DNA of 64,000 nt. Origin: Podarcis vaucheri (lineage: Eukaryota). Every line of letters starts with the position of its first letter. Position 1 is the first letter of the stretch. The stretch lies in the NCBI GenBank assembly GCA_965113315.1, contig OZ220382.1, one strand, 5' to 3'. Positions 1 to 64,000 of the stretch are shown in pieces. The notes below the pieces were generated by a model. The model was not told the DNA's origin. It was given only the letters and a program-made list of their open reading frames with translations, and made no database searches. The position numbers were made by a program, and so were the translations under genes.

Positions 1-471
1 TTTCCATTCATTGGATTGCCAGCTGTAAGTCAAAAGTTGGCTATGAGATAAATAATTATCTGTACTGAGAATGTGCAAAGGATTTCAGTGGTGAAGACAT
101 TAGAAGCAATTGGATGAGTTTCTCTACTCTTACAGAGGGATGGAGCGGGCAGAGTTGTCTCTGGTTTCCTCTAGTGATATGAGCGAAATTTAGTCCAGTT
201 CACTTTTTTTATGCATAGTGACCTAAATTTGCAGTTCCCAAAACAATACAAGGATGGAAGTACAGGTAATACTTGAAATTTACACTTCAAATTCTGCACT
301 GTAGTTTTCCAACAAAATTAAGTGTGCAAAAATTTCTATAAGTGAAAAATGTGCACTGAGATAACTATTGATTTTCTTGTAAGTCCCTGCCATTTTAAAT
401 GACAATTGTGGTAAGCTTTTTTTTAAAAAAATTGTTTATTATAGATTTTCTTGGGTTACAAAAATACATAC

Positions 472-823
472 GGTAGGTAAAGGGACTCCTGACTATTAGG
501 TCAAGTCGCAGATGCCTCTGGGGTTGCGGCGCTCATCTTGCTTTATTGGCCGAGGGAGCCGGCATACAGCTTCTGGGTCATGTGGCCAGCATGACTAAGC
601 CGCTTCTGGAGAACCAGAGCAGCGCATGGAAATGCCGTTTACCTTCCCGCTGGAGCGGTACCTATTTATCTACTTGCACTTTGACATGCTTTTGAACTGC
701 TAGGTTGGCAGGAGCAGGGACCGAGTAACGGGAGCTCACCCCATCGCAGGGATTTGAACTGCCGACTTTCTGATTGGCAAGCCTTAGGCTCTGTGGTTTA
801 GACCACAGTGCCACCCGCGTCCC
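472..823 (-). mobile_element. Sauria SINE, full length
   Basis: tRNA-like head GGGACGCGGGTGGC..., core GTGCAAGTAGATAAATAGGTACC, BovB-like tail ...TTTACC. TSD acaaaa(a/g)tacatac at 458-471 and 826-839. Confidence 0.93.
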
Positions 824-1807
824 AGACAAAAGTACATACAACCTCTCTATTTTCAGATCATAAAGTCATTTCTACGTATCAGTTGAAGTCAAGATTGGGA
901 AAATGAAAAGCTGAACAAATCTGAAACTCAGTGGCGTGCAGTGAAAATTTTCATAGGTTTGTGAGGGTGATTGGGGTCATGCATGAGCTTTGCACCTCTC
1001 TCCCTAAGCTTCCTGGGCTATGGAAAGGAGGTTCCAGGGGAACATTTAGGGAACTAGCCACTAACTAAGGGACTAGGCCTAGTCCACTATCCACAAGGTA
1101 CTGCTGAAACTGAGGTTCGCCCATTGCTTGCTGCTACTGGTTCATTTTTGTTTTTTAAGGGAAGGAAAAACTGGCTTCTGAATTTGGGTGATTTGGAGCA
1201 CAGATGCACAAAGGAAGAAAATACTCAACCGTTCCTCACCTGTCGTTTTCTTGCTCCAAATCACACCTTCCCTATAAGGCTCAAAATATGTGTTTCTGAG
1301 GGCAAATGCGAAAGAAAGAGAAAAGGCTACTGGGATGATTCAAAACAGGAAGACAGAGGACAAAACAGGAAGACAATGGCAGAATGGCTTAAGCATCTCT
1401 TCCTTGCCCACCACTTTTTGCTCTTCATAACCCCCCTCAAAATGTGCTTTCTTCCTCTTTCAAAAGGGCCATTGGGTTACAGTTACATGCATTTTCATGT
1501 AACATATATTTTGCAGCTTTCTTTTTTGTTGTTTTCCAGTTATCTCCAGCTTCACTTCAGAGGCCAGGAGGGGGTGCTATTGGAATGCCATGTGCCTGGA
1601 TTTTCTGCTAAGTCAGTTCCTTTTCTTTTTAAGTTACCTTGTAATTTTTATACTCACAATTAAATTTTGTGACTTGAGAAGGGGATGGCGACAGCTGCAT
1701 TGCAAATGTGAATTTATGGTGTTTGCCTGCTATTTTTTTTTAATAAGCAGTAATAAATGATTCAAAGTTTTGAGTTTATGAAAGATAATTTATGTTCTAT
1801 TAGTATT

Positions 1808-2580
1808 AGTTGTTGGCATCCGTCTGTCTTGAGAGACAATGGAATGTGTCTTGGGGGGAGAAGTCAAACTACTGGAGAATCACAGCACCTGCTGTGGCTG
1901 CAGAGACCAGTAACTCATAATTGCTGCCTCCCATGTTGCTTGTGCTCCATTAGCAGCACCGAAGTGACCTCTCTGGCTTGCAAGCCTAGGGAGTATGTAT
2001 GAAAGTCCTGGGCTGCCCAGACAAGACAAACACACCCTGGCCTGGCCTCACTAATATGGTCCAAAGAAAAGCAGAGCTATATGTTTGGCACCAGCTTGGC
2101 TGCATGAGTTGCCAGAAGGAGACGTACAAGTGCCACCCAACAGTCTTAGGGTGGCGCTGTCTGGACAGAGCCTAGGACTTGCCGATCAGAAGGTCAGCAG
2201 TTCAAATCCCTGCGATGGGGTGAGTTCCTGTTGCTCAGTCCCTGCTCCTGCCAACCTAGCAGTTCAAAAGCACATCAAAGTGCAAGTAGATAAATAGGTA
2301 CCGCTCCGGCGGGAAGGCAAACGGCGTTTCTGTGCACTGCTCTGGTTCGCCAGAAGTAGCTTAGTCATGCTAAGATTTTACAGTACAGAAACCACCTTCT
2401 TGACCATTGGACCCACTATTGGTCTCATCTCCTCAATCCACCAGAGCCTGTCGTCGCATGCAGGGGAAGTTGCTAACTCACTGAGGATTTGAGACCCATT
2501 GACTACCCACACCTGGTTTAGCTAGCCACTCAAAGCCGCTCCCAGGCTACGTGGCCACTGTCACGTGTTGACAGCTTCTA
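1808..2580. mobile_element. Probable RTE-type LINE 5'-region fragment interrupted by a Sauria SINE
   Basis: Begins gttggcatccgtctgtcttgagagacaatgg, resembling RTE-clade 5' UTRs from memory. No ORF support. Confidence 0.4.
2148..2371 (+). mobile_element. Sauria SINE, 3'-truncated
   Basis: Matches the 5' two-thirds of the other copies. Confidence 0.88.
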
Positions 2581-4532
2581 GTGTTATTAATTTTATTCTG
2601 GAACATGCTTGTAGGCCAGTAGGTTCAGGAAGGATATTTTGTTTCTCTCTTAAGTTCTTTGATTCCCCATCTTACTCTTAAGAGGTGGTCAGCTATTGTA
2701 TTCTTGGAGCCCAGTGATCTAGTAGCTAATGCTGCAGGAACTGGTTGTGTATTTTGCTGCAGAACCACATCTCTTCCAGAGTGGTCAGGCTCTAAAATAA
2801 AGCCACTTCTCTGTGTGTGGATGTAGGGATCTGCCTTACATTGACTCAGCCTATTTGTTCACCTAAGTGGGTAGATAGATTTTAGCCCAAAATTCTCTAC
2901 TACTATGAATGGTTGTGACTCCACAGGGTTTCAGCGAGAGAGAGGTGTTTTCAATTACCTGCCACCTGGGAAACTCAACTGAAGATGTCAGGATCTGATC
3001 CTGGGACTTCCTGAATGCAAAGCATGAGCTATAGCATTGCCCCAATTTCAACTGTGGTCCATCAAGCTCACCATTGTCCAACAGATGTTGCTGGACTCCA
3101 ACTTCCAGCAGCCTCAGCCAGCATGGCCACTGGTCAGGTATGAAGGGAGTTATAATCCAACCATATCCAGAAGGCAATAAGGTCCTTATGTCTGGTCTGC
3201 ACTGGTGGACAGTGGTTCTGTAGGGCTTTAGAAAGGAGTCTTTTCCAGCCCTACCTGGATATGCCAGAGATTGAACCTCAGATCTTCTGCATGCAAACCA
3301 GATGCTCTACCAAAGAGCTATATCCCCTTTCTAATGGAATTGTGATGAACACATGAAGCTGCCTTATTCTGAGTCAGACTAAGGGCCCATGCAGCTCAGC
3401 AATGTCTATGCTGACTGGCATTGGTTCGCCAGGCTTAGAAACAGCAGTTTTTTCAAGCCGTACTTGGAGCTCCTATGTGCTCTACGACAGAGCTATGCTC
3501 ATTCCTCTGAACATAGAAAGAAGCCTTGTTTTTAGGCAGACCAATGGCCCATCATCAGTATTGTCTACATTGACTGGCACCGCCTCTCTGGGGTTTCAGG
3601 CAGGTCCTACTTGAAGATGCCCAGGAATCTAGAACCCTTTGCATGCAAAGAAGGTGTTCTGCCCTTCCTCATGAAGGAATGCCCACCCAGCCCAGCATTC
3701 TCTACTCTGCTTGGCATTACTTCTCTATGGTCTCAGACACAAAGATCTATATATGCAAGAACAACTGTGGCCTATATATATATATATATGCAGAATGGTA
3801 TTCTTGCACTTCAGTGTGAAGGAACCAATTAATTATGTAGCATGTTGCTTTTGAAAATTGAGCAACTGGAACTGAATGTGTTGGGAAATGGAGTTGCCCT
3901 TTTTGAGTATGAGACCAGTTGGGTCTTGGGGAGGGGTCATGGCATGCAATGCACTCGAGGCGTGCCTCCCATAAATCACAACACTGGAGTGCCGAGTTTT
4001 GCGTTAATCCTTCCTTACATGCAGAAATGCTGTCTCTGCAGCTTGTGATAAGGCAGAGGAAATTAAATTGTTTTCCTGTGTGCATGGCACAGCAAGGTGC
4101 TTACGCAACTTTTTAATAAAACACCAGCGCTGCTATGGCGATGGTGGCGGCTAATTTAATGCCAGTTAGAATTTCTCCCCTTAAACTTGATTGCTTTCCA
4201 AACTATGCAGAGGCCTGAAATGTCCAGCTTTTTGATGCGCTGATACTTGTATGGCCAGTCAATGAAGGAAGATTATGGAGAGGCAAGAAGCTATAACGCT
4301 CGCTCACTATACATGGAATGAGTGCAATTTAGAAAGGGCCACAGCTTGTGTACTTTTAAAATTCCTGGAGGAGGGAGGGGGAAATAACCGGACTGTTGGT
4401 AAAAAACAATCAGGCACAATCAAGCCTCAATTCTGATTCAAATCTTCGTGTCTATTTCAGTGCATTTGTGGAGCTCCTATGTATTCAGTCTTTTCCCATT
4501 CACTTCAATGGCATGTAATTAAAAAATGGTCA

Positions 4533-4935
4533 TCCATCCTCTGCTTTAAAACCTCCAGTGAAGGAGAGTCCATAGCCTCCTGAGGGAGTCCATTCTACTG
4601 TCTAACAGCTCTTACTTTTATGAAGTTCTTCCTGATGTTTAGTTGGAATCTCCATTTTTGAAGTCATTTGTCTAGGTCCTACCCTCTGGAGTAGGTGAAA
4701 ACAAGCTTGCTCAATTTTCCATGTGACAACCCTTCAGATATATGAAGCTGGCAATCACACCTCCTCTCAGTCTCCTCTGTACCAGGCTAAACATACCCAA
4801 ATCCCTCAACTATTCCTCATAAGGCTTGGTTTCCATACCCATGATCATCCTGGTCATCCTCTGAACATTTTCCAACTTGACAATATCTGTCTTAAATTGT
4901 GGTGCCCAGAACTGGACACAATACTCCAGGTGAAA
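4533..4935 (-). mobile_element. CR1 LINE 3' fragment
   Basis: Typical CR1 ORF2 end sequences in reverse: aacagctcttact...aagttcttcctgatgtttag and ccagaactggacacaatactccagg. Confidence 0.75.
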
Positions 4936-5340
4936 TAAGGAGCTAATCTGAGGCTGCACCCTAAACACACTTTCAAGGTAATAAGCTCCATTGAGTACCT
5001 TCAGTCTGTCTTTGAATAAACATAGGGATGGGGGAGAATTTCATTTCACTTCATATTTCATGGCAAACCTAACTGGTTTTATGTTCCCAAAACAATTTGT
5101 GAATCTAAACACAGCCATCCTTCAAAATTTACACATTCATGAATTGTGCAATGCACTTCTCCAGTCAAGTGATCAGTATACATTGGTTAAAGCGTCTTTC
5201 AAAATGAACATATTGGTGAAAACAATATACCATTATTTTAGGGTTGATGACACTGCAGACATGATTATGTTAGGGGGAATTACATACAAACAAATATATA
5301 TTAGGAGAAATTTGCACTAAGATGCCCCCCCATATTGTAC

Positions 5341-5485
5341 GGAAGGGTAATAGCTCAGTCAGTAGAACATGAGACATGAGACTCTTACTCAGGGTCTGGG
5401 GTTCAAACCCCACGTTGGGCAAAAGATAGCAGGCGGTTGGGCTAGATGGCCCTCATGGTCCCTTCCAACTCTAAGATTCTACGAA
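5341..5485 (+). mobile_element. tRNA-derived SINE with CR1-type tail
   Basis: A box (tagctcagtcagtag), B box (ggttcaaaccc), tail ggtcccttccaactctaagattcta. A decayed relative lies at ~14775-14897. Confidence 0.7.
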
Positions 5486-5788
5486 ATCCTTGCTGAATAG
5501 GAGACATCATACCGTGGTACTTTGGTTCTCAAACTTAATCCATTCCGGAAGTACGTTCCAAAACCAAAGCGTTCCAAAACCAAGGCACACTTTCTCATAG
5601 AAAGTAATGCAAAATGAATTAATCCATTACAGACTTTTAAAAACAACCCCTAAAACAGACATTTAACATGAATTTTACTATCTAATGAGGCCATTGATCC
5701 ATAAAATGAAAGCAATAAACAATATACTGTACTGTAAAATCAATAAAACAGTATTGCTGATGATAAAAATGAAAATGTATTTTTTTTC

Positions 5789-7591
5789 TTACCTACACTG
5801 ATGATAGTCATTGTTTAGATGGGGGGTGGGGGGGTCAGGGTTCCCTTCCAGAATCACAACTGGTGAGTCCTCTCCTGCCATTCCTTCCCTTGCTTTTTTT
5901 ACACCACTGACACCTGGTTCAGACCCGCTGATTCTTTTCCTCACCCAAAAACTTTCAATTGAGACTTGCTTTTGCCAATGTTTTAAAATTTGCCTAAATG
6001 TGAGACATATCATTATCATTGAAAGTGTTAGTGGCATGACTTACAGCAGCTTTATCAGGGTGATATTTTTCAACAAAAGTTTGCACTTCAGTCCATTTTG
6101 CAAACATTTCTTTGATCATTGCAGTAGATACACTTTCTCTGCTCTGCTCCTCCAAAGATATTTCCTCAGTTGCCACCTGTTGCTGCTCCTTCAGATTGTT
6201 TCGAAGTTCTTCTGTGGTGAGCTCAGTTTTGTGGTCCTCCACTAACTCCGCATCATCACTACTCACTTCCAAGCCCATGGACTTTCCCATAGGCACAATA
6301 TCACCAACAATAGGTGACTCCTCTTCAACAACCTCACATACACGTTCTGGGACAGCTTCTGGCCACAGTGTCTTCCATGCTGACTTCAGTGTTCTCTGAG
6401 TCACATCCCTCCATGCTTTGTCTATGATATGTAAGCAATGTAGGATATTGAAATGATTCTTCCAGAACTCTCTGAGGGTTAGCTCTATGTCTGAGGTCAC
6501 CTCAAAGCACCTTTGGAACAATGCTTTAGTGTAAAGCTTCTTAAAATTAGATATGGCCTGCTGGTCCATGGGCTGGATGAGAGAAGTCGTGTTGGGGGAA
6601 AGAACTTTACACTGATGAAGCCAGACTCTTCCAACAACTCATCCTCCAATCCTGGAGGGTGACCTGGAGCATTATCCATAAGAAGCAGGCACTTCATTGG
6701 GAGATTTTTGTCTTGGGGGTATTTTATCATACTTGGCCCGAACACTTCATGAACCCACTGAATAAAAAATTGCCTTGTTACCCAAGCTCTGCTGTTTGCT
6801 CTCCACATCACATGCAATTTGCTTTTTATGACATTGTTTTTCTTAAATACCCCGGGGTTCTCAGAATGGTAGACTAGCAAAAGCTTCAACTTAAAATCTC
6901 CACTTGCATTCGCACAAAATAAAAGTGTCAGCCTTTCTTTCATGGCAATGCTTTCTCCTCCTTTGTTATGTAGATCCTCCATGGCATTTTTCTTCCAATA
7001 GAGGCCTGTCTTACCACAGTTGAAAACTTGTGGGGGAACGAAGCCCTGTGACTCAACATAATCTTTAAATTCCAAAACGAATCGGTCAGCGTCTAATTTG
7101 TTGGCACTGGCAGCTTCACCATTTCTCACCACACTGTGTATGCCACTTTTCCTCTTAAAATTATCAAACCACCCTCTACTTGCCCTGAAACTCTCACCCT
7201 TAGCACTTGCTCCAGGGGTATTTCTGATGAGGTCGGCATGCAAATGCAAAGCTTTTTCACAGATTATGCTCTCAGAAATGCTGCTACCTGCCAACTGTTT
7301 TTCAGTTATCCATATTAAAAGCTATTTTTCCACTTCTTCAGTTGTCTGTGTTCGCTGCTTTGTGAGTGTTTTAACACCTTTTGCAACACTGGATCCTTTA
7401 ATGGCATCCTTATTTCTTAAGATGGTACAAATTGTGGATTTGGCCATACCAAACTGCATTGCCAGATCACTTACACGGACCCCACTTTCATGCTTGGAAA
7501 TAATTTGCTTCTTTACCTCTATTGCAGTTCTATTAATGGTTCTCTTGGCTTTGCAGCTTTTATCCATTTCCGCAGTCACACAATCAATCAA
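5789..7591 (-). pseudogene. Tigger transposase (HTH-psq, CENP-B HTH, DDE), broken by stop/frameshifts
   Basis: Consecutive ORF pieces: KKQIISKHESGVRVSDLAMQFGMAKSTICTILRNK; ICEKA...FRASRGWFDNFKRK; VFNCGKTGLYWK (first catalytic D lost), LLLMDNAPGHP; MDQQAISNFK...AWKTLW. Confidence 0.9.
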
Positions 7592-7760
7592 TCAGTAGCT
7601 GAACTGGGTTCCACACAGTCACAAAAGAAATAAACCAAAAAGCTGCAAAAAGAAAAATGCAAAAAAATAACAAAAACAAAAGCACCAAATATAAGTTCCA
7701 AATATTACCTCTGTGTTGCATGTGTGCTCAGGACTCAACAGCCGACAGACCTCAGCGTAG

Positions 7761-7944
7761 CACTCAGAACAGAAGCGTGGCACTCAAATCCAAAGCGGAA
7801 CACTCAAATTCGAAGTGTGGCACTCACAACAGAAGCGTAACACTCAAATCCAAAGCGAAACACTCAAAACAGAAGCGTGGCACTCAGAATGGAAGTGCAA
7901 CACTCAAATCCAAAGTGAAACACTCTAATCTGAAGTGAAACATT
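7761..7944. repeat. 20-bp-period tandem array (9 units) in the Tigger 5' non-coding region
   Basis: CACTC recurs exactly at 7761, 7781, ... 7921; consensus approx CACTCAAAWCNRAAGYGNRR. Confidence 0.9.
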
Positions 7945-8533
7945 ATTTTTTTAAAAAATGATATTTATTGAGAATTTTTTTTTAAAGTTACAAAAGAAAA
8001 ACAAAGTAGAAAAAGAAAAAAAACCAAGCCACTTCCAACCATACATATACAAATTCAAAAAACACAAAAAAAACAAAAATACACCACAAACATTTAAAAA
8101 CATTTAAAAACAAATCCATTATTCTCAACTCCTCAACTATCATTACCCTCTTTCCTTGACCTCCTCCTCCTCCCCTTCCTTGTATCCTGGTTGTTAATTG
8201 TCACAGCAAATCCTTTCCATATTTCATAATATTCTGTCATTACATTACCTTAAACTATTTTAATCTTATCTTACTATAAAAAACCTTGAAACTTAAAACT
8301 TAAATCTTATTTTTACCAACTTCTCATAACCATAATATCCTTGCATAATTCTTTAAACATTTTTACTAAAGCCAAGTAATTTCATCCCAACATTTTTCTA
8401 ACATTCATCAATTTTGTAAAACAGTCCTAGTAGTGCAAAAAGGAAATAAAAACAAATCCAATCTTTATCCGGCGTCCCTTCCTCCTGGTCCCGGGTTTTG
8501 TCAGTCCTCATTATCCCATCAATCTGGCGCATT
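7945..8533 (-). mobile_element. Short 5'-truncated L1-like 3' end nested in Tigger
   Basis: T-run plus TTTATT (polyA signal) at the left end. Right end reads as ...RDQEEGTPDKDW, resembling an L1 ORF2 C-terminus. 9-bp TSD TGAAACATT at 7936-7944 and 8534-8542. Confidence 0.8.
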
Positions 8534-8663
8534 TGAAACATTCAAAAAGAGCATGTTCGGCTTCCGAAAAAAATGTTTGCAAACCGCAACACTTACTTCT
8601 GGGTTTGCAGCATTTGGGTTCCAAGTTGTTTGAGAACTAAGCTGTTCAAAAACCAAGGTACCA

Positions 8664-8664
<1 letters not shown>

Positions 8665-8735
<71 letters not shown>
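8665..8735. repeat. (TG)n(AG)n compound microsatellite
   Basis: Direct reading; abuts the Tigger TIR. Confidence 0.95.
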
Positions 8736-11700
8736 TTTGGAAATGTAGAAAACTGAATTTAAGATTGGAAAAATGAGAAGCTGAGAGAAACTGAAACTTA
8801 CAGCTTTGCCCAGGCCTTGCTGTTTGCCACATGCTGTGCTCGTGGCAGAGATGATATCTGAACCTTATACAGTACTTCCTGGCTAGTATCTTATCCACTC
8901 TCTTACAGAACAAATGTTGGCTACAGCTCATAGTTAGCTTAACCTGAGCCCAGGTCTAGATGACCTGCAAAGCAGCATGTTGCAGAAATTTTTAAAAAGA
9001 CTGCAGAGGAGCAAAGTACTGGAGGCAGTATACCTTTTAATACCACTTGCTGTGAATCACAAGTGGGAAAAGTGCTGTTGTGCTCATGTCCTGTTTTGAG
9101 GCTTCCCAAAGGCATCTGGCTAACCACTGTGAGAACAGGATGCTAGACTAGGGCTCTTCCTTTGTTCTTGAGAACATAAGAATATAAGAAGAGCCTGTTG
9201 CGTCAGGCCAATGACCCATCTAGTCCAGCATCCTGTTCTCACAGTGGTCAACCCAGTGGCCTATGGGAAGCCCACAAGCAGGACCTGAGTACAACAGTAT
9301 TGTGTGAATATAATTTAAGTGCTATCTTAAATGCTATGCAAAATTAATTTAGGGCTACTGGGACAGACAAACAAGAATGTTTGTTTCCCCATTTTTGGAA
9401 AGTGCAAAAGCCTACAGTCTTGGATGTCTGAGCATGTAGTGCACAGATGCCTGTGACCTGTAAGAAGAAATCAGAAATAGCTATTGGAAACTGCACACCA
9501 TTTTTCTTTTCGCTGCTCTAGGAAAATGAGCTACATGTACTATAAAATGCAGGCTATGTCTTTCCTGATATTTCTACATTCATTACTGAACCCACAAACA
9601 ATTCGTTATTGGTAATTAATATTAATTCCATCCATTTAATAGCTGGTATTATCAAGGGTAGGGAGATCGGTTTCCCAGTGTTAAATAATTTTTGCCAATT
9701 TGTCTTGCTCGGCTTGCTGCTTCCCTGATTTCCCAGTTGCTTCATATCTTCTCTATCTGCAGTCAATGAGCTGAGGGAATCAGAGCTTCTCCAAATCAAT
9801 AGATCAGCAGCCAGCACAAGTAGAGAGAGATGCAGATTTGCTGGATGGTAATGTGAGATGGAGATACAGAAATATGCAAAGTGGAAATCAGCTAGACTGG
9901 GATTGCTAAGGCCAAACTGCAGGCTTCTTGTGATTCTTTTCTTTCACTTGCCTGTTCAACTCATAGTAAGCCAGGAGTTTCAGATCACAAGGACCATAGG
10001 TCAGTGATAGACCACATGCAAATAGTTCCAGGCTCAGTCCCTGGCATTTCCATGCAGAATGGTAAATGCCGCTCTCTGAGATGTTGGAGAACCACTAGCA
10101 GAGGAAGGGCTGCAGTTCAGTGGTGCAACATCCACTTGGCATGTGGAAAATCCCAGGTTCAGTTCCTGAGATATCCAAGTGGGGCTGGGAATGCCCCTTG
10201 CCTGACACCTCTCACTTTCAAAAGTGCCACATGATGATTCTTTCTCTCTTCTGAGAAATCAGTCTTTTTAGAATGGCAGCAGCTACTCCCAGAACCAAAC
10301 AGCCTATTTACATTAGGCAGGTGCCTTCACTGTACTGTTTTAGATGCCTGCTAAATGTGTTTCTGTTTAGCTAAGCCTTCCCAGACACATAACCCTGCTA
10401 TGTACTTTTGTTTTTAGAAGTGTGGATTTCAATATCTATCTTTTGATAATTCCCCCATGTCTACCATTTTAAAAAATCTGTTTTTATTGATCTTTTGAAT
10501 TAATATATTGTTCTGTTTTATATAAACAGCTTTATAAAAAAAGTGGTAGATACATTTTGCAAAATAAAATAAAAATCAGTCACTCAGAACTTAATAAAAG
10601 AGCCAACTCCACTAGAAGTCCAACTACAGCAGCCATTGATAAATGAGGATATGTTCTGTATCTTTTGAGACATCTCCAGTTTCTTACTGTCACAAAACTG
10701 ATAGTGCGAGAGACAGTCTACTGTACTGCCATGTTTAACACAGCAGTTCCTTGGCAGTTTGTACATCTGTGAGTGGTTTAGTTCTACACCATCATCTCCT
10801 TTTTTTAATATCATCAAAGACATGAATTAATATTGTCTATTTGGGGCACTCTTAATTTCAAATGCAGCTTTCGGGGGGGGGGGGATTAATATTTTGTCAT
10901 CTTCTGCTTTGGTTACTGTGTTTTCTGTGAGAAGAAGGGACTGTAATTTTAATGCCCAGCACAGACCATAAAGGACTATAAACATTTAATGGACCCATAA
11001 ACATAGATTTTAACCTTTTAAGTATTCTACATTTTGATTGGCTATGTGGCTGTCTTCTTCCCTACAGGTTATCAAGACTAATAAACAGGAAAGTTGAAAG
11101 TGCTGAACAAATCAAAAGGCCAAAAGAAAGAGAGAGAGGGGATATATATATATATATATATATATAAAATCCTGAAAAGGTCAAAGTAATACAGTTCACT
11201 ATAATCTTCCTCAGAATATATGAAGCATTGCGATTTTGAGGCCCTTACTCCTCAGCTTGTAATAATGGCAGAAAAAAGACCCGGCCTTAGTGCGATCCAT
11301 TTTTCAAGAAGCTGCTGTAAGGATGATGGCAATGATTTATTATTTTATTTCTCTATAGCCCACCTTTCTGCAGTTTGTGATCAAGGCAATTTATGAAGCA
11401 AAATTTAAAAACAGATAATCACCACTTCAGAAAGAACATTCCAAGAAGCAAGATGCCAAAAATCATTTAAGCAAAGGTCCCAGGAAAATAAAATGGTCTT
11501 TGCCTAGTACCTAACTGATGACGGCATTAATAGCCAAGAAGATATTTCTGCAGTGGGTGTTCCAAGGATGCAGGGGGGCACCACAAAAATAGCCCTATCC
11601 ACCTATAGCTGCTTGCCTATCCCCTGAGGGTGAGAATCCTTCCAAGAGAACGTCTGATGAAGACCTAAGTGAGGGGTGGGGATCCTGTGGACTCTCCAGA

Positions 11701-12149
11701 TGTTGCTGGACTCCAACTCCCATCAGCCCCAGCCAGCATGCTCAGTTGTCAAGGTTGATAGACTAGTCCTGCAACATTGGGCAGGGTGGGGGGCAGGCTA
11801 GCTGGCTTTGATCTTGATCAGACAGCAGCGCCAGCATCCTTGCGCACCTGTTGAGACCTATTTGGAGCTCCTCTTCCTCACAGCCATTGCCTCTTTGCAT
11901 GATCTAAGTATGCAAGCAAACAAGCATCAGCAGAAGAAGAAGCAAGGAGAAGTGGCAGCAGCCTTGGTTTGTCTGCCTAACTCTTCCTTGGCAGAAATAC
12001 ACATTGAACCCAGAGGAAAGGACAGGTCAGGTGAGTGGGCAATGTGGCGACAGTGACGAGCAGGAAGTAGACACAATCATCTTGCTCTTGTGTCCTCTTA
12101 AACCTAGAGCTTGCATGGACAGGGAGGTTCATGTGGAGAAAGGCACCCT

Positions 12150-12477
12150 GGTAAAAGGTAACCTGACCATTAGGTCCAATCGTGGCCAACTCTGGGGTTG
12201 CGGCGCTCATCTTGCTTTTTTGGCCGAGGGAGCCGGCGTACAGCTTCTGGGTCATGTGGCCAGCATGACTAAGCCGCTTCTGGCGAACCAGAGCAGCGCA
12301 TGGAAATGCCGTTTATCTTCCCGCCAGAGTGGTACCTATTTATCTACTTGCACTTTGACATGCTTTCGAACTGCTAGGTGGACAGGAGCAGGGACCGAGC
12401 AACGGGACCTCACCCCGTCATGGGGATTCGAACTGCCAACCTTCTGATCAGCAAGTCCTAGGCTCTGTGGTTTAACC
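12150..12477 (-). mobile_element. Sauria SINE
   Basis: Near full-length match to the other copies. Confidence 0.92.
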
Positions 12478-15400
12478 GAGGAGTCTATTTAGGCCTTGAG
12501 CAAAACTAGCACTTTGAACTGTATCCAGAACCCAACTAAAGGGCAGTTCAGGTCATTCAGTGGAGCCCTCATGACCACAAGGCCCTGTTTCCTGGCAAAC
12601 TGGCTCTGTCAGGGGGCAGAGGTTATTTTTGGATTTGGAATGTAACGTGCAGCTGAGCTGAAGGCTATCAATTTTATTTATAAAAACTACAAAGCATTAC
12701 AATCATCTTACATCCCTCACTTTAGATGATGGGAACCCTTTCAGCAAACGACATGACCTCTAGAACTTGGCTGTGATCCAGCCCTTTCCAGACCTAGCCT
12801 GCTTCGAGGAGCTGACAGACAAGGGTGTTTAAATGGCAGGTAGACAACACAGCAGATACTTCCTATAACAGGTGCCACCATAGGACACTGCTAAAGCATT
12901 TCTAGAGATATAAATTCCCACATAGTACCACCCTGGCATATAACTAACTGTGGGAGAATCATATTTTAAGGGGCAGGGGAAGATAGAAACAGAATTAACC
13001 ACTTAAAGGCCCCAGAATCCAAATCTCCAGGCATGTCAAAAACATACTGCCTAAAACTCCTCAGAATCACAATGGCATTGGTGGGGACCTCAGTGCTGGA
13101 GGCTGAATGTAGTATTCCAGCCCTCTAGACTTAGCTTAGAAACAAGCCTATCCACCGCCCCCAGGTCATACCACTGCTTTGCACCCTCCACAAGTATATC
13201 TAGCTAGGATGTGTCCTCGAATTAGTATAATGCCTCTTGCTTAACTGGATAGAGAATGGAGAGGTGACTGTGTGTGTCGAATCCACTGACTGGAATATAG
13301 CTTACTCTGCAAAGGCTAAGAATCACATCCAGTGTTCTTTCCCTGCCCTTCATTAGAATGTGGCCCCTGGATGGTTGTCTATGAAGTAATATGGACCTCT
13401 TTGTCTGAGAAAGATTCCTCACCCCTGCTCCAGAGTAACCTAAACTACAAACAAGTCCTAATGACATTCTTGATAGATAGGTAGGTGGGAAGAAGCCGCA
13501 AGAGAAGCAATTAGGAGGCATTTAATTCATCATCATGCCTTTATTTATTTATTTATTTATTTATACATTATAAGCTGAACTAAGAAACGAAATCACTATT
13601 CCCCCACTTTATATATAGGAGAGAAGGGAGGGGCAATAAATAAATAAACCTGCTAGATCTAAAATAGCAGAACTTGCAAAGTAGATAAATATTATTTGTA
13701 CTCCTGAGTGCAGGAGTTCAACTCCTACATCATTAAGAAAACAAGCTGAAGACAGACTAATGCACTGACTTTCTGTCCTACGCGACTAATGATTATTTTG
13801 GAGAACAAGTATTTATTTCTTATACCTTTAAAGAACCCTAAAGCAATGGGGGTAATTATTGAGATTCAACATCCAGCAATTACGGGGGAGTGAAGATGGG
13901 AAGTAATAGAGCTTGCACATTACTTCCCCCCTCCCCCCATGGCAATCAACTATTTCTGTGCAATTTTCAACCTTCCATCTTTTATAACATTTGATGAGGG
14001 ATCATACCAAGCCAGGAATGAGTTTAGAAATAAAGAATAGAGCCAAAAGGGTAATTAGAATTTACCAGCAACACCAGCTTATATTTCTGACAGGTCCTAA
14101 ATGCTGAGAAATGTTCCTTCCTTGACTCATCAAGGCGATGGTGACTGGTGCCCTTTGGAACTGGTGTGGCAGAAGACAGAATAAATCAAAGGCAGGTGGA
14201 GCCAGAACCAATGACAAGCAGACCCAACAATTGCTTGTTTTGCCCCCATCCTCCTCCCTGCCAAGAACTAAAAGGGGAAGGCTGAGACAAAGGATGAGGA
14301 AGCCAGCTGTGGCCATGTCCTAGGCTGGTTGCTAGTAAGAAGGCAAACAGGTTGGGGCTGGTTAAGAGCAGACTGAGCTTGGCAGCCTCCAGTTCATCAG
14401 GGATGTTTACCAATCGACCTGGATCCAGAGAGGGACACCTTCTCTCATACCCCATAACTTGAGATCTGATGATGAGGCACAGGTTTCTTCAGGGCAAGTG
14501 TTTAGAAACTTTAACCCTTCAGAGGTTGCTGAGCTACAATTCCCATCATTCCTAGTCATTGGCCATGCTTCTTAGGATGGATGGGTGCTATAGTGCAGCA
14601 ACATCTTCAGGGCCACAGGTTCCCCATACATGATATAAGGGGGTGAAGGGTACTTGATGGGTGCTTACTGTGGAATTGGTGCTTCCCATGCATGCAAGCT
14701 TTTTGCAGCATCTATTCCACACAACATGGAAATGCCAACTCATATTCCCACCCCTATCCCTTTATGGCTGGGACAGATCAGTCTGCAGAGCCTGAGACTC
14801 TTAAGGTCAAGCCCCAGGTTGGGGGCATTGCAGGGGGTTACACTAAATTACTCTTGTGGTCCCTTCCAACTCTACAATTCTATGTTTCTATGATTCTGAA
14901 GATTATATTGGGGAAGTTTAATCTGGAGTACTATGATATCACTTTAAACAGTCATGGCTCCCCCCAAAAGAATTCTGGGAGCCGTTGTTTTTAAGGGTTC
15001 TGAGAGTTGCTAGGAGACTCCCATTGCCCTCACAGAGCTCCAGTTATACAGTTCCCCCCGGAACAGGAAGTGATTGTTAAACCACCCTGGGAATTGTAGC
15101 TCTGCAATTCACAGGGTGGTTTAACAATCAGTCTCTCGTTCAGAAGACAGACTGATAACCGCAGGATTAAGAGCCTCCTAACAACTCTCAGCACCCTTAA
15201 CTAATGACAGTTCCTAGCATTCTTTGGGAAAATCATACCTGTGTAAAATGGTCTATTTCTGCTTTAAATGTACAGTGTGGATGTGCCCCACAACTGTTAA
15301 TGCAGTTTAAGTCAATAGCATGAAAATGCCCTTTTTCTTTCCTCTTATTTTATCCTTCTTCCAAAGAGCACAGCATGGCATTACATCAGGGTTGGGGGAC

Positions 15401-15589
15401 TTGTGTTCCTCCGGATGTTGCTAGACATCAACTTCCATCAGTCCCAGCCAGCATGGCCAATGACCAGGGATGATGGGAGTTGTAGTCCAGTTAATTTCCC
15501 CCTCTAGAGACGTTGCTTAGGAAACAAATGCTGGAGTGGTTGCTCTCATCAATACACAGATCTATCCTAAAATCTAAGGAGATTTTCAG

Positions 15590-15849
15590 CAGGGCCGTAA
15601 CTAGGGGGTGATGAGGTGGGCCCAGCCAGGGGTGCAGGTGAGGGGGGAGCGCAAAATGGGCTTTAAAATATGTCTATAAATAAAAATATTGATTATTGCC
15701 TCTTGGAAAAGGTTTTAAATAGAGGGTGAATTGAATGGGTGGAGGGGGGATTGGAGGAGAGGTGGAAAGAAGAGCTAATTTGTCCATGGTTAGGGGGCAC
15801 AATCTGGATGGTTCTGCCAGGGATGCAAGATCACCTAGCTACGGCTCTG
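15590..15849. mobile_element. hAT-type MITE
   Basis: cagggccgtaactagg / cctagctacggctctg; degenerate 8-bp TSD attttcag / gttttcac. Confidence 0.7.
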
Positions 15850-17521
15850 GTTTTCACCTAAGTGCTTCTACTGGCACAAAGATCTCTGCTTCTGCAATGG
15901 AATAGCCCCCTCCTCCATACTCTTTCTATGTGCCCCCACACCCTACCAAATCTGCTCTGGAGGGTTGGGGAAAACCTGTTGGGTACAAACTACCTTGCCT
16001 TCCTTCAGTCAGCAGAGGATAGGGTTGAGAGTAACAGACAGTCAGGGAAAACTATACTTTGTGGTTTCTTGCTAAACTCATATGTTACACTTCTTCCTCT
16101 TCCCTGCTCTCCATTTCTTTCCTCTCCCTTACATGAGGCAGCCATGAGAAGTAGCTCCCACCATCTAAGCTTAGAATCTGAAGCCATCCTTGGAAATGGG
16201 AAGAAACTGTAAGTAAATAACACCCCCCCCCCTTTACCAATGGGACCTTTGCATTTACTTGTTTAAGCAATGCTAGTGATGTGGGGATCAGACAGAACAG
16301 GTGGTGGGACTTGTGTAGCCTCCGCTTCAAAGCATTTTAACTCTAATATATATTACTATTTTTTTAAAAAAAAACAGGGGTGGAGGGAGAGGAGAGAGAA
16401 AGGGGAAGTTTTGTTGCACAACCTGTCCTTTGGCTAGTAGAAGCACTTCTTTGGCTACCACCCACAGTACTTTAAAGGAGGGATGGGGAAACCTGCAGCT
16501 CTCCAGGTGGACAACAATTCCCACCATCCCTAAGCATCGGCCATATTGGCAATGACTGATGGGAATTGTAGTCCATCAACATCTGGGGTGGGAAAGGTTA
16601 GCCATCACTGCTTAAAAGAGAAGACTGAAGACTCAGAAGAATGTCGGCGAAGTGCAGCAGAAGGCCTCCTTCCATCCGAGCCATAAAACATCCATCAAAA
16701 TCCAACCCATTCGTCATTTTTGGACCAAGTCCTATTTTTAGGTTGAAATCTGTTCTGAGATGTTAACAATGTGCATTGATTCCCTTCTTTTCCTTTCAGA
16801 AGTAGAGGCATGCTGCTTAAGGCATGGCTTTAATACAGACATGATTTTGCAACTCGTTTTACATATAATTGCTTTTGATATTTAAAAATAAATAAAATTA
16901 AAAACAGCTGAGTGACTGTGGTTCCCTGTGTGTGTGTGTGTGGTTTTTTAAAATTGGCTGCTGAACATTCAGTATATTTTTTTATCCTACAATCACTCAT
17001 AAGGATCTGCTGTGGCTATCATATATCCTAAAAGTGCAATTACTGTAGAGACTTTCTGGTCTATTGGCTGGAGAATGCTTGTGTAATGACTGTGGAATGG
17101 GTGGGTGGGTGAAGACCCCGATCCTGCAAAGATTCTAAAGATTCAATAATATTGTGACTGCACTTGGGAGAATAAGTTTAGGATGCCGCATCATACACTT
17201 CCGCTCTCAGGTCCAATGCTCAGAAAGAAATGAGAGTATTTTATCAATTTATTGTTGTAATCACAGACCCTTCAAGTGTCCCTATTTTTCAGGGGCATCC
17301 TAAATTTACAGAAGCCATCCCAGTTTTTTATTTGATCCCAGAAGTTCCCACTTTTCCTTAGGACATCCCTATTTTCATTGGAGAAATGTTGGAGTGTATG
17401 GAGTTATGTGATCCCTGAGCCAAGGAGATAAGTAACCCTACAACCTTTAGAAGAAATATGAGGGCAGCCCTATATAGTTTTATTCTGTTTTTATATGTGT
17501 TGGAAGGAGTATATGTGTGGC

Positions 17522-17522
<1 letters not shown>

Positions 17523-17580
<58 letters not shown>

Positions 17581-17583
17581 TAT
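17523..17583. repeat. (TTA)n microsatellite
   Basis: Direct reading; similar tracts at ~31409-31448, ~33655-33700 and ~40390-40443. Confidence 0.95.
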
Positions 17584-17853
17584 AGAATAGGATGTCCCTA
17601 TTTTCTTTGGAGAAATGTTGGTGGATATGTAATTCTCATCCTCATTACATCAAGACTTTGTGCTTGGAGCAGATGAAAGGACTTGAGAGCTATCTTATGT
17701 CTGATGCATACCGTATGTCTTATGCATTTGAATGAGACTACTCTAAGCATAAGAAAGATTGCATTCTGCATTGCTTTCATTGTATTTTAGCCTTTTGTGT
17801 TCGTAAATGAAGCTGTGCACCACATTACTTTTTTGAGGGGTTGTCTATAAATG

Positions 17854-17855
<2 letters not shown>

Positions 17856-17887
<32 letters not shown>
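17856..17887. repeat. (AT)16 at the 3' end of PLE copy A
   Basis: Direct reading. Confidence 0.95.
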
Positions 17888-17889
<2 letters not shown>

Positions 17890-17971
17890 TTTCGTAGATT
17901 TTCACGGGTACAGGAATGCAGGTTTTGGTGTCCTCGGGTGTCTTCCCGTGTAAGAGTCGGGGTGTCTGTGC

Positions 17972-18005
17972 GACGTTTCGACGAGGTCTCACTCGTCATC
18001 TTCAG
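17972..18005 (-). ncRNA. Minimal hammerhead ribozyme motif (PLE pLTR, copy A)
   Basis: CUGAAGA-U-GACGAG-ugagac-CUCGUC-GAAA-CG-UC: core boxes CUGANGA and GAAA, 6-bp stem II, palindromic ACGU stem III, GUC cleavage triplet. Confidence 0.8.
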
Positions 18006-18239
18006 GCTGGTGCTTTCGGCTTCTTGTTACTGGAACAGAGCAGAGTCTGGTGTTTGAGTTCCTATAAATACTGTTGAGGGGTGTGGTGTATAGCCTCCAA
18101 CGTTCTGGGCAGAGAGGAAGTTCCTAGATTAGTGTGCCTTTTCTTCTTTTGTTCCTTAATTACTTGAGGGATATCTTGGGTGATTTCATGAGTGATATTC
18201 TGAATATCACTGGGTGGGTCATTAAGTGTAGATTAGTTG

Positions 18240-20240
18240 CTAAAGCTTTCGTGTCTTGACCTCTTGAGCTTGTGAAGAGTTTTTCTGAGAAGATGGCTGT
18301 GCTGCATTTAGTTGTGCTCTGGCTTGGCTTCGTGTATAGGGGCGAGCTATGGTTTTGTGCCTTGTGCCAGCCAGATCTGTGTAGGGATTGCAGGGGGGTG
18401 CAGCATCCGGAGGTGCCACTATAGTTTGGCTACTGGATGGAGTCTGTAATATGTCTGTGGAGAGGGTCTGGGTTTGGGTCTGGTGTGGTTGATTGGTGAC
18501 GGCGTTCTGTGTGCCTCTGGTTCTGGTGTCGGTTTTTGTGGGGAGGGCTAATTTCCAGATGTCTGGCAGGCGGGACGTGTCGTCACGCTTGTTCATGTTG
18601 TGAGGGTGTTTCTCTATCTCGATGGCTTCCATGATTATTCTCTTGTGGTGATGTTCCATGTTAAAGAGCAATTTGGAATCTGCAAAATTAATTTCGTGTC
18701 CTGTTTCTTTCATGTGTTGGAAAAGAGAGGAAGTTTTTTCTTCTTTTTTGACGGCATTCTTGTGTTCTGCGATACGTGCATTTATTCGTCTGTTTGTTTG
18801 TCCAATGTACGTGGCTGGGCAGACTTTGCAGGGTATTTCATAGACCCCTTGGTTTTCCAGCTGGATTTTGTCTTTTGGGTTTCTGAGGATATTGGTTATT
18901 TTTTGGTTGGTGCAGAAGGCTGTTTTGATATTGTGTTTATGGAGGATTTTGCTGATTTTGTCTGTAGTGCCCTTGATATAAGGAAGGAGGGCCATGCCAT
19001 TGTTTTCTTCTGTGTCTTGGTTTTTGGGGGGTGTTTCTTTTTGGATTAGCTTCGTAACCCTGTTTTTCTGGTATCCATTGGCGATTAACACATTTGAGAG
19101 ATTCTGTAACTCAGTTGTCAAGTGGTCTTTGTCAGCCAGGCGTTTGGTTCTGGAGATGAGAGTCTTGGCTACGGAGTTTATTTGTGCAGGGTGGTGGTGT
19201 GATTGTGCATGTAAGTAGCGGTTGGTGTGTGTTTTTTTCCGGTAGATAGTGTGTCCTAGGGAGCCATCAGGTTTTTTGTAGATTAGGACGTCAAGAAAGG
19301 GGAGTTGGTTGTTGTCTTCTATTTCCATAGTGAATTGTATTTTGGGGTGTAGGCTGTTGAGATGTGTGAGGAAGCTATCTAGTTTTTCTTTCCCGTGTGG
19401 CCAAATTACAAAGGTGTCGTCAACATATCTGAGCCAAAGTTTGGGTTTGTGTTCTGACTTGTCTAAAGCATTGGTTTCAAAGTGTTCCATGTACAAATTT
19501 GCGATGACCGGTGAGAGGGGTGATCCCATAGGTGCTCCTTCTATCTGTTTGTATCTTTGTCCATTGTGGATGAAGTACGTGTTGGTTAGGCAGTGGTTGG
19601 TCAGGTCCAGGATGTATTTGGGGGGGTTGTATTTGTTTTGAATGGCTGTCAAGGCTTCATTAATGGGCACTTGAGTGAAGAGAGATACAACATCGAAGCT
19701 CACAAGTAGGTCATCGGGATGTAGGTATTGTTTCTTTATTGTTTCTATGAACTGGAAGGAGTTAGTAACGTGTGAAGCGATGGATTCTGCATAGGGCTGA
19801 AGTTGCTTAGCGAGAAATTTAGCGAGATTTTGTAGAGGTGAGCCTATGGAGCTGACTATTGGTCTGAGTGGTGTTCCTTCTTTGTGTATCTTGGGGAGAC
19901 CGTAGAGTTTGGGGCATCTGGATGATTTTTCTCTGGGGATGATTCTTAGCTGGATTTCTTCACTGATAGGAGAGGCTTTTATTTTGGATTTGGTGGTTTT
20001 TTCCAGATAGGTGGTGGGATCTGTTTTTATAGGTTGGTAGGTAGGGTCTTGGAGTAGATTTGATAGTTTTGCTTGGTAGTCCGATGTGTTCATCACAACA
20101 GTGGCGTTGCCTTTGTCTGCTGGGAGAATGATTATGTTGTTGTCTTTCCTTAGGTTGGTGAGTGCTTTCTGTTCTTCTTTGTGTAAATTGCTTCTGGGTG
20201 GTTTGCTGGAGCAGAGGATGTTGGTGACTTCAAGTCTGAT
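18240..20240 (-). CDS. PLE reverse transcriptase + GIY-YIG endonuclease ORF (N-terminally truncated, no internal stops)
   Basis: The frame stays open 48 codons upstream of the tracked start (IRLEVTNIL...IIILPADKGNATVVM). Motifs: LYGLPKIHK, LRPIVS, SFDVVSLFT, GAPMGSPLSP, RYVDD, LPFLDV, then GVYEIPCKVCPATYIGQT...RIAEH...EAIEI...N. Confidence 0.95.
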   Translation of the reverse strand: MRLEVTNILCSSKPPRSNLHKEEQKALTNLRKDNNIIILPADKGNATVVMNTSDYQAKLSNLLQDPTYQPIKTDPTTYLEKTTKSKIKASPISEEIQLRIIPREKSSRCPKLYGLPKIHKEGTPLRPIVSSIGSPLQNLAKFLAKQLQPYAESIASHVTNSFQFIETIKKQYLHPDDLLVSFDVVSLFTQVPINEALTAIQNKYNPPKYILDLTNHCLTNTYFIHNGQRYKQIEGAPMGSPLSPVIANLYMEHFETNALDKSEHKPKLWLRYVDDTFVIWPHGKEKLDSFLTHLNSLHPKIQFTMEIEDNNQLPFLDVLIYKKPDGSLGHTIYRKKTHTNRYLHAQSHHHPAQINSVAKTLISRTKRLADKDHLTTELQNLSNVLIANGYQKNRVTKLIQKETPPKNQDTEENNGMALLPYIKGTTDKISKILHKHNIKTAFCTNQKITNILRNPKDKIQLENQGVYEIPCKVCPATYIGQTNRRINARIAEHKNAVKKEEKTSSLFQHMKETGHEINFADSKLLFNMEHHHKRIIMEAIEIEKHPHNMNKRDDTSRLPDIWKLALPTKTDTRTRGTQNAVTNQPHQTQTQTLSTDILQTPSSSQTIVAPPDAAPPCNPYTDLAGTRHKTIARPYTRSQARAQLNAAQPSSQKNSSQAQEVKTRKL

Positions 20241-20292
20241 TCAAACACCAGACTCTGCTCTGTTCCAGTAACAAGAAGCCGAAAGCACCAGC

Positions 20293-20326
20293 CTGAAGAT
20301 GACGAGTGAGACCTCGTCGAAACGTC
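20293..20326 (+). ncRNA. Hammerhead ribozyme motif in the inverted pLTR segment
   Basis: ctgaagatgacgagtgagacctcgtcgaaacgtc, the same motif on the + strand. Confidence 0.78.
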
Positions 20327-20377
20327 GCACAGACACCCCGACTCTTACACGGGAAGACACCCGAGGACACCAAAACC

Positions 20378-20380
<3 letters not shown>

Positions 20381-20408
<28 letters not shown>
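20381..20408. repeat. (AT)14 between the inverted pLTR and PLE copy B
   Basis: Direct reading. Confidence 0.95.
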
Positions 20409-20492
20409 GCTTTCGTAGATTTTCACGGGTACAGGAATGCAGGTTTTGGTGTCTTCGGGTGTCTTCCCGTGTAAGAGTCGGGGTGTCTGGGC

Positions 20493-20526
20493 GACGTTTC
20501 GACGAGGTCTCACTCGTCATCTTCAG
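20493..20526 (-). ncRNA. Hammerhead ribozyme motif (PLE pLTR, copy B)
   Basis: Same 34-nt motif, reverse complement. Confidence 0.78.
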
Positions 20527-20807
20527 GCTGGTGCTTTCGGCTTCTTGTTACTGGAACAGAGCAGAATCTGGTGTTTGAGTTCCTATAAATACTGTTGAGG
20601 GGTGTGGTGTATAGCCTCCAACGTTCTGGGCAGAGAGGAAGTTCCTAGATTAGTGTGCCTCTTCTTCTTTTGTTCCTTAATTACTTGAGGGATATCTTGA
20701 GTGATTTCATGAGTGATATTCTGAATACCACTGGGTGGGTCATTAAGTGTAGATTAGTTGCTAAAGCTTTTGTGTCTTGACCTCTTGAGCTTGTGAAGAG
20801 TTTTTCT

Positions 20808-22985
20808 TTCTTTTTTTTTTTTTTAATATGCTTTTTATTAGATTTTCTTCATCACACACATCCAAGAATAAACACAGCCAATATACATTAAAGAAGACAT
20901 TAAATAAGAAAAAGGAGTCAGGAAAGTAAGAAAAAAAAAAGAAAGAAAAAAGTGTATATACAGACAATTTACTAAAAACGACTTCCTTCCCTCCTGATTT
21001 CGGATTTCTACCTTTAATGATTTCATCATACAACTGGTGTAGGTTTTTAGTTTATAACATTGGAAGATTTAAATCAAACCTACTGTAGTTGGTAAGTTAC
21101 TAAGATTACCTTCTAAATATACCATAAATTTATTCCAATCTTCTTTTAACTTTGTATTTTTTTGATTTCTAATTCTTTGCGTCATTTTTGCCATTTCTAT
21201 AAAGCCATAAAGTTTCAATTGCCAATCTTTCACCGTTGGTAAAGTTGGGTTTTTCCAATTTTGAGCAATTAGCATTCTAGCCGCAGCTGTTGCGTATTGG
21301 AAGAGGGTTTTATCTTTTTCCGGTATTTCTTTCCCCACCATCCCTAGTAAGAAGGCCTCTGGTTTTTTGGGAAATGTGAGTCTAAGGATTTTCTTCAATT
21401 CATCATATATCTGATTCCAGAATTTTTTAACTCCCTCACATGTCCACCACATATGTATGAAGTTTCCTTCATTTGTTTTACATTTCCAGCAGGCCTTGTT
21501 ACCGGTCTTATACATCCTGTTTAGTTTTTCTGGGGTTAAATACCATCTATGTATCATTTTTTCTAGATTTTCTCTAATTGCCGCACTCGCTGTAAATTTT
21601 ATTCCTTCACTCCATAATTTTAACCATTTCTCATTTTCTATATTGTGCCCCAAGTCTCTTGCCCATTTTACCGTAACTTCTTTAATTTCTACATCTTTTG
21701 TGTCATGTTCTAATAAAATATTATACAATTTGGATAATAACTTTGTTTTACTTTCAATTATTTCAATTTGGAATTTTGATTTCTTTTCATTCATTCCTAC
21801 TTTCTTATCTTCCGTCCATCTTGCGTTAATTTGGTGGTAATGTATCCAACCCTTCAATTTTTCTTTCAATTCCTCATACGGTCTTAATTTCCAGCCTTCA
21901 TGGGAACTTGTCAGTAGATCTTCATACGTTAAACTTTGTTCATCCAAATTTGTTTTCTTGAGTGATAAAATATCTGTTGGGGACAGCCACCAGGGTGTTC
22001 TAGGTTCTAGCAGTTTTCTATTTCTTTCCCAGACCTCGTATATCGGACCTCTGATGATATGGTTCGAAAAGCTCTTATGTACTTTCCCTTTGCTTGACCA
22101 TAAGTAAGCGTGCCAGCCAAACCTGTTTTCCACCCCTTCGAGTTCCAATAGATCCTTGTTTTCCAAAGTTATCCAGTCTTTCACCCAGCATAAGCAGGCC
22201 GCTTCGTAATACAGTCTTAGGTTAGGTACCGCCAGTCCGCCTCTCTCTTTTCGATCCGTGAGTAGTTTGTATCTAATCCTTGGCCTCCTTCCCTGCCATA
22301 TAAACCTTGAGAGGACTTTCTGCCAGTCTTTAAATATTTTAGTCCCTCTAATAACCGGAATATTTTGGAAAAGGAACAACATCTTAGGTAAGATATTCAT
22401 TTTTATTGCCTCCATCCTGCCAAGCCACGAGAGGTTTACTCTATTCCATACATCCAAATCTTTTTTGACTTTATTCCAGGTCGTTGTATAATTATCTTCG
22501 ATTAAATTTATGTTTTTAGATGTGAGCCAAATACCTAAATATTTTATTTTCTTGGTTACTTCAATTCCATGTTGTCTCTCTAATTTCCCTTTTGTCTCGT
22601 TTTTCAAATTCTTTGTTAATATCTTGGTCTTTGATCTGTTCAATTTGAATCCTGCTAGTCTGCCGTATTCTTCTAGAATTTCCAACGCCTTCTCAATACT
22701 CCTTTCCGGTTCTTCTAGAGATAACATCAGGTCATCTGCATAGGCTTTTAGTTTAAACTCCCTTGATCCTATTTTGATTCCTCGGATATCAGATGTTGAT
22801 CTTATTATATTTGCCAGGACTTCTAATACTATAATGAATAAAAGCGGGGAGAGGGGACAGCCCTGCCTGGTTCCTTTTTCAATTTGGAATGTATCTGTAA
22901 GAGTGTTATTTATTACCAGTTTGGCCGTTTGTTTTGAATATATTGCCTGTATTCCTTTCAAAAATTGTCCCTCTATTCCCGCTTC
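20808..22985 (-). mobile_element. 5'-truncated L1-clade LINE (~2.2 kb) with intact partial ORF2, 3' UTR and poly(A)
   Basis: GTRQGCPLSPLLF, YADD, IKYLGI and C-terminal CCHC (CWKC...HMWWTC), stop at 21069. AATAAA at 20834-20839, poly(A) 20808-20824, perfect 15-bp TSD GTGAAGAGTTTTTCT at 20793-20807 and 22986-23000. Confidence 0.96.
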
Positions 22986-23369
22986 GTGAAGAGTTTTTCT
23001 GAGAAGATGGCTGTGCTGCATTTAGTTGTGCTCTGGCTTGGCTTCGTGTATAGGGGCGAGCTGTGGTTTTGTGCCTTGTGCCAGCCAGATCTGTGTAGGG
23101 ATTGCAGGGGGGTGCAGCATCCGGAGGTGCCACTATAGTTTGGCTACTGGATGGAGTCTGTAATATGTCTGTGGAGAGGGTCTGGGTTTGGGTCTGGTGT
23201 GGTTGATTGGTGACGGCGTTCTGTGTGCCTCTGGTCCAGTGCCTCCATCCAGTAGCCATATATCTCCTAAGCCAACTTGCCTGGGAGTAAGCACCACTGA
23301 ATTCAATAGGACTTTATTCTGAGTAAACATAGCTAGGATTACACTGTAAGCCTAACTCCAACCTGTTGT

Positions 23370-23403
<34 letters not shown>

Positions 23404-23856
23404 CTTATCATTCCACCCCTTCTGCAAACATATCCCGGGCAACTTAATATATTCAAAATCATACAAATGCATTTCAAAGAAGCAAGCCCTGCAACAAAAT
23501 GCTGCAGTGTGGGGTGCTTCTATTCAGGATTCCAATCATTCCATTCATTTAACCCTCCCACCTGTGATTTCTCCCTACTCCCCACAACATGGCAGCACTC
23601 AGCCAGCCTTCTGCACTGATAATACATGCTCGGTCCTCATTAGACTTTCGCGGAGTTTGTTTCATTTGCTGCATTATGTCTCCCCACCCTGCAAATTGTT
23701 TTGTTCTTCTCTTACCTTGGGCTTCCTGCAACCTTCAAGCATTCTGCTACTTCCCTCTGAAGCAGGGGTGAAGAAGCTTTTTGGATCCATGAACCAGGTC
23801 CCTAGCAAGGCCACCCATCTGTCAGTCAAGTGACACTACAAATTCATGAATATATG

Positions 23857-24048
23857 CAGGGGTGCCAACTTGAATCAAATATTGTGTGTGTGGGGGAGAT
23901 AAACCCCACCCTGAATAATCGATCACATGACACAGTGCATGTACACCATTTGAATGGTAATGCCCACCAACTTTAGAGGGGTAGCCTCCTCAAATATTTT
24001 ATTGGAGGGGGCAAACACCCCCTCAGCCCCTAGGAGCTGGGTTCTATG
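23857..24048. mobile_element. Probable hAT-type MITE
   Basis: caggggtgccaact / agctgggttctatg imperfect TIRs; TSD only partly matching. Confidence 0.5.
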
Positions 24049-24186
24049 AATGTACTGTATGAGTTTGCTCAAATCCTAACACTTCACTGAATGTAGAGGT
24101 TGGGGGGGGGGTCCTGCCACCTCAACTCATAACATGGCACTTTGATGTCCTGAATCTACTTCTTCAAGGTTTTCATTTTCCTTTTA

Positions 24187-24388
24187 GCAAGAACTTCCTG
24201 ACAGTAAGAGCTGATCGACAGTGGAATTTGCTGCCAAGGAGTGTGGTGGAGTCTCCTACTTTGGAGGTATTTAAGCAGAGGCTTGACAACCATATGTCAG
24301 GAGTGCTCTGATGGTGTTTCCTGCTTGGCAGGGGGTTGGACTCAATGGCCCTTGTGATCTATTCCAACTCTATGATTCCATGATTCTA
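24187..24388 (+). mobile_element. CR1 LINE 3' end
   Basis: aagaacttcctgacagtaagagctg...ttccaactctatgattccatgattct, with the CR1 octamer tail. Confidence 0.85.
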
Positions 24389-24597
24389 GTGTGTTGCTGC
24401 CTGAGAGGGGTTCCAAAGCCCAAACAACCTTCAGGTGCACAAGAAAGTTCCCTTCAGAGACCTCTATTTCACACCCAAATCAAGCTGGAGTCGTCTCTCT
24501 TCACACCAGCTGGCACCAAAGAGTGTAGTGAGACATCAAAGAGAAAGGAGAAACTGTATCTCTTTGCAAGCACTGCTCTTTAGATTGTGGACAAATA

Positions 24598-24832
24598 CAG
24601 TGGTACCTCGAGTTACATATGCTTCAGGTTACATACGCTTCAGGTTACCGACTCCACTAACCCAGAAATAGTACCTCGGGTTAAGAACTTTGTTTCAGGA
24701 TGAGAACAGAAATCGTGCTCTGGCAGTGCAGCAGCAGCAGGAGGCCCCATTAGGCCCCATCAGGTTAAGAACAGTTACAGGTTAAGTACGGACCTCTGGA
24801 ATGAATTAAGTACTTTACCCGAGGTACTACTG
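24598..24832. mobile_element. Tigger-type MITE
   Basis: TIRs cagtggtacctcgagtta / tacccgaggtactactg, TA on both sides; same family as 32363-32588. Confidence 0.88.
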
Positions 24833-24834
24833 TA

Positions 24835-25093
24835 CAGTGAACGCTCGGGTTGTGAGCATGATCTGTGTGGGATGCACGTTAGCAACCTGCAGCGTTCGCA
24901 ACCCGCAGTGGCGCAGCTGCGCACCTGCGGGTTGCGATTCGGCGCTTCTGCACATGCACAAAGCACAATTTAGCGCTTCTGTGCATGCATGACCACTGAA
25001 ACCCGGAAGTAACCTGTTCCGGTACTTCCAGGTTTTGGCGTTCCGTAACCCAAAAAACGCAACCTGAAGCTTCTGTAACCCGAGGTATGACTG
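24835..25093. mobile_element. Second Tigger-type MITE abutting the first
   Basis: cagtgaacgctcgggttg / taacccgaggtatgactg with flanking TA. Confidence 0.82.
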
Positions 25094-26538
25094 TAATTAA
25101 ATAGAGGAGCATCTGCTTTGTATGCAGAAGGTCCCAGATTCTGAGACAAAGCAGCAAAAGGACCCTTGTCTGAAATGCTGGATAGTTGCTCCCAATCGGT
25201 GTGCACAATTCTGAGCTAGAGGGCTAGTTAGTCTGGGCATCTTCCTGTGTCCCTAGTTTGAATTACATATTCCCTGTAGGACATTTTTTTTCTATGATCC
25301 GAACACTGTTTAGCAGTAGAGTGGCCAAGTGTCCTACTTTACAGAGGGCAGCCCTCTATAGGAAAGGCTGTCATAAGGCAATCCAGCTAAAGGATTTTCT
25401 GGTCCAAGTCTGGGCTCAAAGATAAAGAATCGCAGGGGGGGGGAGGGAAGAAAAGGGGTCCAGAGGTTGCCCATCAACACTTTGCACCTGACCACCCATT
25501 TGAGCAGGACCACCAATCACCTGCTCACAGTCTTTCCCATGATGGTGAGATGCATTGCTTTTCTATCACAGCAGTTGTGTCTAACTCTGCATCAGTACAT
25601 AGAACACCATATGCAAATTTTATGCAAATCTGCTCTCCCTCCCTCCCTTTGACAATATGGAAATGGCTACCCTGTGCAGGAGGTTGGTTGAAACTAAAGC
25701 TACCTAAAGTTTTTGCACTAGTTTTTTGGGAGGGGCTATGTCCCAGCCTGGGATACTTTGCCGCTGTAGGCAAGATGCCCTCGCTGATGCTGATGCCCCC
25801 TGAAGATCCAGGCTCCTTCTTGTTCCTACCATCATATCCCTGCTGGCTCCAGGCCCACTACCACAACAACTGCACCCTTGCCCATGGCTGAACCATAACA
25901 TAGTAGCAGTGGTGAGGGTCCAGAATTAGCAGTGAGGGCAAGAGTGCTGTGGTGGCAGTAGTAGTGGCAGTGACATGGGCAAAGCAGTTGCAGGGCTGTC
26001 AGCAGTGCAGCAGGCTGTTAGTGCTGCAATGGTAGGGGTGGGGCAGTGGTTAGATCTGCCACCTGAGGCAAATTGCTTCACCTCATCCCTTTGAAGCACC
26101 AGCTTTGTACTCGTTTTGTACATCTTAACTCTTTGCTTCCTTCCAATTTATAGCTGCCATTCTTGCTGCTGTTAATAAGTAACCAATTAAATGTTTATAT
26201 AATAACCATTCGTTGTCTCCACTGAACATACCAAACTCTTTTCTGAATATACTCAACTTTGAGTGACAAGAGGGCAAAAACCTCCATGAGTCCTTTATGG
26301 GGAATTAGTGACCATTCATTCAGCACATAATCAAGAATCTACAGGACTGGCTGTACCTGCCACATTCCATAATATGTGTTTATGCTAACATTTTCCTTCA
26401 TTTTGAGACCAGCAACTTCTAGAATGTCCAGTGATTGTATGAATTTCGCTATTATTGTTTAGAACCAAGCTATCCCTTCAGGGTGGGAGGGAGAGTGGAA
26501 TGCTCAGTTTGTAATCTTTTTCTTTTCCATAATATTAT

Positions 26539-26540
<2 letters not shown>

Positions 26541-26623
<83 letters not shown>

Positions 26624-26624
26624 G
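26541..26624. repeat. (AG)n(AAAG)n microsatellite
   Basis: Direct reading. Confidence 0.95.
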
Positions 26625-27821
26625 AAACTAAGGCCATCTGCAGACATTCCTTCAGAGAAAAGCAACTGTGAATTTTTCTGCTGCAAACTCACATGCATCT
26701 TAGCTCCCCAAAGGGAGCATTCTCTTATTATCTTTGAGGCAAGTTGTCCAGTTTGTGTGTTTTCTTCTTCCAACACTTGCAGTTTATTTATTTTGCACTT
26801 CTTTAAAACTTTTGCATCTTCACACTTTTTAAAACCTAGTCCCAGAAGAGCTGGATGTGACCCCCTTGTGACAAACAGAACGGTCAACCAATCAGTATGG
26901 CGCTTCAAAGAGTGGGATGGTTTGGTGACTGATGCAAGAGCTGTCCAATCAACACTGAGCAAATCTAGCTTCTGCTGAAAAATTAGAGCAACATTCCTCT
27001 GAGCATGATCCAGGGACAAAAATGGTTTGTGTGCACCAAAAATGCAGTGAGTGAGCTTTCACAGCAGCCTCACCACTAAAATTATGTACCTCAGTATTAG
27101 GGATGAGCAGTTTTGTCAGTTTGTTTCTCTTGGTTTCTTTTTGTCCTCCAGATTTCCACATCACTTTCTGAATCTTGTTTAAAGTCGTTACGAACATTCA
27201 TCAACATTTTAATACAGATTTCTTCTCATTTACACATTATTATTTTTTTGCAATTTGCCTAATACAGACATTTTTGCAAAGCCATTTCCCCCAATGTAAT
27301 TCATTTTGATACACAATATTTGGCTGGAGAACTTCATTGAAAAATTTGAACAAGTGCAAGTTTCAAAAGGGTGTGGCAGTGTTTTGGTTCATGTATTATT
27401 TTGGAATGCTTTCAGTTGGTAGGTTTGCTTTTAGATACTAACTGAATTGAATTTGTCCCCCGTCTCTGATCTGTGTGCAGCCTGACAGTTTTTTCTGCAT
27501 TCTTATAGGGCTGCATTGACCACACAGAGCAAGAGAGTAATGGAAATACTTGAAGGGTATTTCACATAACCATTGCTAGGTTCATGCATTTTCTATTCAT
27601 TATTCAAGGTCAAAACATTTCCAGGATGAATCCTTCTACACCTGACTTTACCACTAGAGAAAGGACCAATGCATGCTACGTGAAATGTACTATTCCATAT
27701 AACATGCCTGTTTCATAAAATAGCAGCTGTGGAGGGTAGGGAATCAGTTCCATGACCATAGCCTGTGGAGTGGGGGTTGACCATTCCACCAATGGAAATC
27801 ATTTTGCTCAAGCAGCCTCTT

Positions 27822-28413
27822 TGTGCTGCTCCCAGGGGGAGGTTACTGTGGGGCGATGTCCAGGACCTGAGTCAAGGGTCGGCAGACAGTCCTCCATGGG
27901 CGAAGCAGGGTCCAGGGTGAGGAGCAGGGCAAGGACAGGAACTCTCAAGGAACAGGACAGGGTGCTGGCCGAAACAGCTCTTCAATGACGTTGCTCCCGC
28001 AACCTGGGACTGGGCTGACTTGCCTTTATCTTCTCTGAGGCCAGGGGCGGTCCCGGCCCCCAGGAGACCCACCTCTCCTAGCCTTAAGGCGAGCACTCCT
28101 CCTGGGAGAAACCAGCTCCCTCCGCCTCTCTGCCCTGAGCAGCTCAGGAGAGTCTGGAGGGTTACTGGACCCAGAGGCAACCTCACCTTCCCCTGACAGG
28201 GCTGGGAGAGGCGCACCTGTAGGCATTCTGTCTTCAATCACCTCCGGAGCCAGAGAGGATTCACCTGGTGCCTGCTCCTGAGGATCCAGCACAGGTGCAG
28301 GTGCTTCAGATCCAAGGCCCTGCCCCAGTTCAGCCGGCCCTGGAGGCGGGGACTCCTGTGCAGGCTGGGGTTCCTCCGGTTCAACCACTGAATCGGATTC
28401 CCAGGCCATCACA
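27822..28413 (-). mobile_element. Solo LTR (~590 bp) of an LTR retrotransposon (Gypsy-like or ERV)
   Basis: TGT...ACA termini, perfect 5-bp TSD CTCTT at 27817-27821 and 28414-28418, GC-rich versus flanks, TATA-like GATAAAGG on minus near 28025. Confidence 0.85.
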
Positions 28414-28649
28414 CTCTTGCTGCTATCGTAGTTCCCCTCTTAAGCAAATATTTCATTTATTACACTTCTTTAGGCAATTCATAAACCACTTAATAGAAGA
28501 ACTTTCAAAGCAGCATACAAATAACATTGCGGATCAGGCACAGCTAGAAATCTGCAAAGCAGTTAAAAAGCAAATATACACAAAACCATAATTCATTAAA
28601 ACATAGAAAAACAGTAGAAACAGTAACACTTTTTAAACAAGTATATGTA

Positions 28650-28992
28650 CAGTGGTGCCTCGCAAGACGAAAAGAATCCGTTTGGTGATTCTCTTCGTCT
28701 AGCGGTTTTTTCGTCTTGCGAAGCAAGCCCATTGACAGATTAGCGGATTAGCACTATTAGCGCTATTAGCGGCTTTTAGCGGCTTATCTGCTGATCGGAT
28801 CAGCTGATAAGCAGCTTAGCGGCTTAGAAAAAGGGGGGGAGGGAAAAAAAACAGCAGGAACTCACAAGACATTGTCGTCTTGTGAAGCAAGCCCATAGGG
28901 AATTCGTTTTGCGAAGCACCTCCAAAACGGAAAACTCTTTCGTCTAGCGAGTTTTCCGTCTTGCGAGGCATTCGTCTTGCAGGGCATCACTG
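28650..28992. mobile_element. Tigger-type MITE
   Basis: cagtggtgcctcgcaagacga / tcgtcttgcagggcatcactg, TA TSD, internal TTAGCGG-like repeats. Confidence 0.88.
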
Positions 28993-31408
28993 TAATTAAG
29001 TTCTGTGGCTGGATAGTGCTGTCACACTAAAGGATCAACTTTTTGTAAATGTGGAAGAAACATTATGTAGCACTTGTAAAAGTAGAAGCCGAAAAATACC
29101 GACAAGATGCTAAATGAGCATTACACATTTTATCAGCTGTAATATTTTTTTTTTAAAAAAAGCTTTACCAAAAAACCAAATCTGTGAGCCAAGGCCAATG
29201 AAATATGCAATTATTAACAATGGTGTGTGGCTTCACAACAATAAGATGCAAAAATTGTGTGCAATTGCACTTCAATGTATTCTAAAATATCTGACTGTGC
29301 ATACTAAATTTAACTACTCTGCAGCAATGAAATAAAAAGATATTTCCAAAACAAAGGTGTCCTGCTCAGTGATAATTGTGCTAAGCAGATGTTCTCTGGG
29401 GGTGGGAAACAAAGTTCCATGGATTGAAAACTGCAAGTTCTGGGAATTGAAAACTGCAAGTTCCATGGATCAAAGCAGTTAGATAACTATGTGTGGGACC
29501 TGGCGATCTCCTCAGTAAAGTGGTCCCAAGCCTATAGTAGCTTGGAGAATGAGGTTCAGGAGATTTTCATCAGGACAACATGCACGGGGAGGGAGGGTTA
29601 GCCACCACCACACCCTGCTCCATGGCCCTAACCCTTCTATTTTAATTGCTATTTGTAAAAAGGATAAACAAAACCATACACAAGGAAAACAGGAAGCATC
29701 TGGTGTAAATGAAGAAATAGAAGAGTTAGTCCCAAATATGCAGAAGGACATGGGTAGACCTTGCAGAATACAGAGTCACCTTATTTCTTGGGCCCTACAG
29801 TGAGGTAATCTCTGGACTGAGTTGTCTTATTCCCCCCCCCTCCACACACACCTTTTAAATTGCAAGGTGTATTATTTCAGTTTCTTTATAATATGGTTTG
29901 CCCTCTTCTACATTCATTCTGCCAAGTGGGACTCTGGACATCTGCCCTAAAGCCCAGCCGTGATGTTACCACCACTTGAGCCAACCCTAGATGCTCCTTT
30001 GTACATACTTATTTGCAAAGCCCTCTCAATCAGAAAGGTCTTTAAGTGTTGTACATAATAAAATTATCATTAAAACGCAGCTGAAACCTACAAAACTGTT
30101 GAAAACCCAAGCATACATAAAGTAAAGGTCTATAAAACGCAGGGGAAATCAGCAACACTTTTAAATAACACATAACTGAATCACATTTAATTTTAATTCT
30201 CCTCTCTCTTTTCATCCCACTTGTTCACTATAGGTCTTTCTGATGTCTTCACCACTCCAACTTAAATGGAGTTGTTTGTGGGAATCATGAGAGAAAGTCA
30301 GAGAGAGTCCATCTGCAGCCTGAAAATACATCAGACCTATTATGGATTGGTTGCCTGTGGTCTTTTTTGGTGGATTGGCAGAAGAATGAAAAAAGAAAAT
30401 ACTCTTGTTTTGGAAACTGGGCATTGCTTCCCTAATGATGCATGTAAGATAGGCATGTTTTCAAATCAGGCTCTAGTTGAGTCTATGTTGGTAGCTACAT
30501 TGATATCTATCCTAGCCCTGTGTTGTTATCAAAGTTTTGGGTTGAAACTCCACCTTTCATTGATTCAGAATTTCTTCCTGGTATCCATGAAACTCTACAT
30601 CCTCTTTTTACCAAACATGAATCTGCCCTGTGTGTTATAACCCTTGCTGAAAGCATTTTACTGTGAGGTAAACTACTATGTATTGTTTATTGAGTCTGTT
30701 CCCCCCCCCCGCCACCCGCATGTCCTCTTGAGCACGGGGAGTTTTTAATCAAGTTTTGTAGTCCCACACTGCTGTTTTAAAATCAATTGCTTTATGTTCC
30801 AAAATGGATTTACTCCTAGATGGAAAGGTCCTTGGAGACTCCCTGGTAGCTCTGAGAAACTCTCCTTTATGCCGTTTTCAAAGCTTCTGTTTCTGATCCT
30901 CAAGCGAGGAAGCATCAGGCTGAGTTCCAACATAACATCTTCCATTGGCTCATTCCCACACACCCAAACTCTGCTTCTGCAGGAACATCCCCAAATAAAT
31001 CAAAGACAATATATGGGCTTCCTGGAACCTGTTGGATGTAGTGCACGGACATGAAAGTGAAGTCTAGACCCGGAAGATGGAGCTGAAGTCCCAGCTGAGC
31101 CCACAAGGCAAATTAGTGGCTCTGATCCAGCTGCTACAGTCACAGGCAACTACTCATGCACAACAGTCAATGGCTGCTATGTGCATAACATCCTATTGGC
31201 TTGAAAGAATGCATTTAGAGGGGGGGTGAGATGTCATACATTAAAGAGGACACCCCTCTCTTTGAATGCCTTTCTGGTCCAAGTCTAAAAATAAAGAACT
31301 ATAAAAGGGGCAGAGCAAACAAGGGCCTTGAAAATGCCCATCAGCAGTGAGCAGCTGGCCAGCAAACTGAGCAGGCGCACACAGGATTACTGTTTTATTC
31401 TTATATGA

Positions 31409-31449
<41 letters not shown>

Positions 31450-32362
31450 AATTTGTATATTGCCCTTCACCTGTAGATCTCATGGTGATTCACAACATAA
31501 AAATGACACCTGGTCACAGTCTTTCCTGCTATGGTGGGGTGCAATGTATTTCTATTTAAAAAATAGTAATTTTTTCTGAATTTACATCTATGCATATAAA
31601 TTGACACATGCAGATTTCATGCTTTGTATGTCTCCTTCTGTCCTCTCGTTTGGTGATACAGTTCCTCTTTCTGGCTTTATGCATAAGAGGCCACCCTAGA
31701 CACAGCTAGTCGGTTCAACTGTAATGTGTCTTGACATGGGCAATGTACTTTAGAGGCTAGTTACACATATCTCTCTTGCTGGATCAAATCTTTATGATCA
31801 AAGTGCTAATTATTCTGGTGGTACTCAGTACCGGCACCCTTTCTCCCCCATCCTCTTGCAATCTATTGGGATGGTGGTCAAATTTTGTTGGGGAGTAGCA
31901 AACAGAGAGAGAGGGAAGAAAAACGGACTCCTCCTCATCATCCCCCTTCTCTAAGAAGTACACTCATGCATCCCAGTGGTGTTCGGGAGAAGTCTGGAGA
32001 AGTTTGAGAGAGGAGACATGTAATTCTGGAAGGAGGGCAGGACGGATGCTAGTTTGGGGGCAGTTAGAGAGCCAGGAGGGTGGGGAAAAGGATGAGAAGG
32101 AGGGGATTGGAGTCTCAATTATAAAGCATGGGCTCCTTGAAGAAAAGGGTGGGATATAAATGCAATAAGTAAACTATTCTGCTTACCTGCTTAAGAAAGC
32201 TGGAGGGGCCAGCCAAATGGAGATGTCAGTCAACAAACCTGGCAGCCTGGCAACCAGAGATCTCCACATGGTCACAATTTCGGGTTGCCATATGTCCTCT
32301 TTTTCCTGGACACACCCTCTTTTTCAGACTCAAAAATTCTCTCTGAATGGATTTTCAATATA

Positions 32363-32588
32363 CAGTGGTACCTCAATATACAGTGGTTACATACGCTTCA
32401 GGTTACAGACTCCGCTAACCCAGAAATAGTACCTTGGGTTAAGAACTTTGCTTCAGGATGAGAACAGAAATTGCAGTGCGGTGGCAGCGGGAGGCCCCAT
32501 TAGCTAAAGTGATGCTTCAGGTTAAGAACAGTTTCAGTTGAGAACAGACCTCAGGAACGAATTAAGTTCTTAACCTGAGGTACCACTG
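32363..32588. mobile_element. Tigger-type MITE
   Basis: cagtggtacctca / tgaggtaccactg, TA TSD. Confidence 0.88.
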
Positions 32589-33140
32589 TATAGCAAAACG
32601 TCTGGGTTTATGCAAATACACATACCACAAAGCTTCCAGAATATAAAGTCATGCTGCTCTGCAGCTTTCCTCTTCTACTCTACTCCAGCTCCTTTCACAT
32701 GACTGGAGCTGGCCAATAGTGGGTTGTCACATGATTTGGTCACCGTGTTGTTCTTCTCCCCTGTCACGTGATCCGTAGAGCCTGTGGCTGCGAGCCATAG
32801 AGGAATATGCCCAGGAGCCATGGTAACTTGGAGTGGGGTATGCCTGGGGCTTTGCCACCCTTGCCCTGTGGCTAACCAGCTCAGCGGGTGGAGGGAAGCA
32901 AGGTTGATCCAAGGCCCCTTTTCCCGACCTCAAGAGCAGCAGTGGCAGGTGGGGGAACCGTTCTGTTTGTTCACTGACTGGTGGGTAGTTACTTTTGGCT
33001 AAAGCAGCCCAGTCAGAGTGGCTCACTCTGCACTTTATGTGGCTTTCATAACAGTAGCAAATACATGAAGCAGGAATGAAAAACACCCACCTTTATATGC
33101 TCAGGTAGGCATACATGTATGTAACACCAATGCACTTATA

Positions 33141-33491
33141 AAAGGTAAAGGGACCCCTGAACATTAGGTCCAGTCGCAGACGACTCTGGGATTGTGGCGC
33201 TCATCTCGCTTTATTGGCTGAGAGAGCCAGCGTACAGCTTCCGGGTCATGTGGCCAGCATGACTAAGCCGCTTCGGGCGAACCAGAACAGTGCAGGTAAA
33301 TGCCGTTTACCTTCCCACCGGAGTGGTACCTATTTATCTACTTGCACTTTGATGTGCTTTCGAACTGTTAGGTAGGCAGGAGCTGGGACCAAGCAACAGG
33401 AGCTCACCCCGTCGTGAGGATTTGAACTGCCAACCTTCTGATCAGCAAGCCCTAGGCTCTGTGGTTTAACCCACAATGCCACCCGCATCCC
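33141..33491 (-). mobile_element. Sauria SINE, full length
   Basis: TSD aatgcact(t/c)ata at 33129-33140 and 33492-33503. Confidence 0.93.
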
Positions 33492-33652
33492 AATGCACTC
33501 ATAGTGAATGCAATTACTGTTATAAGTGTGGAGCTGCTTTCAGTATCTGATGCAATTTGAAAACAACCAAACACTGTGAGTTGGCTGAATATTTATAATA
33601 TTTGCCTGTTCTGATCCTTATTGTTTTTTGGTTGGTGGGGTATATGTGTGGC

Positions 33653-33700
<48 letters not shown>

Positions 33701-34407
33701 TTAAACTGTTGTTATAAACTCTTCAAAATACTGCTCTTCAAAATATGGCAACTCTATCACAACTGGACCCCTGCCAGTCTCAATGTGTGCCTGGCACCTG
33801 AGGAATTTCAAACTCTGGATATAGGAGCAGGGGAGACTTGGGGTGGTACATGACTTGACATGTACCTGTTTACAAAACAGCTGAAACCAAGAGTAGAAAT
33901 AGTTTACATTGTCCTAAGTGGCCATTTTATGCACACTTTACCCTGGTATGTGAATTTTTGTACACATTACTTGGCTGGAGTGCCTTGCAAAATTCAGAGA
34001 AGTGCAAATTGCAGAGGATTTGAAAGGCTGCCTGTGTTTCAGTTAAGGCATTGTTTCAGAAAGTGAGATTTGATGGATTAATCCTTGAATGCAAACTAAA
34101 TTGAATTTCTCTCCATCTGTACTAGGCTGGGTTTGGGGTGGGCGGGAATATGGCCTTAGAATCCTCTACCTATTTGCCTCACTTTGTCTTATTGCAAAGT
34201 GTGGGACTGTGTGCCACCATGCTGATCACCTTTAAAAGAATAAGAAAGCCTGGACATTGGGCATTTTTGCACCAAACAGTCAAAACATCTAGCTGAGAAC
34301 GAACATTATTCCACCAGACAGAAGAAATGTCAGGCATAAAGCTTACTTCACATCTGAGGTCACCATTATGGTGAAGAGCCATTCAGTCCAGTTAAGGGAC
34401 ATAGTAT

Positions 34408-34802
34408 CAGGGGTGTCTTACCCACAGAGGCTAGTGGCGCGGGGTGCCAGGGCGCCAAGTTCTGGAGGGTGCCAGGGAAGAGGCAGAGGCTGGACGCGGC
34501 GCCTCCCGGCATCAGCTCACCGCACTCACCCGCCTCCACCTTGCCGCGCCGAAGCAGTGCCATGCCCAGAGCCTCCGTTTGCTATGGCCACCACGGCACC
34601 AGTGGCCAGCTGAGCCGGGAGGCACCACGTCCAGCCTCCACCTCTTCCCCGCCAGAGGAACCACCCTCCAGCCGCTGCCCGCCTCCTCCAGCCCCGCTGG
34701 CAGTGCTGTCCTCCCTTAAAAAAGGTGGACAACTCTGGGGAATTGGGGGGGGGCAGGAGGGAGCTTTGTACCAAGGCGCAAGATATGCTTAAGATGCCCC
34801 TG
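34408..34802. mobile_element. hAT-type MITE, GC-rich
   Basis: TIR caggggtgtctta / taagatgcccctg; 8-bp TSD catagtat / catagtgt. Confidence 0.82.
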
Positions 34803-36740
34803 CATAGTGTTGGGCTTTGGCGGGTGTTAGCCAGTCAAATGGGATTCAGAGGCCTGGCACTTTTCTGAAAGCAGTCAATCTATATTATATGCCACTGCAG
34901 AATTCAGGCTTCCATGACCTTGGAAACTTAATTTGCCTTTTTCCAGATCCATCCCTGATATGCATATTGGAGTTGCAAGCTGGTTAAAGAAATGTTGATT
35001 GATTCATCATATGGTATTTAACTGATTCACTGATTGCATTTGCAATTGATTTGCAAAAACAAAATTTCAGAGGACAAAAAAATACTGTAGTATTTGTTGT
35101 TATTATTACCCTTCCTTCACCAGCAGATTCAGGTTTTCTTTGTTTTCAGGTGCAGCACACCTAGGTGGCAAGAAGCTGCCTTCTGCTGAGCTAAACCATT
35201 GGTCCATCCAGCTCAGTATTGTCCAAACTGAACCCTCCCTGGAGGGATTGAACCTGGGACAATTTTCATGCAAATCAGGTGCTCTAGCGCTGAGCTGTGG
35301 TAGGTGTCATAATGGAAGAGGTATTCCTCCTGTGTCTGAGAGGAGACAAAACACCTCCTTTAAGGAGCAGTTTCCAATCTGCAGTTTGTTGAAGAATCTA
35401 GTTTTAAAGTAATTAAAAACAAATAAAGCATCCCCTAATTAATTGGGGAAGAGCACTTCTGTAGCCAGTATAACATTTACCTGTATTATTAATAAATTAA
35501 ATATTGCAGTGTGTGTGTGAAAAATATGTTCATTTGATATATACTGTATGTATAGATAGCATAATCTAGTAGAGGTATGGCAGGCATGTGACCCTCCTGA
35601 TGATGTTGGACCCCAACTTCCATCAGTCCCAGCTACCATAATCAGTGGCCAGGGTTTATGGGAACCAGAACCCAGCAGAACCAGGAGGGCCACAGATTCT
35701 GCCATTCCTAACACAATCAGGGTTGCCATATTTCAAAAAGTTGTTGAGCTATCCAGGCCTTGGGCCATTCACCAACTCTCAGGCAAACCTATTTTGTAGG
35801 GTTGCTATTCAGAATTAATTGAGGAGCTGGAGGGCCATATATGCCACATTGAGCTCCTTGGAGGAAAAAGGTGGGATATAAATGCAGTAAATAAATAAGA
35901 TAAAATCCTGGTTCACACTTACTTGCGGACCAGTTGTTGACCGTTCATCACATGGTTCTTCAACATTTGATTGTTTCCAAATGAATATGTGAACCACTTC
36001 CATTTCGAAATTAGGTGATATGGATGTTTCACCTGTGCTAATTCATCCATGATCTCGTTTACAAATACAAATTATTGATCGGCGCTATTACAATCAGTGT
36101 GCCATGAACATGTTTGCGCACACAAACAGCTGGCCCAATGAGAGTTACAATAATCTGTACTTAACATTAGGTGGCAGGAAAGATTTTTCTTTTGCTCAGA
36201 GATGCAGTGGCACAAAATAACTTTTATTTCTTTAAATGGATTTCCTTGTAGCTTCATTCTTCTAAAAAAAAAGTTCTTTGTTTACATCTGCCTTTTATTG
36301 TATACATTTTGTCTTTCAGCAATTGAGAGTGGGGAATGAAAACAGAAGAAATCCTTCAGTTGCACAGCAACAAAAATGACAGAATATCAAATTTACACTA
36401 AAAGGAATCGCTATTTGAAAACGACTTGGCTTTCAGCTTTAAAAACAAAGAAAGACACATAAACATCTATATTTCAATACTTTGTATGGGTATTTGATAA
36501 TAAAACCATAGATATAAAACAAATGCCCTTAAATGACACCATCTAGATGGTTTTAATATCACCTCCCATGTGTTCAGTTACAATATTTTAATTACACTGA
36601 TAGATTTTTGTGCAATTTAAACTCTCTCTCTCTCATGCTTAAAGAAGGAATGTGAGGTTAGGGACTGAATTTCCCTCCTCTTTTGGGAAGGAATAGTACT
36701 CTTTAAAAAAAAATAGCACTAATTCTGCATTATAAAATTT

Positions 36741-37006
36741 CTTGATACAAAAAACAACAATAATCCCAAAACACAATTTATCAAGCCTGTTCTTAAAGGA
36801 AATCTTCTGTATGTCTTCCTTGCTCATTCACTCTGCCTATTCTTTCTGAATTAATTTTTAAAGTGCATGAATGAGTAGTCTGTTTTAGGGTTTTGTTTGT
36901 TGCTTCCTAGCCTCCACCACCACCCCACGCCCCACACAACACTTATGGCTCAAATCAGGGGACTAAGCAGCCTTGAGAAAGTCCACAGAAAACCTTGTCT
37001 CCCCAT
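36741..37006 (+). repeat. ~270-bp direct duplicate of 39381-39656
   Basis: Identical apart from 3 substitutions and a 10-bp indel; ends exactly at the N gap. Confidence 0.95.
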
Positions 37007-37147
37007 NNNNNNNNNNNNNNNNNNNNNNNNNNNNNNNNNNNNNNNNNNNNNNNNNNNNNNNNNNNNNNNNNNNNNNNNNNNNNNNNNNNNNNNNNNNNNN
37101 NNNNNNNNNNNNNNNNNNNNNNNNNNNNNNNNNNNNNNNNNNNNNNN
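37007..37147. other. Assembly gap (141 N)
   Basis: Run of n. Confidence 1.
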
Positions 37148-39341
37148 TGATGATTTGTATAGTGCCTTTCATCCAAAGATCACAAGGCGGTTCACAACAT
37201 AAAAATACAAAATGAGAACACAAAACAAAAACAAAGCAATAACCCCCTTTCTCCCCCCCCCCATATTTAATATCTACTCAGGGGACTTTAAAAAATAATA
37301 ATCCTGCAGATAATTACCTGGGGGATGTTTCTTTATTGAAATATATGAGAATAATGCCAGTTTTATAAATGCCAAATTCTAATATTTTGCCAAGTATGAA
37401 AAATCAAACACTATCAACAGAGCACTGCCAGAAATCATAAGGGCAGGATAATCATCAGCAAAAGCTCAATTACTTTGTAGTATGTAATACTTCAAATTAC
37501 CTGCATACACCACCCACCTCCATACATAATACCTGTGCGTAGTGGGTCAGGTCTGCACCATGTGAGACTCACCAGTCCAAACAGTCATGTATGGTATCCT
37601 ATCAGCAGCCCCAAAAACCTGTTTTTACTGCCTATTTGGGACTGCCAAAAAATGGGGGGAGGGTTTCAAGCATGACTGCACTGCCAAACTGCATTCAACT
37701 GGGTGGATCAAAAGTTATGCATACCTACATTAGGATCAAGTTGTACTGGAGGATTTAACAATATGTGTGACAATTCAGCAAAAACTCTAAAATTAGAGCT
37801 GCAATGAAATCCCAGCCTACGATTCTGTGAATACTTAGTCATGACCAATGCTACTTTCCTGGAAAAAGAAGTGCCAAAACTCACCATGAACACCTCCCTC
37901 ATTCTCTTAGAATGTCAATGGCACCCATCTGAGAGTTTCAGTGAGTCCAGCCCAGGTCATGAGGGAGTTGAATAAAGTGGGCGGGAAATAGAGTGCATAT
38001 AAATTGGTGAGTGGGGGACCCTTGACTTGTGAGCTAGAGATAGAGCCCAGGAGACAACCTTGCAGACACTAGTCCATTAGAGTGACTGGGACACTGTCCC
38101 ACCAATCTCAATCTGCCTTCACCCAGCCTTCTCCTACCTGCCTTCTTATCTTACTTATAACCAATCAGGGGGTGGCTCTGCCTGTCATTGGCTCTAGTGC
38201 TAACACCTACTGCTGGTCTCCTGGTCTCCCTGATTTCCTCTGAACCAGTCACAATAGGCACTAAACACCCCTGGGTGTAGAGGTACTTAGCCTGTTATCT
38301 TGGCAAGAACCACATGTTTACCACCTTGGGTTCCCTCGTGGAAGAAAGGTGGGATGCAAATGTAAGGAGATAAAATAATATGTATATGGTGATGTGCATG
38401 CAGAATTGCATCCCTGCCTTGTTCCAGATTAAACAGTTAACCCAGGGCAGTATTGTCTACTTTGATTGGCAGTGGCTCCCCAGGGTCTCCAGGTCTTTTC
38501 CATCACCTGCTGCTGGAGACTTTTTAATGGCAGATGACCTGGAACCTTCCACATGCACATTCTTTTTTACTTCTAGCACTGGAAGCTCTTCTTCATTCAC
38601 CCCATATACAGCTGTATTCCTTCATGGAACTCATTTGTGAAGAATACAGGTCTGCCTATTGTCCATTGACTGGAGAGATTACAAACAGGTAGAATAACAG
38701 TTATGGCAGGGGACGGGAATGTTTACAATGATATAGTTAAAATATATACATTTAGCCTTCATCCATTGCCTAAGTCCAGCCTAACTCCATTGTAGCTTAA
38801 TAAGAAAAGCAAAGTGCTGTACAAAATTAGCAATAAAGTCCTTCCAGAGGAAGATTTAGGACAGTGTGACCAGCTCCACTGCATTGGGTGCCAAGCCTAG
38901 AGGGCGCCACAGGGTGTCACAACTAGGACATAGTGAACTGAGCAGAATGGAAGGTGATGGGTGGGGGTTGCCGAATGTTGGGCTCGCACAGGGCGACGCT
39001 GAAATTTGGAAGACCGAAGTTCACCCCTGGGTCTGCTTGCCTGGTGACTCACAATCTCAATTAATGGCTAGATTGTTGCTTTGTTTTGTTTTTGCTTGTA
39101 GCCTTATGTGATAGCAAGAAATGAGTATTAAAAGTATGGTTTCTTTCATGGAAATCTCTCTCTTATTCATATATGTATGCGTGTTTATATATATGAAATC
39201 TAAAAATATGTTTAGGGGTACTCTCATTTTCTTACTCATATTGAAATACTACCCCTCAATGAGGCCATACTTTGATTCACAAAATGTTTAGGGGTAAGCG
39301 TACCCCAGCATCGTCCCCCCATGAAAAAAGCTGTGTGTGTC

Positions 39342-39376
<35 letters not shown>

Positions 39377-39898
39377 GCGACTTGATACAAAAAACAACAA
39401 TAATCCCAAAACGCAATTTATCAAGCCTGTTCTTAAAGGAAATCTTCTGTATGTCTTCCCTGCTCATTCACTCTGCCTATTCTTTCTGGATTAATTTTTA
39501 AAGTGCATGAATGAGTAGTCTGTTTTAGGGTTTTGTTTGTTGCTTCCTAGCCTCCACCACCACCCCACGCCCCACACAACACTTATGGCTCAAATCAGGG
39601 GACTAAGGAAGAGCGGGCAGCCTTGAGAAAGTCCACAGAAAACCTTGTCTCCCCATCATCATTCTCTGGACATATCTAAAAGGCTTTGGGGGAATCTAGA
39701 GCCAGGAAAAGGACACTTATTGATACCAAGACCTTGGAGGCTGCGGGAGATTATATTTCCATGAGGCATCCCAAAGCGATTTACAATCTTTGACCTAAGC
39801 ATTGCAACAAAAGAAGCAGAAACTGCTTTTTCTCTGGCAAGCATCTGAACTGGTCCATCAGTAGCCTCCATGTCTGCATCCGGGCGGGACATGATGTA

Positions 39899-40305
39899 CC
39901 GTATTTTTTGCACCATAACACTCACTTTTTTCCTCCTAGAAAGTAAGGGGAAATGTCTGTGTGTGTTATGGAGCGAATGCCTACGGATGACAGGGGGATC
40001 TGCTGCAGTCGTGAGCAGAGGATCCATGGTTACAGCCTGCACCAAAAAAATCATACACCCACTGTTGCCTGGGGCCACAATGGTGCAAAAACATGGTTAC
40101 AAAGCATGGATCCACATGGATCCTCAGGATTTTTGCATTGGGCCAGCCCAAACTCACCGTCAGATCACATGTCTATGGCTGCAGCATGAACCACAAAAAT
40201 CATACATCCACTGTTTCGTTTAGAATATTTTTTTTCTTGTTTTCCTCCTCTCAAAAACTATGTGCGTGTTATGGTCAGGTGCGTGTTATAGAGCGAAAAA
40301 TACGG
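39899..40305. mobile_element. Tc1/mariner-type MITE
   Basis: ccgtattttttgcaccataacac / gtgttatagagcgaaaaatacgg, TA on both sides. Confidence 0.87.
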
Positions 40306-40394
40306 TACTTTAAACAGAATGGAGTTTTAGGTGATGTAAATTGTAGTGCAGAAGATACTGTCATCAAAATGCTGTTACTACTACTACTGTAATA

Positions 40395-40443
<49 letters not shown>

Positions 40444-41407
40444 TAGCAAAACAACAACAACATCCTGCAAGGAGCTCAGCATGGCACACGTGTTTCTCCT
40501 GGTTCTCATTTCATCTTCATAGCAACCTTGTGAGTCAGGTTCAGCTAAGAGACAGCGAAGGGCCCAAGGTTGACCAGTGAGCTTCATGAATTAAATGTTT
40601 GTTGCTCTACCCACATACCCACTGGAAATTCATGGTGGCAAAAGCAATATGCATTCTATGCAGCTCTCCCTCCAAATGAGTTCGAGCGGTCAAATTTAAA
40701 GCAGCATTTTCATACTTATTTTAATAGGTCAGACACACAAATCTGAAACACATGTCCTTGGAAGCAAATCAATAGGGCATAACTTTAAAGTAAAAGCGGG
40801 ATCTGATGCAAAGCAACCCAGGCCAAACTGCCAAGCCTTTAAGTTGCCCATCTGTGCAAATTTTATATCGTGATAGCTGAGCACAACTGGCTTGCTTTGA
40901 GAATAAACAAAATAAAGACTGTTTTTTCCCCCATATTGAAAAGTGCAATATGAATAAAAGATACAATAATAAATATTACATGGCTGCCTGATAAATATTA
41001 ACTTAATATTAATTTACAAAATTAAGTAGGGTTGGGGAAACAATACTAGCTTCATTTTCCTGGATGGCATCTACAATCATCCCTGCTTCAAATTCATAAG
41101 GTACTGACACACACACACACATACGAAAACAAACACACAAACCAATAAAAACCAACAAACCAATGCCTCTGCCTTCACAAAGACACTTAGCATCCCCTTC
41201 CCCCTCCCCCTTTTGCAATGTGCTTCTCTGTTTTAAATTATAATTCGCAGGCAGCGAATACATTCGTGCATTCAAATTCAAGGCAAAGTTACATTGTGTG
41301 TTTCCCAGTTGCCAATTACAAACGGCTGGTCCAAGGAGGAGCTGAACCCTTCTTAAAGTCGCTGCATAGCCAACAGCATCTCTGAGGCTGCCTCTTGAAC
41401 GGGGGAG

Positions 41408-41459
<52 letters not shown>

Positions 41460-42379
41460 GCTCAAAGAAACATATGTCGTCCCAAGATTTATTTATTTTT
41501 TAAACCGAACGAAAGAATAAGGATCGCTTTACACAATCACATGTGAAATTGACTGTATTAGCTTAACTAGCCCTGCCTGGGAAAGGGAAATTTGCATCCC
41601 ATGCTTTTAAAAAAGAAAGGGAAAGAGGAGGCGGAAGAAGAAAAGCAAGCAAATAAACCAGGAAGACTCCACTAGGATGACCCTAAGGAAACCGAGATCT
41701 ACAACAACCTCTTTAACAGGAAGGCATTGCCCTGTCGAAAAAGGGTGTGAGACTCTCCTTTCTCTCCCTTCTCCAGCAAAGATGGAAGACTTAGAAGGGC
41801 CTGCCGGCTGATTGGTATAGATACCAGCGTTTTCTATATATTAGCCTCAATATTGTCTGAGAGAGGAAATTGACAGATTTCTTAAACAAAACAACAACAA
41901 CAAATTTCACATAGGATTGAAAGGGCGGCTGGGAATCTGAACGCAAAAAAGCTGGCTCTTCTCTCTTAAAGTCTAACCCTTTAACCCTAAATAATAATTA
42001 ACAACAACAAGAAATATTTTTAAAAGACCAAGGCCGTAAAGCATATTGGAAGGGGGGGGCGGGGACCGAGAAAGTTTATTTATTTTTATTTTTCTGTAAA
42101 GTTTCCCGGGTTTCTTTCTTTCTTTCTTTTTTATGTTTTATCACCACACAAATAACGCAACTTCTTTTAACCTGTAAAAATGTTTTATTCAGACCTTTTG
42201 TGTGTGTGCGTCTGTACAACAATAAAATATTGCGTCAATATAAACCCCCCCTTTGACTAAAAGTGGTTGACAAACAAACATCACAAGCGAATCGTTTTAT
42301 GTTTACGCCTTCCTTCCCTGGACAGCCGCTTCGAGGATATATATATATATATATATAATTATTTTTCTGACTTTTTTTT

Positions 42380-44681
42380 TTAACATAATGAGGAATTTAT
42401 TGAAAATAAATAATTGTCGGCAACTGCGATAGGCAATTTGGAATAAAATAGTTGAAAAAGCAACCTTTAATGAAAATAGCGTTTATTATACATCAGTTAC
42501 TAAATGAATAATCTAAATGATCTTTCCCCCCTTTTAAATTAATAACTTCCCAAAAACGTTTAGAATATACAAAACTGTACAGGTTTTTTCTTTTTCTTTT
42601 TTCCTTAATATAAAGTTGGCAGAAAGCGGGGTCTTCATTGTTGGGATATTAAGCGCATATTCAGGCTTGCCAGAGAGAAAATATGGAAATGGACATTGTT
42701 TATGCTTGAGAAGAATTTGGATTGAAAACGGGGGCGGGAAATGGGGAGGGGATCCTTTTCCATAATTAAACTGGCGTTGTTTTTACATCATTCCAGAGCT
42801 GCAAATTTGCACCTAGGGCTCCTTTCATATTATATCGATAGGTGTGTCAGACAGAGTAGTGATGTATGGGTAGGCACAATACTCTGGATTTTTTTAGTAG
42901 TATAACTATATATATATCTATATATACTTAGATGTCTGTAAAGCACCTATACAAACAACTGCGGTGCCTCGTTGTGCCAGGTTTCCGTGTGTATTCGCTT
43001 AAGACATGTAAACGTGTAAAATATACACATTCTGGTCCTGCCTAGGTGTCCGTAGACAAACAATGGGCAATGCGTCTGTTTGTACAGCGTGTTTGTGTGT
43101 GCCTGCACACCCCTATAATGTGCGCCTTTGTAAACACACACGTCCACAAATGGAGGGGAGCTATATCCAATGACAGGCATGGAAGAGGAGGGAAGAATCT
43201 ACAAGCAAAATAGCATTTTATTTGCTTTGGGGGAACTCTTTTAAAAAAATACAACTTAATAACAAAACGCTTTTGACCAGATCTGCAGCATATCAGTAAA
43301 AACCACAACCCAATTCCTTACTGCCTTTCCCCCCACCTCGACCCAACCACCTCCCATACCCATTATTAATTTCAACCCTTGCTGTTTTCCTTTTGACTTT
43401 TGATAAGAAACGCGGGCAAACCGATTTATTCCGAAGCTAAGCGTTGGACGGGAAACGGGTTTGACTACAAACCGTAGCTCCAGGGGTCGACCAGGATGGA
43501 TCCTGTCGTGTGTGTGTATATATATATATATATAAAACATTGACGAAGAGCTAGCGACCAGGGAAAGGCCGGCCTTTCAAACATATATAAGTTATTCTAG
43601 TGATGTTTCCATGTTCGATCTTTGTTTAGACAAGCCAAAATCAGGCACGGGGATGGATGGGGAAGGATATGGAGGGGGGGCGAGTAGGAGTCGTCTTTTA
43701 GAGAATTTCCATGTTGACGTTATTTAATTCTGAAAGTTATTTAAATATATCTGAAAGGGCGGGACAAAGAAGGGTTGAGAAAATCAGATTTTCTGACTAG
43801 TCATCTCTTGTTTCTGCCTTTGGGGCTTAGAAAAGAGGGGTTCCAGATTCCACCTCCCTCAAATGGGGGTAGGGAAAATTAGAATACATTTCCCCCTGCC
43901 TCCTCCTTCCCCCCCTTTACAGAAAACCAGTGACCTGCAGGGGGAGAGGGGAGGAGGAGCTGATCAATGGGGTTCCTCCAATTTTAGGTCACAAATGTTA
44001 CCTACAGGTTGTAGTGTATCACCCCCGGCCTTCTGAAGGCCGCTATACAGAAAGTCTGGTTTAGGAACGAGCAAAGCCAAGTCCAGCCAAGCTAAAGCGA
44101 AAACAAAAAAATATATACCCCAAAACCTGAAATACATCGGATCAGACCAAGGCGCTGAAAGGTTATTCATAGGCACGTTTTGTGTATATATCTATATGGA
44201 AAGAGAGAGACAATGCATTTGTTCTGTTGTCTTCGTATCGGAGATTTCTATTTTTTAAAGCCTTGATGTTTACCACAGAAAATCGGCGAGGGGGTGGGGA
44301 AGGTTGGATAGATAGAGAAACAGAAGAAAAACAAGATAACTATAGACATATAAATAAGTATATGTGCTGCCAGGAATGAGCAGCGGGGTGGAGGGGGGTA
44401 ATGGCGGTGGGGAGGAGGTATGTATTATAAACTATTCTTTTCATTTTCTTAATGTCGTGGCCAGGTTGATGTTGTCCTGAAGGGTTGATGAAGGTAAAGT
44501 TACCGATAATAATAATAATAATTATAATTATAATAAAATCCTGGTTTGGGCAGGGTCGGAAAAAGAAGAAGAAAAAGAAGAACGCAAGAAAAAGGAGGGC
44601 GAGGAGGAGGAGGAGTGGGAGATGAATGTCACACCCATAGGATCCGCGCCGCTGCCCAGTTCCCGAGTGGGTCCTTCATAG
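42380..44681 (-). other. Probable long POU3F4 3' UTR
   Basis: TE-free AU-rich sequence downstream of the stop codon, with AATAAA on the gene strand (TTTATT on +) near 42482 and 42396. The true end is uncertain. Confidence 0.4.
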
Positions 44682-46150
<1,469 letters not shown>

Positions 46151-46745
46151 AACCCTTTCGCCGCTGCAGGACAATATCATTTATTTCAGCCCACCCACCT
46201 CCCCATCTGCCCTTCTGCCGCCGCTACTTCATTTTTTAGATCTTATTAGGAGAAGAAGAAAGGGAAAGAGGTGGGAGGAAGGGAAAGGAGGAGGCAAGGG
46301 AATGCAAGGGCATGGTTTAAATTTGTATTGATTAATTCCAGGTATAGACCCCTTTCCTGGAAAACTTGGGAGGGGGCAGGCGAAGGGAGGTTAAATACCC
46401 ATCTTCAAGACGGACAGCTTCTCCTTAACACAATCTATAGACGTCTCCCCACAATACCCCCCCCCAAATCCATCTTAACATTTTGAAGTCAGTCTGAAAG
46501 CAACTGGGAGATTAAGGGGTTGGGGTAGCGGGGGACAACAACAAAATAAACAAAACTGTCTCAAGTCAATCTCCCCGGCGCCTCAAAAGTTACACCTTGC
46601 CTAGGAAACTTGGTGTGTGAGAGAGGGAATATCAGAAGAACACTTATCCGGGACACATATTCACATATTGCATACAGTACATGACACTGTTGTCATACTT
46701 TTGGGTATGTTGCATACTCATACACACAGAGAAAGAGAAATAAAA

Positions 46746-46749
<4 letters not shown>

Positions 46750-46826
<77 letters not shown>
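46750..46826. repeat. (TG)n(AG)n microsatellite ~1 kb upstream of POU3F4
   Basis: Direct reading. Confidence 0.95.
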
Positions 46827-46828
<2 letters not shown>

Positions 46829-49800
46829 CTAGTTTTCAGAGATTCATTTGTTTCCTTTCCACTGAGCTAACTGGTTGGTAAATCAGCAGTTAACCCGCTG
46901 CCTGATTGAAATGCAAATCCTGCCTGCCATTCGCCTTAAGTTGGGTGGTGCAAAGTTTGCTTCCACAGTCGCCCTGGTCATCCCGACGCTTCGGCTGCCT
47001 CCTCTCCACCCCCCACCCCTCCCCAGCAATTGGGAAACCGCGCGCTCCCTAACAACAAGCTCTGCAACTTTCCAAGCCTCTCGGAGCCTGTGACAGAAAA
47101 GCACACAACTTGTGGTGGCGCGACAGGAGGAGAGACGCACGTCTTGCAGCCCCGGGTGCCAAGAAAACCCCTCTCCTCCTTCCTAGATACACTCAGGAGG
47201 TTATAGTGGCTTCGTTTCTCCACGCCTTTCCAAAATAGAGAACACACACACACACGCAAAATCTGGCAAACGGTTTGAATAAATTAGAATTCTTTTCTGC
47301 TAACCCTAACCCTCCCTTACCTTTGACATAAAGCTGTAAGGTATTGCTGTCTGTTTTATAAGCTTATTCCTGAAAACGTGGCTTTAGGTAATAAGGAGGA
47401 ATGTCAAAGCATAAGTAGGGGAAACAATGAGAAATAAAGGGGGGGAATGGAAGGTTGCTGCTCTTTCTCCCCTTAATGTTCCTTTTCAGTCTATTATGTC
47501 AATAATAACAATGATAACAACAACAATAGCAACAATACAGTCTGTTGTGTGTTCCTCTTGCAAATGTTTTAGCTGGAGAGCAGAAATCGGAGCGTTTAGA
47601 TTTTGTTGCAGTACTCCAGCTGAGAAAATTAAACCCTAATACATTCGAAAAGAAAAGAACAAGGATCTCCGAAGTTTTTTTTTAATGACCTTTCCGTGCA
47701 TAATTTCGGAGGTAACCTAGCTGCATAATTATATTTGCACTTACAGAACGCTGCATCACAGTTCCCTTATTGGTTTGAAATTCCATTAAATATATTGCAG
47801 GAGCTCCTAGGTTAAGCTTGATTTAAATTTGCATACATTTTCATATATTTAGCAGAAATAAAAGAAGGGCTTGCAGCTACCCGAAAGTCATTAAGGCATT
47901 AAGTTCTCTAGGAAGACAGATCTGGAGAAAAATTCAAGAAAATGAAAATATCGCCCTAAACAAGGTGAGCTTTTTTTTCCTTCCACATCTCTCTCTCTCT
48001 ATCCTTTCCTTCTCTCCCTCCCTCCCTCCCTCTCTCTCATTTGAGCTGCACCTTTTCCTTTTTTAAAAAATAGGATAAAACAACTACTGGTAATTTTTCA
48101 GCAGTTTCCAAGTCTAGATCAATGGATAGGAAATCTGAATGCAAGATTTGTTCGCTTTCATACTTTTTTTTGTTAAAGTTTGAAATAAAAGTTGCATAGG
48201 TCTAAATATATTGAGGAAGTTGGGAAACTTCCATTTTTATTTATATATATTTTTTAAAAAACATTTTCCTGATTGCTGGGAGACGGTACTGGGAGACGGT
48301 ACTGTGGTGAAGAGGTTCTGCCGTTTTGGTTTCGACAGTCTTTTCTTCTTCTTTTTCTTTGAAGCGTGGAAGCAATTTTTGGGAAAAGTACAGTTACTGG
48401 CAATTGAGGGTCCACTTATTTCCTCGCGTGGTACACTGTGGTCCTTGCTGGATCCGTAAAATAATCTGTAAGAAATGGGGTGTGTATGTGTGTGTAGCTG
48501 CAAAAGCAAGGCTATTCTCCCCACTGGGTTGGGAGAATAATTTGAAAAGACAGAAAGGGCCAGATTTTTTGCGCGCGCGGGGGCGGGGGGGGGAGAGAAA
48601 TCTGTAGCAAGGCAGGAATGAAACCCAGCCAGCCTAATACCATATTGAAAATCGGATCCACTCTATTTCTGATGGTCTATTTAGAAAGCTAAATAAGTGA
48701 AACTGGAACCTAACCTAACCAAACACAAAACAACCTTCGCCCTCTCTTTTGTACGATTTTTAAACCAAAGTTTCATCGTTTTAGGGTGCCTTTACAAGAA
48801 GAGGGGGGAATCATAAAGCAGTTAGCTATTACCAACACCGATCCCCAACACAGTTAAGCAGCACTGTTGCAAACGGAGGATGATGTCCGCTGCAACACTA
48901 AGGGAGTAAATGTAACCGAACACAATAGAGGGGACGGAGAGAGAGAGAGAGAGAGAGACTACATGTGATTGTTCTGTTAGGCTGCAAGCTTGCTTGGGAG
49001 GAAAAGCAGTATTCAACACCGCAGGGATTTACTTCTGAGTAAGCGCGCCTAGGGTAGACTAGTTTCTCTTCCACTACCACCCATACCAATTGACTTGGAA
49101 GGTCAATCCTTTGACAGCCCGCACGCGGGGGTAGGGAGGCCCCCTGCTCTTTACTCCCAAACCAACTCATTTTAAGGATGCTGGAGAGGTCTAAGTGAGG
49201 CAACCAGGAAACCCACTATAAGCCTTTACCTCCTTGACATGTTTGGGGATCGCCGGGAGTGGGGAGGAGGAGGACGAATCGATTATCTTTTTCTTCCTTC
49301 CTCACTCGAACTTCTAAATGAACTTGGCTAGGAGCGCACTTTCTCCCCAAAAGTGGGGAGAGAAAACCTCCCAGAAACAGGCCTGGTGAAATCAAGCTCA
49401 GAAAATGGCTTTGTTTAGACCAATATAACAAATAATGTTAAAAAATCAAAATGTGCAGGCATCATACAGTATCATGTTCTGCCTCAGATTAATGGGAAGA
49501 TATCCTTTGGTTTCTCTCTCTCTCTCTCTCTCCCCACACCCCCTCCGCCTCCACACTTTCTCTTTCTGGAGTGTTTTTTATCCGCTTGGAGTTGCACCCC
49601 TCCCCTCCCCTCTCGCTTTTGCCTCCTAATCTGCTTGAGAGGGTTTCTTTAGCGCTTTCCTGTCAGTCTAACTTCCCGAGTGTAACAGATGCTGCTCTCA
49701 GGCGCTCCTTTCTGCTGCTCGGCTCTATTCAGCTCCGCATATTTCTCCCCATGATCCAGGTTTCCATAGAGAGAAGCATAAAGGCGAGAGCGGAGCCGCA

Positions 49801-49947
49801 AATCCATCGCCCCATGCAGAATAAAAGGACCTCATTCAATAGACCCGACCCCGTCTGAACATGAGAGAGTTTTACTTTTTAAGGACACGCAGAGTAACTG
49901 TTGCAAGAATTTGTCACTTATTTTTTCCCTCCCCCCCCCCATAGACT

Positions 49948-49993
<46 letters not shown>

Positions 49994-52962
49994 TTTTTAA
50001 AAAACGGAGGAATGAAAAGGAATCAAATCTGTGTTGTTGTTGTTATTATTATTATTGCCATCATAATTGTTAATACGAACGTTTTCTTCTTTTTAAAGCC
50101 CGTTGGGCTTCTCGGACTCCCCCCACCCCACCACGCACCGCGGCCCACCGCCAACCAGAAATAACTTTATTTTCATATCTAATCCCTCTTCCCCCTCCCC
50201 CTCCCCCACCCAACCCCGCTTCGGTCACTTCATGGCAGGGATAAAGCCCGAGTAAGAATAGCTCTAGGGAAAAAAGAAGAAAGAAATATCCCATCTTGTT
50301 GGGAGGCAAAAGAGAAGTTGCTATAGAAGGAGAGCGAACCAGCGAGCGAGCGAGCGAGCGAGAGAGGCGGTTTCTGTTTGTTTATATGATTATTTGTTTG
50401 TTTGTGTTGAAAGTGAAGAGGTGTCTGTAAAATAAAGTCCTCTTCTGGCTCCCTCTCGCTCGCTCCAAACACACACACACTTGACAGTCCAAGTTAAACA
50501 AACAAACAAACAAACAAATTCTCAGCTCGCACTGTTGCTGGGACCCCCCCCCCTTAAGCACACATTTCCGTCTTGCTTTTTAAAGGTGCGTAATATTCTT
50601 GCGTGGGGAAAGGAGTATATCGGATTGGAAGACAAGTTGCCAGCGAGCGAGGCGGTCACGAAGCTTGATCGCGCAATTCCACTGAATTCAGCGGGCCTCA
50701 CTCCCAGGTTAAGTGTCTTTAGGATTGCTGCGTAAATCTTGCAGTCCTGAGCATGCTTACTTCTCAGACTTACTTCTGAGTAAACCCGAATAGGCTGGAA
50801 CCGAGGTTTCCATTCTTTCCCGTCCCTCACCTCTCCTGGAGATGTGTATGACTTTTAGAACGCACAATTACTTGAAAGGAGCAGTCTAAAGGGATCTGGA
50901 TCATATTGTAGATCTGGGTGCCCAGGGATGGAGGTTTAACATGCGGTCCAGCACCACGGATTTTTATCAGATAGGAAATCCCTTCTTGTTACTACTGTGA
51001 GCGAGTGTCTGCGGGGGGGTGTCTGCGTGCGCGTGTGCGAGTTATATATTTACTGCAAATCACCGGAGGCGGTTCATAATGCAAAAAACAATTCCTCGCA
51101 GTCTTAAGGCTGCAATCCCCTGCGACTTTACTCCAGAGTAAGGCCTGCTGTGTTACACACTCTTACCCGGAGTGTGTTTAGGATTGCAGCCGTTGAACTT
51201 GTGTGATCAATGACCCCAGAGGCGCTCTCTCTCATGCTGTGTTTTTCTCTCCTGCGGAAGAGAGACAGATACTGAGAGTAACAGATTGCAATATAATTAT
51301 AACCCACACAATTGTGGGAGATATCATCTCTCTCGAGTCCCTCGAACCTCTCTCCCTCTCTCTTCCTAAGGAGGTGGGACACACGCACAGACGACCCTCG
51401 CCGCCTCTGTCTCTCCTCACATACACCCCTTCCCTGCAAATGCTGAGATTTTGGTGGTGGTATTTAGTTGCAACTTTTTCAGATACTACTCAATTCCAAG
51501 AGCGGAGGCGCGGGATGTTGTTGAGGGCGGAGGGGAAGGGGGTCTCCCCCCCCACTTCCAAGGGTGCAGTTTTGACTGTGCTTAATACAGCATGAAGCTG
51601 CGAGCGGTAGGCAGCGAGGCGAGGTCGCGACCTCTATAAAGAAAATTTCACCTTTTCGCCCAAGTTCGCTTTAGAGGCAAGGCTGGGACTTGTGAAGAGA
51701 CGCTTGGTGGGAAACAAGTGTGTGCTTTTGTGTGTGTGTGTGAATGAATGTGAGTGTGTTTGAGAGAGAGAACCCACCGGGAAAATAAGAGTATGGAAAA
51801 GGGACAGCCAAAAGGAGGCTGGGGAAGGAGGCTGCGAGAAAGAGTGAGAGTGTTTAACTGTTTCTTAAACAGGGGAGAGAGGTTTGTTTTTGTTTTCTTG
51901 TTGTCCCGCACTTTCCACAGGGCTAGAAAGGTTAGCCACGCTCCAGCCCCGGTACTCTCCCTGCAACAAGCGAAAGCAAGGTTTTAAAACGAAATCAGAG
52001 TTTATGGGGTGGGAGGGGGAGAGGAAGAAAGAGAAAAGAGAGAGAAAAGGAGAAGTAGAATTGGAGGAGCACTGGAGAAAGATATTAGCCAATTAGCAAA
52101 AAATTCCTTTCTCTCCCCCCTTTCTTTCTCCCCCCAATATTTTTTAGTCTCTGCTGTTTTGGGGGGCGGGGGGAGAGAGAGAGGCACCTTGCATTTTACT
52201 CCTCTAGACTCAGACGCAGCAGCGGAGGAAGAGCAGGGGGCGGCGGAGAAGGGAAGGTAGAGTGTGGGGAACGCAATCAAAGATTAACCCTTTCCAGGAA
52301 TCTTTGGCAATATCCCCCCCCTCCCACTGGCTACAGACGAGGCAAAGTATATTTCTGGGTGGGCGAGTTTTGTCACAGGTGTAAAGAGCTCCGAAGGAAA
52401 AATAGCAGTGGATGTTAATTATATAAGTCCAACAATGTGTTGGGGTGAGCAAGCGTGTGGGGGGGGGAAGGTGAGGGGTCGAGCTTCTTGTTTGGGGGGC
52501 GCTTGTCCCTCCCAATCACTTCTAACCTCGATGGCGTTTGGTTGTATGCCCACACATGAGCTGATTCTGCGTTCGGGATACTGGAAGAGTGGTCATTTTG
52601 ATTATTATTGTTGTTGTTGCTATAGTGGCTGTTGTTGCATCTCCTCACCTTGGCAGAAGAAATTGCAAGGTAAATAAGATAGAATCTAATCTGCTCCCCG
52701 CCCTCCCTCAAATTCCGCCCCCAACCCGCCAGTTTATTTTTGCCCCACCTCACTGCGCGCGCGCGCGCACACACACACACGTGTACTGGTTCCACTTGGT
52801 TCATCTCCCGTGTGTACCTATCTGTGTTCCCACCTGAAAAGTTTGGATGTTCCTGTGTACTTTAGGAGAGGCGCGGAGGTTGTGGTTTGTTTTCAAATGG
52901 GACTTGCTCTAGCGGATTTAATTCATTGGCTGGGGGAGTTATTTATTTATTTCACCCTGAAA

Positions 52963-52998
<36 letters not shown>

Positions 52999-55900
52999 TC
53001 CGAAGGATCATTCGCGTGTATGAGTGAATTGGAGAGAGGGGTGGCTTCCACAAACAGTTCGATTTGGTCGCTCATTAAATCGGATGCTGTTAATTTCCTC
53101 GCTTGGCCAGCTTTAGAAACCCAAGTTCGTTCGTTCTTTCTTCAACACATTTTACCAGCCTCTTCAGTGCATAATTAAATAAATAAATACTTTTTTTTAA
53201 AAAAAAAAAAAAGAGGGAGGATGGGGGAAAGCTACTTTATAAGGTCATAGATGAATTCCAACAATCGACCAGCCTTAGTCCTGGTTTCTTCCTTAGCATC
53301 CAAGTTCAGAAGCATCTGGTCGTGGGAACTGGCCAGCCGTCTGAAACATTTCAGGGGTCCACAGCTGAGCCCTTCGACGGTAAATTGTTTTTAGAAGAAT
53401 TCAGCTCCCGTCCCCCGTATCCATCTCTAGGCATTACTAAAATGTTACTGAACTACAACTTATTTTTAGTGCAATTTGCTTTCTAATATGTACACGGAGT
53501 AAGTTGCATTTGTAAAAGCGCTCAGGAAGTGACTACTGTAGTCAGAGTTGGTTCTTCAGTGTAGCCTTGCCTGAATTTTTTTTTTTAAAAGAGGCAAAAA
53601 ACAATTCCCATCTCCCCGAAAGGGATGACTTCGGGCCCCCTCGTCTTCAGCTGTGTCGCACTCAAGTCCGCAGTACCCTTCGTCATGTTCAGAATTATGG
53701 ACTTAGTCCTGAATAAGGGTACAAAGGCTGCAGAACATTAGTAGACCCCGGATTTATATCCATAAAGGGACTCGTTTACCAACATGGTTTCTAAAAATCT
53801 CCCCTTTGGGTACCTTAACAAATTAGCAACAACAACGACAACAACAGTGTGCGTAAAGCAGAGGAAGAAGTGTGTCTGTCATGCATACGAATTATACATC
53901 CCAAATACATAGAAAATAGTGATATATTGGTTCCAATGAAAGTAGCTTCCATGTAAATGACTAATTTCTAAAGAGTAGATTTACATCTATTCGGATGTAC
54001 CGTAAACCTCGCAGTATTCTGTAGGGTGTGTGCTTTCAAGAACTGTGTTTAGGATTGGAGCCTTGTTGAGCTAACACAACCTCCTCTTTACTTAAGGGAA
54101 ATGTTTAAGCTTTTCTCCCCGCCCCTGTGTTGAGTTTTAAAAATAAATAATCCTACAATTGCAATAGGGGGAGACTATGTGTATGAACCGAAAGGGGAGG
54201 AGAAGCGGGGCGCGCGCGCGCAGGGGGGGGGGGTTCTCGAGCACAAATCAAGACAATGGATCTTCTGCGCTGGAAGAGGCGGCAGATCTCAAACAAAAGC
54301 TTGATGAACGGAACAGACAAAAACGCAAAGTTCCATTCGGGGCTCCCCTTTTGCCACGTCGTCTCACAGTTTGGAAGATAGCAGCTCTCCAAATTAATAG
54401 TCCTCTTTGAACAGGCGGGGCCTGAGCGTTCCACCAATTTAGGCCTCCTGCCGGGATGTGATATGGCTCCACCTTCCTCAAGGTGGTTCTACTTTTAAAT
54501 ATTTTCCACCCTGTCACCATGAGGACTAGCGACTTATTTTCGTAAAATATAAAATCGCTGTTCCTTGCTCTCGCGAGACTGTGTGTTTTAATTCGAAAAG
54601 GGTGTTCCGTGTACATTTGTGCGAGCTGTAAAAAAAAGGGGGTCTGTATCCGTTTGTCAGTGGCAATTGGATGGCATCTGTCTGGCTCAATGGACAATGG
54701 AAGTGTGCGCCTTCGTGGGTGAAGTCAGATCGTTGGAGAGTTACACCAGATTCAGCAGCAGTCATTCTCATTAGTAGATGGTGGCGGGGTGGGACGACTG
54801 TCTCCTTCACATTGAAGTTGTTGGCTGCCTGGCTGGTCCCTGAACAGGATGACCGATTAGATCCGATCGAGCGAGGGCTTCACCACAACCACTAGCATTC
54901 AGTATACAACGCACATCGCGAGAGTTTTCACTTAAGTTCGTCTCACTGGTGGGGCTTGGAATTGCGGCCCCAAAGCACCCACCAGTCCATTTAAGTCCAA
55001 CCTATTTTTAATTTTATTTTATTGAAAGAGGGGGCGAGTAGGGCATCAGCGAAGCCACTAATGAGAAAGCGAAGTTTGTGCCACGGGTGGGCAAAAGAAC
55101 TGTCTTTCCTTGCCTCAAAATCAACTAGCCACTTTACCTAGGCTGGGGACAACATGATGGGCTTTTTTTTTTCTTGAGAGACATCACCGACACCTCTAAC
55201 CATCTGCCAAAGCTCGTCACCTTCCGCACTCTCTACTAAACCCTCCAGGGACATGACTTGCCTCTTTCTTTTCCTTTTCCTGCTGTGGATCTGCTCCTTT
55301 CCTTCTGCAGGTGTTTTTCTAGATACAAGGGATATTCAAACTCCCCTCAAAATCTAGAACCTGGTGTCATTTTCCAGTCCGCTCCCACTCCACCGCAATC
55401 CAAGTGACGGTGTGTTCTCTTCACACCCACCGAAAAGCAAAATTGGGGGGGGGGAGGGGCAAGAAAGAAAGGGGTGGATATAGTTTGTAAGCTTCACCTC
55501 TCGGTAGCACTTACCTGGTGTCCTGGACCGGGCGCTCACTATTGTTTCTTCCCTTCCCCCCAAACACACTTTCTTTCGCCGTTGACTGTTGCCCTCCTGA
55601 TTTGTAGTAAACTCCTGTTTACTACCCTTGAGCGGTAGTTTACGCCCTTGAGCGGTTATGGTAGCCCGCCACACCTGCGGAGTTCTCACTTGCCATCAAA
55701 TATCTGTTGTCTTAAACTGTAGCATCCGAATATACATGTATTCTCTCTCTCTCTCTCGTGTGTGTAAAAAGAAGACTCGACGAGTATCTATCTATCATCT
55801 ATTTTCGAACCTCATGTCATTGTACGCATAATTTAACAATACAACGATCCTTGCATGCTTATCGCGCCGCATCTAGAAGCCTGAACGTGTTCCATATTCT

Positions 55901-56059
55901 TATACAGGTTTTTTGGGGGGGTGGCATTCCTGGATTGCACGGACAGGCAGCCCTAGAGAAAGGTGGAAATATTTCAGATCAAAAAAGGGTGTTAGAGGAA
56001 ACTAATGGTTAAGGGGAAGGCATGACGCACCCCGCACCCTTTACAAGAGCGCACACTTA

Positions 56060-56790
56060 AAGAGCGATCCTAAACATGCTCGCTCAGAAGAAAGGGTCTC
56101 TAAATTCACGGGGTTGGCCGTCCTGACAGGGCTTTCCTATACAATGTATAGGATACTTCACCTACTCATAAAATATATCTAAGAAGTGATTTCTGCTGAT
56201 TTCATTGGCATTTTCCCCCAGCTGGGCGTTTATAGGATTGTAGCCTAGGATGCCTAAGTCAATTTTAGATGCAATCTTACGCCCACTTACTTGGCTTTCA
56301 ACCTCAGTGGGTTTCAGCGCGCATAAGAATGTAGCCTAAGAGGTGTAAGTCAGTTTTAAATGCAATCCTATATCCACTTACCTGGAAGTAAGCCCCATTG
56401 GATTTCCTTCTGAGCAGACATAAACAGGATTGCAGTTTGAGTGTATTTAGGATTGGAAGAACTATGGACACTCACCTGCATGATGTGATGCTTATTGATA
56501 TTAAAATAGGTCCTTTTCTAGTCAAAATGACTTTCTTTCAAGTTAGGCCGGCATCCTATGCACAGTTTTACCGGGAAGTAAAGCCAGTGGGTCTTGCTTC
56601 CGAATTAATATGGGTTTAGGGCGTTTAGGGTTACAATCTTTTAGCTGGTATCTTTTTTAACCCATCCTCGTTCACTGGGATTCAGTGGAACTCTGAAAGA
56701 GCGTCGCTATATCCTCATTCGTACTTAATAGTAACTCCATTGAACTCAGCGGGACTTCTTCCCGAGTAAACACGCGAGAGTGTCGGGCGG
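56060..56790. repeat. Cluster of short palindromic (tgcaatcct...aggattgca) ancient repeats
   Basis: Several ~70-90-bp units, e.g. 56361-56434. Same family at 51108-51191, ~50590-50800, ~48980-49055, ~23265-23350 and ~63630-63890. Confidence 0.65.
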
Positions 56791-58290
56791 CTGCACAGGC
56801 AATTACTTTGAATGGGAGCTGGGTGGTTGATCTGTCAGACACATTTTGATCGAATTATCCAATTTTAAAGGAGTAAATTGGCTTCTCCTAGTTGTTCCAG
56901 TCTCACACCTCCAGTCCTTGCCTTGCATTGCGTAGTAGGGACCTAAACTGTGCTCTTAGTAGGGTCTGAGAACAGGAAGTTTGTTTGTTTTTGTTTTAGA
57001 AGCGGGATAGGTGTATCCCCTTTAGTTGTGGAAGGAGATTATAAAGCTTTTCTTTTCGTTTTGCAATTTTAGAAAGTTTAAGGGGAAAAATGCTTTCCTT
57101 CTTTCCCCTGTTCTCTCCTCCGTTTAGGATTTTACTTTTACTTGGGTGGGGAGAGGAATCGAGATAAGAAAAGTAAATGTTATTGTTATGTTATATCAAT
57201 GTATGCGGCGCTTTAAAGGACCTCTGTCCCTAGGAGCTTACAATCTCATTGAGACAGGAGACGGGGAGACACAGTGGAAAGCCAGTTAAACTTGAAACTC
57301 CTGTTTTTTTTAAAAAAAAACTGATGGTCGAGCCATTCGAAACACCTTAGGAAAAAGTGCTATTCCAATACAATTCCGCTACAAATTATACGGAAGCCGA
57401 TTGCTACGTTACACGCGCACACCCACAGCCAAAATCAGCTTTGCTGGAAGGAATTTCTTTTTACCGGTTTTAAGATTAGTCCTTCTAGTGATAGACAGTA
57501 GGCACCTTTCAGGGAAATGGGTGCATGATCCAGGGTGTTGTGCAAGGAATCTTAAGTACGCTTCATTTAACTTGCAAATGAAAAGCAGTGGGGGTTTTCA
57601 AGGCTTGGGGTGTTCGCTGGGAGACAGAGGTTGCATTTCGTCCCCCCAAAAGGAGTTTAGGAGCTGGGTACTGTAAATCGACATTCTCCGCTTCATAGCC
57701 AGGTCGACCAGCGCTTGGGTCGGCTTTTTAGGAAAGAGACCCGTAGGATATCTTCTCATTTTGGATCTCTTCTAGGTACTTCTTTGCTCTTGGACGCTTC
57801 CTTTTGTTATTTCTTCCAGGGATTAATTCGAGCTAGGAGGACTTATGAGCCAGACAGAGTGAGTGTCGTTGGCAGAGCTGCCTTTCCAATGAATGAATGA
57901 ATGAATAAAATTATTTTTCCGCCAGAGAGTTCAAGGCATTTGATCCTCAAGCAAGCCAATGAAGTAGGTTAGGCTGAAGAGACAGTGACTGGTCCAAGGT
58001 CACCCAGTGGACTTCAGGCCTGAGACGTGACAAAGTTTAGTAGCGTCGCAGGTGATCCAAAAACCCTTTATCTCTATGGGCAGGGGTGGATCACAGAACT
58101 CTGTGAGAAAGAGAAAGGTACTATGGACTGCACGTATTTTACCCAAACATTCACAGATGGCTAACACCCATGTGCATTCCATGTATTTATGCACCTATGT
58201 TTATGAGGGCATATACATAACTTGAGGGTGTGAAATGGATCAGTTAAAACAAAGCTTTGTTTTTTTGAAGAAATGTAATCTTTTATGAAA

Positions 58291-58628
58291 GGGACACGGG
58301 TGGTGCTGTGGGTTAAACCACTGAGCCTGAGTCGGCGGCTCGAATCCCCACGACTGGGTGAGCTCCCATTGCTCGGTCCCAGCTCCTGCCAACCTAGCAG
58401 TTCAAAAGTACGTCAAAGTGCAAGTAGATAAATAGGTACCGCTCCGGCGGGAAGGCAAACGGTGTTTCCGTGTGCTGCTCTGGTTCGCCAGAAGCAGTTT
58501 AGTCATGCTGGCCACATGACCCGGAAGCTGTATGCCAGCTCCCTCAGCCAATAAAGCGAGATGAGCGCCGCAACCCTAGAGTCGGTCACGACTGGACCTA
58601 ATGGTCAGGGGTTCCTTTACCTTTACCT
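58291..58628 (+). mobile_element. Sauria SINE
   Basis: ACCTTT-repeat tail; TSD taatcttttatgaa at 58276-58289 and 58628-58641; small internal deletion in the head. Confidence 0.93.
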
Positions 58629-58965
58629 AATCTTTTATGAAGTTTGATCAGATTGCTTATTCCTACACGCAGCCCACTATTTTGACCCTGTAGTATTGAA
58701 GGGGCAACATACACACCTGAGCTTGATCTTGATGCCTGACAGCTGAATATGAGAACTGAAGTCACATCCACAATAAATATCTGCCATACATTTAAGGCAG
58801 TTAGTTTTCCCCAAAGGAATCCTGGGAACGGTAGTTTATCATTCACAGATAATACTCAGCATCCAGTTCCCAGGATTCTTTGGGGGATGCCATGTCCTTT
58901 AAATGTATCCGACCTGAATCCATATTGAAAAAATGAGCCAGCAAGTAGCATTTCCTCTGAAACCA

Positions 58966-59172
58966 TTAATAATAATAATAATAATAATATGCCCCACTCC
59001 TAACAAAATATTAAAAACACAATAAAACACCAGCCATTAAAACTTCCCTGTATAGGCTGCCTTCAGATGTCTTCTGAAAGTCATATAGTTGTTTATCTCC
59101 TTGACATCTGATGGGACTGCATTCCACAGGGCGGGCGCCACTACCGAGAAGGCCCTCTGCCTGGTTCCCTGA
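58966..59172 (-). mobile_element. L2-like LINE 3' fragment
   Basis: (TAA)n tail followed by gcattccacagggcgggcgccactaccgagaaggccc, typical of squamate L2 3' ends. Confidence 0.6.
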
Positions 59173-59431
59173 ACAATGTGAAAAATCTTTCTATAATGTT
59201 ATATATTGATGTGACTCGTTCATATATGCAAGTCATTGGGCAAGGAACACATGTGTTTGTGAACCAGGACTCTGTGTGATTCTCTCTCTCTTTTATGAAG
59301 GCCCCATCTACAATATATGTTCAAAGTATGATGAAACCATTGTAATCAGTCATGGCTTCCCTCAAAGAATAATGGGTACTGTAGTTTGTTAAGGGTGCTG
59401 AGCATTGATAGGAGGCCCCTATTCCCCTCAT

Positions 59432-59790
59432 GGGATGCGGGTGGTGCTGTGGGTTAAACCACAGAGCCTAGGACTTGCCGATCAGAAGGCCGACTGTTCG
59501 AATCCCCATGATGGGGTGAGCACCCATTGCTCGGTCCCTGCTCCTGCCAACCTAGCAGTTCGAAAGCACGTCAAAGTACACGTAGATAAATAGGTACCGC
59601 TCCAGCGGGAAGGTAAACGGCGTTTCCGTGCGCTGCTCTGGTTCACCAGAAGCGGCTTAGTCATGCTGGCCACATGACCCGGAAGCCGTATGTCGGCTCC
59701 CTTGGCCAATAAAGCGAGATGAGCGCCGCAACCCCAGAGTCGGCCGCGACTGGACCTCATGGTCAGGGGTCCCTTTACCCTTTACCTTTA
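59432..59790 (+). mobile_element. Sauria SINE, full length
   Basis: Head, core and tail all present. Confidence 0.93.
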
Positions 59791-60327
59791 AGTCTAGCAA
59801 TGGGGGTGGCAAGTGGAAAGTATCCTTGTTTGGGGGCTTCACTTGCCCCCACCCCCAGTGCTGTCCATGTCCTTCTTATGTAAAGATTTATCCAACTAAA
59901 TTTTACTCAGAGTGAACCCATTGAAATCAGTGCACCTATACAATGTGGCATATATTGGATATTTTGGAATTGAAAATTAATAAAAACTATTTAAAAAGAA
60001 ATAAAATCAGTGCACCATTAATCTCACTGGGTCTGCTTGGAGTAGAACCACCACTGGATAAAACTCTTGCATTCTCCCTCAGTCTTCCCCTGGTTCATGA
60101 GATTGGATTCTGTTTTCCATGTTTTCAATCCCTGGTTCATTTGTTTGCATAAGCTTTATGTTACTGCTTTATTGGTTTTATGGTGAGATTTTGATTTAAT
60201 TATATTGTTTTTATATACCACTTAGTACACCACTTAGATATTCTCCCCCCCCCAAAAAAAATATATTAAGCAGTTTCTTCTCTCTAAGCACATGGATCCA
60301 AAAAGATTTTACTGGGCAAAGATATGC

Positions 60328-60545
60328 AAGCATGTCAAAGTGCAAGTAGATAAATAAGTACCGCTCTGGTGGGAAGGTAAACGGCGTTTTTCGTGCACTG
60401 CTCTGGTTCGCCAGAAGTGGCTTAGTCATGCTGGCCACATGACCTGGAAACTGTCTGCTGGCTCCCTCGGCCAATAAAGCGAGATGAGCGCCACAACCCC
60501 AGAGTCGGTCACGACTGGACCTAATGGTCCCTTTACCTTTACCTT
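60328..60545 (+). mobile_element. Sauria SINE, 5'-truncated
   Basis: Core GTGCAAGTAGATAAATA through the ctttacctttacc tail. Confidence 0.9.
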
Positions 60546-63500
60546 ATTCCCCTCACAGAGCTACAAATTATCAGAGTGGTTTAACAACCAATCCTCCTTC
60601 CCAAGGACACTGGGGAATAGAATTGTCTCCTGGCAATTCTCAGAACTCTTAACAAACTTCAGTTCCCAGGATTCTTTGGATGGGAAAAGCCATGGCTGCT
60701 TAAAGTGGTTTGATATTGCTTCAGATGTATGTTGCAGATGAGGCCAGAACAAAGAGACAAGTCTGTGTTGCATGTGGAAATAGGATTGGTCTTTGCTGTG
60801 CTTACAATATTCCTAGTTTTCTAAAGTTCTCTCTTTCAAAAGGCCAACTTTCTTTTATCACCATTATTACGTGTCATGTTCTGTTGCTGATATTGCAAAC
60901 AGGCATGGGAACTAAGCAGTGAGCAACCACAGCTACAACATCATACACAGGGCTTCTTCTAATTCTTCTTTTTAAAGAGAGCAGTTACAGAGGGACAAAT
61001 AGGCAGTTCAATAAGAACATTTGGGCAGTTCAAAAATTCGAGCCATGCAAAAGTTGTCTAATGTTAGGTGATGTTAAAAGAGATTGAAAAGTCCAGCCTT
61101 TTGTAGAACCCCAGACCCTGTCGAAGATGCTTCAGACTCCACAGCTACAGTTACATGGAACAGTCACCATTTTTTTTTTTCTAATGGGAAGGAAAGACAC
61201 AGTCTTTTACAGTTGTGTTGCCTGATTCCAAGTTCTGAGGATTTTCACCTATTATATGCAGGCTCCTAAACATCACAGCATGCGACTCAAAGCAAGAGAG
61301 CATGTATGCACTCACACAGAAAATTCACTGGTGTGTTGCAGTGGTACGCGTTTTGCAGGCACATTATAATCACTTACCACTGGGCAGTTCTATATTTCCC
61401 TTTTTTAAAAAGCCCAACTCATAGGCATGTGGATCTAAGGCCACCAGATCCAAAAGAATGATTTCTAGGTGTGTGCCCCTGTAAGGAATCAAAATCCCAG
61501 CCCCCTCCTCCATTGCCTGTCTGCTTCTCCAAACTGTTGGGGGGGGGGAAGGCTAGTAGCGGCTAAGTAATTTGCAAGCCAACCTAGTGAATTAGGATGC
61601 TCCTCTCTCCATTTAATTTATGTTTTATAGTTGGTTTAGCCTTCTGATTTGATTGCCTTAGTAATGCCGGTTGCCTCCAGCTGCTGATGATACAGCTTTA
61701 ATTCTGTTTTAAAGGTCATGTAAACATGTGCCTGTAGCAGAAGGAATGCAAATTCAATTCCTCTTCTCCCCCCCACACCTCACCATCCCCTCCTTTATAA
61801 TAGTGCCTCCCTATTTGCTTGACAGCTTTTGCCTCAAAAATTTACAGGAGTGTGTGTGTGTGCGCATGCATGTATGCACGTGCGCTCAGTGAAAATCCCC
61901 TCTCTGTGTAATATCCATGTATAGAGGTATATGTCTCTCACATACAAATTGGTGGGCATCCTCTTTGTGAATGTGATATATTATAGTCTCAGAGAAATAC
62001 ACACAAATCAGTGAACATCCTCTGTGTCAATGTGTGTGTAATGTCTCTATACAGGGATATAGCTCACGCAAACACAACAAACAAACATCCTCTGTGTGTA
62101 TGCATGTGTAATACGTATCCCCTCCCACTAAATAAAAGGAACCCCCTCTTTAGGAAAAGAAAAGGTAAAACCAGCCCTGCTTCCAAGGGCCAACACAAGA
62201 CATGTGAGGGGAATGTCAAAATAATGCCCACCACTATCAGGGGAAAAGGAGTAAGTGAAGACCTACATCAAAAAACATGAGGGGAATCAAGATTTACATA
62301 AGAATCTACTGCATCTGTGCATCCTGCCGCCTGAGGCAGTTGCCTCTCCTTGTCTTATGGGTGGGCCCTGCCCCTTCTCCACCATACACATCTCTCTTTA
62401 TTTTATTTTTTTAAGAACTCCTTTATTTTCCAGTTTCCAAAAATACATATAACAAACAATCCCCATATACCTCTCCCAAGAAACATCCCATGCATATTTA
62501 ATGTAAATAATACAGTCAAACATTAGGCAAGCTGGCAAATAGTTTAGAATTAATTACATCAGTTAGGTATCTTCTACTCTCAATCTTAACAGATTGTCCA
62601 ACATATTGGATAAACATGCACCATACAGTTTCAAAATCATTTTAGGTCTTTGTGTTCTCTAAGGTGCCTCTTAACCTTTTGCAAACAGCATGTTCCCACA
62701 TACCTAGGAAAACACATAGTTTGGTGGAGATCATTATGGTGGCTCAGAAGGATTCACCACCATTTCCCTGCGACCCAGCTCCTGTCCTTTTTAAAAGCAA
62801 CAGGCAAATGGACAAGCAAGTACTTGGAGAGGCAGTGCGGTGGGGAGAGACACACCTGGGGAAAACCCTGGTCTCAGTCTCCACTCATCCATGAAGTTCT
62901 CTGCGTGTGGCATTGTGGGGGTTATTAGTCCCCTCTGTCTCACAGGGTTGCTGTGAAGATAAAATGGGGAGGCAACCTTGTACTCCCTGGGAGGAAAGGT
63001 GGGACAGAACTGTAATAAAATAAAATGAAACGCACAGAGGACAAATCTACCTATGAAGACAAGTCATGCTGGAAGTGTACTATCTCAAAGATGGCCTCTG
63101 AATACCAGTTACAAGGGAACAATGGTGGGGAACAGCTATTGTGCTCATGACCTCACTTGTGGGTTTCTCATAGGCATCTGGTTGCTGAGTGTGTGGGAGA
63201 TAATGGGGCTGATCCAGCACTTTATTTATCCTTGTTTGTCGAATTGGAACATTTCTATTCTGATAGCTGACCAAAGTTCTTTAGGCAGCTTGCAATGTAC
63301 CGGTATTTAAAATAAAATAAAATAGCCAACAGTACTGAAATTGGGCAAAGTCCCCCGCCACATTTTGTAATGCTCTGAAACCACGGTCACACCATACATT
63401 TAAAGTTCTATGACATTGCTTTGAACAGCCGCGGCTTTCCCCAAAGAATTCTGGGAGCTGTTTTTGTTAAGGGGGCTGAGACCTGATACGAACCGCCCTC

Positions 63501-64000
63501 GCCACAATTCCCCTCACAGAGCTAGTGTGAATTTCAATGGGTAGCTGTGTTTTGGTTCATGCATTTGTTCATGAAGTGCAAATTAAGCAATTTCCCATTA
63601 AAATGCAAGGCCAATTTTTTCTTCTCCATTCCTGCTTCTGAGTAGACATTCACAGGATTGCATTGTCACAGAACCAGCCATGTGCATGTTTACTCGGAAC
63701 ATAGCATTTCAGTGGGGTTTGCTCCCAGGTGTGCATTCAGAGCATTGCAATCTAAATTTGGGATTGCAGCCTGATTCTGGCCATATTTACTTAGCCTTTA
63801 GGATGCAGTCCTATGCACCCTTTTGTGGGATAAACTTCACTGTACATAAGAAGACTTACTTCTGAGTAAACATGTATAGGGTTGCAGTTCAAGCCCTTCT
63901 GCTCTCATGTGGAGATTCTCGCTTTCCTGTAAGTGAGCATTGTTTCGCAGAAAGCCCTTCTGCTTAGAAAAGTAGAGCTTAGGTACACAGGGAGCTTGCC

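What the first reader, a model, noticed from the sequence alone, without database searches (positions are those of the whole stretch)
17972..20526. Three hammerhead ribozyme motifs around a lizard Penelope-like RT; two same-strand copies bracket a ~2.5-kb RT-encoding RNA unit
Seen: the motif CUGAAGA-U-GACGAG(ugagac)CUCGUC-GAAACGUC occurs at 17972-18005 (-), 20493-20526 (-) and 20293-20326 (+), identical in all three while nearby bases differ. Known: PLE pseudo-LTRs carry minimal type-I hammerheads with a palindromic stem III (here ACGU), thought to cleave as dimers. Inference: a minus-strand transcript from pLTR B would carry two hammerheads with GUC sites 2521 nt apart. It could excise, and possibly circularise, an RNA containing the whole RT-endonuclease frame, in retrozyme fashion. 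Caveat: I can only form ~2 bp of stem I (GC/GC), so activity is uncertain.
Basis: partly seen in the sequence, partly recalled or inferred. Interest (0 to 1): 0.8.

Follow-up and report, generated by a model that had tools for sequence, protein, structure and literature searches.

The report
Penelope-like retroelement with known minimal hammerheads
The three ribozyme-like motifs are real, but they are the already-described minimal hammerheads carried at the ends of Penelope-like jumping genes. Here they sit in a broken, composite insertion that is unlikely to release a self-cutting or circular RNA.

Summary
Three exact copies of the 34-nt motif lie at 17972-18005 (-), 20493-20526 (-) and 20293-20326 (+).

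The motif is the minimal type-I hammerhead of Penelope-like elements (PLEs):
- CUGAAGA core, bulged U, 6-bp helix II, GAAA, palindromic ACGU, GUC.
- The element's AUG sits inside the core, as published for the green-anole element PAc.

The locus is not a natural tandem unit. It holds:
- an older 5'-truncated copy, later split by an L1-like LINE;
- a second, independent insertion into the same (AT)n tract. This is a 142-nt inverted fragment joined to a 5'-truncated copy that lacks about 238 N-terminal residues and its start codon.

The 2521-nt spacing between the two same-strand motifs is therefore incidental. In a continuous transcript the upstream hammerhead is predicted to be locked in a 142-bp hairpin with its own antisense.

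Two RNA-seq runs of a related organism cover the motif at about 80 reads each, counting all family copies. They show no pile-up of RNA ends and no joints.

Identity of the three motifs is expected by chance at 1.3% copy divergence (P about 0.65).

The cleave-and-circularise idea was proposed in 2014 and remains untested. This scan has noted the same module on other DNA of this genome (91 notes).

Verdict: ordinary, a new member of a known kind.

The parts
17856..17887 (.). (AT)16 microsatellite abutting the 3' end (tail) of the downstream PLE copy
   Evidence: Read directly. Family-wide (AT)n junctions are seen as loose ends in DNA and RNA runs.
17888..17999 (-). First 112 nt of the PLE ORF (AUG at 17999-17997), retained as the 3' 'tail' of the downstream copy. 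It ends at +112, which lies in the published RT start window.
   Evidence: PMC11167929 reports RT starts 111-118 nt into the ORF and a tail spanning about +85 to +119.
17972..18005 (-). Minimal hammerhead no. 1: CUGAAGA-U-GACGAG(UGAGAC)CUCGUC-GAAA-CGUC. The predicted cut is after C at 17972.
18006..18239 (-). Untranslated pLTR segment between the ORF stop codon and the hammerhead
18240..20240 (-). 5'-truncated PLE ORF: 666 open codons plus stop. RVT_1 scores E 1.4e-15; GIY-YIG is weak at E 7e-4. It aligns to residues 239-798 of an 836-aa Anolis PLE protein at 47% identity, and is 96% identical to a Podarcis muralis protein.
20241..20382 (+). Inverted 142-nt fragment (positions -58 to +84 of the module), 100% reverse-complementary to 17916-18057. 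It was made in the same insertion event as the downstream copy. Hammerhead no. 2 lies at 20293-20326 (+).
20383..20408 (.). (AT)n tract where the tails of the inverted fragment and of the upstream copy meet
20409..20803 (-). 3' part of the upstream, older, 5'-truncated PLE copy (pLTR, hammerhead, +112 tail). Hammerhead no. 3 lies at 20493-20526 (-).
20804..22985 (-). 5'-truncated, poly(A)-tailed L1-like LINE inserted into the upstream PLE copy. The 14-bp target-site duplication gtgaagagtttttc is at 20790-20803 and 22986-22999.
22986..23235 (-). 5' part of the upstream PLE copy (C-terminal tail of the ORF), 100% identical to 18272-18521. The truncation point is at 23235.

Best explanation
This is a composite of dead, 5'-truncated insertions of an abundant Penelope/Poseidon-type PLE of a lacertid-like lizard. 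Each copy carries at its 3' end the family's standard module: pLTR, minimal hammerhead containing the ORF's AUG, and the first 84 or 112 nt of the ORF.

Inferred mechanism, by analogy with the anole element PAc: the RT-EN protein binds the start of the ORF on a multimeric transcript. It nicks AT-rich DNA, here an (AT)n microsatellite, on both strands. It then starts reverse transcription internally at about +84 or +112. Priming on both strands gives the inverted 142-nt fragment joined to a 5'-truncated copy.

An earlier copy from a different subfamily already sat at the same microsatellite and was later split by a LINE. The hammerheads are passengers of that 3' module. Every copy retains the motif uncut, so its template was either uncleaved or religated when it was copied. 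Any cleavage is probably weak, dimer-dependent and protein-assisted.

At this locus the motifs are most likely inert.
For: - Three exact motifs against 0 expected.
- RVT_1 plus GIY-YIG frame, 47% identical to an Anolis PLE protein from its residue 239 on, and 96% identical to a Podarcis muralis protein.
- The AUG lies inside the core and the cut site follows about 26 nt later, with tails ending at +84 and +112, as published for PAc (PMC11167929 text and supplements).
- The inverted fragment is 100% identical to the downstream copy but 98% to the upstream copy.
- Two of the upstream copy's differences (17969, 18045) are common family variants, at 29% and 50% of depth in run X1. This points to a different source copy.
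- The family is hugely multicopy with a 3'-to-5' depth gradient, and (AT)n adjoins position 17916 across DNA and RNA runs.
- In 80 PLE loci from metagenomes there are 25 min-hammerheads against 0.2 in shuffles, 20 of them on the ORF strand. Helix II is 97% paired. Helix I, which the scan did not require, is 57% paired overall and 10-11 of 14 at each of its three innermost pairs, with changes on both sides at every pair.
- The PLE architecture of partial tandems, an inverted truncated copy and a 30-40 bp tail is described in PMC8557442.
Against: - No Rfam hammerhead model matches, even at E up to 10. Those models expect a helix III that minimal hammerheads lack.
- Helix I is only 2 bp, whereas 4-5 bp is the published norm for metazoan PLE min-hammerheads; the loci scanned here mostly show 3-5 bp.
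- Nothing here measures catalysis.
- The RNA reads are from a related organism and pool all family copies, so locus-specific transcription is unknown.
- The order of events (two insertions) is inferred from identity patterns, not dated.
Confidence: 0.88

Rival explanations
1. One reading: a minus-strand transcript starting in the upstream pLTR is cut at both same-strand hammerheads. This releases a 2521-nt RNA carrying the RT-EN frame, which may circularise like a retrozyme.
For: - Two same-strand motifs have intact cores 2521 nt apart.
- The palindromic ACGU allows a double hammerhead in principle.
- The general model was proposed for PLEs (PMC4209133).
- PAc RNA is cleaved in vitro when its protein is added (PMC11167929).
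Against: - The upstream motif is predicted to pair over all 34 nt with its antisense copy, in a hairpin of about 142 bp.
- The double-hammerhead fold (-19 to -20 kcal/mol) is less stable than two monomer folds (-23.2) or the dimer MFE (-29.4).
- The interval is a patchwork of two insertions, and its frame lacks 238 N-terminal residues and an AUG.
- No RNA ends pile up anywhere on the stretch and no RNA read supports any joint.
- PAc RNA-seq likewise shows no ends at the site, and ribozyme mutants still insert (PMC11167929).
Confidence: 0.03
2. If the locus is transcribed, its main RNA product is the long hairpin formed by the 142-nt inverted repeat. That hairpin would feed small-RNA silencing of the family, and the hammerhead sequence inside it would be incidental.
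For: - The arms are 98% complementary over 142 nt with a 54-nt loop, and the predicted fold of the 441-nt transcript containing the repeat has an energy of -315 kcal/mol.
- Rfam long-hairpin microRNA models give sub-threshold hits on it, for example MIR7723 at 98.9 bits against a gathering score of 200.
- Family RNA reads occur in both orientations.
Against: - No small-RNA data were examined.
- The microRNA hits are far below gathering scores and only reflect a long stem.
- Such fold-backs are a routine by-product of PLE insertion (PMC8557442).
Confidence: 0.07
3. The motif is a chance resemblance to a hammerhead core inside a repeat and has no ribozyme ancestry.
For: - No Rfam hammerhead hit.
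- Only 2 bp of helix I.
- The three copies are not independent samples.
Against: - The same architecture recurs in distant PLE relatives: 25 against 0.2 expected.
- Helix II, and helix I which was not selected for, covary across them.
- The bulged base and a palindromic helix III are also shared.
- The position relative to the AUG is identical to that in PAc.
Confidence: 0.02

Closest known systems
PAc / Poseidon_Ac of Anolis carolinensis (PMC11167929)
   Same: - RT plus C-terminal GIY-YIG frame, 47% identical over 565 residues.
- Minimal hammerhead with A9-U-G10.1 forming the ORF's AUG, a 6-bp helix II, GAAACGUC, and the cut about 26 nt after the AUG.
- 3' tails ending near +85 and +112 to +119.
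- Insertion into AT-rich DNA, and priming on both strands.
   Different: - Different family: the helix II and loop sequences differ completely (GACGAG/CUCGUC against GCCUGC/GUGGGC, read).
- Helix I here is 2 bp.
- This copy is 5'-truncated and composite rather than a full tandem unit.
Metazoan PLE min-hammerheads (Cervera and de la Pena 2014, PMC4209133)
   Same: - Type-I core with no real helix III.
- Palindromic 15.2-16.2.
[quoted passage not shown]
- G10.1-C11.1 pair and a long helix II.
- Location in pLTRs, with motifs also found close together on opposite strands.
   Different: Helix I is shorter than the usual 4-5 bp. It matches the 2-bp Drosophila virilis variant in that respect.
Non-LTR retrozymes (small tandem hammerhead repeats that give circular RNAs in animals)
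   Same: A type-I hammerhead related to PLE pLTRs; same-strand motifs could in principle delimit an RNA.
   Different: - Retrozymes are short, non-coding, true tandem repeats with documented circular RNAs.
- Here the interval is 2.5 kb, coding-derived and a patchwork of separate insertions.
- No circular-RNA signal was seen.

Membership tests
Penelope-like element (Penelope/Poseidon clade) | Reverse transcriptase with the PLE N-terminal DKG motif and core RT motifs | tested here: met
   RVT_1 scores E 1.4e-15. ADKGNATV and YVDD are read. The frame is 47% identical over 565 aa to an Anolis PLE protein.
Penelope-like element (Penelope/Poseidon clade) | C-terminal GIY-YIG endonuclease with cysteines inside the core | tested here: met
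   GVYEIPCKVCPATYIGQT...R...EH aligns with the PAc-type endonuclease. Pfam GIY-YIG scores only E 7e-4, 20.3 bits, below the 22.6 cutoff.
Penelope-like element (Penelope/Poseidon clade) | Insertion architecture: 5' truncation, an upstream partial copy, an adjacent inverted truncated copy, and a 30-40 bp optional tail | tested here: met
   Tails end at +84 and +112, a 28-nt difference. The architecture is described in PMC8557442.
Penelope-like element (Penelope/Poseidon clade) | No CX2-5CxxC zinc-finger-like linker between RT and EN (that linker marks the Neptune and Nematis clades) | tested here: met
   No such motif is in the linker read. Clade placement rests on this and on the best alignment; no tree was built.
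Autonomous (full-length) PLE copy | Complete ORF with the N-terminal domain, starting at the AUG inside the hammerhead | tested here: not met
   The frame starts at the equivalent of residue 239 of the 836-aa relative. The AUG-led frame from 20520 stops after 96 codons.
PLE minimal type-I hammerhead | Catalytic boxes CUGANGA and GAAA, with a UH cleavage site | tested here: met
   CUGAAGA ... GAAA ... GUC in all three copies.
PLE minimal type-I hammerhead | Helix II closed by G10.1-C11.1, with one extra nucleotide after A9 | tested here: met
   Helix II is 6 bp (GACGAG/CUCGUC) with a bulged U. It forms in the monomer MFE fold.
PLE minimal type-I hammerhead | Palindromic 15.1-16.1 segment that allows a dimeric helix III | tested here: met
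   ACGU here. ACGU, ACGCGU or ACAUGU in relatives.
PLE minimal type-I hammerhead | Helix I of about 4-5 bp | tested here: not met
   Only G-C and C-G form. Relatives range from 0 to 6 bp. A 2-bp helix I is reported for D. virilis (PMC4209133).
PLE minimal type-I hammerhead | Self-cleavage at the predicted site | tested here: inconclusive
   No pile-up of RNA ends in two RNA-seq runs at about 80 reads depth each.
Rfam hammerhead families | Match to a curated hammerhead covariance model | tested here: not met
   No hit at gathering score or at E up to 10. This is expected for a motif without helix III.
Retrozyme | True tandem repeat unit delimited by hammerheads | tested here: not met
   The interval combines the tail of one insertion, (AT)n, an inverted fragment and a truncated copy of another insertion.
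Retrozyme | Circular RNA product | tested here: inconclusive
   No RNA read supports any listed joint. Circles of a genomic tandem would not give a novel junction, so this is weak evidence.

The most novel reading that the evidence does not exclude
Full-length tandem copies of this lizard PLE family may use their protein-assisted dimeric hammerheads in vivo to cut multimeric transcripts. The AUG lies inside the core and the cut falls 26 nt downstream, so cleavage would switch an RNA from messenger to a circularisable template. That would make it an autonomous, RT-encoding counterpart of retrozymes. This truncated locus would be only a fossil of that cycle.
Probability: 0.06. Interest if true: 0.65.

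Novelty: new member of a known kind. Interest (0 to 1): 0.15.

Why it matters
It matters little beyond annotation. It shows that the abundant hammerhead-like motifs in this lizard genome belong to a Poseidon-type PLE family with the published start-codon-in-ribozyme layout. It also shows that pairs of motifs at a locus can arise from repeated insertion into one (AT)n tract rather than from functional tandem units. The open question of what PLE hammerheads do in vivo is not advanced by this locus.

Tried and rejected
- **Rfam.** Scans at gathering score and at E up to 10 gave no hammerhead. They returned only sub-threshold long-hairpin microRNA models caused by the inverted repeat, which I rejected as microRNA genes.
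- **Conservation as evidence of selection.** I rejected the identity of the three motifs as evidence, because copy divergence is 1.3% and one copy is a same-event duplicate.
- **Splicing at the hammerhead edge.** I considered whether RNA loose ends at 18006 and 18008 mark an acceptor at the 5' edge of the hammerhead. One is a diverged subfamily with a 15-nt deletion. The other is unresolved.
- **DNA-contig joints.** Joints such as those ending at 18046 with 'AA' between have short sides of 20-29 letters, so I did not interpret them.
- **More family copies.** A scan of the window for other PLE copies or other hammerhead families found none.
- **Not used.** The big protein search and structure prediction, because the family assignment was already clear.

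Full report
**Observation**

The 34-nt string CTGAAGATGACGAGTGAGACCTCGTCGAAACGTC occurs exactly three times in the window, at 17972-18005 (-), 20293-20326 (+) and 20493-20526 (-). None is expected by chance. The two minus-strand cut sites are 2521 nt apart.

**What the motif is**

Read as RNA it is CUGAAGA, a single U, GACGAG, loop UGAGAC, CUCGUC, then GAAA, CGU and C. These features define the minimal type-I hammerhead of metazoan Penelope-like elements (PMC4209133):
- the catalytic boxes;
- a long helix II closed by G10.1-C11.1;
- no real helix III, but a palindrome (ACGU) that could pair with a second copy.

The monomer fold forms helix II. Only two pairs of helix I can form, as in the Drosophila virilis variant described in that paper. 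Rfam's hammerhead models do not match even at E up to 10. This is expected for a motif without helix III and does not refute it.

**Support from distant relatives**

I fetched 80 loci that encode relatives of the frame from metagenome contigs and scanned them with a simple descriptor.
- There are 25 motifs against 0.2 in shuffles, 20 of them on the ORF strand.
- All 25 have the one-base bulge. Helix III is a palindrome (ACGU, ACGCGU or ACAUGU) in 21 of them.
- On an alignment of 14 distinct motifs, helix II is 97% paired, with changes on both sides in five of six pairs.
- Helix I was not part of the descriptor. It is 57% paired overall and is paired in 10-11 of 14 sequences at each of its three innermost pairs. 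Several pair types occur, and the signal is far above the slid controls.

The kind of motif is therefore under structural constraint. The window's copy sits at the weak end for helix I.

**The element**

The minus-strand frame 18243-20240 is open for 666 codons.
- It scores RVT_1 at E 1.4e-15 and gives a weak GIY-YIG match.
- It is 96% identical to a Podarcis muralis protein and 82% to a Vipera protein.
- It is 47% identical over 565 residues to an 836-aa Anolis carolinensis protein, starting at that protein's residue 239.

That Anolis protein has nearly the same sequence as the product of Poseidon_Ac (PAc), whose consensus I read in the paper's supplement.

In PAc the ORF's AUG is formed by A9, the bulged U and G10.1 of the hammerhead, and the cut site lies 26 nt downstream. 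Reverse transcription starts internally 111-118 nt into the ORF, and an optional tail spans about +85 to +119. The window's module has the same layout:
- the AUG is at 17999-17997, inside the core;
- both direct copies end at +112, directly against (AT)n;
- the inverted copy ends at +84, also against (AT)n.

Public DNA and RNA runs show (AT)n next to position 17916 (+84) as a leading loose end. They also show very high depth with a 3'-to-5' gradient, so this is an abundant, mostly 5'-truncated family.

**Anatomy of the locus**

Reading the minus strand from high to low coordinates:
1. An upstream copy is 5'-truncated at 23235. It runs to 20409 and is split by a poly(A)-tailed, L1-like LINE (20804-22985) with a 14-bp target-site duplication.
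2. (AT)n lies at 20383-20408.
3. A 142-nt fragment of the module lies in inverted orientation at 20241-20382.
4. Joined directly to that fragment is a copy truncated inside the ORF (20240-17888).
5. (AT)n lies at 17856-17887.

The inverted fragment is 100% complementary to the downstream copy and 98% to the upstream one. The upstream copy differs from the downstream one at 8 of about 633 positions. At least two of those differences (17969, 18045) are common variants in the family, at 29% and 50% of depth in run X1.

The simplest reading is two events. An older insertion came from one subfamily. A later insertion into the same microsatellite was primed on both strands, which PAc protein does in vitro, and gave the inverted fragment plus a truncated copy. 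This composite pattern is the published PLE pattern (PMC8557442).

- The 2521-nt interval is not a repeat unit. It is a tail, a microsatellite, an antisense fragment, a truncated frame and a pLTR.
- It does not hold the whole frame. About 238 N-terminal residues and the start codon are missing, and the AUG-led frame from the upstream hammerhead stops after 96 codons.
- In a continuous transcript, all 34 nt of the upstream hammerhead are predicted to pair with the antisense copy, in a hairpin of about 142 bp; the MFE of the 441-nt segment folded is -315 kcal/mol.
- The double-hammerhead fold of two naked copies (-19 to -20 kcal/mol) is less stable than two monomer folds (-23.2) or the dimer minimum (-29.4).
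- Two bulk RNA-seq runs from a related organism cover the motif at about 80 reads each, summed over all family copies. They show no place where molecules begin or end in excess, and no RNA read at any listed joint. Limits: the reads pool all family copies, about 12% of each run was read, and a circle made from a genomic tandem would show no new junction.
- For PAc the authors report no cleavage without protein, core-dependent cleavage with protein, no RNA-seq ends at the site, and normal insertion by ribozyme mutants.
- The identity of the three motifs is not evidence of selection. At 1.3% divergence a 34-nt stretch stays identical with P about 0.65, and one copy is a same-event duplicate.

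**A logical point (inference)**

Every inserted copy retains the hammerhead and the sequence beyond its cut site up to the RT start. So each template was either uncut at that site or religated when it was copied. The data here cannot tell these two apart.

**Comparison and novelty**

The motif class, its place in pLTRs, its occurrence on opposite strands, the dimer idea, the low activity and the cleave-and-circularise proposal are all published (2014). The start-codon-in-core layout and the tail biology are published for the anole (2024). A link between PLE pLTRs and animal retrozymes is argued in a 2026 preprint.

What is new is only the family. It is a lacertid-type element about 47% identical in protein to PAc, with a wholly different helix II sequence. 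I found no paper that describes it. Earlier notes of this scan reached the same reading on other DNA of the same genome.

**Limits**

- Organism names of the runs are coded. The lizard assignment rests on the names attached to the protein hits.

Noticed in passing
window 20804-22985 (-), target-site duplications at 20790-20803 and 22986-22999: A 5'-truncated, poly(A)-tailed LINE (650-aa open RT frame, L1-like C-terminal cysteine motif) is inserted into the upstream PLE copy, with a 14-bp target-site duplication gtgaagagtttttc.
   Followed up: partly
window 20241-20382 / 20437-20578: A 142-nt inverted repeat, 98% complementary with a 54-nt loop, gives sub-threshold Rfam hits to long-hairpin plant microRNA models (MIR7723 98.9 bits against gathering 200). 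It is a fold-back by-product of PLE insertion and a possible small-RNA source if transcribed.
   Followed up: partly
window 18006-18008 (RNA runs X23, X24): RNA reads carry other sequence joined right at the 5' edge of the hammerhead module (7-14 reads each, agreement 0.9-1). One set is a diverged subfamily with a 15-nt deletion. The other has no likeness to the element. It could be a truncated copy in an expressed gene or an exon joined at the CAG just before CUGA.
   Followed up: no
window 17916 and 17888; 20382 and 20409: Element ends fall at +84 and +112 of the ORF and always abut (AT)n. Public DNA and RNA runs show (AT)n next to 17916 across the family. This fits AT-rich targeting and two internal RT start sites.
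   Followed up: partly
L050:195, 2986, 5777 (+): A metagenome contig holds three identical minimal hammerheads exactly 2791 nt apart. It is a true tandem array of a distant PLE relative.
   Followed up: no
80 PLE loci L001-L080: The bulged base between A9 and G10.1 is U in 14 of 25 motifs, which creates an AUG. So the start-codon-in-ribozyme layout may be common but not universal among PLEs.
   Followed up: partly
window 3256-3327 (-): This is the only Rfam hit above gathering score in the window: a tRNA-like sequence (34.1 bits) with several mispairs, perhaps a tRNA-derived SINE head or a pseudogene.
   Followed up: no
window 36741-36967 and 39381-39607: Two 227-nt direct repeats, 99% identical, lie 2640 nt apart on either side of the N run 37007-37147. 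The gap was left alone.
   Followed up: no
window 7754-7962: A tandem array of a 20-nt unit (about 10 copies, 64-83% alike) of unknown nature.
   Followed up: no
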